Assembly (NCBI GenBank): GCA_000320545.1 | Contig: ADNK01000512.1 | Location: 63,635-127,634 of the forward strand | Direction of reading: 5' to 3' | Length of the DNA: 64,000 nucleotides | Source of the DNA: Bigelowiella natans CCMP2755 | Lineage: Eukaryota; Protista; Cercozoa | Shown here: positions 1 through 64,000 of the stretch, piece after piece | Layout of the letters: the number at the start of each line of letters is the position of its first letter | Numbering within the stretch: position 1 is the first letter of the stretch | The notes under the pieces: generated by a model | What the model was told of the DNA's origin: nothing | The model's database searches: none | The model's input: only the letters and a program-made list of their open reading frames with translations | Program-made: the position numbers and the translations under genes

Positions 1-455
1 AAGTTATGGACAGGAGAGATTGTACTTCCGATTTATGATTCTTTTCCTACTCTCTTCCTCGTCTCTGCCCGCCTAAAGTGCTTTTCGCTTCGATGTGCAG
101 CCCCCGTATCCGTATTGTATAGACAAGGCTAAGGCGGAGTACCACCAGAAGGAAATCCGTAAGCATTTGGAGAATATAGCATGAAACACACGCAATGCAA
201 AAAATATGAGTATCAGCACGTAGGCTGGTGTTATATAGTTCCGAGAAATTTCGATGAATTTGTGGCCAAAGCCATCATTCTTTTCTTACTCTTTGGTGCT
301 ACTACCATTCACCTTCCTACCTTTGCATATGTCAGAGGCTGCTGCAGAGGATCTAACAACGGGCTACTATGGTCCGCTGCCGATACCGAATCTAAATGAG
401 TTTTTTCAAGCAAGTGCAGTTGCGCAGGTTGGTTGTCCTCTCGGTTGAGATAATG

Positions 456-492
<37 letters not shown>

Positions 493-1541
493 TTTCTGTC
501 CTTCTGGTTCCGGAGGAAGTTTCAATTTGAGTGTTTGGTATTCAGCGCAGCCGAGATGATAATAATAATAATAATAATTATCATCATCATCACCGTCGCA
601 ACCATGATCTTTTGGCACTTCTTAGATGATGGATATTGATATCCCAGAAGTCTTCAACTTAGTGCATATGGGTGATTACAGTAGTTATTTCACTACGACA
701 TTGTCTAGCCGTAGTATTTGTATTAGTAGTAGTAGTAGTAGTTGGTAGTAGTAGTGGTAGTAGTAACATGAGGAGTAGAAGCGGTGGTAGCGGTTGATTT
801 CACCCTCCTGTCCCCTATCCCAACAAACCTCGAATGGGTTCATCTCTCTAGCCACCGCTCGTTTGTACACAAATATAGCTTCTCTCCAATCATTCTTTGT
901 TCTCTTAATCATCATGCACAGGCAGAATAGCTTTCGCACCGGATACGCAGGAGGTAATGATAATATTCTCTCCACGCTCTTTTTTGAAGGAAGCTAATCG
1001 AGGGACACTCTCTGTATTTTTCGAACAGGTGCGGGATCTGTACGAGAGGCTGCGGTACACGTGGTATGGAACCTTCGATGCGGTATGCAAACGCTAGTGC
1101 ACAACCTTGTGTTTTTCTCTGGCAGCGTTGGTGGTGGTGGCGGTGGGGGTGGTAGTTCAATCGCCCTTTCATCATCTTTTTATCATCATAACAGCTCGAT
1201 GCAAAGATATATGAGACCGCTGATGATGCAGGTTTGCAGTATCTCGTTGTTTTGTTCTTGCTCAATTTCTCATGGTGTTCCTGGTTGTGCGCTTATTTAT
1301 CAGTCAACGCAGCCTTACAAACGACGAACAAAGACGACCAGTTCTGGGCGGTGCTGGTAGTATTTGCTGTTGATATTTCTAACGATAGTGGTGGTGACCC
1401 ACCCTCTACCCTTCACTCGTGTCTATGAGTAAGCTAGTGATGCTCGTGGATAAACGATATATAATACGAAAATAATATATTACAACTATTCCAACAACAA
1501 CAACAACAACAACAGGTTTTTAATCGCTACAATGTGGGGGG

Positions 1542-1579
<38 letters not shown>

Positions 1580-4500
1580 TCTCACGGACAGAAGTGGACA
1601 TATCCATCCGGATGAACTACACGACGATCCCATCGACGAAGAATAAGGTCGAAAAATGGGTGCTGGGGATAAGTGACGTGTACCTCCGCTACTATCTCTC
1701 TGGTTTCCTTACCCTACAGCACATGATTGAGCACGATATGCGATGTCTCGCCCGCGGCGGATATATCTGCTCCGCTAATCTTGACGACACGGGGGTAGCG
1801 GTGCCATTCCCCACTCCAGAGATTGACTCTAATGAGTTCTATGCGAGGGTGGGTGCGCTCATGGGGCTGGTTCTGTGCTTGGGCACGCTGTTTCCGGTGT
1901 CCAGGCTGATCAAAGTGCTTGTTGAGGAGAAGGAGACAAGGACGCGGGAGATGATGCGAATCATGGGCGTCACAGTCTCCGCACTGAATGCTGCTAACTT
2001 GTGCACCGCGCTAGTCTTCTTCAGCATCATCGCGGCAGGGATGACGACAATCCTGTGCATAGCCTCGGGCGTGATCGCCCGGTCTGCTCCCTCCCTCATC
2101 TTCATTCTGTTCGAGCTGACGCTGGTGTCGCTGGTGTGCCTGAGCTTCTTCATCGCTGCGATCTTCGACAGGGCCAAGTTGGCTGGAATCGTAGGCCCAA
2201 TTGCGGTATTTATCACTGTCATCCCACGTTATGCGATCTTCTCCTCGGACATTGACGAGCGCGGCACCGAGAAGGCCTTTGTGTCGCTGCTGTCCCCATC
2301 TGCGTTTGCCTTTGCCATGGACCAGGTGATGCAGTACGAAGGAGTGAACAGAGGCGTCGGCTGGGGAGACATCGACGAGCATGCCTTGCCTATTTCACGG
2401 ATCATCGGGCTACTGATATTTGACTCGGTGCTTTATCTATCACTCGCATTCTACGTGCAAATGGTCATCCCAAGCCAGTATGGTGTGAGGAGGTCCCTAT
2501 GTTTTTGTTGCCTCCCCTCCTTCTGGTGCCGTAGCAGGAAGAGAGAAGCTGCACTGAGAGATTCGGATAGTGGGGGCAATAGCGTCGCCGAGGGCAAGAT
2601 GACAAAGTATGAGGATGATGACAGCAAGGAAGGGCCTCACACAACCACCACCACCACCATCAACACCAGCCTATTTACCACACCGTCCATCAACGACGAC
2701 GGGTACATTAGAATTGAATCACCACCCTCAGCGACTACGATTGGGGCAGAAGAATCGTCGATGTGTGGATACCTCTTCAGGAAGCTTTCCCAATTATTCT
2801 ACTGCTGCTGCAGCAGTCGAGGCAATGCTGCCGAAGTCGACGAATTGGCAGCTGCTGCAGCACCCCCTGTGGTCCAGACGAACATGTGTGGGAACGAGGA
2901 AAAGCTGGTCGAGATCAAGAAGCTCAGGAAGACGTACGACAACGGCGTGAGGGCAGTGCGTGGGCTGAATCTGGACATTTTTGAGGAGGAGATTACAGTG
3001 CTCCTCGGCCATAATGGCGCGGGTAAATCGACTACTGTCAGCATCCTAACAGGGCTCATCCCCAGCACCAGCGGCAGTGCCATCTACTACGACCACCATC
3101 ACGACAGCCCTCGCGTCTATTCTGTAAACTCTGAACTCTCTCAAATTCGCACACACATCGGTCTTGGAATCTGTCCCCAGCACTCTGTGCTGTTCGACCG
3201 GTTAACATGCTACGAGCACGTTGCCCTATACGCGGCACTCAAAGGCGTTCGGCCCTCCTCCGCCATCGACTCTGCGGCGCGTCGTCTGCTGCAGCTGGTG
3301 GGGCTGCGGTCGAAGATAGACGCACAGGCGGGCGGCCTGAGCGGTGGGATGAAGCGCAAGCTCTCCGTGGCCATTGCCATTGTTGGTGGTCCTCGGGTGC
3401 TGTTTCTCGATGAGCCTACCAGCGGCATGGATCCAAAAGCACGGAGGGATATGTGGAATCTCTTCCGAAGCATCCGTCGTGGAAGGCGCGGCGTGGTTCT
3501 GACGACACACTTCATGGACGAGGCAGATATTCTGGGCGACAGGATCGCCATCATGACTCAGGGCCGGCTGCAGTGCTATGGCTCCTCGCTCTTCCTCAAG
3601 AAGTGCTTTGGCACTGGGTACAATCTGACCTTCTCCATGACGAAGAGGAAGAGGAAGAAGAGAAGGAATGGGGATCGTGGTGATGATGATGACGGTGACG
3701 ACGAAAGTCCTGAGCACGGTAGGGAGACCCTGCAGAGGGTGATTACGAGCTTTGTCCCCGACGCTGAAGTTGTGAATATGGCCGCCGGAGAGATGCGATT
3801 TCTGCTTCCATTCTCCAGAGTGAGAAAATTTGCTGCGCTCGTGTCGCACCTGGAGGCGAACAAAGATAGCCTGCCGTTTGAGTCTTACGGAATGTCAATG
3901 ACGAAGCTGGAGGAAGTGTTCATGAAGCTCGCCTCCGGCCATGAGGCGCACCATTTGCAGCATCCGCACCAGCAGCAGCACCAGCAGCGGCAACAGCGTG
4001 GTCGGATCGCTGGCGATAGTGCAAGAACTCAGGATAAGGAGGAGCATATCAATGATGATAACGACGAGAAGAATAAGCCTGTAATAACAACAACAACAAC
4101 AAAGTCGGGTATTGACCAGCTGCTTGGAGGAGTCAGTGTTTGTAGCAGCAATGAGGATGCTGCTGGAAATGATAAAGATTATGACGACGACAGCAAAGTG
4201 ATGATAGGAACATATGCGCAGACAGAGACTCTTCCAGGGCAACAAAAAGAAGAGAAGAAGAAGAAGAAGAAGAAGGAAACGAGCTGGTGCAAAGAACAGG
4301 AAATGTTACTTCCTTACGCAGCGGGGGGGGCGGGGTCGTCTTCGTCGCCCTCGTCATCATCCGGCCTCTTCCTCTTCGTGCAGATATGGGAGCTTCTACG
4401 GAAACGTGCGCTGTGTGCAGTGCGAGACTGGAAGGGGCGATTCTTCGAGGTGGTGCTGCCGGTACTCGTCGTAGCCTTGACGCTGCTCATCCTAAGGCTG

Positions 4501-7500
4501 AATATCAACCCAGCGGGCCCAGCGCTATTACTCTCCCCTTCCATGTACTACAACGTTCAGCCCGGAAAGGCATCGACAACCTACCTCTCCAGAAACCTGA
4601 TTAGCCCGGAGTTCTCAGCGGCCCTTTCACGCCTCTCCCCACTGATCGAGTACAGGGACTCGGGGCTGAACACATCGCTAGAGATTTCTGTGGATCTCCT
4701 CACCGGATACTACCAGCATGGCGACGAGACAAGGTTCGCAGGCTACGTCGCCAACGACACCTTCATCTTCGAGACGCCCGGTCTTGAACCCTACCTGCCG
4801 GGCTACTGGGATATATCCTCGAGGGAAGGGCTCACAATCATGCATAATTCCACCTACTTCCACGCCATCCCGGCGATGATGGCCGAGGCGACAAATGTGT
4901 TTCTTGCGCAGCAAGTATCATCACCATCGTCATCCTCATCATCATCCTCTTCTTCTTCTTCCTCTTCGATGCCTTCTGTGTCGTACAAGCTGTCAAGTCA
5001 CCCACTGCCGCTAACGGAGGAAGAGCGGCTGATCATCTCCTTGTTCCTCTCGCTGTTCGCAGCGCTATTCGTCCTCATTCCGTTCTGCTACATCCCAGCG
5101 TCCTTTGTCTCCTTCCTCGTGAGGGAGAAGAGGTCCAAGGCCTTGCAGATGCAGCAGCTGGCTGGTGTCGGCCCAATCGCCTACTGGGTATCAAACTATG
5201 TATGGGACCTCTGCAACTACCTCGTCATCACAGCGTGTGTCATGGTGGTGTTTGTTGGTTACGGGGACGCGGAATTCGCGGGTACTTCAGGCGCGCGACT
5301 GGCGACTTTCCTCCTGATCGCGCTATATGGCGTCTCCGCCATCCCCCTCGCCTACGCGTACTCCTTTCTGTTTGACAACCCCACGGCCGCACAGGTTGGC
5401 ATCTCTGGTCTGAACTTCCTCTTCGGATTCGCCCTGGTAATCGCGTCGTTCGTGTTGGACGCTGTGGAGCAAACGGAGCAAGCCAACGCTGCCCTCAAGC
5501 CGTACTACCGAGTATTTCCCCCCTTCAACCTCGGGGAGGGCCTCATTAACCTCACAGCTCTCCGGTGGAAAAACCAGCTGGGGGGGGGGCATCTTTCGCC
5601 GTTGGACTGGGGTGTGAGCGGCCGCAACCTAGTGTATATGGCATTCGAGGCCCTGGCATTTCTGCTGCTTGTCCTTTTAATAGACGCGCGTCGCAGATTT
5701 CCCTGTGTTCGCTGGCTGCAGCAGCTCCTCAATCAGCGTACGGTGTCTAGGCCAGAGGTGATACAGAAGCTGAATGAGACGAGGGAGGGACTCGATGATG
5801 ACGTTTGTGCGGAGAGGAAGGCTGTGCTGGCGAGCTATGGACATTTTCATGAGGAGGAGGAGGAGGAGGAGGAAGAGAAAGCAGGGAAAGAAGGTGATAA
5901 TGAGGGGATAAGAGAGAGAAGGATGAGACAAAGAGGCGACCCATTCGTCGTATTGCATGATGTTACCAAGGTCTACCCGGCACCTTCATCTTCATCGTCG
6001 TCTCCATCATATTGTGCATCCGCTCGAAGTATGTTGCGCTTCATCGCACGCCACTGCTGCTGCTGCTGCTGTCGTATCTCTTCGCCAGCAGCAGCAGCAG
6101 CAGCAGCAGCGAATAATCCCACCGTGGCAGTTCGAGAGAGCTGTCTTCGCATATACCCGGGTGCATGCTTCGGTCTCCTTGGGATCAATGGCGCTGGTAA
6201 GTCCACCACGCTAAAGATGCTGACAGGTGACACTTTGCCTACCAAGGGCGATGCGTGGGTGCTTGGACGCTCGGTGGTAGATGAATTTCCGTCGGTGCGA
6301 CATCGGATAGGCCTCTGCCCGCAGACAGATCCGATCTTCCCGCGAATGACAGGTGGTGAGCACCTGCGCTTCTACGCAAGGCTACGCGGTGTACCCAGTG
6401 GCCAGACTTCTCAGCTTGTGGACACCATTATTAATTTTGTCGGGCTCACGCAGTACGTTATTTGCAGCTTATGATGCCGCTGCTCTTCTGCAATGTGCTA
6501 CTATGCTGATGATGCTACGTGAGAAAGATGATAATGACGATGATGATGAATAGATGATGTTGATGATAAAGGTAATGATGATGATGATGATGATGATGAT
6601 GACGATAGTAGTTTGTGGCATTCATGCCGACGACATAATAAGAAAAGGGAAAACTCTATAATTATAAAGATAAGTCTAAGTAGCTGTATCTATGATACAT
6701 GTACTGATCTGAGTGATAATCTACCCCCCCCCCTCCCCCCCAAATGCGGGTACAAAATAAAAGATATCGTGACAAAGCTGCAGGTGGCTACTCTGGCGGA
6801 AACAAGCGAAAGCTTTCTCTGGGCATCGCGCTGGTTGGAGATCCGCCGGTAATCTTTCTCGACGAGCCTTCCTCGGGGATGGACCCCGTAGCGAAGCGCA
6901 GCATGTGGAACATTCTAGAGAAAGTAGCACGGGGAGGGGCATGCATGGTGCTCACGACGCACAGCTTAGAGGAGTGCGAGGCGCTCTGCGACAGAGTAGG
7001 CGTGATGGTGTCCGGCAGTTTCACATGCCTCGGCAGCATCCAGCACATTCGCAGCAGGTTCGGTGAGGGGTATGAGCTCGAGATGCAAGTGGTGCCGAGC
7101 ACAACAGCAGCGGCAGCCGCAGCACCAACTAGGATGGCAGCTGCTGCAGCGACAACTGTGAGAAACAGGGATGCTCGTAAAGACGGCAGTACGATGGCAC
7201 AGTCATTGGGAAGCGGCGGCCAGCAACACCTGGATCGTTCAGTCGATATCAAGACGACATTGCTCGCAGCCGATAATGATGACGAAGTCGTCGTCGTCGA
7301 CGACGGAAATGCCGAGCTTGTGAACGGCAATAGTAATCCTGATAATAATAATCATCATCCTCAAATAATACCTCGTGCACAACTGCAGCTGATTCTGACA
7401 ATGATTACACGCTTGGTACCGCGTGCTCACGTAATTGAGGAGCACGGTTACAGCCTTAAGATCATGCTGCCAGGGCTAGGAAAGGAAGGAGGAGCAGGAG

Positions 7501-7748
7501 GTGGAGAAGAGGTAAAGAAGAATCAATACCATGAATATGATGAAGAGAAGAGAAGAAAAGGAGAACACGCTACAGGCAACGGCATTGTTAGCCTCGGCGA
7601 CGTCTTTGAAGCCATTGAGCGCGAGAAGGAAGCACTTGGAATCGACTATTACAGCGTTACTCAGGCCACTCTCGAGCAGGTATTCCTTAGGATGGCCCGC
7701 AAGGGTGAGAACGAGCGTGGCAACGAAGAGGAGACCGATGATGCATGA
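1..7748 (+). CDS. ABCA: ABC transporter subfamily A, full-size (TMD-NBD-TMD-NBD); 5' end lies upstream of the window
   Basis: NBD1 has [17 protein letters not shown] and [12 protein letters not shown]; NBD2 has [17 protein letters not shown] and [16 protein letters not shown]-type motifs [21 protein letters not shown] and TLEQVF are present. Small exons lie in 1-1360, then a long exon 1516-6452, a GT-AG intron 6453-6763 (junction TQ|YRDK) and a last exon to the stop at 7748. Confidence 0.95.
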
Positions 7749-8643
7749 ATGAATAGATTTCAGCGAGTAATGGACTCGTGTGGGAAAATGTGTAGAAATG
7801 AAACTCAAAAGAACTGTTAACTAGCAAAAGTTAAGCAATGCTAGAGCTCCTGCTAGAACGATGTGAATACGCGTGCGACCTTTTGGCACAAGCAATGCTG
7901 TGCAAACATTTTGTCATTGGCAATCATGACAGCCAATTGTTTTGGTGTTGCCCTTAATTAGTCCGGCACCAGGCTAGCAGGTGCGACCTCTAGCTAAACA
8001 AGCTAGCAAGCCTATCGAAAATTGTAAAGAATTACATGCGCTGATCTTTAAGTGCACATGGTCATCTACTTGTTTTGTTTCGTCTGACTTGATGTGTTGT
8101 TATTGTTGTTGTCAATGCTGTGACAATCAACATGCGGAATTTTGAACGCCTATCTAGTAGCCAAGAGCAATGCTTTCTCATTTCACATCTAAACACATTG
8201 TGCACCCGTCTAGCCATGCTGCGTAGCCATTTGATCCATTTTGTTTCAACTTTGTCATACAAGAGCTGATCGTAGATGATGATGTCGCATGACAACTCGC
8301 GCGCATGCTGTCTAGCTGTGCTAGTCGCATAACTGGCAACGGATGTTGGGCAATGGTGGTAGTAGCTAGTAGTAGTAGTAGCAGTAGTAAGTAGTAGTAG
8401 TTGCAGTAGCTACAACGATAGCAAAAAATAGGTACACTCAATAATCGTTATAATGATATTTATTATCAGTCACTGTATCACCAGTATGAGCACTACGACG
8501 ATCTTCTCTGTGATCCTCACTGACCCTTTGGAGAAATAGTCTAAGAGTTTCACTGTTAGCTGTGTCATCAGCCGTCCCTGGACTAATGGTCTAATGGTAG
8601 TCAGACGCCTCTTGCGAGTGTCGCACTACTGCTATTATAATTG

Positions 8644-13843
<5,200 letters not shown>

Positions 13844-14667
13844 CGAAGCCCGTTTCTCCCCGCTATCTGTAGACATAAGCCATAACTTGGTTAAGTTCAA
13901 GCTACCAGCTACACATAGTCTAATGCAAACAATACGCAGACCAAGAACACCACCGCATTGCACGAAATGACGATTACTAATACTTCACGAGCTCGACGTG
14001 GATGCAATGTCGCTCTAGTTGCGCATAAGCGAAACAGTGTGCATGATGAACCGATTTTGGAAATAAAATTTTCCAGCTATTAAAAGCAAGCATCCCCTAA
14101 CGCTGCTTAGCTTGAATTTGAACCTTGGATCCTACGAAGGATAAAGTGATGCGGTGCTGAAATGTGTGCGCTCTTGGGCCACGCTCCGCTACGAATTAGA
14201 TTTGAAGGAACGACAACGAATATATGATGTCGCAGTAGTAAAATGCAGAATAAATCGCATGATATCTATCGCGTCCACAGCTTCAAGAGCTGTATTTCAG
14301 AAAGAAAATGAGATATTTCGGATATATTATTATCACGAATAAATTATAAAACAATACTACGACAACTAAATTTAGCTTGAGTTAGAACATTTATAGAATT
14401 CCATCGATGATCATGTTGATCAATTAGGTTGCCTGCCATGGGTTGTCGTAGGGCATTGAGTCCACAGCCAATGCGAGAGCAGAACGGAGACTCTTTCTGG
14501 ACAAAATCCATGTGAAATTACGATGTTCCTTAAAATTCCCTCTAAATAGTAGATATCGGCCATTTTCTACTTTAGTCATCTCGATGATCACCATTTATCA
14601 TGGAATATGAAGAGTTTTTCCTCAAACCATACCGAAGCAAAGCTGAATTCATTTGCGCCTAACCTTG
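13844..14667. promoter_or_regulatory. Probable bidirectional promoter region (UBA-like gene / proteasome alpha-2)
   Basis: About 0.8 kb of AT-rich, SSR-free sequence between two divergent ATGs. Confidence 0.5.
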
Positions 14668-15920
14668 ATGTCTGGGGCCAACTACTCCCTCACCACTTTC
14701 TCCCCATCTGGCTCCCTGCTCCAGATCGACTATGCCCTCGAGGCTGTCGGACAGGGAAGGACGTCTTTAGGAATCAAAGGTGATTTGATGTTCTTAAGCT
14801 TCCTGTATAGATTCGATACGTTTAGAGGTCTATGAATAAGAAGTTGCGCATTTTGCGCAAAAGGAAGGATTTTCTCTTTTGTTCCCATTTTACAAGTTGT
14901 ATTCATATTTCCTGCCCAGCGTTTCACACCAAGTTCATCTACATCTTTATTTATGTATTCTCCTTGAAGATTATTTTTTCGAACGTATAAAATAACCTCA
15001 AAGCTATTTTTTATTAACCCCATCTGCACTATTTCCCCTCTTGCTTTGACACATTGCAATACAGTGAAGGAAGGCGTAGTTATTGCTACAGAAAAGATGA
15101 CTCCTTCAGTTCTCGTTGATCAAAAGTCTAGGACGAAAATTGCCAGCCTATCGTGAGTAGCAATACAGTTCTAACACCAAAATCTCTCCTCCTAAGAAAA
15201 TTCTTAATCGTCATTGATTCAAAGGTCGAATTGCGGGCTTGTGTACTCGGGAATGGGTCCAGATTATCGTGTCTTACTACGAAAGGGAAGAAAAATTGCT
15301 CAAGAGTACTACATGACATACAAGGACGAGATTCCCGTGTCGCAGATTGTGCGTGAGATGGCCTCTGTAATGCAGGAATTCACGCAATCAGGGTATTAGA
15401 ACGCAGCCAGCTTACGATACTCAATACCGTCATATTAAAAATAATCTCCTCTTGTTGTTGCGATTTTTATCAGTGGTGTTAGGCCTTTTGGGGTATCCCT
15501 CCTTATCGCTGGTATCGACGATGAGGGCCCGCAGTTATACCAGGTATTGCAAAAGATCCTATGAACACGATGATACAAGCTATATTGATCTGATGACTTC
15601 GCATAGAATCTTCAGGGTATAATTTGTTTGATTTTTTTCTTGAATAGGTTGATCCTTCTGGTTCATACTTTGCATGGAAAGCCTCGGCAATAGGAAAGCA
15701 CAGTATCAGCGCCAAGACGTTCTTAGAAAAACGATATTTTGCTCATAAAGATATGGGCCTAGAGGACGCTGTGCATACTGCTATTCTTACCTTGAAGGAG
15801 AACTTTGAAGGAGCAATCACAAATGAGAATATCGAAATTGGAATTATCTCCTTGAAAGACAAAACCTTCAAAACGAAGAGCAAGGAGGAAATTTCAGATC
15901 TTCTTAAAGAAGTGGAGTAG
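14668..15920 (+). CDS. PSMA2: 20S proteasome subunit alpha type-2
   Basis: Spliced product contains [82 protein letters not shown] and KTFLEKRY. Five exons: approximately 14668-14779, 15065-15152, 15224-15392, 15474-15543 and 15648-15920. Confidence 0.97.
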
Positions 15921-16552
15921 ATACACACAGAACTCATTTCATTTTTTCTGGTGGTTGAGGTGAAAATTATGCATGTATGAACGAAACATAAATATAATTG
16001 GTAGTAATTCACTCATTTCGAGCAGATAATGCAATCAGATGCACGATGAACCCACACCAGATAGGACCATATGTGTAGGTGCAGATTCATGAATTTCACA
16101 TTGCTGAGACCTCGTGTGGGAGATTACAAGTAGACGTAGCTATTGACATGATCTGTTACATAGAATCGGACGAAGCGAGACGGTCGATATATAGCTAGAC
16201 AGCCCTACTAGCCTACCTAGCTAGAGCCTGCACAACCACGTGCAGCGTCTAAACTTAAAAAGATACATAGCCTCATCTAGCGCGCCTATTTTATTTGTCC
16301 ATGGCGATCAGCATTGCAAGCTAAAATAAATAGGCTTACACTTGACTTATTATATGCATGTTGAGCATATAGCGTTCTAGCGTTGTCGCTCTAGTTAAGT
16401 GAACAAGCACGCTATATGTGTGTCACGAGCTCGTAGCACGCATCGCATGTTTCTAGATTGCAACTAGCTTTGCTAGCTTGTCACAAGCTAGCAAGCATGC
16501 AAGCTACAGCAAGATGCAGCCTGCATCCACGGATCTCCATGGATCGATCTCT

Positions 16553-16965
16553 CACAAGTCCGTCAAACCTGTAACGAATCGCCAGAATGTGCATTTGGAA
16601 GCTTTTGCGCGCGACCAAGCGCGTCATGTGATGCAATGGACATTGGATTTGCTCGCATTTCTAGATTTCTTTGAAATTTTTCGTGCATATCACATTTGGT
16701 CAAACGCACAAGCAAAAGCATTCAAAATGTGGCAGAGAACAAACGCGCAGCGTGCATCCGCTACACAACGGGTGTGAATTTTCACACTTTGAGGCCTTGA
16801 AAATGGACATTTTGGTCAACATTTCGGTCATTTTTTCAGGTTTGGCCATCGGACAAGTTCTGATGACTTTTCTTTGACTAACTGCAACTGCCTGCTGCTT
16901 CAAAGCGCGTCGCAAAGCGCTGCACTGTTCACAACCCCGTCGTTACCGGGTTTGACGGACTTGTG
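16553..16965. mobile_element. Non-autonomous TIR element (MITE), 413 bp, with CAC...GTG termini
   Basis: Left end CACAAGTCCGTCAAACCTGTAACG (16553-16576) and right end CGTTACCGGGTTTGACGGACTTGTG (16941-16965) match as inverted repeats perfectly over the outer 17 nt. CT flanks both sides (possible 2-bp TSD). No transposase ORF. Confidence 0.75.
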
Positions 16966-17121
16966 CTAGATGAGTAACAACTTATTAGTAGTCTACGCCA
17001 TCTTATTTCATTGTCTAAATTGTGCTATGCAAGATTCAGATTGTCTAGCTAGCTAGCTAGCTAGTTGTGGTCACACAACAGACATACGATACACATGTAC
17101 ATATATACATACTACATGTAC

Positions 17122-17259
17122 AGCTACATCAGGATGACCATTGAAAAAATTTAATTCTTCATTACATCCGTCTCATACATACTACATGCTAGCATGTATG
17201 TATGACGGATGTAATGAAATGTTTGAATTTTTTCAATGCATGGTCATCCCAATGTAGCT
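17122..17259. repeat. Imperfect 138-bp palindrome (foldback/hairpin element)
   Basis: Paired arms AGCTACAT/ATGTAGCT, GGATGACCA/TGGTCATCC, TTGAAAAAATT/AATTTTTTCAA and TTCATTACATCCGTC/GACGGATGTAATGAA surround the centre ACATGCTAGCATGT. Confidence 0.85.
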
Positions 17260-18279
17260 ATGCAAAGCAGCGGCTACAGCGCTTAAGTTGACATACACAT
17301 GCTAGCATGTGATGTGTAAGCAATGTAGCCAGCGTAGCTAGCCTGTCTAGTTGCATGTGTCCAGCTATAGTTAATTATGTTATGTATAATACATACAACT
17401 GTGCATGTAGTTCTAGCTATAGTTCACACGCCTAGAAATAGTACTTGTTCGTAATAGTAGACAACGTAATGTGATATATATGATATATATATTATGTCAC
17501 TATGTCTATAATCGTTTTTGTATAGTGTCTAGAGCTTGAGCCAGACTAGCAGAGTGTCGTCGCTGCGTCGCGACATCTATGTAGTGTAGCATCGCGTCGC
17601 AATATACGACATATCTAGATATGCGCTAGACGCGAGTGTCTATACATTGCCTCTACATGTATCTAGATATGTATTGATCGAGTAGCTATCTAGCTGCGAG
17701 CAATAGGACACCAAATAAACACCTTTTGCTACCTTTTGCAGCTCATAAGCATAAAGGTGCACTAGTGCAGCCCAAGGCGACAGATCAAAAAATTGATTAT
17801 TATTTCGAGTTGTTATGCTTGAACCAACGAGCGACAATTGAACGAATAAAACAGCCAAGATGTGAGAAAAGCAGCGTCTCAACGTTTCATTTTTATTGGC
17901 TCGTCAGAAAAAGAGAGCTCAGAGAGGTTGCAAGTGTTTACACCTACACCTTTATCCGCAGAAGCAGAGTTGTCGGCAAAATTCTGCTGAACTAATTCGT
18001 TATGTTTATAAAAGGTGCAAAATTGTCCCCGCTGTAGACTAGAACAAGGGTGGTTGGTTGCACACAGGAACAACCGCAGCTAGTCGTTTGTCGATATTAT
18101 GTAGCATTATTTGTAGGTGCGCCAACCCAGTTCATGGGCATTATCATAGAAGCATTGCCGGCACATATCGATGCCGTATTTACGAATCAATCCCTACACA
18201 ATCAAACCGCTTGGTTAGATCAGTTTTTACACTTGCTTTGCCCAGACATCATCCACAGTCACAACCACGAAGAGCACAA

Positions 18280-19518
18280 TTAACACAAGTACAGCATCGA
18301 CTTGGAACCTTTCTGTTGTAGCATTGCTTGCATTGGCGGCCACCTTTGCTCTGTCGTCTTGGGTGCATCATATATCCTGCCTGTTATGATTGTGAAAGGA
18401 AAGGAAGCACTCAAATAGGAGATCATCATCATTGCAACTACCACCGCTGTCACTGCTGTTGCCCACTCTTCTTACTTAATGAATCCAGGTAGTAGAATGT
18501 TTCAGTAATACCCGCTTGCAGTGAAAGTGGAGCTCATTGTGAGGTGAGTGGAATATGTCTTCCTCGTGTGACAGTTCATCCCATTCCTCCCTGGTTACGT
18601 ATCCTTGAACGCGGTCGCCTTCACGGAGCCGCGCCCGCCAATTTGCTGCATGAGTAAAATCACAGCTTATGTATCATGGAGAGGGAAGTGACAGAAAAAG
18701 GAAAAAAAAGTTGGATTGAGCATCATAGGTTTTGTCTGGCCAGATGACAAAATATGAATGATACATGGCAGTAGTAAATGACAATCTCCGTTACCGAATG
18801 AGCGTTTTTTTTCCTTCTGGTAATCGTTGTACTCTTTTTCGAGGAGAACTTGGTTCAATACAGGCCGACTTTCCCGCCCAGCCAGCAGATTTTTCTGATT
18901 TTCGCCATCCTCGCTGTCGTCTTCGTCATCGTCTCCATCGCTACCTCCACCACCCTCGTCGCCGTCGTCCACCTTCTCGTCGTCATCATCATTCTCGTCA
19001 TCGTCGTCCTCCTCCTTCGCATTATCATCTCCGATTTCACCCTTGTTAACTTTCTCCACCTTCTTTGCCACGTCATCGTCATCGTCATCATCGTCGTCGT
19101 CCTTTTTCTTCCCGGCTTGGTACTTTGTCGCGATGCGATAGAAGAAACCAGCCTCGTCCGTAGTTAGGGAGGCGCCGAATTTCTCCGAAGAATCGACGGC
19201 ACTATGTTCCTTTGAGTAATGCCATCATTCAAGTCAATGAAAGAAAGACAATGATAACAAAACGTCGGTTATACAGGTTTGCATTAGCGTGCAAAGTTCT
19301 ATGCTATTTCTACTGCTGCTGCTCTTACCGGCCATCCTGATTCTTCATCGGAGTCCTCTGAATCACCCCCTCCCCCTTTTCCTCCTTCTTCTTCATCCTC
19401 ATCCTCCTCGTCCTCATCCTCATCTTCGTCCTCGGTCGGCGGGTTATATAACCCCAGCATCTTCCTTGTTGAGAGCTTTTGCAGATTTACAGGTTCCTTC
19501 GCCTTAATCTGAGGATAC

Positions 19519-19554
<36 letters not shown>

Positions 19555-21177
19555 AATTTTGGTCATCAATCAATATCATCATCATCATCATCATCTGCTG
19601 CTTCTTGTTCAGGTCTCGGGATGGGTCTTCAAGTAATGGATATATTTTGTGTGTAGGATCTCTCTAGAGTTTCGCCTCTGATCTCAAAATGCGACAGTTT
19701 TCAGGGCATATGTTACACACCGGTCTTCCGTCACTTCCTTCGTCTTCATCGTCTTCATCCTCGTCGTCCTCTGCAGATTCACCTATTGTAAGTGCATTGA
19801 CGATGCAAGCGTGTAATGTACGGAAAGAAAGGGGATAAATGAGAGCAACTCAATAATGAATCCAAAATAATATCCACAGCTAATTTCGCACCTGTCTTAT
19901 CCTCATCGTCGTCGTCATCTTCGTCGGTGACTCTAAGTTTCTTTATTTTGTCGGCTACATCGTCTTCGTCTTCATCGTCATCATCCTTATCGTCATCCTC
20001 GTCCTCATCCTGTCCACTTTCGGCTGTTCCACTTTTCTCCTTTTTCTTTTTCTTCTTCTTCCTCTTCACCGCTTTGCCTTCCCGTTCGTCCAAGAAACGC
20101 TGGACTTCCTCAAGCTGATATGGAAATGCTTCCATCAGAACATTTAACGATACCAAAGTAACAGGAAAGGAGGAAAAAAGGGGAAGCATAGAGGGTAGAG
20201 ATTGTTTTGTGAATTAAATAGAACACTTACGAAGCTTTCGCTCATATCTCCATACCTAAGAAAAATAACAATTCGATTAGGGAAAAATGACGGACGAAGC
20301 TTCAGTTGGTCAAATTGTCAACATCAAAGAAAGGGGGAAAGACTTAAGTGTTTTCTACAGATAAATGCAACGACTGTGGGCAAAAGAATCAAGAGTAGTT
20401 GTAGCGTAGCGGCAGCGGATGTGGCGGTGGCGTTTACATTTCTTCATTCTCTTTCTCCCGCGCATCCGAACTCACTTCTGTGAACTCGTCTTCGTCTGTT
20501 GTGTCGGAAGGAAATGCTAGACCCGAGGTGAGTTTCCCTCCCCTCAGTCCATGTAACATGCTTTGAATCGGGGCTGTCCTCGGATCAAGACTAAACAATA
20601 TAGCCAATGAGAGAGGGGTAGGAAACGGGGGAGAGTATCACAAGGGAGTAATCATAATGATATCGTCGTATTTCCATAAACTTGATCATCACTGAAGTCG
20701 ACAAAAAAGATGGGAAAACCTTACCTTGGTCCCTGTAATCCTCTCTGTTGTCCACCTCGCAATATCACAGCAGCTCTGCGAGTAGGCGCATACGATAATG
20801 ATGACGAATGCAATTTTTCTCTCGACGGGGCCGCTTGTTCTATCGATGACGAAAGCGTGGATAGTGCATGGAGTTCCCTCGTTAAGGATGCATTTCCGGT
20901 GGCAGAGTAATTGCATGATAGCACGAACAGTGCAACAATAGTGAAGAGCAACAAGTCCGAACCCAATAAAGTGCAGCTCAGCCCTTTGGAATAGGAAAGG
21001 AGGAAGTGGAGGAGGAGGAGGTTGGATGAGGGATGAGATAGGGCGCGGGATGATCTTTGATGGACGCAAATGCACGCAAATGCACGCACGAACAAAAACA
21101 TACACACGCATACCTCGGGTTCCTCCCTCCCGCCTCCTTCGGCGATGCAGATCGTACAACATCGCTAATGTCCTCAT
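18280..21177 (-). CDS. Acidic (D/E-rich) hypothetical protein with a bipartite signal + transit-like leader containing two LRGG motifs
   Basis: Spliced N-terminus MRTLAMLYDLHRRRRREGGTRGLSCTLLGSDLLLFTIVALFVLSC...VILRGG...HGLRGGKL is followed by several D/E/K-rich exons. The 3' end is ambiguous: stop at about 18477, or at 18280 if a 1-nt indel near 18533 is an error. Confidence 0.6.
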
Positions 21178-21653
21178 AACAACAACATCGCTGATGCGGT
21201 GTAAAGATGAGGCTTTGGTGCGGTTATAATGTCGTTCTTCCCACCCTGGAGCAACCCAAATAGGACGATGGCCTCTCACGCTCTATGGAGTTTTGGGGCG
21301 TATTCTTTGGTCTGGCAGCGGCAGCAGTCCCTCTCCCCTTTTTGTCTCCTCTGTTTATTTCTCTCTCTGTGTTGTTGCTTACACCGGGGGTTCGGCATTA
21401 AAAAATCTATGTCGCAGTGTGAAAAACGGATCGGGCTTTTTCCGAACCGAATAATTATTTTGCGGGGAAACCTGAAACAAATTAAAAAAACGGCCTTTCC
21501 GCCTGGGGCTTCCAATTTGAACGGTTTGAATTTCGGGCATACGAGTAGCTAGCGGAAAAGGGGGAGGCAACAGCGCAACACCACTCGCCCTCCGATCAGC
21601 GTATCATACCATATAGGGAGCAAAGCTGGTCCTCAATTAAGGAGTGGCAGAGA
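21178..21653. promoter_or_regulatory. Probable bidirectional promoter region
   Basis: About 0.48 kb between divergent ATGs, with A/T tracts mixed with CG-containing words and no long SSR. Confidence 0.5.
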
Positions 21654-23693
21654 ATGCGTTGCTACTTCCCAACGGTGTTGATCTACATTCACATTAATAC
21701 AAATGAAGCTACTCAATTGACACTGTAATGGAAAAATCCTAAGCATTTGTTCCTGTGATAATTTAGAGAGGGGGAAGTAATCCAGTGGTGCTATATCTAC
21801 TTTCATTGAGTGTTGTGCTCCTTCTTTCTCCATGTACAGCCGTTCAAGCTCAGCAGGTTAAGATATCATCCTTTAATCATTGCCGTACCAGCGTTCTCGT
21901 CGTAACAGCTACTAATGATTGTTGCAGAAAAACTATTACAAAGACGAAACGTCGGTGCCGGAAAAGAATTTACAACAGCAATATCCAAGAAGAGGCCATG
22001 ATTCTGAGGCTTTATACGACGAAGACCGACCTGAGGCAGCCGCGCCAAGGGAATACTACCACGAAGACGACGATCAGTACAACGACGAGCACGGAAATGA
22101 TGTTGGAGCCGAGGTGCGTTTCCGAGAAACATACGAAGGCAGCGAGGAACTAGGGCAGATGGATGACATGGATCCCGTCGACGAGGGATATTACAACACC
22201 GGCAGAAGGGCTCAGGGGGGGGGGACTGGCCCATACACGCAGAACAGGCTTGAAAGTGCACCTTCCGAAGAGGAGGAGGAGGAGGAGGACCTCCTTCCTA
22301 ATGAACCGCGAGACCCAAGAATGGAGCGATATGATAAGAAAAATAGTCGATTCCATCGTGGCAGATCACAGTACACACGTTATGGGGCAGTTTTTCAGCC
22401 GCGGCTCCCGTCGGAGAGGAAAATGAATCAGGAGTCTCGCAACCTGTACCACGAGGGAATGGCAGCGGGTTTGGCATCCTGGGTCCCTCCATCACAAGGT
22501 AGTGGATCATGATTTAACTTACTAACAATGTATAATGTAAGAACCACACTACCAAAACCACCGATGATTGATAATTTTGGTGACGAAAATTACAAAATAC
22601 TCAATTAAACCTGCACTGTTGTCTCTGCGTTCTAAAAGCCACGACAAATTTCCTCTACGACACGCTACCTGAGCTTGCTCGAGAGAGGCAGATGGCGGCA
22701 CTCAGTGGCGTCAGCCGTGCACCCGAACATCATTCAACAGCCTACGAACAGGTCCCACAGCAGCAGCAGCAGCAACAACAACAAAGGCCACCGACTAGTA
22801 GGAGCAGCAGGAACTATCAAAGAGATGGAAACTTTCAGGCGACAACAGAGACAGCGGCAGCAGGACCCCCGCCACCACCCCTTTCACAACAGCAGCGTGA
22901 ACCAAGACAGATTGCATACAATAATGCACAACTGCGGCAGCAACTACCACCACCACCACCACAATTAGTATCCCAGCAGCAAAAAGAGCTTTCAAGTAGC
23001 AGCGGTGCCTTGCCTCCTATTTCAGAAGGAGCGAATAATCCCGCAACAGAAGCAGCAGAAGAACTACAAATGCGGCAAAAAGATATCGTCCAAGGAGGAG
23101 ACGCAAGCTCATACGAAACCAATACTGGTGCTACAAATGATGGCGAAGGCGAAGCGACAATGAAGACGCAACGCACCCCCCCAACACCCCCATCGTCATC
23201 TTTCAACGCCAATCAAAACATGAGCATGATGACTAGGAAGAGCAATATTACCGCTATTAAATCAACGAAATCAGCGGTAGAGCGGCAGCCCCAGCATCGA
23301 AGAGAAGGAGGGGGTGCGGGGGGAGGGGGAGTGAGTGGAGGACACCAGCAGCTCCACAAAGCGGTTGTGCTTCCCATCCCTCATCCAGCGATCACGGAAG
23401 AAGACAACACAGGCATCCTTCGCAATTCTGGTGATATCAACATCAACAAGATCCTGGACGATGATGATTCCGAATCGTTCACGATGAGGTTCCGCGAAAA
23501 GGCGGAGACCCCGCTCCCAATGACGCGCACGCACGCAAGACATGCGGCAGCAGAGGGAGAATCTGCCGTAGGTGCTTCTGGGTCTAGCAGCAGCAAACTA
23601 AAAGCACACAGCAAAGAGGAGGCCCAAGCAATGCATGGAGGGGGGCAGGCTATGTCTGCAGGAGCAGGTGGCTAACTTATTGCCGAAGAAAGG

Positions 23694-23736
<43 letters not shown>

Positions 23737-24534
23737 GGCAAATCGAAGCACAGGAGGAGGCGAGAGGAAAGTCGAGAGACCAAAATGGGTGAAGGAAGCA
23801 CAATGGATGAGAAGGAACATTGGAAGGAGAAAAACAGTTGCCAGATTATCATTTCCCCCCCAATTACATCGTTACATTTGTGCATAGACGCCTCACGTAA
23901 ACGAAAAAGAGAAGAGAGATCCTTTCTTCATATATTACATATTTCTCCTACTTAAAATAGCAAGGGATGTTCCTTCTTTAACAAACTCCTCCATCTCGTC
24001 CTTCCTTTCTTTTTTATTTGCTTGTTGTTGCAGGCCTTTTGAACTCCGTGCTCAACGTGCTGACCTCCAACAAGCGAAAGAGCTTAGAGACGTCAGCAAT
24101 GGTTGTGATTTCTCATAGAGCAGCAGCAGCAGCAGCAGCGCCAGCTGCCTCTTTGCTCATGTTCCAGTTTGTATATTTCGGGTGGTGAATGTATCATATG
24201 AGTAGTCAGTAGTTGCATCGACAGAGGTTTTGGAAAGTAGTGATGATATGATTATGGCTACAATAAGCGTGCTTTGTATCATAAATCTAGTTGAATATAT
24301 GCACACACTCTACCGTCATGTAAAATCAGCGACAACCTCTCTTACACTTCATTTTCCTGTTCCCTCGGTCTTTTCCTCTTTCTACATATCCCTCTCTCCC
24401 TCTCCCCTCCCCCCCCCCTCTCTCTTTTGCATTCGTGTTTCTCTGCTACCGCCTGTTGGTTGTCCCAGGTGGAGCGCCATGAAAGGGAGGCACTACGGAA
24501 ACAGCAGGAGTTGGACAGAGAAAAGGCATGTGTT

Positions 24535-24573
<39 letters not shown>

Positions 24574-25443
24574 AAAAGGCAGACAGAGAGAGAGAGAGAG
24601 AGAGATAGAGAGAGGGGGGGGGGGGGGGAGAGAGAGAACGGTAAGGGTGAGAACAGACGGTAATTTTTGAGAAGATGTACCTCGTCGGCGACAGATGCTT
24701 CCTGGTCCTCCTTTCAATGATCATCTCAAAATTTCGGTGGAAATTATCCTTGTGATTGTGCTAACTACTTCTACTACTACCACTACTACAACAGTCAAGT
24801 CTTGAAGAGAGCGAAAAGGTGTCACGCCGCCTGGAAATCTGTTTAGGTATTAAAGCTATTCTCGCTGTAGCTACGTAAATTATGACGACAGTCATCATGA
24901 TGATGGTGGTGGTGGTGGTGGTGGTGATAATGATTATGATGATAGTTATTGTAATTATTGTTGTTACTACGGAATACAGTCGCGGCGCAAAAGAATGGCA
25001 GCTTCGGGGTCGAGAAGGCGCGTGAGATGGTGTCAGAACAGGTTATTAACATGAGTGAGAAATGCGGCGATTGTGGTATATTTTCACGATTAAAACGCGC
25101 ATATTCCTATTGTGCACATACAGCTGCGGCTTGAATCGTGGGAGGAACGGTTGAAGAAGAGGTCTTTACACTTACATACGAAAAGAAGAAGAAGAAGATG
25201 TATTTTTATCAACGAACGACGAAAGCAAGGGCATCTTCACAACGATCCTCCATTACCTCTATGCTAGACCGAGATTTTCCGGAATATAATAGTGTTAACA
25301 ATATGACCTATTGACGTCTCGTTCAATCCGAGAAATGATTTGCCGCTGAAATTCCTATTTCGTTCTGTTGCCATTCATGCAGGGATGCTGAAGGAAAAGC
25401 GAAGCAAGCGAAGCTAGGTTTTTTTGCGTATTTACGATGTGTA

Positions 25444-25502
<59 letters not shown>

Positions 25503-26642
25503 GTTAATACATTGGATGAGACAAATCGTCGCAATGGACATTACCCTCCTTTTCGCCGTTTCCTATTCGGAATCTCTACGCAGTAGAATTATGAATCATT
25601 ACTATTGTGGATATCTTTGCTATCATCGAAGACGTTGTATGGTGTGGTCCTCCTTTCCTCGTTTTTACCCCTTTGATCGTCTTCTTTTACCAGTTCATTA
25701 AATTTACTACTACTTCTACTACTGCTGCTGCTGCCGCTGCTACAGAGCTCCGAAATCAAACGCTCGATAAAAGGAACGAAGATCTTGAGGTCCATGTTAA
25801 TAACGATCTGTCAGCTGCTACTATTAGTACTGCTCGCTTTGCCTTCTTGCTTTCCCTCTTCTCCTCCTCCTGACTAAGATGCGTGATTTATCTTCAATGG
25901 TTTCGAATCTACCGCAACAGAGCAGCAGCAACAAACACTGCTACTACTACTACAACTAATAATAATGATTATGACAATACGGCAGGAGCTGAAGAATTCA
26001 TTCGTGACGAAAGAGAATTCCTACAAGCAGAAGATTGCAGAGCTCTCTGCAAAAGCGGGCAGTCTGAAACAGCACCTGGACCAGGTGATTGACGATTGTG
26101 ATTTCGCTCTCCTACACCACCACAACCATCATCATTGCATCTTCCTCATCATGCTCAGGCCACAGCCCACGTCGCTGTTTTGCGAGAGCAAGTTCGTAGT
26201 CATCAAGATAGCGCGATCTTACAGCAGCAGCAACAACAAATGGAGAGGGACGATGACGACGACGATATCAACACCAAGAAAACCTCCTTGGCGCATGCTG
26301 AAAGGGAGGCGGAGGGGGATTCAGAGGGGGCAGACGATGGTACTATTGGTGACATTGCAGCAATGTATTTTGAAAATTGTGGTAGTAATAACTGTGTGTT
26401 TGAAGGTGATGATAATGAGGACGAAGCACAAGCCACGTCCACGAGTATGGCTTCTCTGCCGACAACGCCGCCAACAAACCCTAGATTTGCATACGCTTCT
26501 TCTTCTTCTTCTTCTTCTTCTTCTTCTCTCTCTTCATCGTTGCACTACTCCTCTTCGATCTCTTCCAGACTCAGAGCGCGGTGTGCCATGCATCAGGTGC
26601 TGCGTGCAGTGTATATTATGCATATCTGTGTGTATATGCGAT

Positions 26643-26675
<33 letters not shown>

Positions 26676-26833
26676 ATCACAACCTATTACATACACCCGC
26701 AACAACCGCATGCAAACATACAATCCATTCTCCGCCATACCAGGATTGTGGAGACTGCGCAGCAGATATTGAGTGCGGATGGTGTGGCGCCTCGCAGGTA
26801 CAGGCTTGATCTCCCTCCCCCCATCACCCCCCC

Positions 26834-26877
<44 letters not shown>

Positions 26878-27503
26878 TTCTCTTTCTTTCTCGTGCAGAC
26901 ATTTTGTATGTGACATGTTCGTTGCCTAATGTGCATTTTGTACGAACAAAGCTCCACCTCAACCAATATCGTCATATGCATCATCTCCACAGTCCTGCAT
27001 GGCCGGCAACGTACATCTCGATGGGGGGGGGAAATGCGATGCGACTACGTGGAATTACCTCTCTTGTCCTGGCTACAAATGCCAGCAATACAGGTGCGCA
27101 TCGCATGCATGTGGTACACTCTCATTATCGTCTCCACCACTTCTTAACAATTTCGCTGCCTGCTCGTCTCCCCACCCCCCAGGGACTGCAAAACCTGCGT
27201 GTCAGACCCGAAGTGTGGCGTGTGCAAGGCCTCGAGCGACTTCCGATGTGTGGCGCTTGGGGGAGGGAACAGTAACAACAATGGTGGAGTTGAGCAAGCA
27301 AGGTTTCTTTCATCTTCCTCCTCCTACACTGATGATGAGGAGGGGGGCAGAGACTGGTGTCCAGCTGGCAACCTGCTGAGAGCTACTCCAGACGCATTCA
27401 AGTAAGACTAATGAGCAGGGGTTGCATGCCGCGGCTTTCTATGACGTAGTAGTAGTAGTAGTAAACAGTTATAACAGTGCCGGCGCACCGCAAATGCACA
27501 CGT

Positions 27504-27543
<40 letters not shown>

Positions 27544-27688
27544 TTTTACTTCCCATCTTCTCCCGATAGGATAATGTCCTACAACGTGTTCGGGCGCGAC
27601 CGCTACCAAGAACGCGAGCGGTTGCACAGAATCGTCACCGAAATCGCTGATAAGTCGCCGCACTTCATCACGCTGCAGGTAGTAGTCA

Positions 27689-27720
<32 letters not shown>

Positions 27721-28065
27721 ACCAGCTTGATGTAGATTTCACGTTAGGGTAGTGTAATTCTATTAACATCAATAGTCGAAGTTTCTCGTAATTTTTGTGC
27801 TGCCTCCCCTCCCTTTCTCCTCCTCCTCCTCCTCACCCCCTAGGACGCTCACGCTTGGGTTGCAGAGGGCATCAAAAACAGCAATGTGGGGCAATATTAC
27901 CAGTACTCTGGTTTTGGAGAGAACGGCAATGAGGTAGTAATAGTGGTGATGGTAGCAGCAGCAGTAGAAAAACAATCAGTTAAAACAGAAAATTAAGATA
28001 AAGCAGTGCTCTGATGTTTCACTCATCATTACCGACGCTTGCGTACTAACAAAGCAACAAATTTC

Positions 28066-28108
<43 letters not shown>

Positions 28109-30414
28109 CTCGTTCAGAGCCCAGCTGGTCTCATGATTCTGTCCAAATTCCCGCTGAAAAAGGTACGGTTGTTACCGCAGCATTTCCCCTTCTTTTCTTC
28201 CTGACCATCATAATTACTGCCGCATCGATACACCACCCTCCCTCACGCACTTCTACCTGGCTACTACTTGGTCGCTTGATAAACAGACTGCATACTACGA
28301 GGAGCGCAAGCCAGGACAGTTCTCCTCAGATCAACGAGCGAAGGCAATGATGATACTAATGACGATTACAGTGCATGTGACAGTGAAGGCTTAGTTATCA
28401 TCGCCCTCGTGCGTAGAAAAAAGTATACGTCGACTGACTTCTTCACCATCATTATCATCGTCATCATCGCTGCCATTGATAGCAAATTGATCTTCGCCCT
28501 CCCTTCCTTCTCCGCTGATGCTCGTTGTTAGGTGCTGATAGCTGTGCCGGACCTTCAGCCACAGGGCACTGATGTATGTAATAGTAATAGTAGTAGTAGT
28601 AGTTGCTGTTGATACACTGACGCATACGAAATGGTGACAATACTAGTCTTAGTATAGAACATTAATCACATTGGAAGTGTAAAGATAGGGAGAAGAGAAA
28701 AGGAGGTGGGTGAGGTGAAATGCAATAACCAATAGAGATGAACTCCAAGTACACGCCATTCCCACCGACAGAGATGTCAATTTAACACGTGTATGATTAT
28801 TATTTGTAATATTATCAGTCGCTGGTTATCGCAACGACATCAATACCGCCTTCTGGTGAGTATTAAGGAGAATAGGAATCATAAGACGTTTCAGTGGTGG
28901 TGCCAAGCTTGGCGGCTGTACATTATCGTCATCTATTATCATAATTCTCATCATTGTCTATGACTATTCGTCGTTGTTGCCGTAGTCATTCTCACCATCC
29001 TTCTTCGTCCTCGTATACAGCGACTCCGGAGAGCAAAGCCAGCAGCTTGGATTTCATCTTCTCGGTGCTATCGATGTACAAAAAGGTTTTATAATAACAA
29101 TAATAATAGTAATAATGATAATGATAAGAATAGTAAGAATAATAAGAGGGCAACGGAGGGGCAGTTGTTTACAGATCATCTCCTTAAGCTACCACCCAAG
29201 AAATATAGGAGAGAGATTCCTCGATATCTACTATCAAATTTACTACTACTAATAATAATAATGATAACAATAATGAAAATAATGATATTACTACTATCTG
29301 ACAAAACCACTACACTCGCTATACTTATAGAACGTCGTCCTTACTGGTGATTTCAATTTTGACGCTGGTGCAGAGGTAGGAGTAGTAGTACTCCACAATA
29401 CGCGGCATGTAGGGAAAGGGGAGGGGGATGGAGGAAGAGAAAGATAGAGAGAGAGAGAGAGAGGGGGGGGGGGGGGGGGGGGGGAGAGTGAAGGGAACGA
29501 ATAATAGCTGCGACTAAGAGAATTGATCTTACAGCCGGAGTCGACGCACATTCCCGCACAATATGCAGACATATGGTAGTACCGCTGCAAACCACTTAGC
29601 ATTAGTTGTGCTTGTCTCGCTCATCCTCCTCCTCCTTTTCCTCCTCCTCCATGATGATGATGATGATGCCGTTAGCTGATGCTGAGTACGAGCGTACAGA
29701 TGATATTGTATGAACGATAATGCGGTGACGGCCTTTTACTTCATCATCATCATCATCATCATCATCATCTGCTGCTGCTGCTGCTTCTTCATCATCATCA
29801 TCATCATCTTCTTCTTCTTCTTCTCTAGGTCAACCATCCATGTGCAAGATCGAGGAGCAACGTGGGATCCAACCACAAACATGTATGCCATGAAAACGGA
29901 CAGGTCGCTGCCATCATAGATATAATACACTAACGTGTACAAAGCCCGTCTTTATGAAGAAGAAGAGTATGAGATGATGACAGAGACTTGCCGTTTGATT
30001 TCTCTTCACCCCCCTTCCCCGCACCTGCCCTTTCTGAAGTATTATGTACATTTATACCCTTCCTCATCCTCTCTCGTTTTTCTCTAGCCACTCGCTGCCG
30101 TCGCGTGTAGATCGCGTATTCGTTGGGTCAACTCATTGGAAGCCCAGGTCCCCACTCTCTCTACAATGTGTCATTTGACGATGATGATGATGATGATGAT
30201 GATAAATGATGATGACGTTTTTTGTGGGCGCTGAATTCTTGCACATATTAGAGTTTTCTTTGTTGATGTTAGCGGAATAAACAAATACCACTTGCTGTTT
30301 GTTCTCTTCAGATCCATCGAACTAGTTGGGAAATGCGATGACTCTGGAGTGTGTCCATCAAACAGATACGGCATATATACAGAATTAAGCCTTTATCAAG
30401 CGTTCTGCAGTTAG
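21654..30414 (+). CDS. Secreted multidomain protein: signal peptide, disordered region, coiled coil, two PSI-like Cys repeats and a degenerate EEP (TDP2-like) domain
   Basis: Signal VVLYLLSLSVVLLLSPCTAVQAQQ. PSI-like repeats CAMHQDCGDCAADIECGWCGASQSC and CQQYRDCKTCVSDPKCGVC. The splice 27401/27570 gives AFK|IMSYNVF, followed by exons with HFITLQ|D, GLMILSKFP, VVLTGDFN, ADIW, GATWDPTTN, SRVDRVF and CPSNRYGI; stop at 30412-30414. More than 20 exons. Confidence 0.75.
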
Positions 30415-31513
30415 GCTCCCCATAATGAATTTAGAATACCTACAGCATCATCGTCGAGATCGGTGCTTCTGGTTGAAATCAACGTCATTGATTGATGATT
30501 CAATTAATGATTCTTTACTACTCCATGGCGTCGTGCGATAACGAGCATCATCTGCGTTAATATGTGCGAGGAACTTCAAGACAGCAGCAACACACACATA
30601 TGCGAGGCCTTGTACACATGCAAACAGAAACAGTCAGAGTTAGCAAGTTTTGCACACAACACACAGCAATGCCGATGCGATGACGAGCACACCTGCATGC
30701 GCAACTTACATCAGCTCATGCTCATGCATGCATGGTGTAGATGCACGTGCCATGAGCAGTGACTGCCATAGACGTCCGAGTCCAGCAATGGCATGGCTGC
30801 ACAGCTTCACAGGTACGTGTGTGTGTGTGTGTGCCTTCAGTGCAGTGTTGTCTGCAGGTACGTGGCTTGTGACCAATGCAAGCTAGCAAGTGCAAACAGA
30901 TCACACTACGCTGTGCCAAAAAGTCTTCTAATTTCGCCATTGACAGTGGTCACTAGCTTTTGGTTGCAGTGATGGTTCCGCAAATGACGCAGATGACGGA
31001 TGACACGTTCAGCACTTGCAGTCATTCGGTGCGTGCGCGAATTTGATGCTCCAGAATCGCCAAAGCCACAGCTCACATCAGTTCTGTGGTCCACATCAAG
31101 AAAAACTTGAGAATTGGTGGTGCTAGCGGACATGCACAGGAGCCTCCAAAACTGTTGTTCATCATTCCTAGCCTTCAGCACGTACAGCACCTGATGACCC
31201 GCATAGCATGAATTGTGAAGAACCGGAACCAGAAAAGTGCAGCCAGTTTTTCAAAAAAATGCAAAGTTTGGGCGAAACCTGATGGGAAAAACACAGGCTA
31301 TTCCTTTCCTGCGACACGCCGAATGCTGTGCACAATTTCCCCTTTGTCGCAGAAGGAGATTTGCCTGGTTTAGAACCAAATAATATATTTTTATCGATAG
31401 TTAGTGGAGTAATATCTCCCATCGACTGGTTCTCCCAGAAAACAACCGCACACGCGGTGCAGAGCACCTGCACAGCATCACTTCGGGGCCAGTGCGGATT
31501 TCAGGCCAAGAGG

Positions 31514-33647
31514 ATGCCTTGGGGAGGCATGAGGGGAGAAATTGAGTCGCCTTGGATTTGGCAGAGAGTATCAGTGGCCGTGACTGCAAGCTTAGTCATA
31601 TGTGCGTTGATCCATCAAGGTGGAACCACCCAATCTGTAGTCGCGGGCTATCATCCTGCCCAGACGAGGCTGGCCGCATATCACCCTAAACCGGCTGCTT
31701 TTGACTCCTCCGCCTGGTATCACTCCTCTTTTTCGTGGCGCAGTTCTCTTGGAACGCACACAAGGGCATCGTCAGCTTCCTCTCTGTCGCGTGAAAGAAA
31801 GCCGAAGCGTAGCGCTACGAGGATTTGGGGGAGCACCAACCCAGAGGACGAGGAGGACGAGGGGTTGCAGTATTTCCTATCACAAACGGAGGGTAGGCCC
31901 AGAGGAGATGGAAAGAAGAATAAGGCCACTGTGTATGGGGGTAGTAGCAGTAGCATAGACCACGATCACGTCGATAGCAGCAGCAGCAGTACCAGCAGCA
32001 CGGGTGGGGAGCAAGATCCGGAGGAAGGGGTTGACATCAAAATAGCAGACAGTGGTGACGTGCATAGGAGCAGGATAGCAGAAGGATGGGCTAAGAATAC
32101 TACTGATCCTGCAGCTGACAATGATTTCATAGATGATTACGCTTCAGCAGAGGCTGCGTTTGAGAGTGCGTTCAATGCCAGCATAGCATCTTCCTCGAAA
32201 GAAACTAGCGAGGATGGTGGAGACGATGAGGACAACCGTGCATCTCTCGAAAAGGTCTGGTGGGCACGGAACACATTTGTTGATGCAATTTTCATCTTCG
32301 GCCATATGCTGTGACATACTTTAAGCAGCTACCGCTTTCTACCACAACAAGTAGCATTGAATCCTCCTCCTCCTCCTCCTCCTCCTCCTCCTCCTACATT
32401 ATTATGACCACTCAGATTCTGAACGACTTAGAAGTGGTGCAACTCGATACATTAGAAGATACCAATGAGGTAGAAGGATAACGCCTATATGATTGTTTGT
32501 CTTCCTATGTTCATCATTATCATCATCATCACCATCATCATCACCAATGCAGGGCTGGTGGGAATCTGCACATGCAACAGGAAAGGTGAGTTGATGAAAC
32601 ATAGGAGAGGGAGGAGGAGGAGGAGGTCTTATGTCATGTGTTAGAAGTAGTAAAGCGAGGAAAGGTAAGGAAAGGAGAGGATAAGAATAACACCACCACT
32701 ACAACTTTTCGACAGCACCAATCACCCGTAAATCCCCCCCCCCCTCCTACTACTTCTGAATGCTACTAGTATGATGACACCGAGTTCGTAGCGACTTATT
32801 GGGATATTCGTTCAACGCTCCACCTTGTCATGGGCCTGGACTACCAGGATGACATCGCCAAGCAAAACTTGTCGGTTCTCGATGTGGGGTGCGGTAGGAA
32901 CCCCATCAAGACAACACGTGCAGCATGCCAACCAATCCTCCTGCTGCTGTTGCTGCAGAGACGATGTGAACGTGCAGATGCTGTGTGCGTGCTTTCGTGT
33001 GTTTAGTTTCTTATGTCACGTTCGTCGTTCAATTCCACTTTTCCATTCAGGTGGGTCGCACGTAGCCGAAGATCTGTTTTTGGATGGGTTTCGAGATATC
33101 ACGGGAATTGATGTATCAGAGGTCTTGTACTTGCTGTTTTTTAATTATTTACATGATGCGCCTACACACACACACACATACACGGGTACACTTGGATGCC
33201 GTTGTGTTTTTTCATCCTTTTTCACCCCCCCCCCCCCCCCCCCTCCAATTTCTCCGATTCCTATTAGGCCGCCATTGAAACGGTAAAGAAGCGGCTGAGT
33301 TCTCCTGATTACGTCTCCCATGAGCTATCATACAATGATCTTGGCCTCCAAAGCAACTCCCTGGAGGACTTTCTACGCTCATCATCAGAGGAGGTATGTA
33401 TATGATGCGTGTGATTATACAGCATATTGTACACACGATCTCTAATCGTCTTATTCCTGCTAGGAGGAGGAGGAGGAGGGGGAGGGGGAGGAGGAAAAGA
33501 AGGACCATGACAGTCATCAAAACCTACAACAACAAATTGAAGAAGAACAACGACATGAGGAAGAGAAACTACCCCCCGAGCTTGCACGACTTCCAGAGAG
33601 AGTGTTCTTTTCTGCTGAGGGCACAGAGGGCGCGGCAAAGTAGTTAC

Positions 33648-33679
<32 letters not shown>

Positions 33680-34182
33680 CAGTGGTAGTAGATGCGCAAA
33701 GTAGTATAAGAAATAGAGTAGGCAGATGGTGGATATTCAGTTGGAGCAACATCTTACCTTCTCAGTAGAGATGATGATGATCACCACCATTCGGTCTCTT
33801 CTACCCACACCCTAATCAGCAAGAGACAGAGAATAATTGGTGTCATCATCGGTTTAATCATCAGGTTTCCTCCCCACAACGTCATTGAATCAGCTATGAC
33901 GAAGCGTTGGAAGTAATGATGTAGACGTGACTCGTATTTATTCCAATTGCTTAATCAGAGCTGGCAGCTGGTGGTTATGCATGTCACCGGTTGCTGTGGT
34001 GGTGACGGGTTGTGAGGTGATGATGAATGTACGATGACCTTTCATCGCCCTTGCTGCCTTTGTCGTTGTCTGTTGGGAAATCCGCTCATATATATAGAAT
34101 TGGGAAGAATCTTGCTGGATTTTCTGGCAAGTTCATGGCAGTAGATGCTCGACAACTTGACCAGTACTGACACTTTAAGAAA

Positions 34183-34214
<32 letters not shown>

Positions 34215-34227
34215 AATGCGGTGTAGC

Positions 34228-34268
<41 letters not shown>

Positions 34269-34693
34269 TCTCTCCATAGTTCCTTCTTACTGATACATCC
34301 CGACTGTTGTTATATGGTTGGCGCATGCACACAGGACGTTCGGTGAGGGTAGCTTCGACCTCATCATCGATAAGGTAAATCTGGTAGTGGTAGTGCCAGT
34401 GGAAAGGGTACAGACTAGTGAATAGGAAGCTTTCTCATTATCATCATCATCATCATCATCCTCATAATTATCTTCACCATCTTCATAGAGAGTTGTGCGT
34501 GCTCCTATCCCCCATTCTCCCACCCCCCTCTCTGTCTCCTCTACTCCATTCGTGGCCGTGATGATTGACATCGTTGCCATTGCTACTAAAGGGCACGCTA
34601 GAGTCGATTGCTGTTGGAAACGCATTTCGTGACGTTCATCGGATGCTGGCTGTGAGTGGCAAATCTGTGTCATGATCAAATGACTGCTATTAG

Positions 34694-34755
<62 letters not shown>

Positions 34756-35516
34756 TGACCTGAATGTTTTCTATTAATGTAATCAGTTGTTGAAATCTTC
34801 CTGATCTCCCCGCCGGGTATTTTTCTTCTTCTTACGCGCCCTCAGTCGATATCAAGAGTTTTAAAGCCAGGAGGAATGTTCCTTAGTATCTCCTTCGCAC
34901 TACCCGAACAACGAACGGTGTTAATAGCAACAACACAAGCACTTAACGAGAGAGTATATGTAGTAGCAGCGTGCCCTTTTTCTAAAATGCTGTTAAGTGC
35001 TGCCTCCACCACCTGTTTGTTTGATAAGAAGGCACTCAGATTTCTATTAGCAGAAGTCAATGTAATCGTATGTGAGGAGTGTTGAAGTCGATTTTAAGTG
35101 GGTAACATGATATTCGTTGTTGTTTGTATTCATCCTCGTCGTGGTAAAGCCCCTTCTCAGCGGACCTCTGCCACAGTTGCGTGGTGTCTATGAGTGGTCT
35201 GTCTACCCACAGGTTAAGAGCAGCGAATAGTCGTCGTAGTTGTTGTGTGTGTGTAGTAGTAAAAACTATGTGGTTATTGATTCTCTTCACTATCGTTCCT
35301 TCTCTCCTCCTCCTCCTCCTCCGTCTTCTTCTTCTTCTCCTTCTCCTCCTTCTTTTTCATTGCGTCTACTTCGTCATTTTCTCCTGCATCAGCCCTTTTT
35401 AGTAGCTAATGGTCATTTACATACATTTACAGGGAATGGTGACTCCCGATGGCACCCAGTTCACTGTGTACGTGTGCCGTAAGAAGAAGAAAAAGAAGGC
35501 CGCGGGCAAGAAGTAG
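31514..35516 (+). CDS. Class I SAM-dependent methyltransferase (METTL13-N / EEF1AKMT4-like) with a bipartite plastid-type leader
   Basis: Exons encode SVLDVGCGGSHVAEDLFLDGFRDITGIDVSEAAI, FMAVDARQLDQTFGEGSFDLIIDKGTLE, SISRVLKPGGMFLSISF and FTVYVCRK. The N-terminus is a hydrophobic segment (VSVAVTASLVICALI) followed by an S/R/A-rich transit-like stretch. Confidence 0.85.
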
Positions 35517-36248
35517 TAGTTATAGCACAAAAGCAAAGACTTCATCCTTCAGCTAGCATGCACGGTTGCAACGGACAAGCATTGCAATTTAATGCAACCC
35601 TACTCGCACAGCATCGCACTGCATCGCACTCATCAGCATGGACCTAATAATACCTGCACGAATGCTTCAAAAGCCACAATGCATGCAATCTTGGTCATTG
35701 TGACATCATTGCACAGATGCGCCGGATGAACATGTACACGGTAGATTAGCTTCAGCTCGTCATTGGCTGCTGTGGCATGCCAATGTTGCATGTGCGTGTG
35801 CATGTGACTGAATCGAATCTTGTCCTGCGGCGGCAAAGCGCATGTAGCATCGCAACAGTGCGAGTTGCTGGTATACACACCCGCTGCTTGCTGCGATGCT
35901 ATCATAGCAGCTAATAAGCCCGAGGCAGACATTGATGCAATGACAACGAATGAACATTTATTTGGCTTGAAGTAGCAATTAAATCGAGCGCGATTCGCCG
36001 AATGACGCTACGTAGCACATTCTAGTATCGATGCATATACGGCGGCTATACAAATAGAGCATGCTCTGTTTAATTGTCAGCGTTTATGTGTATGTAAACA
36101 TTTGCATGATGTGCGTGGAACTTTCTTGTGTGGTCAGCAAGTGCTTGACTGCTTGAGCACAAGACTGTTTATTCCTGGGCGTAGGTCGGTGGGTTGGTGG
36201 GTGACGAGCTTCAGGAATATCTGGTTTCATTTTCTTTTCATTCATGAT

Positions 36249-37628
36249 TTAAGAGAAATGGAGCCAGAATTGCTTGCCAAGAATGTTGCCGTATCCTCGT
36301 GCGTCGGAACCGACAGGAGGATTAACATAGTTTCCGTTTCTATCGATCGGATGCGAGAATTTTCCACCGTGTGCAGAATCTGCTACAAAGCCAAATTGCC
36401 CGAATCCACAGCTGCCATACCTGATAATATCAACCACACACAAATGCGAGGTAGGTCATGAATTATTTTTGGAAAGAAATACTGCAAAGAGGAAGGAAGG
36501 TGGAATGGCGGCTGTAATGACAAGCAGGTCGGAGACTAATATGAGATAATATACTCAGAAGTGACGAAGTCATTACTTTTTCTTTTTCGCTCAATCGCAT
36601 CATCAGGACATCTACTTCACGCTGAAACAGTAGGAAAATTACCATCCGAATCCGTTGTTGTTGCTGCAGCAGCAGGCACCATCGAACCACTTGCTCGGCG
36701 CTTTGCCCTTCCTTGGATCGTCGTGCTGCATCTGGGGACCGCTGGGACAGTTACCCTGAGGACACTTTCCGCCATCGTGGCTGTAGGAGAGATCACCGTA
36801 CAGCTTGAAATTGCTGTAGACGAGCGTGTAATCAGCCTGCGATTGGAGGTCGATCTTCACAATGAGATCCACTCTTTTGCCGTGTGCTTCAATCAAACGA
36901 CGCCATTCGGTGATGGCGAGGAAGTAGTCTTTGCCCACAGATTTGCTGCCGAACGTGCGGCGCGCGTTAGATCCGCTCCACATAGCGGTATTAGCATGCC
37001 AGATGTTCGCGACTAGCTCATATCGTCCTCCTTCGACGATTCCGCTAATGGAAGGCAATGGCACTGGCATCGACGGCTTGAAGTGCAACCAAAATTGCTT
37101 GCCTACCACGAAGCCGTAGCCTCGGGCCGCCGAACCAACTGGTGGGTTTACGTAGTTTCCTGAAGGTAAGAAAGAACACACATCACAAACAGCGTGAGCA
37201 CCACGTTCTCAGATACCATCATGCTTTCCAGATTCATGCAAAATCACCGCAGCCCATCCCAAGCGTCGGCGGCTTGTGTTAATCGCTGCTTTTTTCCTTT
37301 AGAAAACAAGATAATATACCGTTCTTGTCAATTGGATGAGAGAAGCGGCCACCATGAGAGCTGTCCGCAACAAACCCAAACTGTCCAAAGCCACACCTTC
37401 CAAACCTGAAAATACACCGATTGCACAACGTTCATACAGAGGTGGCTCGTTTCAGGTATGGTAAGCAGCGACACGCATATGTCGCAAAGAATACTGCTCA
37501 ACTTCCTACAAAATTACCATCCAAATCCATTGTTGCTCGAACAGCAGCAGGCACCATCAAACCATTTACCATGACGACCGATACGCCTGATTTCACATAC
37601 AACAGGATAAACCACACAGACAAACACG

Positions 37629-37680
<52 letters not shown>

Positions 37681-37729
37681 CACCCAGTCACTACCGACAG
37701 TGTCACTTGCTTCACTACACTTTCACATC

Positions 37730-37764
<35 letters not shown>

Positions 37765-40700
37765 GTCGTTGTGCTGCATTTGAGGACCACTGAGGCATTT
37801 CCCTTGCGGGCAGCTGCCCCCCTTGTGGCTGTAGTCGAGGTTGGAGTAGAGCTTGAAGTCGTTGTAGATGAGCAAGTAATCAGGCTGGCTCTGGAGTTGA
37901 ATCTTGACGATGAGGTCGACCTGGCCCTCGTGTTCGTCGATTAGATCACGCCATTGCTGCATGGCCAGGAAGTAGTCCTTGCCAACAACCTTCAGCACAA
38001 GGAGAAGAAGCGCACACAAAATATAGCCGACGTGAGTTTTCAGGCAAGAATGAATATCGTTCCGAGGTTGAAAGCACGAGCGGATAGCAGAGTGTTTAGT
38101 GAATATTGGCATTTTTGCAGTGTTATAGTACCTTGACACCAGCGGTTGCACGGCCCTGGTTGCCCGCCCACATTGGCGAGTAAGGATGCATGATGTTTGC
38201 CACAAGCTCGAACTTTCCAGCACCCTCAACAGGAGGAAGGAACATCTCAGTTGATTTCAGCTCTAGCCAGAACTCCTTCATCTGGATCTCGCCCTCTCCC
38301 CGCGCCGCGGAGCCTACGGGTGGGTTCACGTAGTTACCATCGCGATTGATGGGGTGGGAGAACTTGCCGCCATGCCCCCCGTCCGCGATGAAACCAAATT
38401 GCCCGAAGCCGCAGGATCCATACCATCCAAAGCCGTTGTTGCTTGAGCAGCAGCATGCGCCATCAAACCACTGACTTGGCGCCTTACCTGTCCGTGGGTC
38501 GTCGTGCTGCATTTGTGGGCCGTTCGGGCATTTTCCTTGTGGGCAGCTGCCGCCATTGTGGCTGTATTGCATGTTCTCATAGATCTGAAGTCGTTGTAGA
38601 TGAGATTGTAGTGGCGGCCGTTCTTCATGTAGACCTTTACATGGAGGTTGGCCTTGCCCTTGTGCGCATCGATGGCCTTAGCCCACTCCTGGATCGCTAG
38701 CATATAGTCTTGTCCTGTTGCTATCATGCCAGAGGTCTTACGTGCACCATGATCTTTCCACATGACGTTGTTGGGGTTGATGATACGTGCCACCAGCTGC
38801 ATTTTGCCAGAGACAGGGGTGACAGGTTGGTGCGTGGGCGATATTCCTGGAGTGGGAAGCGGCGTTGGGATGCTAACCACTTGGTTCTTCTGTCCCGTGT
38901 ACAACCAGAACTGCTTGCTCACAATCTCTCCATATCCGCGCGCCGGAGAACCTACAGGTGGATTTACGTAGTTTCCGTTTCGATCGATTGGATGGGAAAA
39001 CTTGCCGCCGTGAGCGCTATCAGCGATGAAACCAAATTGCCCGAAGCCACAGCCGCCTAAGGTGGTGATGAAATATTGTTATGCTTGATTGCTTTTGGAC
39101 GACAGGTTATTACAAATAAGCAAGCCATTATCTATTACCGAACCAGCCATAACCGTTATTGCTGGAACAGCAGCATGCACGATCGAACCACTTGCTGGGG
39201 GCCTTGCCTGATCTAGGATCATCGTGCTGCATTTGGGGTCCCTTCGCGCAGAAGCCTTGCGGACAACTGCCTCCGTCATGGCTATAGCCGAAGTCAGAAT
39301 GAATTTTGAAGTTGTCATAGACGAGCGTGTAATCATCCCCTCGCGCAAGTTTGATTTTCACGATGAGGGTAGATGGCCCGTCGTGGCGGTTGATGAGGTT
39401 CCTCCACTCAGCAAGAGCAAGCATGTAATCCTTACCCTTCACATTTTTGATGCCTGCTGTGACCTTACCGTTAGCCCCCTGCCACATCGCCTCCTGGGGA
39501 TCCACGACGTTTGCCAGCAGCTCGTACTTACCACTGGACCAGTGCATTGGGAGACTCAAAGGCATTGTTGGTTTGAAATGCAACCAAAACGTCTTTCCCA
39601 GGACAAATCCAGCCCCTCTTGCAACAGACCCAACGGGCGGGTTGACGTAGTTTCCGTTGCGATCGATCGGGTGGGAAAATTTACCGCCGTGAGCACCGTC
39701 AGCCATGAAGCCAAACTGTCCAAATCCGCATCCACCTGAACCATTATGATCATCATTATCATCATTGTCGTCGTCATCGTCGTCGTCACCATGATCCAAA
39801 GTTGGGATGGTAAAAGATAAAATTTTGGAAGACGTTGGGCAACGACAAGACACTAGAAAATATGAAATGAAGTCGTTCGTCCATTACCGTACCATCCAAA
39901 CCCGTTGTTTCCTGAGCAGCAGCAAGCACGATCGAACCACTTGCCGATACGGCCATGCCTTGGGTCGTTGTGCTGCATCTGCGGACCGCTCTCACAGTAT
40001 CCCTCAGGACACTCGCCACCCTTGTGGCTGTAGTCAAGGTTGTCGTAGATCTTAAAGTCCTTATACACAAGTGAGTAGTCGGGCCTGTCGAGAAGTTCAA
40101 TCTTAACGATGAGGTCAACTTCTCCCCTATGTGCGTTGATCATGCTGCGCCATTGCTGGATCGCAAGCATGTAGTCCTTGCCATGCAATCCCTTGATGCC
40201 GGCTGTCTTTCTACCGCTGCTGCCCTGCCACATTATGTTGTGTGGGTTGTAGATGCTAGCTACAAGTTCATATCCTCCCTTCCCGCGCTTAGGAGCCTGA
40301 TGGGCTTTTGGTGCCTTCAGGTGAAGCCAGAATTCTTTTAACTGGATCTCTCCCTCTCCTCTCGCCGCGGAGCCGACCGGTGGGTTGACGTAGTTTCCGT
40401 GACGGTTGATAGGGTGTGAGAACTTGCCCCCGTGCGCAGCATCGGCAATGAAACCGAACTGTCCAAAGCCACATCCTCCTGCATGGAAGATGGATAGGAG
40501 GGGGTTTAGTGTCGTAGGGTCCAAGCGAAACGGTACGCATACAATGACTCAGGACATGCAGTGGACATAAAATATTTGATGTTTGTGGTGCTGTATTTGT
40601 TGCTTAGAGGATGAGGGGAGAAAGGGCTAGATTAGGAGAACTACCGAACCATCTGCCAGAATTTGGAGTATAGACCAAGACAAAGAGATATGTGCAGAAT

Positions 40701-42038
40701 GGGGGAGGAATACGTAACAGTGAGAACAGAGCCCCAAATTGTAAAAAAACACAAACAGTAAGACATTGTAGTATTTGTATTAAAAAAAATCTCGTAATGA
40801 TGGTTTATTCAACTAGAGGTTCGAGGAGGAAGACGATGGTAAGTGTATGAACGACCCGAATCCGTTGTTACTGGAGCAGCAACATGCCTTGTTGAACCAT
40901 TTTCCACTCTTTCCAACTCTGTCGTTGTTATTGTTGCACAGGAGGAGAAAATGTTGTTTATGTGAAATCAATGTAGTAGAATCATCACATCTTGTTGTAT
41001 TTCCTGCCTATGTGGTGGTGGGATCGACCTTGGATCATTGTGCTGCATCTGCGGTCCTCGTTGACAATAGCTCTGAGGAAGGGGGGATCGTTTTATTAAT
41101 CAGCATCCCACGAGAAACGACAACAGTGAGAACGAACAAACTTTCTCATCTAGCGAAAGGCCTCCCAAAAACCCTTATCACGTACCTGTGGGCAACTGCC
41201 TCCGTTATGGCTGTAGTCAAGGTTCGAATGCACTTTGAAATCACTGCAAAGATGTTACATAGCAGAAGTTGCTAAATTAGAATTGATCTGACTCTTTCCT
41301 CTCTCTCTCTCTCTCTCTCTCACTCACTCACTCTCCCACCCCCCCTCCCCCTCCCTTTGCCTAGCACCGACAACAAGTAGTACATTTTACGCGATCTTAC
41401 TTATAGATGAGGGTATAATTGGGCGTGGTCTTCATGGCGATCTTCACGTGCAGGTCAACGTGGCCATTGTGCGCCTCTATCATTGTACGCCAGGAATGAA
41501 GCGACAGCATGTAGTCCTGACCAGGCTCTGATTTCCCTGCAGTTGTAAGGCCATTACTGCCCTGCCACATTGCCAAACTCGGGTTCACAACGCTTGCGAC
41601 GAGGACCTAGTGGATAGAAGAACGATCTTTAGGTCTTGTTAGGTCCGGTGAGGAACCAAAGATAGCGAGGAGACACTGTATGGGTATTACAGTGGCACAA
41701 GGCTATAGATTGATGAAAGGAGTGACATTTATATTACCATTCTCCCTGCGTCTGGAGTTGGGAGGCGCGTAGGAAAGGCGGTCGGATCGGGCGTCGGGAG
41801 TGGGGTGGGACTGGGTGTTGGATTAGGTGTTGGGTTAGGGGTAGGGCGAGGAGTAGGATGAGGACTTGGGAGGGGGGTAGGGAACGCAGAGGGAGCTGGT
41901 GTTGGATCGGGAGTTGGGGCTGGTGTCGGTTCTGGGGTGGGCGCTGGTGACGGGAACCTATATCAAAACGAGGAGAGTATTTGAGATATTGTCTATAGTA
42001 TATTAATATATAATATAATATTAAATCTTTTATAAATA

Positions 42039-42080
<42 letters not shown>

Positions 42081-42137
42081 CGTATAATGGAGAATTTGTG
42101 CTCGTGTGTGTGCGTAGAGAGAAAGAGAAAGCGACCG

Positions 42138-42175
<38 letters not shown>

Positions 42176-43207
42176 CTCCATATGGGGAATGAAGAACAAA
42201 ACTGAACAGCGATATATCTTAGATATGAACGTGTTACATTGTCGGATATTTAGTGGTTGGTTCCGGTGTTGGAAATTGTGATGGTGCTGGTGTGGGGTCC
42301 GGCGTGGGCTCTTTAGTGGTCGGCGCCTTTGTCGGCTTAGGGGTGGGATGCGGTGATGGCATAGGGGTAGGCTTCAGGGTTGGGTTAGGTGTCGGTTTTG
42401 GAGTGGGAAAGGCACTAGGAGCCTCGGTCGGTTTTTTAGTTGGCTCTGCCGTAATGGCCACAATACGAGGAAGTTCCTTACTCCAGGAACACTCTGCAGC
42501 TTCTACGGCGCAGCATTCTTTAACACATTCCTGCACGTGCTTACTGTTGTAAGGTGGCTCCTCCCTTAGCATAGAGTAGGCACCGAAGTCGCAGACATCA
42601 GTTCCTTCGCAGTCGTACAGCTTACAGTCACACTTGCGGTTCTCTTGCCCGCCCTGACACGTGTACATATAGGCCTCGGGCAGGGACATGCACCATGATG
42701 CGTCAGCCCTGTGCCCTGAGCGCTGCTCCCATTCAGCTTTCAGAGCGGTCTGATGAGTTGCCTGCCAAAAGTCCAGGGGAAGCCTGCGTATGCGATCCAT
42801 TTTTAGAAAATAAAATGTTAAATTCAAGTTAGTACTCTTTCAGCAATTTCTTATTACCCAGTTGCCTCCTTGTCGCTAGTGTAGAAAACTTTTGCGCAAA
42901 TGTGGTGTGTGATATTGAAGAGACACTTTCCATCATCTCCACATGTACGAGCCATCATCAGGTCCATTTCTGGTTCCGCATAAGCATCTCCTGCGCTGAG
43001 TCCTTCACCTTGACCAACTGTGTTTCGCATCAGCTCGATGTCTTTTTCGCCCGGAAGAGCATCGTCGCGTTGCCCCGGCTGCTCCTTTAACTGGAGAATA
43101 CCCTGTTCTGAATCCAACCTAGCTTTGTTTGTCAGAGCCTGCACGCTAATAGTGCATAATATTAATGCAAGTAGCCAACTCACACATGGGCTGGTGCGGG
43201 AGCCCAT
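36249..43207 (-). CDS. Secreted protein: signal peptide, Cys-rich domain, Pro/Thr stalk and six tandem ~165-aa Cys-rich repeats (weakly fibrinogen-C-like); one apparent 1-nt frameshift
   Basis: Signal [24 protein letters not shown]. PTPxPTP repeats at 41740-42450. Six copies of xLVAxI...MW...G[KQ]DYxL...W...LxVKI...YxLxYxxFK...YSHxGGxCPxGxC..GPQMQHxD...WFxxACCCSxNNG[FY]GW[YF][41 protein letters not shown]...FWL. Stop at 36249. Confidence 0.9.
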
Positions 43208-43670
43208 ATCTTAATGGTTTGTTATTAAATATCCATGTTGTCATTTCAGCATAGAAGAACTTACTTTTATAGTAGATAATCCATAGTTTACACATGACAC
43301 AGATAAAAATTGGACTACATTTTATCAGAGTTTTTAATTTAATGTTGGCAGCTGGTCTGAAATGATGCTATGAACTACATGTATTAACATAAAAGAGATA
43401 TTCCATTTTAGTAATAGCGACATCGGTATCTGCAAGTATCATGTTCCACATAGAAGGCCATCTGCAGCAGAGCACAGTGCACAGTGCACAGTGCAGTGTA
43501 ACGTCGTTCTGGATCTAGTCTACGAGTCGTAGGACGTGTTTCCCTTGAAACAACCTGGAGGATGTTGTCGCTCTGAAGATTTTTAGTATATTTTTTAGAA
43601 ATATTATTATACGAAATATATCGTAGGTTTACAGTGTTCTACTGCAGCCGGAAACACTGCTGAGGAAGCG
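43208..43670. promoter_or_regulatory. Probable bidirectional promoter region
   Basis: About 0.46 kb of AT-rich sequence between divergent ATGs. Confidence 0.45.
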
Positions 43671-44732
43671 ATGGACCCAGGTCTGTAGTCTGCATGTTTC
43701 TTTTATGTATGCTCCTACTTTCTGTGTACTCTTCATCCTCAACCCTTTTACCTTCGTCTGCGGACGATCCTTTGTATTTTCTGTGAATTGAACAACGATT
43801 TTTGCGTCCTCTTTCGCGTAAATCGCACAGGAGTCTGATTGCGAAGAAAGGAAGGAAATTAATATTTGCTCGAAAGTGAAGTCTTCTGTTAAAATCTGTA
43901 CTGTGTATTTTAGGGAAGAATAACATAGTAGTAGCTAGCGATGTTTCTGCACTTGGGTCTGCAAGTACAGAGAACTTTGGTTCCAACGAGGAGTTTGACC
44001 CTTTCGCCGATGGCACATTCGAAGCCATAGCCGCTGCAGAGCTTCCCACCACCGCGCCATTGCAAACGATAGTTAAAAAGAAACGGAAGAAGCGGAAGAA
44101 GAAGAAGACAAAGAAGAAGAAAATAGGAGAGCAAGAACAAAAGCAGGGCGAATATAAACACGAAGAAGGCAGTTCCCGCAGCAGTCTCGATGAAAGGACT
44201 TCGGAACGTGATGGCCCGAACCATCAGGCAACAATTCGGGACGACTATACTGCCTTTCTGCCGCCTCCTCCAGAGGAAGCATCGATGGTGACAAATACTG
44301 CGGGTAGTGAATCTGTCGCCATTCAAAAATGAGTGATAGCATTTATGGAGTCCTCTCCGCCTAAACTTTCAGGTGGTCTCGCACACGACTCTTTAGTAGC
44401 TGGGAATGTGCTCCCATTCGACAAAAAATCCTATCTTCATGGCCTTCACTCGAGACTGCAACAAATCTGCCCTCGCCTAAAGTAATGGAAAGAAAAAAAA
44501 TTGTTTTCTCGTCGTCATCGTCTTCTTTTCCCTCCACATTAGCAATATCCAGCCTTTCTGCACATTGTTTGTTTTCAGACCTCCTACTGCCCGAGGTACA
44601 GGGCTTGGTCCAAGGGTAAACGATAACAGGGGAGTGGAACACAGCGACCGGGGACGATTGTAGATGGTGAAAAAAAAAACACAAGTGCACAAACAAAGCA
44701 CGCACAAACATACACACAACAGAGAGGCAGAG

Positions 44733-44774
<42 letters not shown>

Positions 44775-45821
44775 AGCTTGCTGATTTATGGAAAGTAAGG
44801 TGATTCACTTGAAGTATAATGTTTTGCATGTTTTTGCACTCTTCCTCCTCACCGTCATCTCTCCTCTTCTCTTCCCACGTGTTCAGACTGGGATGTGTGG
44901 TTCAACCAAGCGGATCTTCCAGATGATGATCCAGAAGCAATCGAGAAGCAGCTTAAGGAAGGAATGCTCGATACTTTATCATCGTCGTGTGGTTTCTCCG
45001 ATGGAGTCAAGCTACCAGCGGCTGCAGCAAGAAGTGACTATCACCCTGTGTCAACTCCGTTTGGACCCGGACACCTTGTGGGGTAATCGCTGTAAGTTAC
45101 ACGTCCATATCTGCTGTTGCTGTTGCTTTAGCGCGCGTAGTTGAAGGCGTGAGCATTTTCATGCGGATATTCCACATATATAATCCTCTCTTTGTGCAAA
45201 GGCCACTAGCTGCTTCTGGAGGAAAGATGGTTGAAGTAGAACTAGCTTTCGGTACTGCCTATCTGCAACTGAGTCTGTTGGGCGACGAAGAGGTTGGAAC
45301 AGCATTTAGCGTGCAAGGAGCAGCAGAGACAGAGTGCGTGAGACAAGGAGAGGCGGAGACAGTAACAAGTGATATCATTGAGAACCTAGGCCGCTCTCTA
45401 ACCAAGCTGCAAGAGGCAAAAATGGTAGATTAAGTTAGAATCAATGTGATGTAGGAGTGGTAGTAGCAGTGGTGATGTGGTAGTAATGGAACACGCACGA
45501 ATATCATGCTCATTCGATTACAAATTTGTGAATTCCCAGAAGGATTCTGCAGAAGATGAAATGAAGATCAAAGAAAGCAAGGATGCTGTTAAGGAGGAAG
45601 AGGAGGAAGAGCATTCCAGTGATGATGAAAATCAGCATGAATTTGAGGAAAATGAAGATCCATTTTTATTTGAGGAGCAGAAAAGTGAGAGCAAAGATAG
45701 AAATGAAACTTACGCTGCTTTGGAACGGCACGATGGCCACAAAATAGTGGTGGAAAATATGCCAGAATCTATCTGGACTGTCGTTGATGGTAGCGACGAC
45801 GAAGGCGAAGACTGCGATTAG
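43671..45821 (+). CDS. Hypothetical protein with K-rich and acidic tracts and a small TPFG-type beta motif
   Basis: ATG 43671 (MDP|G) splices in phase to ...SNEEFDPFADG...KKKRKKRKKKK. Later exons encode VSTPFGPGHLVG|RPLAASGGKMVEVELAFGTAYLQ. The last exon ends ...DGSDDEGEDCD* at 45821. Confidence 0.6.
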
Positions 45822-46595
45822 AGCCAGTCCAGCTCGGCGAAGTTCCGAATTTAGCAACGATATTTTGTATAGCATAATGAAAATAAAGCACAATTACTAT
45901 CGCCGTGTTGCTATAGCACGGTCGTAGATGTGTCCACTCTACACCTCATACATGTACGCGCACGCACGCACGGTTGCGCGTCAAGTCTAGAGCTTTGTTC
46001 GATGGCGGTCCTCACGTTTAATAATCCACAGTGCACAATGCTGCATTCGCGACGCTTGCTAGCTTGGACTACTAAGCGCCTAATTAGTATTACTTAGAAG
46101 ACGGCGCTAGCTAGCTAGCTAGCTAGCTATTCTAATGTCACTAGTGATTGGGTGCTATAGTGCGCCCATAAGCTACATCAAACTCTAGCCGAATATGTGC
46201 ATAGTCTTGGTAGCACGCTATAGTCACATGTCATTATTAGCTAGTTAGAGATAGCCTAGCTAGCTAGCTAGGAATCGCCAGCAATCTATAGCATGAGGTG
46301 ACGCTGCTGCGGTGTCTTCAACCTGGTCCTACTCTTTCCATTGCATCTAATTATACTGGCGCAGCATCTAAGGGCGCCGATAGCTTTACGATTCATGTAC
46401 GACTAGTGAAATAGATCTAGTGATAGGCATAATTTTCCACATTCCACATGTAATCTCAGTGTGTGTGTGTGTGTGTGTGTATGTGTGCATATACGGAAAA
46501 TCAATGCAACATTTTCAATTTATTGGGGAAGTCAGGTGCTACATATTGTCCAGGTTGTGCACAAAGTAGTACCGTACACATACCAACATATTTGT

Positions 46596-48006
46596 TTATG
46601 TGGGGCCTTTTTTCTCTACCGCGTCTCTACCAGGTGTTGTACGCAAACTTTGTCTAGTGCCATCTTCGGCTGAAGGGGGTGGCTTCTTACTTTTGAATAT
46701 GCTGCGAGAGATGACACTACGAAGGGTTCCTAGCACCCCAACGGTGACGCTCGACATACTCGTGAACATTTCGCTCTTGTAACTGTTACCAAAGATGACA
46801 AAGGTAAACATGAGAATGATGACGAACGGTGATTGGTAATCGCGACGAGAATCAATAACAATTTCCCAGTCGACAAAGCTTCTAAAACTACTGTGCATGA
46901 CACAGCAAGCATTTTTTACATTTTTGGGAACAAGAATTTGCTGTCTGTTGAAATGCATTTTTGGGCTGATTTCCTTATCCCATTTCTCGGCAGAATGGGA
47001 GTGCGAATGAGACGTGTCTAAAAATGGAAGAACCTATCATCTGCTAAATCCCATTCGTTTCCATACACGTGCACTTCTTTGACGGGAATGTGCTTGCTTT
47101 TACCTAGATCAAAAGGGTCGAGAGGTGGGAGCAAAGTAGAACAGAGAACGAATATTAAGACGTTGGTCGCTTTCATCTTTGAAGGGCGTACGACAAGATA
47201 AATAGAATACTACCTTCGTCATGAAGAGTGACAATTCGTATGAGGGGCTCTGCCTTGGGATCATGTGTCCACAGGACCACGCCCTCGCTGTTGTAGACAT
47301 GTGGGAAACCCTGAAAAGTTGGAAGAATCACAAACTTATGCGATATACAAGCAGTTAAGAACTCAAAAGATCCATTTCGCACACATCTAGATATGTTTCC
47401 ATGCTCTAAACCACTTCATAATATCGCTTAATCACTTGTTTTTTGAGCTTTTGTGCGAACAGGCCACTTCGGAATCCTATCGTGCAATAGGCAACAATGG
47501 GACGGTCACCTATCGATTTTTCATCTAACCCCCAGAACCTAAACAAGAAGATGCAAGAAGGTTTGAGAAGGTTTCTAAAAGTACCTCAAATGCACCGTAT
47601 TAAATTGGGTATATTAGATCGTACTGCTCTTCGTCAATGGATCCTTGAAGTTGAGACACCTTCCTTTCATCCTCTTTGTTCGAAGATAGTTTTATGCATG
47701 ATCAGGTTGAGAATGAAAGAATCGACAAACGCTGGATTACCTGTCCTGACATCGACAATGATTGGTTCCGGACCCTTCGCCCTGAGTTCTCGAATTCCTT
47801 CAGCTGATATTGAATCACCATCGAAAGTGGCTTTGTGGGCTTTTTTGAACTTTTCTGCAATTAGACCGTATCAGCCGGGTAATAATAGAATCTTTTGGAT
47901 AGTATCAAGTTTTCTTCATACAATTCGATCGAAAATGACCTCTTGCGAGTTTCTCCTTCTCCTCGTTACTCAGCGCCGTGGCAGTGGTGGATGTTTTCGA
48001 GCCCAT
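46596..48006 (-). CDS. Single-domain rhodanese-like (sulfurtransferase) protein
   Basis: Spliced product MGSKTSTTA...PIIVDVRTEDERKVSQLQGSI...DRPIVAYCTIGFRSGLFAQKLKKQGFPHVYNSEGVVLW...VHVYGNEWDL. The active-site loop is CTIGFRS. Confidence 0.88.
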
Positions 48007-49032
48007 CTCGTCTGGCTATCCGGCTGGTAGCATGGACGCAAACACAGAGATGGGTATTCCTGCTGTTAATGACGAACGGCCAGGATTTTTCTCAAATCTT
48101 GCATTTACGGCACTCTTTTCAGCAAAAATGTGCTTTGTTCAATGCATCGGCAAACCAGCAAGAAAGACTTCATCGCCAACAGGATCTAAATAGAATGCCG
48201 TGGAACTTTGTCTGAGACAACCAGAAATTCCTACCGTTAAGAGAAAATACGTTCTGCTGTTTGAAAAATTAGATTCATATTGTGCTCCTAGCTTTCAAGA
48301 CAGAAGTTACTTGCCAATGCAGCAACAAGAAATTGTGAGTTCAGGTCTGCGACATGAAAGATCTGTCTTTTCTGCAAAATATCCCCTGCCTTATGATGTG
48401 CACATGATGTTATGCTCGATTTATGTGTTTTGAACAAAATTTGAACCGAAATCCTCCTTCAGCAATGAAATACATCAATAATTTCCTTTTGTTGTATAAA
48501 ATAAAGGAAAATAATACAAAACGACTAAATGTAATGGTGAAATTACGATCAAAATACAATATTATGCCATAGCGCACGGCAATGGCGCATGATTTTAATC
48601 CTACCTCGTTTGAAATGTCTCGTTTAATCAGACTCATTCCTCATCATAAAGCACCGTCATGGAGAGATTATTTAGAAGGCGTCGAGATAAAGATCGAGAC
48701 TCTATTAAAATAAATCATGTATTTTATTCATATTGGCCTCTATGACTGATGAGAGCAAGCGTAGTTTATATCTGAATTCATTTAAATGTAGCTCAGATTT
48801 GACATGCCCAACGCCTTAGTGAACTGAATAGAAATGTATTATGTTAATACATTGCGACATCAATTTAAGGGATATCAAAACTCAAAATATGGTGGATTTC
48901 ATGTACCGTTGAAGCTGCGCTCTCTGAATCAGTTCGAACGGAGTGATGCAGGCCGGCCCTTCTCGATCTCAGTGGATCAAGAAAGGAAACAGTACGAAAA
49001 AGACAGCCGTTCAAGAAGGACCATCGAAAAAT

Positions 49033-51580
49033 ATGGTCTCTCCGTCAGTAAATAGTAGTCGCCACCAACCTCTTCAACAGGCAACTCCATCGCCATCCAG
49101 CGCACAACATACGCAACTTACGACTGGAGGTGTCCCTATTCCTTCGCTGAATTGGTGAGAGAGACAATAATTTTGGGGTTATTCTTCCCGGTTTTAGTGT
49201 AATGAAACCATCCTTATATGCCTATTCGGTTGTCGAAACTGAGAAGGCCGGTAAGAGATGCTTCGCAAACTGAAAGAAACAGTGGCAGCAGTTCGTTTCG
49301 AAATAATCATTTTCAATTCCGTATATATTCGCCCCACTGCACTCGAACGTAGATTACTGTACCAATTTGTCAAATTTCATAAGCCAATTCCAAAAAATAT
49401 TTTATGTATGGGGTTGAGCTTGTTTCACCCCTGGCATGTCGATTGACTGGATTTTTGATGGAAACAAAATACTTGAGGATTCATACCTACTATTGAGATC
49501 AATTTCTTCCATTAGGAGGCCAAGCAGGAAGAAATGTAATTGCAAAGCTTCTCACTGCTTGAAACTTTACTGCGAATGCTTCGCTTCCAGAGAATTTTGC
49601 CGTGGCTGTAACTGCAAGGTGGGTCGTTTCACGTAGATATATCCCTATACAACGTTGCACGGTCTTTCTCTTATTCGACGATAATCGACTCATAGGGGTG
49701 CAAGAACAACGAAAATTTCAGCGAACAGCGAAGGCTAGCAATCATGTACACGCTCGAGCGGAATCCGAACGCCTTCCGCCCGAAAATCGCAAGCAGCCCC
49801 ATGCGAACAAATAATATTGGTACAAAATACGGACAATGTGCTGTTTTGATATAAATTTCACAATATTTTCTCTAATCATCTAGCCTCCGTCTTCACACAT
49901 TATTGATTTTACGTCGTCATCGTCATCATCATCATCATCATCTGACATCATTTGCGTGTTTCTGCGGCAGGCCCTTCCCATTTGGTACACAACAAGGGAT
50001 GCCAGTGCAAGAAGTCACAGTGTCGTAAAAAGTATTGCGAGTGTTTCCAGGTGCTCTCCATAATTGAATAAGATATATTTCGTTACTTTGCCTCTTCTTG
50101 ACGACTGAGAAACTTCTACATATGGGTTCAGGCTGGAATCTTATGCTCAAATCGATGCAAGTGCCAGGTGGTGAATTTGTACTTATATACGTGTGCGCGC
50201 GCGCGCGTTTGTTTGTGCGTTTACACGTGTTTACTATGTATACTATCTGCCATATTCCCTCTTTCGTGTCGAAATTCCCGGCCCTTTTTGCTTGGGTGGA
50301 TTGAATATCTGCACTTTCTGACTAGTTTGTCTGTGCATTATTACTACTACTACTACTACTATATGCAGGATTGTGAGAACACGATGCATTCACGATCTCT
50401 GGACCCTCTTGGGGACCTTCGAGGAGGACACCAAAATAGGAGGGGTAGATCAGGGATGATGATGCGAGGGAGGGTTGCAGTTGCTTCCAACATGCCATCA
50501 TCTTCGTCGATCGCTGGCAGAAAAGGGGGGGGTATGCTGAATTCTCATGGAGCGGCGTTACGTTTTCTCCCGTATAACGGAAGGAGTGGTATTGGGAACA
50601 AAGGAGGGCGGGTAGCAGCGGAAATGGGGGGATTATCAGCAAGATCACCAAGAGGGGAGCTTCTTCGACGACACCATCAGCAGCACGCAGGAGGTCTTTC
50701 CTCCTCGGCGGAATTAGTATCTTCCTCCTCTGACCAATCTGGAGGGGGGGTCGTTCGCCATGGCCCGATTGTAAGGTGCTACTATCTTTTCTTATCGCTC
50801 CATCTATCCGTCTATTTGTCTTATTATTCCCTGCCATGCTGTATTATTAATTTATTTCACTCTTACTTTCTTCCTATTTTCACCGTGATAAATTAATTAC
50901 ACAGGAAGACAGCCTTGATGCGGGCAATAGGGCCCCGTACCGTAGAGGAAATTTGCGAGCGTTTGTTACTAGCGATCCAGAAGGAGGTGCGGATAATGGC
51001 CCCCCTCCCTGCAATAATAATACGTTTAAATAGAACCAGATGATAAGTGGGATGAGAACGACGAGGACTAATCGCGAGAAGAAGATAGAAAGAGGAAGGG
51101 GATTAAGATGAGAGAACTCATATTATCAAAATATCAATGTGGCCTTCTGCTGCTTCTCCAATATGCAAAGACAGCCACTTTATGAGGAAGCTTTCCCTCA
51201 CTTCGCATTGCTTTTATCTCCGCTCTGCTTATGCTGCTGCTGCTGCATCTCACCGTTCTCACTCGGCGTTACGTTTCCTCCTCCTCCTTCTCCCCCTCCC
51301 TATTTTTCTCTACCTCATCCTGCTGCTGGTTGTATTATTAGGAGTCGAGAGCGAACGAGAAAGCCGCTGAGGACTTGCTCTTCCTCTCAGCTTTCGTAGC
51401 GGGGGGGGGGAAGAAGAAAAGGAGCAGAGCTGGGGGGTCATTGGCAGCGAATGGAGATGAGAGGAGCTCTAAAAGGCAGAAAGGTAAATGGAGTGTACGC
51501 TGAAGGATTTCGGGGGATGTTAACGATGATTGACCATGAAGGATGATAGAACATAATACACACACACACACAGAGAGATG

Positions 51581-51653
<73 letters not shown>

Positions 51654-51835
51654 ATTGTTCTCACTCTTGTTGTGTTTGATGCATAGGGAACGACAAGAAG
51701 GAGGACGAGAACAATCCCGCATCGACAGAGCTCCTTGAGAACCAAGTAGTCTGACCGCTCAACAATCTAACGACACAAACAACACATCCCCACACCACAC
51801 TTACAACAACACATAAAAAGCGAGGAGAGGGAAGC

Positions 51836-51870
<35 letters not shown>

Positions 51871-52268
51871 ATCAACAAAGTAGCAAGCAACCAGACTTAC
51901 AATTCTCCTTTCTCTGTTTTGTAAGGAACGGGCCGTCTTAACTGAATTTGGAAACATCCTGGAGGATATCGCCAGTCGGCTCAAATCGACCACAAGTGAG
52001 TTAGTAGCAGACGTAGTAGTACTAGTAGGTAGTAGTAGTAGTAGTAACAGCCTTAAGGAGGAGGAGGAGTAGAAGACTTAAGGAAATTAAGAATAAAAAA
52101 GAATAGGTTATCGGCAATAAAGAGGAAGGAAGATAACAATTCTCTCTCCCTACGTCCTCAGGTGAAGAGGGTGCTTTTCCAATGCACTCGATCCACACGC
52201 TGCTCTATAGCAACAGTAAAAGTAGTAGTAGTAGTAGTAGCAATGGCGGCAGCAATGTCAGTGCGGCC

Positions 52269-52303
<35 letters not shown>

Positions 52304-52316
52304 AGCCAATAGATAG
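49033..52316 (+). CDS. Tesmin/TSO1-like CXC (CRC-domain) protein, LIN54 family
   Basis: [19 protein letters not shown]...CNCKGCKN, hinge [48 protein letters not shown] and C-terminal [15 protein letters not shown]. The start codon is uncertain. Confidence 0.92.
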
Positions 52317-53173
52317 TGGGTAATTTTGTTGGTGCACCAGCGTTGGCACGACGACAAGATGACGTCGCACACCATTGGGAGAAGAGAGACGATTCTCTCT
52401 CTTTCAATTCTTTTCAGCTTGCCTCCCCACACTAGACTCTCCCGGTCTACACTCCTTAAATCTCTCTGCCCGTTGCATTTTTTCCTTCAACTGCTATAAT
52501 CACTAGCCCGAATACTCCTAGGCGTGTGGTGATGCCTTTTATCAAGCCCAGCTCTAGTATACGGATTCGTAGTAGTTTATGTTATTTCATAATCGTTGAC
52601 GAGCTTCTACCGCCGATGATGATGATAATAATAATAATAATAATAATAATAGTGATGGCTCCGATCCATCTATAAATCACCGCCTGGAGTGAAACTGCAT
52701 AAAACGTGCAGGTAGTTTAATATTGTGCTAGGAGAGGATAGAAGGTCTCCAAGCGTGACTCCCAAATTGTGTTGTCCTGATAATAACACGATACGAAGTG
52801 CCTAGCATATTCCATACTCCATTACCTTGCGTGCGCTTGACAGGAAATTCCTATGCATCGATCATGTGCCACAAATGCAGCTGCGGTTGCCATAGTAGTT
52901 ATTAGCACGCGGTATTATGCAAGCAACGCATTGCTTTTAATGGTAATGAAACCAATAAGTATGGCCTGTGTGTATATTGCACGTATATCTAGACATGCAG
53001 ACAGCACTTCTGCATGAAAATATAACGCGCCGGATTAGGCCACGAGCGAGACAATGTTTCACACCTGTGCGCGCATACATGCTAGCTAGCATGTAGCAAC
53101 ACTTCCATTTCTTGTAGGGAAGTCTCCAACATGCTAGCATGTCGCATTTGGTGTGATAAAAAGCATTGCACAT

Positions 53174-53235
53174 AGCTACATGAGGATGACTATCTAGCTA
53201 TTGAACAAATTTAATTTTATCCATTACATCCGTCT
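53174..53235 (+). repeat. Second, partial copy (one arm) of the 17122-17259 hairpin element
   Basis: AGCTACATGAGGATGAC...TTGAACAAATTTAATT...CATTACATCCGTCT aligns with AGCTACATCAGGATGAC...TTGAAAAAATTTAATT...CATTACATCCGTCT at 17122-17173. Confidence 0.8.
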
Positions 53236-53456
53236 TACAGCTAAGCGCGTCGCATTGCTTCACCGCAAGCAAGATGCGCGGCCCGACGACCCTACTACGA
53301 GGACTATCGATCATTTACGATGTGTCTATTGTATGTAGGGGTGCAGGATACGAGCCAAATGCGATATTGACACAAAATACATCGGAGCATGTGTAGCACG
53401 ACTGTTGGATCGTGAAGAGTGCCCATACATATCAGGTCATCAGCTGCAGTACATTA

Positions 53457-55784
53457 TCACAACAACGCACACGTTTTACCGCTTGCCTGAGAAGACTTCT
53501 CATCTTCAATAATGCGATTTATTAAGTCGTCATATCTCTCCTGCTTGTCAACAGGTCTTTCAAGGCTCTCCGGACACTCTTTCACCATTGGCATCAAGAT
53601 ACCCTCCACAAACCGTTCAAGTCCCGGCACTGGCAGCATATGTACCAACAACAGCAGCAAAATACAACAAACACGACGACGAGCGATGATGTTCGGATAA
53701 GGTGAATACGGGCATCATCCTCGTCTCGAGTTTGTCTCTGCATTTTTCACTCTCACAGATCGTATGCATAGACGAAAACAGATACCCCCAAGTGCCTCTC
53801 CGTTAGCATTTGCTGCATTTGAGCAGGAAGATTTAAACAATCACGTGTTCCATGTTTCTTCATCAGAAACCTTATTACCAGGTTCTTTATGTACTCGGAA
53901 CGGCGGGGACATCCTTTTCGACACGATCGGGTGCATCTTAGCCGACTTACTCTTGTTCTCCTTGTCCTCGTTTCCCCCCCCATTATCTTCTTTTATGTCA
54001 TTTTCGTCCTCCTCTCCTATGTGACAGTGCAAGTCTCGCTCTCACGTGTTCTCACGGAGAAGGCTCTGTTTGACAATATTACTGCCTTCATGCGCCATTC
54101 TTTCAATACCTCTTCTATCGCCGCTCAGAAACAATGCTATAATCCCTCTCAATTAACGAAAACAACAACAACAACAACAACAACCATGTAGCAATTTGCG
54201 ATCATCCGTCCAGCTGAACAAACCAGCTCCCTGAGATGAGGATGATAATGATGTGGAGGAGGAGGAGGAGGAGGAAAATCATTGATGGTATTTATAATTA
54301 TGATCTCAGAGGTAAAAGCCTTACCGTTGAGGTTTCAAACGGGTTCAGCTCGATAACGACGCACTCGAGGCGGGGAGATACCCCCCCCCCGTCCTGGACA
54401 TTGACCATTGCCTCCCCTGCCTCCTCCACACTCTCCCTCTTCTACTCACACCATTCACACAGTATTGCAGAGGAAAAGCAGCCGGTATTTTGATGTTCAT
54501 TGCGGATTTCGCGAAGGAGAATAATAATAAATAGCATCAGAGTGAGGAGTAGAAGAAGTCCAAAGCTCCCAGATCTCACCGTTTGTTTGGTCTTTGCGTC
54601 ACTCTCTCCTCCATTTTGTTTCTCTCTTCCTTCTGCCCCTTCTTGCACTTGAACAACACCGAAGTCGATGATATAGTTTTTGTACCTGACGTCAATTTCT
54701 TATCAGGGCTGAGGATATGGGGCGTTTGATGTTCTTCTCGGTGATAATGATTAGTCGATTAGCAGTCACCACCCCGCTTTAGACAGCACGGGCTGCACGT
54801 CCTTCCTAAATTTGGTTGTAATGGCCGAATGCAAGGCAGTTTGCATTGCTGAAAGCTCCGGAAAGAAGCAGTAGTGGTTGTATTGCGAGATCGCTGTCCA
54901 AGAATATGGAGAAGAATGGAAGAAGAGAAGAGGAACAACGGGGTCAGGGGTTATTGTAGTCTTTGATGTCCGATTATTTTGAATCAACTTACGCTCATGA
55001 AAGTTGCTTCTGCTACTACTACCACTGCAATAACAACAACAACTAACTACTACTACTACCTGTGAGCCTGTCGTTGCACACAAAGGTGCGGAACTCGAGG
55101 GAGCCCTAATCATACATAATACATATAGCATACGTTGATGCAAGTACAAGAATTATATTGCAGCCATCATGATCATCCTCTTCATTACCATCATCACCAC
55201 CACAACCACCACCCAATTATCGTCATTAGCGTCCATTATCACAGCACCATCGCTACAAGCTGCAGTAGCAGCAGCAGTAGTAATTTCACACTACTACCTT
55301 TATGCGTGAGTCCCAGGAGCGTACGATTATATTCATGTTCCAATCAGGCTGAGAAGAGAGAAGAAGAAAAGGAAAGAGGAGACAGAAATGAGGAGGAAGA
55401 AGGATTCTCGCGCCAATGAAAGCATCATCATCTGCATTTGGCAAAACCATTGGCTAGAAGTACATTTCTTGATGACTAGTCGTCGTTTGGGTGATGGATC
55501 ACCGTTTCATCATCATGGGCAATAAAATACCAACAGCTGTACAATAACAACTACTTGTGTTGCACTGCAACTATTACTACTCCTACTACTACTACTAGTA
55601 GTAGGAGTAGTAGGAGTAGGAGTAGTAGTTGTAGACCTTTTCCTTTATCTTCATGCGGCGTCGACGCTCATATTCCTTGTAGTAGTACCATTGTTACATC
55701 ACGTGAAAAGGAGGTTTATATCATGAAGTAGCACCTGCATACTGTCTTATGGTAGAGATTATCATCTTTCCATGCACACCCACC

Positions 55785-55825
<41 letters not shown>

Positions 55826-56869
55826 CTCAGGGTCCTTATCCTTGAGCTGTAGCATCTCCCTCTGTCGCTTGTTCCGCCTCTGCTTCGCAACGAAATCCAT
55901 ACAATCTACGCAGTGCGCCACCGTACACCACAAGAATTAGAGGAAAGGTGAGAAAGGAGATGTAACTCCGCGTACAGGGAGGGAGGGGGGGGGGGAACGA
56001 GGATTAACTTTCTTTTATTTTGAGCTCCAACCCACCAGCCTTGTTGGTGTCGTATTACCTATTGCTAGCATGAGATCAACGTAGGCCCTCTCAGAGGTGA
56101 GCAGGAGGCTCATAGCTTCTTTTCCTTTGTGAGTCAGTTGATGATGGCGTAAGGAGGCAAGACTTGATTAAGTGAAGGACAGAGAAGCGCGGAATAATGA
56201 TAATTGGCGCTAGACTACGGCTAAAATGCTGATCTTAGTTTGTCGAAGACAACTCTATCATACATCCCACGTTGTCATCGTTAACCGACTTCATTGTCAT
56301 CATCCTATGATCATGATGCTTGTCACACCGTGACTGACAAAACGACTTAGTAGCACTATAAACACACCGCTAGTAACTCGTAGGCACTCCTCCTGAGCGG
56401 CGAAGGCTGATAATGATGAACGGTGATGGGTTTATGGCGCTGATGATGCGATTTCAAGGCGAACAAGCCCAAAATTAGCGTATGCCTCCTTCCTGAATAT
56501 CCATCCCTTTACTTTCTAAGATCAATTTCTTCTACTTGCTAACGTTGCCTTTCAGCTTATTCTTCTTCCAACAATCATTATTCCGTCTTTTGTGGAAGTA
56601 GGCAGAAGACTTTAAACCACCCTCCTCCTCCTCCTCCTTCTTCTTCTTCTTCTTCCTCTTCTTCTCATCATCATCATCATCATACACATCATACACCTGC
56701 TGCGGCTTTTGTGTTTGCGCTGTTTGGGTCCCAGGTTCCCCCTGCTTTTCCTTTTGCAGCAGCAGCAGCAGCACCGAGCTGTTTGAGGCGCTTCTCATAC
56801 AGAGAGGTCAGGCTGTTTGTATACGGTGCTCCATCCTATGCAATGTTTCAAAACGTAAGAGGACTTTTT

Positions 56870-56911
<42 letters not shown>

Positions 56912-57730
56912 GTATATATAGAGAGATCTAGACATGCACAGAGATCTAGATATACACGCACGTACTCATACAAGAGAAATATTTTATATCTATTGCAGAG
57001 TCGACGTCATAGTTTGCAAAATGTGCAGACAGACAGACCTTTGGACTCCGGGTGCTTAGACGGATAAATGCCCCGCTTCGGAAACGCTCATCTCCTTTTT
57101 AAAATTAAGCAGAGACTATGGGAGACAATGAATGGCGTGTGTGTGATTTTTCAGATCTACACCTTTGAGTATCTTATCCAATGTCCGCTCGAGGTTTTTC
57201 AGCCCAACGCAATCAAGATACTGCATGTAAGACTCATCAACGTCAAAGCTCTGCATAAACTAACATGTTTTGTTTACTTTGAGTTCCATTCTATTTGTGT
57301 ATCGATGGCGATAGTACCTAAGCAGTGGTGCCATGCTTAGAGATATGATAGTATTGTTTTAGGAAATAGAAACGCGTCGTTGATTGGCTGAGTCGCTTAC
57401 AAATCGTTACAATTCACAATTTCCTTCCCGAGAAGGGGGACGCATTCGATGCTGAAGGATAACACACAATGAACGAATCTTAAGAATTACTTTATGATTC
57501 TCCGCGCATCAACAGGGTCCAGAGGAACAAATTTTGTCGGAAACGTGTGCGGTTGGAGTGCCGAGTACCAGCTTTCAACGTCATAGGGCTGATGACGATG
57601 GAAAAGCAAATGAGAACCGTCTTACTACAACCATCCGAATAATAGGTTATCGGATGATAAAAAAAGGCACAACGTGATGTCGTCGTTGCTTTTCCAGCCT
57701 GCTGTTGAGGTAATCGTCATTGCCCGCCAT
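53457..57730 (-). CDS. CDC123/D123-like ATP-grasp protein with a C-terminal CaaX motif
   Basis: Exons encode YDVESWYSALQPHTFPTKFVPL, AFIRLSTRSPKD, EAMSLLLTSERAYVDL, WNMNIIVRSW, LEFRTFVCNDRLTAISQYNHYCFFPEL, NYIIDFGV and VIELNPFETSTGAGLFSWTDDRKLL; the protein ends ...SGKTCALL*. The start is approximate. Confidence 0.85.
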
Positions 57731-58492
57731 CGTCGATTCGGAAGCAGCGTAGGCTACGAATTCTCGAGAATTGGAAGAATGACCACCCTGAAGCTTCGGC
57801 CGAGATCTGTTGAAGAAGGAGACAATTTCTTATGTCTTAACTGAGAAACGCTCAAATATCAGATTTTATGAAAACAGGGTCCTTTTGTTCCATAAAAGCA
57901 GTATCGATGCCCGTTTTCGCCGCGACTGCATTTCATGTTAATGCCCGCGGTCCGTTGGACACCGGGAGATTCCCGTTTTTAGCAATATCTAGAGGGTTTT
58001 CCAAAATACGTGCAAAATCAGCGACGGGTTGGGTGGGTGCGCCGGTTCAGCTCGAGATGAATTTTATCTAGAATCCCCATAAATTTAATATAGTGACATA
58101 CATTAATGTATGTCGTCACCTTTTAAATATCAATAAATCTTGGAATGGAAAATTTCCAGCATGTGGTAAATCTGAAAAGTTTGATTTCAACTGGATGACA
58201 AAGAAATCTTTCAGGCTCAGCCGAAATCTCGCCTTTTTGGATTACAGCGTGGATTTTATTTGATATTACCCTTCATCGGAGAATATTGCCTTCCATTTAC
58301 CTATATTTCGGATTTTGAGGAAATATTTAGTTTCAGATCATGATAATGCAGGGAGTGGATATTTACATGGATCCAGGTTCTAATGTGTACAATATCTTAT
58401 GTCTCATGATAAAATAGAATGTTATTTCATATTTATGACATATATTAAGATAAGTCCTTTTACTGAAACATCGATACGTATTATTTCTCAAT
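57731..58492. promoter_or_regulatory. Probable bidirectional promoter region (CDC123-like / COX5B)
   Basis: About 0.76 kb of SSR-free sequence between divergent ATGs, with a CG-rich patch at 57900-58060. Confidence 0.45.
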
Positions 58493-59401
58493 ATGCTTCG
58501 CAAGCTCCCCCTCAGGCTCCTGCGAACCCCCTGCCGCCCTCTCTTCTCTCGAGGTGAATTTCAGCCGAGTTTGTTTGATTAATTATATTCTCCCAAATGT
58601 TATGGACATTATCCTCAATATTGAGTCAGTGAGGAGGGGTGTTTTATTAGATAACGTGAGAGATTACGTACATGCCAATGCAGATAACGTGAGGTGTACA
58701 TGCACTGAATATATTTACTTTGTGGTTTTTAGTTCGCCACTTCTCTAAGCCAGGGGACCATCCTGGAGACGAACAGAGCTTTGGGCGCGAGGCTGAGGAG
58801 CTTGCACTTGAAAAGATCGGTGTTGACCGCTACGATCGTGAGCCTGCCACGGGACCGTTTGGTACACTAGAGAAGCCAGCTGTGATCTACTCGGCCCAGA
58901 AAGAACGTGTTGTGGGATGCGTTGGTAATTTTGATTCATTGAAACTTATTAAAGATTCCATTCTGAAATCATGATCATCTTGACGCAAAGAGCCAGGAAT
59001 TTACTGTGATGCAGATTTAATTAATATATATCTTCACAATAACCTTCACTAGAAATTCACACATGCACACAACCCACAGATAGTTCACATAAAATTTAGC
59101 ACAAAAACTTACATATTTCTTAAATTTTTTTTGTTAGCGTTGGTATGGTAGGATACCAAATAGAATGCGTGAAAACGAAATATGAAATAAAATATTGGTT
59201 TCCATTGAACATTGATAGCACTCACATACATCGATAGTAGTTAGTCTTAATGGGTACACTTTGTTCTTAGGTTCCAAGGAAGAACCACACGATGTTTATT
59301 GGTTCAATCTTCGAGCTGGTATGAAGCATGTCTGCACCATTTGCGGACAAGTGTTTGTACTAGAGGATAATTCGAAAAGATACGCTAATATTGAATCGTA
59401 A
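58493..59401 (+). CDS. COX5B: Cytochrome c oxidase subunit 5B (mitochondrial)
   Basis: Basic presequence MLRKLPLRLLRTPCRPLFSR, then GPFGTLEKPAVIYSAQKERVVGCVG, EPHDVYWFNL and the zinc-binding HVCTICGQVFVL. Three exons. Confidence 0.93.
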
Positions 59402-60289
59402 ATCGTCCGAAAAAGCTCTAGTTTGTCGGGGGAGGGACTGTAGCTAATTGTTAGAAATACTTAAGCTGAGGCGGGAAAATGAGTTGACCTGAACATAGGT
59501 GTGCAACACCTACCTTTTGTTCGTATATCCGACAACTGCCAGATGGATGGAAATAGACCTGATGGAAATAGACCTGATGCATGCTGGTGTGTGCCAAAAA
59601 AAAAAGTTCAGAGTAAAAATTCTCGTTGCATTTTGTGGTACAAGTCTGATTCTCTTTAGACCGTAGTTGTTCGCATCATTTTGTAGCATGACGACCTAGA
59701 TCACATCTAGGCGATCGAAGATCTCATCGCAGCTTAATATCAAGATATAGCATGCGGTGCCGCTTGCGCATGCCGATGTATCTGGCATTTACTAGATTTA
59801 GTCATACGTACGTCTGCTTACGACATCCAATGTAGCACAACAATGCTTTCTGCGATGCTAGCATAGCATTCTAGCATTGTAATTTGTAAACCTAGCTAGC
59901 ATAGCTAGATACTTCAATATAGCTAATTATTATTACGTACGTACCTGCTGTATGTGTCTAGATATATAGCATGCATGCAAAACGGAAGCCCTACTTGCCA
60001 GATTGTGCGTGTCCATGGCTATACTTCATATATATAATGTGCGAAGAATTTTGCAGACGACGTTTATGAACGCCAGCAGCGCACAGTGCTGCGATGCTGC
60101 TATTTAGGCTTAATACTGTTTTACGCAGCATTTACTACTTGAACATGCAGGTGGATGAGAGTTTGTGTATACTGACCGGTAGCACAAATAAACAGCATCA
60201 AGCTTGCTCTTTCTAACAGCCAGCCGGTCTTATTATATTTGAGAAAGCATCCTTCTTATGAACAATTACATTTTTGGCTCGCTTCATAA

Positions 60290-60986
60290 TTAGCTGATAG
60301 TTCTTCCTTTCATTCCAATCGTTGTAAGGATTCCCGCCTTCCTTTGCTTCTTAGCTTCCTCTGCCCTTCGGCGTGCTAATTCCTCCCTCTGGGCTTTCTG
60401 AGCTTGCAACATCTCGATCGGAACAGAAACCATCTTCTGCACGCCTTCCACAGTGTTGTCCATATCCTTTGTAGATATGCATGATGATGATGATGATAAT
60501 GATAATGATGATAATAATGATGATGTACACAAAGAGCAAAGTATCAACATTTGCATAATTGAGATGGAATGAATAAGTAAGTCCAACGCACACAAGATTG
60601 ATAACGCCTACTATTATCCTAAGAATTCTTCCCCATCGTCAACATTCACTATGAGCATGATGATGATGATGCATCATCATTCTCGCTATTCGCACCACCC
60701 CCATATGATGATATGCATGGAGAAAGATCTGAATCACATTTCGAATAATCGACGATTTTCGCCCCACATCAACAGGGATGCCGTGAAGGCGACAATCATC
60801 TGCGAGGTTCATCGCATCAGTCATTTTTATTTTGATTGACAAGCCATCTACCTCCTCTTCGGATTGGGTCGGATAGTATCTGAATTCATCTCTGAGAGGT
60901 GGGGTGGGGTTAGCCAGGCAGATGTGTTTGTCAAAAAAATAGGGAATTCATCTTCTACTTCCACGACAAAGAGAATATTCTAATTG

Positions 60987-61023
<37 letters not shown>

Positions 61024-61667
61024 TGTGTGTGTGTGTGCGTGCGTGTTAAAACTGTGTGTCTGTGTGCCTGAATTCATTTGTTAAAATGTATAAGGAGGAG
61101 GTTGGCACGTGGAATGACTTCCCCCCCTCAGCTACTACGTACTCTTTCTGCTCATCTTCACTAGACTTGGACCTACAGCGGTGGGGAGATGGCGGTTAAA
61201 AATAGTAATAATACCATATGATTGAATGACGTTAAGGTAAATACACGTTGAAGCTCATCATTCGCCGTATCACACCCCACCCTCCTCCCTAGTTTCAATC
61301 CGTCGTGGGTGTAAGGTAAGTGCGGAACTATGTATCTATTATCATCATATCCTACCGGACAAGGAAGGTCCACGCTCGCATGTCGGCGTACGTCGGTGTC
61401 ACCTTGGCCTGCATCATAGTAGCGTCATTCGGTCGCTCAGGACGAGCACACGACGTAAAATGCATCCTCTATCGACGATAACCATCCATTTTTACATCAA
61501 CCCGCACCATGGCGAACGGCGGCGAATGAATCAAAAAACGGCTATAGCTGCCAAGTCAACGACGTTATACTACCTCAAAATGGCCGTTCAGTCCTGAGAA
61601 CACGCTGCGTGCAGCCTGCATGGGGAGGAGGAAGGGGGGAGAGGAAAGTAGCACATCGAATCAAAAC

Positions 61668-61715
<48 letters not shown>

Positions 61716-63066
61716 ACACACACACGCAGAATATGAGTACATATCGTGTCTAGGTAACAGAAACAAAGTCGTCGTATTGTCGCCAATAAGTTACTACGTA
61801 GCACTGCTGAGCTAGATTGCCTCCTCCTCCTAATCTTACTACCTCATCACGTCGATCGGGGAACGTTATATTCAAACCATCTACAAGGACAATCAGTACC
61901 ATGCCGTCAACCGAATGAACACTGACATAACGATTCGATGGGGGTGGGTGGGGGGTTAGAGCTGCATATATCTCGCTGTGGCATTGTTTTCCCTTCGACT
62001 ACTCGCAAGAGACAATCTCTCTTTCTGCTGCTGCTGCTGCCGTATGCATTGCTCATTCATTCATCACGCTATGTTGATGTTGTTGTTGTTGTTGTTGTCC
62101 TCCTTCGAACCCTGGAAAGCATTCTGCAACGCCGGATATATCCATACGACCGAGCAGGAAGGCGGCCTCCTGCATGCGGGGTAGTGAGAGGTACGGCGTC
62201 AGTCAGCACATTTCGTGAATGAGAGTGTACGACGTTTTGACGGACTACTACTACTACTACTACTATTACTACTACTGCTACTATTACTACAACTAATACT
62301 AGTATACTAATCCAACTACTACTACCTAGTATCATTCAGACACCGCAAGGCCTCGACATTCACGTCCTAATGGGAAGATTGATGGGAGTCATTGCTGTTG
62401 TGCGTATGATGGGTCAAGTCAATGACGACAGTTGGTGGCTCCTATACTTATCATCATCATCATCATCATCATGATTGCTGTTATCATCATCACCACCACC
62501 ATCAGCATCGTACCCTTGGATGTACAATCCTTATGTTCGGCAGAACCGAGCTGTCATCTGACAGAGAATAATCGTAGCAAAGGGAGGCGCAGGAATGAGC
62601 GGGGAGGGGGGATATATAGGACGAAACATAAGGATCCGGAGGGGGGGGGGGGCAAGGGCAGTCTGGGGTGTTGTGTAATACTTTTTGCCAATTGAATGAA
62701 ACGTTCCACGACTACTCGCATGTTGGAACAGCCCAGCAACGGCTGCACGCTCCATCTGATGCACAATGCAAAACAAACGTTGTGCTCTCTTGTTTTCTCG
62801 TGCGGAGGAGGTGGCAATGCTTGCACATGTGCGTTTGGACATGCACACCCCCCCTTCGATGACCGCAAAAGGACGATATGGTACGGTGCGGAAAGAGATC
62901 TCGAAATAACCATCACTTGCCAAAGTGCTATTGTTAATGAATGATTAGCGAATATTTGTTGGTGGCTGCTACCTACCCTTTATTTGATAGTGTGGATGGT
63001 TGCATCGTCAATGTACTGCGCGGCCGTCCTATGTAGTGGTGGTGGTGGTGATAAAGGTGATAAGGG

Positions 63067-63101
<35 letters not shown>

Positions 63102-63368
63102 GCAACGACAACGACAGACTTAAGGAGAAGTTGATGACACTCAAAGGACAACAAGAAGATTTATTGAGGATGACGCCATAAAAGAAGCATTGGGAGAAAG
63201 GCAGAGACACAGAGAAAGAGAGGGGGGGGGAGAGGAAAAGAGAGAAATAGAGCCATGACCACGGCATCATATATACGAATACCTAGCAAATAGAATTTGC
63301 CGTTCTCACGAAGGAGCTTAAACAGCCTATTCATTATGTAGATGAAGCCACGCAGTAATAATATTTAT

Positions 63369-63429
<61 letters not shown>

Positions 63430-63765
63430 TAATATACATGTATATCTTTGCGGGAGTAGTCGTTTATTACTCAAAAGAGCTACACCGTCAAAATATTTTT
63501 TCTTCTCTCTCTCTCTGTCTCTCTTTTCCTCCTCCCCCCCCTCTTCATCATTCTTTCTAGTGCTACCTATTTATATCGTGGTCCATAGGCCATGTGTGCA
63601 GCATCGCGTCGATCTGTCCCTTATAGCTGAGAGAAAAAAGAGAAATAAATAAATAGAAATTCCTCCGACAAACCAAAGCCGGCTCTCAGGGAGGTTGCAC
63701 AAACGACACTCAAAGGAAAAATACAAAACTTCATCGTGTCTAATGTGGATTTACACACACACACG

Positions 63766-63797
<32 letters not shown>

Positions 63798-64000
63798 AAC
63801 ACACACACACACACGACAAGTGGCTGCTGTCATCACCTCCCTGTCGATCGCGTGAAGTTTGAAATGAAGGTCTCGAATTTCTTCTGACCGGTTCCGCTCT
63901 CCAGCCTTCCCTACCAACGCACAAATGATGACGACGACGACGAGGAGGAGGAGGAGGAGGAGGAGGCAGCAAGCTGCAACATCATCAACAACCCCCCCCC
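60290..64000 (-). CDS. Multi-exon hypothetical protein; 5' part lies outside the window
   Basis: A series of short GT-AG-bounded exons (e.g. SVVWIYPALQNAFQ, AARSVFSGLNGHFE, AKVTPTYADMRAWTFLVR, DEFRYYPTQSEEE) leads to a last exon DMDNTVEGVQK...GRTIS* at 60290. No family was recognised. Confidence 0.55.

What the first reader, a model, noticed from the sequence alone, without database searches (positions are those of the whole stretch)
21654..30414. Secreted coiled-coil + 2xPSI protein fused to an apparently inactive TDP2-like EEP domain
Seen: the ORF track stops at 27405, but a donor (TTCAA|gtaag, 27401) and an acceptor (27570) join the PSI-like repeats in frame to an EEP fold spread over about 11 small exons. 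Established: EEP enzymes (DNase I, APE1, TDP2, sphingomyelinase) use the motifs N, LQE, TH, GDxN, RxD and SDH. Here YN, GDFN (29346-29357), TWD..N and RVDR are retained, but LQE reads LQD, TH reads TS and PSDH reads PSNR (30355-30366). Inference: an extracellular pseudo-enzyme that may bind rather than cleave nucleic acid, phospholipid or another phosphodiester ligand, displayed on PSI modules and a coiled coil. I know of no described protein with this architecture.
Basis: partly seen in the sequence, partly recalled or inferred. Interest (0 to 1): 0.8.

Follow-up and report, generated by a model that had tools for sequence, protein, structure and literature searches.

The report
Secreted dead TDP2-like protein of chlorarachniophytes
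This alga (Bigelowiella natans) has one real gene that joins a signal peptide, a long helical stalk and two plexin-type PSI modules to a copy of the DNA-repair enzyme TDP2 whose catalytic residues are lost; two related organisms keep the same protein, so it is probably a binding module, with an unknown ligand.

Summary
There are 12 EEP exons, not about 11.

The fusion is real.
- The public JGI model (Bigna1 69511) already uses the 27401/27570 junction.
- In the Amorphochlora amoebiformis orthologue, one exon encodes the end of PSI2 and the start of the EEP domain.
- A third organism, unidentified and intron-poor, has the whole protein as one open reading frame.

The domain is TDP2-like.
- It scores above the Pfam Exo_endo_phos cut-off.
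- Every PDB sequence hit of the orthologue domain is TDP2.
- Foldseek ranks 1-45 for an AlphaFold model of that domain are TDP2 (E about 1e-17).

The active-site changes are conserved or go further in the orthologues: E152 to D/D/G, H226 to S/S/A, D262 to D/G/G, and D350-H351 to NR/NR/NH. D350N alone abolishes human TDP2 activity. Meanwhile the domain stays 57% identical between genera, against 23% for the N-terminal region. B. natans also keeps a separate TDP2-like gene with intact motifs.

Secretion, oligomerisation and a binding role are inferences. The ligand is unknown. Earlier scan notes hold nothing on this family. Novelty: a new variant of a known kind. Interest is moderate.

The parts
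21654..21856 (+). Two exons (21654-21674 and 21767-21856) encoding the N-terminal signal-peptide-like leader (short charged start, then a hydrophobic run of about 20 residues ending ..AVQAQQ).
   Evidence: Mapping of JGI model P0001 onto the window. Only N-terminal hydrophobic segment that orthologues share. The donor at 21674|21675 (ACG|GTGTTG) is weak, so the start is a model.
21928..23670 (+). Two large exons (about 21928-22498 and 22639-23670) for an acidic, Q/P/S-rich, low-complexity region.
   Evidence: No Pfam hit. The equivalent region is 23% identical between orthologues and is disordered in the AlphaFold model of P0007.
24034..26596 (+). About ten small exons for the long helical (coiled-coil-like) region, with the conserved GLLNSVL..KRK and VSRRLE-C-L motifs. 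The last exon ends at 26596 and carries the first Cys of PSI1. Borders are approximate, and some JGI exons (for example 25631-25789) are doubtful.
   Evidence: Crude heptad scan. Two long helices, 251-315 and 326-424, in the P0007 model at pLDDT 55-78.
26744..26797 (+). PSI1, middle exon (C-x2-C-x5-C-G-W-C core).
   Evidence: tblastn with P0007. Phase and splice sites. Weak Pfam PSI hit on the enclosing frame, E 0.021. JGI reads this exon in the wrong frame.
26993..27093 (+). PSI1, last exon (..C..NVHLDGGGKC....WNYLSCPGYKC..). It is absent from the JGI model.
   Evidence: tblastn with P0007, E 4e-17. Splice sites cag|TCC and AG|GTGCGC.
27183..27401 (+). PSI2 exon (DCKTC..KCGVC..FRCV....RDWCP..). 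It ends two bases before the in-frame TAA at 27403-27405.
   Evidence: PSI2 columns are invariant in all orthologues.
27402..27569 (+). Intron between PSI2 and the EEP domain. It holds an (AC)18 microsatellite at 27506-27542 and a pyrimidine tract before the acceptor.
   Evidence: The orthologues have no intron and no stop at this point.
27570..27678 (+). EEP exon 1. The Asn equivalent to TDP2 N120 is kept (codon 27583-27585). The exon ends ..ITLQ.
   Evidence: Pfam Exo_endo_phos, E 0.18 alone. 100% match to P0001 residues 939-974. Alignment to TDP2.
27844..27933 (+). EEP exon 2. Its first codon, GAC (27844-27846), gives Asp where TDP2 has the Mg-binding E152.
   Evidence: Alignments.
28118..28162 (+). 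EEP exon 3 (..PAGLMILSKFPLKK).
28287..28343 (+). EEP exon 4 (..YYEE..PGQF....RAK). The likely donor is a GC donor, AAG|GCAATG. The JGI model instead reads 11 more residues, to a GT donor after 28376.
   Evidence: The orthologues have no counterpart of the 11 extra hydrophobic residues. The JGI model itself uses a GC donor at 23670|23671.
28532..28573 (+). EEP exon 5 (strand plus loop before the 'TS' strand).
28819..28855 (+). EEP exon 6 (..VIATTSIPPS). Ser (28840-28842) replaces TDP2 H226.
29021..29085 (+). EEP exon 7 (helix ..SSLDFIFSVLSMYKK).
29331..29375 (+). EEP exon 8 with GDFN (29346-29357). The equivalents of D262 and N264 are kept in this species.
29535..29575 (+). EEP exon 9 (PES.HIP..YADIW). 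The intron in front of it is at the same position as in Amorphochlora.
29829..29903 (+). EEP exon 10 with RGATWDP (Trp 29863-29865 is equivalent to TDP2 W297). The JGI model reads through its donor to a stop at 29917.
30088..30147 (+). EEP exon 11 (SLPSRVDRVFVGSTHWKP). It is absent from the JGI model.
   Evidence: tblastn with P0007, 85% identity. Phase check (corrected by reading).
30312..30414 (+). EEP exon 12, the last one. It holds three conserved Cys and PSNR (30355-30366) in place of TDP2 P-S-D350-H351, and ends with the stop TAG at 30412-30414.
   Evidence: tblastn with P0007, E 4e-9. Alignment A3. Conserved Cys.

Best explanation
One spliced Bigelowiella natans gene (about 21654-30414, + strand) encodes a protein of the secretory pathway. 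In order, it has a signal peptide, an acidic low-complexity region, a helical coiled-coil-like stalk of about 170-250 residues with a conserved Cys, two PSI (plexin-type, disulfide-rich) modules, and a C-terminal TDP2-type EEP domain.

The EEP domain keeps the TDP2 fold and much of the substrate-groove framework: the ATWDP Trp, the R-x-D/E-R strand, and a basic residue at the R206 position. It has lost residues without which TDP2 cannot hydrolyse. In this species E152 is D, H226 is S, D350 is N and H351 is R. Orthologues also lose N120, D262 and N264.

It is therefore a conserved pseudoenzyme. It most likely acts as a non-catalytic binding module held on a PSI and coiled-coil stalk, probably as a disulfide-linked oligomer outside the cell or in a secretory compartment.

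Shown: the gene structure, the fusion, the TDP2-like fold, and the loss of catalytic residues together with their conservation pattern.
Inferred: secretion, oligomerisation and a binding function. The ligand is unknown.
For: Fusion:
- JGI model P0001 joins the parts across 27401/27570.
- Amorphochlora exon L001:15902-16006 encodes the PSI2 end and the EEP start without interruption.
- The third orthologue is one continuous ORF on genomic contigs L002 and L005, and is a 990-aa product of a 3474-nt Logan contig.
- At least four intron positions are shared between B. natans and Amorphochlora.

Family:
- Pfam Exo_endo_phos scores 41.3, 45.4 and 26.2 bits against a 24.5 cut-off.
- Pfam PSI scores 37.3 and 24.2 bits against a 23.1 cut-off in the orthologues.
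- phmmer against PDB: the best hit of P0007 is human TDP2 over the whole domain, E 5e-4. All 11 hits of the P0008 domain are TDP2, best E 1.4e-5.
- The AlphaFold EEP part has pLDDT mostly 70-95. Foldseek ranks 1-45 are TDP2, E down to 9.6e-18, TM-score (by target length) 0.71-0.79. The next families are at 1e-12.

Inactivity:
- Motif table from alignment A3.
- Human TDP2 D350N, H351A/Q, E152A/Q, D262N and S229A lose activity (PMC5778467; PMC10407441).

Constraint:
- PSI and EEP are each 57% identical between P0007 and P0008, against 23% for the N-terminal region and 31% for the helical region.
- A canonical TDP2-like paralogue with intact N, E, H, GDTN and SDH exists in the same genome (L004).

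Secretory route:
- N-terminal hydrophobic leaders are present in all three proteins, with no other shared hydrophobic segment and an acidic region after the leader.
- 21 conserved Cys positions, three of them in the last EEP exon.
Against: - No transcript of the B. natans gene could be examined. P0001 is an ab initio fgenesh model.
- No signal-peptide predictor was available. The B. natans start rests on a weak donor.
- The coiled coil rests on a crude heptad scan and on low-confidence long helices.
- The PSI part of the AlphaFold model is below pLDDT 50.
- The B. natans protein still has Asn, Asp (for Glu), Asp and Asn at four metal or catalytic positions, so residual or altered chemistry is not formally excluded.
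- Only three orthologues were found. dN/dS between the two nearest sequences is underpowered, with 6 synonymous and 5 non-synonymous changes.
- Nothing identifies a ligand.
Confidence: 0.6

Rival explanations
1. The protein has the architecture described but is not extracellular. The leader takes it into the endomembrane system, and it stays in the ER or nuclear-envelope lumen, or is passed on to the periplastidal compartment of the chlorarachniophyte plastid.
For: Chlorarachniophyte plastid and periplastid proteins also begin with a signal peptide (general knowledge). No experimental localisation exists.
Against: The 60 residues after the leader are strongly acidic in all three proteins, with 13-17 D+E against 3-7 K+R. 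This is unlike stromal transit peptides. Twenty-one conserved Cys and two PSI modules point to an oxidising, secretory or extracellular setting. No ER-retention motif lies at the conserved C-terminus, which reads ..SFC.
Confidence: 0.17
2. The EEP domain is still an enzyme, with a re-wired active site or a different phosphoester substrate.
For: In B. natans the equivalents of N120, D262 and N264 are kept, and E152 is conservatively Asp. EEP enzymes act on many substrates. Pseudoenzyme calls made from sequence are sometimes wrong (PMC10211241 abstract).
Against: D350N alone abolishes TDP2 activity and H351A/Q does too. The third orthologue has D, G, A, G and G at the N120, E152, H226, D262 and N264 positions, which leaves no metal site, yet it is otherwise 57% identical.
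Confidence: 0.08
3. These are two genes: a PSI protein ending at TAA 27403-27405, and a separate small EEP gene starting at ATG 27574.
For: There is an in-frame stop at 27403 and an ATG at 27574, at the first beta-strand of the domain. No B. natans transcript was examined.
Against: Both orthologues encode the junction without a stop. The donor and acceptor are good and in phase. A 170-nt gap containing a microsatellite would have to serve as terminator and promoter together.
Confidence: 0.04
4. It is a decaying copy of TDP2 under relaxed selection, a fused relic with no function.
For: Several catalytic residues are lost and differ between species.
Against: The reading frames are intact in three organisms. 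The EEP domain is the best-conserved part of the protein together with PSI (57%). Long invariant blocks include YYEE.PGQF, LDF.FS.LS, QPES.HIP, RGATWDP, VGSTHW.PRS and CPSN.YG. Three Cys specific to this clade are conserved.
Confidence: 0.03

Closest known systems
TDP2 (tyrosyl-DNA phosphodiesterase 2, TTRAP/EAPII), catalytic EEP domain
   Same: It is the closest solved relative by sequence: only TDP2 chains are hit, and the whole domain aligns. It is also the closest by predicted fold, at Foldseek ranks 1-45. Shared features are the N120 Asn (in B. natans and Amorphochlora), the G-D-x-N position, the T-W-D motif of the DNA-binding grasp, the R-x-D-R strand, and the P-S-x-x-(Y/W)-G C-terminal motif.
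   Different: E152, H226, D350 and H351 are replaced (and N120, D262 and N264 as well in orthologues), so no TDP2 chemistry is expected. There is no UBA-like N-terminal domain. It is preceded by a signal peptide, a helical stalk and two PSI modules. Three extra conserved Cys lie in the last strand region. TDP2 is nuclear or cytosolic; this protein is routed to the secretory pathway (inferred).
B. natans canonical TDP2-like paralogue (G000:C1742, locus L004)
   Same: Same genome and same EEP subfamily. Its exon hits TDP2 in PDB at E 0.002, and it aligns with the window protein over the whole domain.
   Different: It keeps N, E, H, GDTN and PSDH and has no PSI or stalk. It is presumably the working enzyme.
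B. natans tandem degenerate TDP2-like protein (G000:C3316, locus L003, 704-aa intronless ORF)
   Same: It is the best paralogue hit of the orthologue P0007 in the genome, 32% identical at E 8.8e-9. It shares the (Q/E)PE.. and D.W blocks. Both of its domains also lack catalytic residues: LQG/GNFG/SPN and LQE/GSFN/SRR.
   Different: It has no leader, no PSI and no helical stalk, and carries two EEP domains in tandem. It has no significant TDP2 hit in PDB by sequence.
PSI-domain stalk proteins (plexins, semaphorins, integrin beta)
   Same: Cys-rich PSI modules are recognised by Pfam PF01437 in the orthologues, and there are weak PDB hits to the plexin-C1 and plexin-A2 PSI regions. As in those proteins, the PSI modules sit as spacers next to a globular ligand-binding domain.
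   Different: There is no sema, IPT or integrin domain and no transmembrane segment. The globular head is an EEP fold.

Membership tests
EEP superfamily (Pfam PF03372 Exo_endo_phos) | Profile match above the curated cut-off | tested here: met
   P0001 (public model of this gene) 41.3 bits, P0007 45.4 bits and the P0008 domain 26.2 bits, against a cut-off of 24.5. Single window exons are too short: exon 1 alone scores 12 bits.
EEP superfamily (Pfam PF03372 Exo_endo_phos) | Four-layer alpha/beta sandwich fold | tested here: met
   AlphaFold model of the orthologue domain, pLDDT mostly 70-95. At least 295 PDB matches at E <= 0.001, and every listed match is an EEP protein. The model is of the orthologue, not of the window protein.
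TDP2 family | Closest relatives by sequence and by structure are TDP2 | tested here: met
   (TDP2 only, best E 1.4e-5). (ranks 1-45 TDP2; next family five orders of magnitude weaker).
TDP2 family | Catalytic and metal residues N120, E152, D262, D350, H351, plus H226/S229 phosphate contacts | tested here: not met
   By position, for window / Amorphochlora / third orthologue:
- N120: N / N / D
- E152: D / D / G
- H226: S / S / A
- D262: D / G / G
- N264: N / N / G
- D350-H351: NR / NR / NH
Loss of activity in the corresponding human mutants.
TDP2 family | N-terminal UBA-like domain | tested here: not met
   No UBA hit in Pfam scans of P0001, P0007 and P0008. The N-terminal part is leader, low complexity, helices and PSI.
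TDP2 family | 5'-tyrosyl-DNA phosphodiesterase activity | not testable with these tools
   Needs recombinant protein and an assay.
PSI domain (Pfam PF01437) | Profile match above the cut-off and the conserved Cys pattern, twice | tested here: met
   P0008 PSI region 37.3 bits with two stretches, and P0007 24.2 bits, against a cut-off of 23.1. The window frame alone scores 15.6 bits, E 0.021, because PSI1 is split by introns. The Cys columns of PSI2 are invariant. The PSI part of the structure model was not confident.
Pseudoenzyme (conserved, catalytically dead homologue) | Catalytic residues lost while the fold and the rest of the sequence stay under constraint in several species | tested here: met
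   A formal codon-model test was not possible. The only close pair has 11 differences.
Secreted coiled-coil oligomer | Cleavable signal peptide | tested here: inconclusive
   N-terminal hydrophobic leaders in all three proteins. No SignalP was available, and the called starts of P0007, P0008 and P0012 differ from the likely ones.
Secreted coiled-coil oligomer | Heptad-repeat helices long enough to pair | tested here: inconclusive
   The crude heptad scan flags equivalent segments in all three proteins. AlphaFold gives helices 251-315 and 326-424 in P0007 at pLDDT 55-78. Only weak hits to coiled-coil proteins: CEP63 E 0.014, ROCK1 E about 1.

The most novel reading that the evidence does not exclude
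The dead TDP2 head is an extracellular receptor for a phosphate-bearing polymer end, for example the 5'-phosphorylated or protein-capped ends of environmental or prey nucleic acid. It would be presented as a disulfide-linked multimer on a PSI and coiled-coil stalk by bacterivorous, filopodial chlorarachniophytes. That would be the first case of a DNA-repair phosphodiesterase fold recruited as a cell-surface recognition module.
Probability: 0.1. Interest if true: 0.8.

Novelty: new variant of a known kind. Interest (0 to 1): 0.48.

Why it matters
TDP2 is known as a nuclear repair enzyme that removes topoisomerase II adducts. I found no description of a conserved, catalytically dead TDP2-type domain, or of one attached to PSI modules and routed to the secretory pathway. 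If the reading holds, this adds the TDP2 branch of the EEP fold to the list of enzyme scaffolds reused as binding modules. It also gives a defined, lineage-restricted candidate surface or secreted protein for chlorarachniophytes, whose extracellular biology is almost unstudied.

Practically, it corrects the public B. natans model 69511. That model reads PSI1 in the wrong frame, omits one PSI1 exon, includes a probable intron, and lacks the last two exons. The work also shows that the genome carries three kinds of TDP2-like genes, of which only one looks active.

Tried and rejected
- Pfam and PDB searches on single window exons were nearly uninformative because the exons are too short.
- A six-frame Pfam scan of the whole genome did not flag this locus.
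- phmmer of P0001 against PDB found nothing. The model lacks the C-terminal exons and has a probable retained intron.
- The look-up of encoding contigs on P0001 found no record.
- The third word-index protein search, with the domain alone (142-451 aa candidates), found nothing at E <= 0.001. Stand-alone relatives and short transcript fragments therefore remain unsampled.
- The metagenome and viral contig scans found no relative.
- The hits P0002-P0006 of the 36-aa exon search are TPR or cadherin repeat proteins that match a ..RYQE.E..HR.. string by chance. I rejected them.
- dN/dS between the two nearest sequences is underpowered.
- Look-ups of expression values for the B. natans and Amorphochlora genes in paper supplements found nothing held as text.
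I then worked from coordinates only.
- The full-length P0007 model is low confidence, mean pLDDT 44.5. I used it only for the long helices.
- The separate-genes reading and the simple-decay reading were considered and rejected on the orthologue evidence.

Full report
**What is in the window.** The window is eukaryotic, intron-rich and full of microsatellites. Earlier notes of this scan name the genome as Bigelowiella natans. The public protein that matches this locus comes from JGI 'Bigna1', which agrees with that name.

The upstream frame stops at TAA 27403-27405. A donor AA|GTAAGA (27401|27402) and an acceptor after a pyrimidine tract (27569|27570) join it in phase to IMSYNVFG.., the first strand of an EEP domain. 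I read twelve EEP exons, listed under parts. All phases add up. All borders are GT-AG, with one possible exception: a GC donor at 28343|28344.

LQ|D spans 27678/27844, and the 'TS' motif lies in exon 28819-28855. One correction: exons 10 and 11 end at 29903 and 30147, as the sequence shows.

**Handling of the spliced model.** Window exons were searched one by one by reference. Whole-protein analyses used database proteins (P0001, P0007, P0008, P0010, P0012) and intronless loci.

**The public model.** A search with the 36-aa first EEP exon against 1.84 billion representatives returned a 100% match at residues 939-974 of P0001. This is a 1155-aa fgenesh model, JGI Bigna1 69511. It uses the same 27401/27570 junction, and Pfam finds Exo_endo_phos in it at 41.3 bits.

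Mapping it back onto the window and comparing it with orthologues shows four faults.
- It reads the middle PSI1 exon in the wrong frame.
- It skips the last PSI1 exon.
- It contains 11 hydrophobic residues (28344-28376) and a hydrophobic stretch (from 25631) that have no counterpart in orthologues.
- It runs through the donor at 29903 to a stop, so it lacks the last two exons, including the PSNR motif.

**Orthologues and the fusion.** Two word-index searches found two relatives.
- P0007 is an 839-aa hypothetical protein of Amorphochlora amoebiformis (NCBI), 49% identical over PSI2 plus EEP.
- P0008 is 956 aa, from a Logan contig, and 57% identical to P0007.

The Amorphochlora annotation was made with funannotate trained on RNA-seq assemblies (PMC12730881). 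Its gene spans 18.8 kb. One exon, L001:15902-16006, encodes the end of PSI2 and the start of the EEP domain in a single stretch.

The third protein is a single open reading frame on gene-dense, intron-free contigs. These are L002 from run ERR13954268 and L005 from NCBI assembly GCA_977009605.1. A cluster member of 990 aa comes from a 3474-nt contig and begins with a signal-peptide-like leader. The organism is unidentified. Its CCT subunit gene is 55-88% identical, exon by exon, to the B. natans one, so it is probably a fairly close relative.

At least four intron positions coincide between B. natans and Amorphochlora: after the Arg that ends PSI1, before ..PAGL.., before PES.HIP, and in the Arg before the last exon. 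The junction between PSI2 and the EEP domain is therefore coding sequence in two other organisms. The two-gene reading of the window is very unlikely.

**What kind of EEP domain.** phmmer of P0007 against all PDB sequences gives human TDP2 as the best hit, aligned over the whole domain (E 5e-4). The next EEP protein, a sphingomyelinase, is at E 0.7. The domain of the third orthologue alone hits 11 distinct sequences, all TDP2, with a best E of 1.4e-5. The ESM Atlas look-alikes are single-domain eukaryotic EEP clusters, including TDP2.

An AlphaFold model of PSI plus EEP of the third orthologue folds the EEP part with pLDDT mostly 70-95. The PSI part is not confident. Foldseek places TDP2 chains of mouse, human, zebrafish and C. 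elegans at ranks 1-45 (E to 9.6e-18; TM-score by target length 0.71-0.79). Neutral sphingomyelinase and nocturnin follow at about 1e-12.

Pfam PSI is above its cut-off in both orthologues, with two stretches in one of them.

**The active site.** Alignment A3 and the HMMER alignment to TDP2 give the following, in human numbering.

| TDP2 residue | Window | Amorphochlora | Third orthologue |
|---|---|---|---|
| N120 | N | N | D |
| E152 | D | D | G |
| H226 | S | S | A |
| D262 | D | G | G |
| N264 | N | N | G |
| D316 | D | E | D |
| D350-H351 | N-R | N-R | N-H |

W297 (in ATWDP) is kept in all three. The review PMC5778467 reports that D262, E152, S229 and H351 substitutions abolish human TDP2 activity, and that D350N markedly abrogates it through loss of Mg binding. 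PMC10407441 shows that purified E152Q, D262N, W297A, R206A and D350N proteins lose both the 5' and the 3' activities.

D350N is the one change shared by all three orthologues. No duplicate or alternative exon that could restore LQE or SDH appeared in the tblastn.

**Constraint.** Between P0007 and P0008 the identities are 23% (N-terminal region), 31% (helical region), 57% (PSI) and 57% (EEP). Long blocks of the EEP domain are invariant in all sequences. Three Cys in the last exon are conserved in this clade and absent from the canonical paralogue.

This is the pattern of a maintained pseudoenzyme, not of decay. A codon-level test was not possible: the only close pair differs at 11 sites.

**Paralogues.** The same genome has a canonical TDP2-like gene (L004). 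It has intact TYNIW, FQ|E, FHLDS, GDTN and PSDHYG motifs, and its exon hits TDP2 in PDB. The genome also has an intronless 704-aa ORF (L003) with two tandem TDP2-like domains, both lacking catalytic residues.

**Location and mechanism (inferred).** All three proteins begin with a short charged stretch and a hydrophobic run. For P0007 and P0008/P0012 the likely start differs from the called one. No other hydrophobic segment is shared. The 60 residues after the leader are strongly acidic.

The mature proteins share 21 Cys positions. One lies in the helical region (RRLE-C-L), fifteen in the PSI pair and three in the EEP tail. An odd number fits an inter-chain disulfide. A crude heptad scan and two long AlphaFold helices (251-315 and 326-424 of P0007, pLDDT 55-78) support a helical stalk.

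My reading is a secreted or surface-exposed, probably multimeric protein. Its dead TDP2 head binds a ligand in what remains of the substrate groove. The ligand is unknown. A phosphate-bearing molecule is a guess based on the fold and on Arg at the H351 position in two of the three proteins.

**Comparison with the known, and novelty.** It works like, and is descended from, the TDP2 branch of EEP enzymes. It fails the catalytic-residue and UBA-domain tests, so it should not be filed as a TDP2 enzyme.

No paper in the searchable library holds PSI together with TDP2, or chlorarachniophytes together with TDP2. The searches for TDP2 pseudoenzymes returned nothing relevant. Earlier notes of this scan have nothing on TDP2, EEP or PSI.

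Only three orthologues were found, all from chlorarachniophytes or a close relative. Metagenome and viral scans were blank. Sampling was limited by the length windows of the word-index search.

I rate it a new variant of a known kind, of moderate interest. The architecture is well established. The function is open.

Noticed in passing
L003:886-3000 (G000:C3316:51385-53499): Intronless 704-aa ORF of B. natans: an N-terminal region of about 120 aa with no Pfam hit, followed by two tandem TDP2-like EEP domains. Both lack catalytic residues (LQG/GNFG/SPN and LQE/GSFN/SRR). It is a second, apparently intracellular, dead TDP2-like protein in the same genome.
   Followed up: partly
L004:1002-2206 (G000:C1742:31501-32705): Canonical TDP2-like gene of B. 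natans in at least three exons, with intact N, E, H, GDTN and PSDH motifs. It is probably the organism's working TDP2.
   Followed up: partly
L001:8033-19347 (Amorphochlora amoebiformis, BAAHQB010000286.1): Several exons of the orthologue are locally duplicated together with flanking intron sequence. For example, 12037-12129 and 12201-12293 are 97% identical, and the exon for ..QAPAGLVMLSKYP occurs four times between 18810 and 19347. The introns are packed with GA/GT microsatellites, and an 839-aa protein spans 18.8 kb. I did not examine whether the extra exon copies are ever spliced in.
   Followed up: partly
L002:1-8429 and L005:1-11280: Contigs of an unidentified eukaryote (run ERR13954268; assembly GCA_977009605.1). 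They are GC about 59%, gene-dense and have no visible introns, in contrast to the intron-rich chlorarachniophyte genomes, yet they carry the closest orthologue of the Amorphochlora protein. The called starts of the orthologue (P0008, P0012) are internal and miss the signal peptide.
   Followed up: partly
window:23670-23672 and window:28343-28345: Probable GC-AG introns. The JGI model needs a GC donor at 23670|23671. Comparison with orthologues favours a GC donor (AAG|GCAATG) at 28343|28344 over the GT donor used by JGI.
   Followed up: partly
window:23694-30215: Many introns of this gene carry a di- or trinucleotide microsatellite: (GA)n, (TG)n, (AC)n, (TC)n, (GTA)n and (TGA)n, 25 TRF rows in 9 kb. 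These give long spurious open frames such as 25887-27272.
   Followed up: no
window:1534-7748: Large + strand ORFs with ABC_tran, ABC2_membrane_3 and ABCA1-like R1 hits. This is an ABCA-type transporter gene upstream of the locus.
   Followed up: no

What the first reader, a model, noticed from the sequence alone, without database searches (positions are those of the whole stretch)
36249..41610. Secreted protein with six copies of an unfamiliar Cys-rich domain, built as a duplicated triplet (ABC)(ABC)
Seen: six ~165-aa repeats share a near-invariant core (GPQMQHxD, ACCCSxNNG[FY][10 protein letters not shown], HGGxFSHPI, [14 protein letters not shown], FWL). Diagnostic residues pair them. R1 matches R4 (GQDY, LHVK, GEGEIQxKEFWL, both preceded by a PTPLPTP linker). 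R2 matches R5 ([16 protein letters not shown], GFVxGKxFWLHFKPxMP). R3 matches R6 ([23 protein letters not shown]). Established: the segment GKDYxL...LIVKIxL...Y..FK echoes the fibrinogen C-terminal domain pattern GEFWLG...LRIDL...Y..F, and ficolin/intelectin-type lectins act as trimers. Inference: two single-chain pseudo-trimeric lectin-like heads on a mucin-like Pro/Thr stalk, possibly an undescribed protist adhesion, prey-recognition or defence protein. The CCC and His/Gly-rich half matches no domain I recognise.
Basis: partly seen in the sequence, partly recalled or inferred. Interest (0 to 1): 0.85.

Follow-up and report, generated by a model that had tools for sequence, protein, structure and literature searches.

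The report
Six-headed fibrinogen-like protein of an alga
A marine alga (Bigelowiella natans) expresses a secreted protein that carries six tandem copies of a very divergent fibrinogen-type recognition domain on a mucin-like stalk; this domain type is known almost only from animal lectins and matrix proteins.

Summary
The repeats are real. They lie in one 15-exon minus-strand gene (43207-36249), JGI model Bigna1/69513 of Bigelowiella natans. Spliced RNA contigs from two laboratory studies and one marine metatranscriptome confirm the junctions I could check. They also show that the frameshift in repeat 4 is one base missing from the assembly. The RNA-supported protein is 1559 aa: signal peptide, Cys-rich N-module, 146-aa Pro/Thr stalk, then six 182-184-aa domains that are 60-72% identical.

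The "unfamiliar" domain is a very divergent fibrinogen-related domain (FReD), made of subdomains B and P without subdomain A.
- Pfam and PDB sequence searches see nothing.
- An AlphaFold model of a 55%-identical relative matches only FReDs (Foldseek E 1e-5; VIA Z 12-13.8).
- A model of the window's own repeat 6 has FReDs as its six best matches among 48,161 chains (Z 6.5-7.3, next 3.2).
- Bacterial relatives keep the FReD 'YCDM..GGGW' start and link the two families.

The family is tiny: 19 hits among 1.84 billion representatives. The (ABC)(ABC) history is only partly supported: R1+R4 pair, but R2+R5 and R3+R6 are neither recovered nor rejected. Lectin function and pseudo-trimeric heads remain untested because the complex predictor was unavailable. 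The scan noted this same stretch once more (s1-724903), also reading it as a possible divergent FReD.

The parts
36249..43207 (-). Whole gene, 15 exons. E1 43207-42858, E2 42783-42238, E3 41957-41738, E4 41606-41401, E5 41243-41186, E6 41072-41029, E7 40918-40849, E8 40479-39888, E9 39735-39139, E10 39056-38132, E11 37989-37763, E12 37586-37518, E13 37405-37320, E14 37159-36643, E15 36420-36252, stop 36251-36249. The RNA-supported CDS is 4680 nt (1559 aa).
   Evidence: Exon anchors. Spliced contigs of runs X1, X3 and X17 (tables 5 and 8). Translation. JGI model P0020.
42858..43207 (-). Exon 1: start codon, N-terminal hydrophobic signal-peptide-like segment (...[13 protein letters not shown]), then an acidic region.
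   Evidence: The signal peptide is read from the sequence; no predictor was run.
42468..42783 (-). Cys-rich N-terminal module with no Pfam match. It is shared with at least three other genes of this genome, each followed by a Pro/Thr stalk.
   Evidence: no family. (paralogs on contigs C1132, C2607 and C1297, about 49% identity).
41738..42467 (-). Pro/Thr-rich mucin-like stalk: the end of exon 2 and all of exon 3, with an intron at 41958-42237. It is 146 aa, with 56 Pro and 31 Thr.
   Evidence: Weak Pfam PT-repeat hit.
40315..41606 (-). Repeat R1 (protein residues 372-553), split by four introns. It has GFGSF where the other repeats have GFGW[YF].
39572..40278 (-). Repeat R2 (residues 568-750).
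38893..39532 (-). Repeat R3 (residues 766-949).
38809..38892 (-). 30-aa Pro/Thr linker between the two triplets. It contains PTPLPTP, as does the stalk before R1.
38255..38808 (-). Repeat R4 (residues 980-1162). It has no intron and contains the 1-nt assembly gap.
38585..38586 (-). Site of the apparent frameshift. All three RNA contig sets carry one extra base here (T on the + strand), which gives ...NDF-K-IYENM... in frame.
   Evidence: table 4. DNA.
37077..38218 (-). Repeat R5 (residues 1177-1358), split by four introns. The exon 11 donor lies at the first GT of a (GT)n microsatellite.
36252..37028 (-). Repeat R6 (residues 1377-1559). The protein ends right after the last strand (FWLHFS-stop), with no TM or GPI signal.
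   Evidence: P0001 (a marine transcript fragment) is identical to it.
40480..40848 (-). Non-canonical intron between exons 7 and 8. On the coding strand it starts AT and ends CA, and the cut position is unambiguous.
   Evidence: table 5 (three runs, 'both' = 0). The record arithmetic in table 8 leaves no extra letters.

Best explanation
This is an intact, well-expressed nuclear gene of Bigelowiella natans for a secreted 1559-aa glycoprotein-type molecule. It has a signal peptide, a Cys-rich N-terminal module shared with other stalked proteins of this alga, and a 146-aa Pro/Thr (mucin-like) spacer. Six tandem copies of a very divergent fibrinogen-related domain follow (subdomains B and P only, with three disulfide-capable Cys pairs).

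Shown: gene structure, expression, purifying selection, the FReD fold, and homology through bacterial intermediates.

Inferred: each domain is a ligand-recognition unit whose pocket lies in the most conserved part, the P subdomain (QHND...[29 protein letters not shown]...GNY.NPPVGS). This follows ficolins, tachylectin-5A, FIBCD1 and angiopoietins. Animal FReD proteins, and this family's own single-domain members, reach multivalency by oligomerising through coiled coils or collagen. This protein instead reaches it by putting six heads on one chain. The most likely role is high-avidity binding of a repetitive extracellular ligand at the cell surface, probably a carbohydrate on bacteria, prey or the alga's own coat.
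For: Gene and RNA:
- Spliced contigs in X1 and X3 (organism A) and X17 (marine metatranscriptome) match the exon junctions within the region laid (E4 to E15), and the loose end at 41607 matches the end of E3. They also restore the frame at 38585.
- The shares of sequence words held (0.61-0.64) equal the exonic fraction.

Selection:
- 12 of 13 coding differences from the marine transcripts are synonymous.
- Third codon positions between repeats are near saturation (34-45% identity) while the proteins stay 60-72% identical.

Fold:
- P0005 is 55% identical to the R6 fragment P0001. Its model has domain pLDDT of about 90.
- Foldseek gives 141 PDB hits at E<=1e-3, and every listed hit is an FReD.
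- VIA gives Z 12-13.8 at rmsd about 3.0-3.5 A over 164-175 residues, against Ang1, ficolins, tenascin, MFAP4, TL5A, FIBCD1 and fibrinogen.
- The window's own R6 model, searched without bias over 48,161 chains, has FReDs as its six best hits (Z 6.5-7.3), and the next hit scores 3.2.

Sequence bridge:
- Bacterial proteins P0014, P0016 and P0019 match the repeat profile over nearly its full length.
- They also carry a Pfam Fibrinogen_C N-terminal match. P0016 scores 27.6 bits, above the 22-bit gathering cut-off.
- The joint profile hits MFAP4 (6e-5), fibrinogen beta (5e-4) and tenascin in the PDB.

Architecture of relatives:
- Signal peptide + long helix + domain in P0005, P0024, P0007 and P0009.
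- Collagen-like repeat (weak Pfam hit, 18.8 bits against a 27.2-bit cut-off) + domain in P0019, and TSP1 repeats + domain in P0025.

N-terminal cassette shared with other stalked proteins.
Against: - No ligand, metal or sugar binding was tested.
- The canonical FReD Ca2+ loop (D-x-D-x-D before the first P-subdomain Cys) is not recognisable in the sequence. In the HMMER alignment it falls in an insertion of fibrinogen relative to this family.
- Many FReDs bind proteins rather than sugars.
- Profiles built from the window alone or from eukaryotic members alone do not reach any FReD by sequence. Pfam PF00147 does not match any repeat.
- The best fold evidence comes from a relative. The window's own model lacks both end strands, and its Foldseek E-values are not significant.
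- The signal peptide and extracellular location are read by eye.
Confidence: 0.6

Rival explanations
1. One reading: the six domains fold into two single-chain pseudo-trimeric heads (R1-R2-R3 and R4-R5-R6) that mimic ficolin-type trimers.
For: - A PTPLPTP stretch precedes R1 and R4, and similar linkers follow R2 and R5.
- R1+R4 form a clade.
- Clades of neighbouring repeats, R1R2R3 or R4R5R6, are disfavoured (AU p 0.04 and 0.057).
- Single-domain relatives carry a predicted long helix (P0005) or a weakly matched collagen-like segment (P0019) before the domain, as oligomeric animal FReD proteins do.
Against: - No packing prediction could be run.
- R2+R5 and R3+R6 are not recovered.
- Subdomain A is absent from these repeats.
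- The mid-domain region and the intron phases group neighbours (R2 with R3, R5 with R6) rather than partners.
Confidence: 0.2
2. A structural extracellular-matrix or cell-coat protein. The FReD-like domains would mediate protein-protein assembly, as in fibrinogen, tenascin, MFAP4 or angiopoietin, rather than sugar recognition.
For: - The top structural matches include angiopoietins, tenascins, MFAP4 and fibrinogen.
- The canonical Ca2+/acetyl-site motif is not recognisable.
- High expression: contig depth 150 in X1.
- The N-terminal cassette is shared with other stalked surface proteins.
Against: - No partner is known.
- Only two genes in the genome carry the domain.
- A fold match cannot tell a protein ligand from a sugar ligand.
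Confidence: 0.25
3. A decaying pseudogene: a frameshift in R4 and a broken splice junction in R1.
For: The assembly lacks one base at 38585/38586, and exons 7 and 8 cannot be joined in frame through GT-AG sites. The JGI model is garbled at both places.
Against: - RNA contigs of three data sets carry the missing base and join exons 7 and 8 in frame through a non-canonical intron.
- 12 of 13 coding differences from the marine transcripts are synonymous.
- All six repeats keep all six Cys and 85 invariant columns.
Confidence: 0.02
4. A protein sent to the plastid or periplastidial compartment by a bipartite leader, as many nucleus-encoded proteins of this alga are.
For: An N-terminal signal peptide is also the first half of chlorarachniophyte plastid leaders (general knowledge).
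Against: The region after the signal peptide is acidic, not transit-peptide-like. The Pro/Thr mucin stalk and the disulfide-rich domains point to the secretory pathway and the cell exterior. This is inference only.
Confidence: 0.03

Closest known systems
Fibrinogen-related domains of animal lectins (ficolins, tachylectin-5A, FIBCD1)
   Same: - Same fold over subdomains B and P: Z about 12 at rmsd about 3-3.8 A over about 165-177 residues for the relative P0005, and H-ficolin Z 6.6 for the window's R6.
- The P-subdomain loop C...G.GW..C aligns.
- Both are extracellular and multivalent.
- A bacterial family member (P0019) combines a weakly matched collagen-like repeat with the domain, a ficolin-like arrangement.
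   Different: - Only 8-16% sequence identity, and no Pfam PF00147 match.
- Subdomain A is missing.
- A CCC triplet plus a C.xG.C pair adds two extra disulfide-capable pairs.
- The D-x-D-x-D Ca2+ loop is not recognisable.
- Six domains sit on one chain, instead of one domain per chain assembled by collagen.
Coiled-coil FReD proteins (angiopoietins/ANGPTL, FGL1, tenascins, fibrinogen beta/gamma, MFAP4)
   Same: - These are the best structural matches: Ang1 Z 13.8, ANGPTL2 Foldseek E 1e-5.
- The profile that includes the bacterial members hits MFAP4, fibrinogen beta and tenascin by sequence.
- The single-domain relatives P0005, P0024, P0007 and P0009 place a helical region before the domain (predicted as one long helix in P0005), as these proteins do.
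   Different: The window protein has no coiled coil. It uses a mucin stalk and tandem repetition, and its ligands are unknown.
Intelectins (X-type lectins)
   Same: They have an FReD-like N-terminal part. The joint profile touches XEEL and a serum lectin weakly, at E 0.025 and 0.0013.
   Different: Those matches cover only the segment before the window's domain (profile positions 79-161). No intelectin is among the 50 best structural matches listed, and no intelectin-specific part is present.
Bacterial FReD-like proteins of a Deltaproteobacteria MAG (P0016 = MBI4704358.1; also P0014, P0015, P0019)
   Same: These are the nearest relatives outside eukaryotes. They align over the whole domain with the same invariant W, Y, H and the QHND motif.
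   Different: They keep subdomain A ('YCDM.T.GGGW') and have only the single P-subdomain Cys pair. They form the outgroup to all eukaryotic members (91/86).

Membership tests
Fibrinogen-related domain, Pfam PF00147 Fibrinogen_C (sequence family) | Match to the Pfam model at or above its gathering score | tested here: not met
   No Fibrinogen_C hit at E<=1 for any exon-wise piece of the six repeats, nor at E<=0.1 for the eukaryotic relatives. Only the bacterial relatives match, and only in their N-terminal part. P0016 alone, at 27.6 bits, passes the 22-bit cut-off.
Fibrinogen C-terminal domain-like fold (superfamily level) | Three-dimensional fold of subdomains B and P | tested here: met
   - P0005 model: 141 Foldseek hits at E<=1e-3, and every listed hit is an FReD.
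- P0005 model: VIA Z 12-13.8.
- Window R6 model: the six best of 48,161 chains are FReDs at Z 6.5-7.3, and the next scores 3.2.
Fibrinogen C-terminal domain-like fold (superfamily level) | N-terminal subdomain A (about 45 residues with a disulfide, ending ...YCDM.T.GGGWT) | tested here: not met
   The repeats begin at the strand equivalent to GWTV(IQ) and are preceded only by 14-30-aa Pro-rich linkers without Cys. The R6 model aligns to chain ranges that start well after subdomain A.
Fibrinogen C-terminal domain-like fold (superfamily level) | P-subdomain disulfide loop C-x(5-7)-GGWW-x(2-3)-C | tested here: met
   CCCS.NNG[FY]GW[YF]G.C aligns with QCSKEDGGGWW of fibrinogen beta in the HMMER alignment. 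The second Cys is invariant across the family (C265 of P0005). The pairing itself is inferred.
Fibrinogen C-terminal domain-like fold (superfamily level) | Ca2+ site D-x-D-x-D before the first P-subdomain Cys | tested here: inconclusive
   No such motif appears in any repeat. In one search the fibrinogen 'drdn' segment is an insertion relative to this family. An invariant QHND could serve a related role, but this is untested.
Fibrinogen C-terminal domain-like fold (superfamily level) | Homology through intermediate sequences | tested here: met
   The bacterial proteins match the repeat profile (E 5e-6 to 6e-4 against 1.84e9 proteins; about 1e-16 to 1e-18 in a local database of 17 sequences). 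They also carry the FReD start. The joint profile hits PDB FReDs. Profiles without the bacterial members do not.
Ficolin | Collagen-like stalk N-terminal to a single FReD; trimer-based oligomer | tested here: not met
   The window protein has no G-x-y repeats. It has a Pro/Thr stalk and six domains. Oligomeric state was not testable.
Intelectin / X-type lectin | Intelectin-specific C-terminal part with Ca2+-dependent exocyclic-diol site | tested here: not met
   Only weak, N-terminal-only profile matches to XEEL and a serum lectin. No intelectin is among the 50 best structural matches listed.
   Complex prediction was busy and then withdrawn.

The most novel reading that the evidence does not exclude
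The fibrinogen-type recognition module, with the same oligomerisation logic as in animals (coiled coil or collagen in front of the head), exists as an old and very rare lineage in marine protists and bacteria. In B. natans it has been turned into a covalent hexavalent receptor, perhaps two pseudo-trimeric heads. A mixotrophic alga would use it to recognise bacteria or prey surfaces, making it a non-animal counterpart of ficolin-type innate recognition.
Probability: 0.15. Interest if true: 0.75.

Novelty: new variant of a known kind. Interest (0 to 1): 0.55.

Why it matters
- FReDs are treated in the literature as proteins found across metazoan phyla. PMC11401434, citing Doolittle et al. [quoted passage not shown] I found no paper linking them to Bigelowiella.
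- This is an expressed, selected FReD-fold protein in a rhizarian alga. It belongs to a family so divergent that Pfam misses it, and so rare that it has 19 representatives among 1.84 billion.
- It shows a second way to reach multivalency: six heads on one chain rather than oligomerised single heads. It also gives a tractable candidate for a surface-recognition molecule in a model mixotrophic alga.
- It gives sequence intermediates for asking whether the animal FReD has pre-metazoan or bacterial roots.
- Practical point: the public gene model (Bigna1/69513) is wrong in three places, and the assembly lacks one base.

Tried and rejected
- Pfam on ten exon-wise pieces gave no domain hit; only weak hits below the cut-offs (PT repeat, DUF3228, SH3-A_UBE2O).
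- PDB sequence search found nothing related with one exon, with the window-only profile A1 or with the eukaryote-only profile A4.
- Searching with P0004 region 1690-1888 for long multi-domain relatives returned only P0004 itself.
- The profile search A2 in the 5.8-billion collection added only P0024-P0028.
- Foldseek against viral structures gave nothing at E<=0.001.
- ESM Atlas: for R6 the nearest named cluster is Fibrinogen_C at 0.85, a lead only. For the N-terminal module there was no usable hit.
- Complex prediction for R2+R3 was busy twice and then withdrawn, so there is no result.
- I tried to place the uncultured relatives taxonomically through a neighbouring glycosyltransferase. There were no named hits, and the contig is 68-75% GC.
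- Doolittle et al. 2012 (PMC3575912) is not held.
- The pseudogene reading was rejected on RNA evidence.
- A clean ABC-ABC tree was not obtained.
Exons went by reference, and whole domains were taken from database proteins (P0001, P0005, P0020). The joined CDS was built only inside local scripts, with N (read as X) at the 1-nt gap.
It only skipped simple repeats at 37616-37770, 39740-39796 and 41288-41365.

Full report
**What is at the coordinates**

The minus strand of 36249-43207 holds one multi-exon eukaryotic gene. I placed 15 exons by reading frames and splice sites.

The protein collection holds the JGI model of this gene, P0020 = jgi/Bigna1/69513, EP00466_Bigelowiella_natans_P004166, 1546 aa. 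The organism is therefore the chlorarachniophyte alga Bigelowiella natans.

**RNA evidence**

Twenty public runs hold the stretch, and the best hold 0.61-0.64 of its sequence words. That is about the exonic fraction (roughly 0.66), which is what spliced RNA would give.

I laid four runs on 36200-41700. Single contigs of about 4.8 kb (X1, X3) and shorter contigs from a marine metatranscriptome (X17) skip the introns at the positions I had placed. Two junctions, E8/E9 and E11/E12, are not listed as joints because simple repeats there were skipped. They follow from the contiguous record coordinates in table 8. The loose end at 41607 reproduces the end of exon 3.

Two problems of the genomic sequence are resolved by the RNA.
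- **Frameshift in R4.** After ...YNDF the frame slips by one base. All three RNA data sets carry one extra base behind 38585, which restores ...[13 protein letters not shown]... So the assembly, or the sequenced allele, lacks one base.
- **Exons 7 and 8.** They cannot be joined in frame through GT-AG sites. The RNA joins 40849 to 40479 without ambiguity. The intron reads AT...CA on the coding strand, and R1 then reads ...NNGFGSFGGCGFG...

With these two corrections the CDS is 4680 nt, or 1559 aa, with a single terminal stop. The JGI model is wrong in three places. It drops nine residues in R1, reads R4 in the shifted frame, and inserts a spurious 13-aa exon in R5.

Raw reads of X21 cover only the 3' end, as a tag-type library would.

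**Architecture**

- A hydrophobic N-terminal signal-like segment, followed by an acidic stretch.
- A Cys-rich module without any Pfam match.
- A 146-aa Pro/Thr stalk with 56 Pro and 31 Thr.
- Six domains of 182-184 aa, joined by linkers of 14-30 aa.
- The protein ends immediately after the last strand, with no membrane anchor signal.

The Cys-rich module plus Pro/Thr stalk recurs at about 49% identity in at least three other loci of the genome, at least one of which (C2607) carries other C-terminal modules. It therefore looks like a shared N-terminal cassette that presents different heads.

**Check of the observation**

In the six-way alignment 85 of 184 columns are invariant, including six Cys, and pairwise identity is 60-72%. 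Third codon positions are only 34-45% identical, so the duplications are old and every copy is under purifying selection. Of the 13 coding differences between the genome and the marine transcripts, 12 are synonymous.

The proposed (ABC)(ABC) history is only partly borne out.
- R1+R4 is a clade (91/92) with 11 exclusive shared columns.
- R2+R5 (5 columns) and R3+R6 (3 columns) are not in the ML tree. That tree weakly prefers (R3,(R2,(R5,R6))). The AU test does not reject either pair (p 0.27 and 0.37).
- Clades of neighbours are disfavoured: R1R2R3 at p 0.04 and R4R5R6 at p 0.057.
- The linkers favour the triplet duplication. PTPLPTP precedes R1 and R4, and P[TS]MP.xLP follows R2 and R5.
- The middle of the domain groups neighbours instead: FDR in R2 and R3 against FDG in R4-R6, and 88% identity between R4 and R6 in columns 91-135.
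- So does the exact position of the intron at the GW|G junction: phase 1 in R2 and R3, phase 2 in R5 and R6, phase 0 in R1, and no intron in R4.

This pattern suggests a duplicated triplet later blurred by gene conversion and intron loss. I did not test that reading formally.

**What the domain is**

By sequence alone it is an orphan. Pfam and the PDB give nothing for the exons, for a window-only profile or for a eukaryote-only profile.

A profile of the exon-wise repeat pieces, searched against 1.84 billion representative proteins, found only 19 proteins.
- **From this genome:** a fragment of this gene (P0001, from a marine transcript catalogue), and a second B. natans gene on contig C1790 (P0004/P0002). 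The P0004 model has Laminin_G_3 domains plus one copy of the domain.
- **From uncultured organisms:** a handful of proteins on contigs that carry eukaryote-type genes, namely an SPX-PHO4 transporter, TNFR/ephrin-receptor-like repeats and a retroelement RT/RNaseH.
  - P0005, P0024, P0007 and P0009: signal peptide, helical region, one domain.
  - P0025: TSP1 repeats plus one domain.
  - P0003: two domains.
  - P0006: one domain at the C-terminal end of a 531-aa protein.
- **Weaker hits:** proteins whose one named member comes from a Deltaproteobacteria MAG (P0014, P0015, P0016, P0019).

These last proteins are decisive. They align with the repeats over the whole domain, sharing invariant W, Y, H, the QHND motif and the second P-loop Cys. 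Immediately in front of the domain they carry the hallmark start of fibrinogen-related domains, '...YCDM.T.GGGW(T/M)LL'. Pfam recognises that start as Fibrinogen_C. P0016 scores 27.6 bits, above the 22-bit cut-off, and P0019 also has a weak collagen-repeat hit (18.8 bits, below the 27.2-bit cut-off).

A profile that includes them hits solved FReDs: MFAP4 at 6e-5, fibrinogen beta at 5e-4, and tenascins at about 1e-3. These alignments run into subdomains B and P. They pair the family's 'sdYllsl..W' with GEYWLG, 'L.V.i....Y.lvY.dF.L' with LRVDL....YA.Y..F.I, HND with HNG, and 'CCss..fGWy' with 'QCSKEDGGGWW'.

**Structure**

An AlphaFold2 model of P0005 has pLDDT of about 90 across the domain. P0005 is 55% identical to the R6 fragment P0001.
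- Foldseek finds 141 PDB chains at E<=1e-3, and every listed one is an FReD.
- VIA-align gives Z 12-13.8 at rmsd about 3.0-3.5 A over 164-175 residues. The matches are Ang1, Ang2, ficolins, tenascins, MFAP4, FGL1, tachylectin-5A, FIBCD1 and fibrinogen.

For the window's own sequence the only whole-domain reference available was P0001. It is R6 lacking the first and last strands. Its model has mean pLDDT 81.7.
- The Foldseek list is again all FReDs, but the E-values are not significant (0.065 and above).
- The Foldseek-independent search of 48,161 representative chains puts six FReDs on top, at Z 6.5-7.3 over 124-142 of 161 residues. The next chain scores 3.2.
- The aligned chain ranges start after subdomain A.

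The repeat is therefore a divergent FReD made of subdomains B and P. It has no subdomain A, and it has two extra Cys pairs: the CCC triplet and C.xG.C. The 'unrecognised CCC/His/Gly half' is the P subdomain.

**How it most likely works**

Shown: the protein is expressed, is under selection, and carries six FReD-fold heads behind a signal-like leader and a mucin-type spacer.

Inferred from the family:
- In ficolins, tachylectin-5A and FIBCD1 the ligand pocket lies in the P subdomain. In this family the P subdomain is by far the most conserved part.
- Animal FReD proteins gain avidity by oligomerising single heads through coiled coils or collagen. The single-domain relatives found here have similar preludes: a predicted long helix in P0005, and a weakly matched collagen-like repeat in P0019.
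- The B. natans protein instead strings six heads on one chain.

I therefore read it as a hexavalent, high-avidity binder of a repetitive extracellular ligand, most likely a carbohydrate on bacteria, prey or the alga's own surface. A protein-binding matrix role is the main rival.

Three things are open: whether the canonical Ca2+ site is present (it is not recognisable), whether the invariant QHND and HGG.FSHPI residues bind a metal, and whether triplets pack as pseudo-trimers. The complex predictor was unavailable.

**Comparison and novelty**

The fold is known, so this is not a new kind of domain. What is new:
- a sequence family invisible to Pfam;
- the loss of subdomain A together with added disulfides;
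- six tandem copies on one chain;
- occurrence in a rhizarian alga and a few uncultured marine organisms, with bacterial relatives as the outgroup.

The literature I could reach describes FReDs as occurring in all metazoan phyla (PMC11401434). No paper links them to Bigelowiella. I could not read Doolittle et al. 2012, so statements about known non-animal FReDs rest on my own knowledge and are not verified here.

**Limits**

- The best fold evidence is for a relative, not for a complete window repeat.
- The signal peptide is judged by eye.
- The direction of any bacteria-eukaryote transfer is not resolved.
The joined CDS exists only in local scripts, with X at the 1-nt gap.

Noticed in passing
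window 38585-38586 (also 40849-40918 and 37518-37770): The assembly lacks one base in R4 relative to all RNA contigs. The public JGI model Bigna1/69513 (P0020) is wrong in three places: nine residues dropped in R1, R4 read in the shifted frame, and a spurious 13-aa exon in R5.
   Followed up: yes
window 40480-40848, minus strand: An intron with non-canonical ends (AT...CA on the coding strand), supported without ambiguity by contigs of three runs. It resembles neither GT-AG nor clean U12 AT-AC. Whether small assembly errors at the borders explain it is unknown.
   Followed up: partly
window 42468-42783; loci L017 (C1132), L018 (C2607), L019 (C1297): The Cys-rich N-terminal module followed by a Pro/Thr stalk is a cassette shared by at least three other B. 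natans genes at about 49% identity. In L018 it is followed by other Cys-rich modules. The module has no Pfam or Atlas match.
   Followed up: partly
G000:C1790:9615-10554 (L009, L012); proteins P0004 and P0002: This is the only other gene of the genome with the domain, present as a single C-terminal copy. The 1888-aa JGI model also contains Laminin_G_3 domains. Just before the domain it keeps 'DYLC...GGGSF', which looks like a remnant of FReD subdomain A. It shares the intron after HNDPR with R1 and R5.
   Followed up: partly
window 37763-37700 and 37690-37600: The donor of exon 11 is the first GT of a long (GT)n microsatellite, and a second (GT)n lies in the same intron. Length changes there would leave the donor in place.
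   Followed up: no
window, repeat junctions near 40849, 39888, 39139, 37518, 36643: The intron at the GW|G junction sits in three different phases: R1 phase 0, R2 and R3 phase 1, R5 and R6 phase 2. It is absent from R4. Neighbouring repeats share the phase rather than the proposed ABC partners, which points to gene conversion or intron sliding.
   Followed up: partly
runs X17 and protein P0001 (ERR1711998): Near-identical transcripts occur in a marine metatranscriptome (14 differences listed over about 3.3 kb) and in a marine transcript catalogue. So this alga, or a very close relative, expresses the gene in the sea.
   Followed up: partly
proteins P0019, P0016, P0026-P0028: P0019 joins a weakly matched collagen-like repeat to an FReD-like head, a ficolin-like architecture. 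P0016, from a Deltaproteobacteria MAG (HY744), joins STIG1-like Cys repeats to one. P0027 and P0028, from the same MAG, carry Pfam Fibrinogen_C matches, and P0026 carries two FReD-like starts.
   Followed up: no
locus L013 (ENA ERZ27317771 contig): The contig that encodes the single-domain relative P0023 is 68-75% GC. It carries eukaryote-type neighbours (TNFR/ephrin-receptor-like repeats, and RT/RNaseH on a sister contig). The organism is unidentified.
   Followed up: partly
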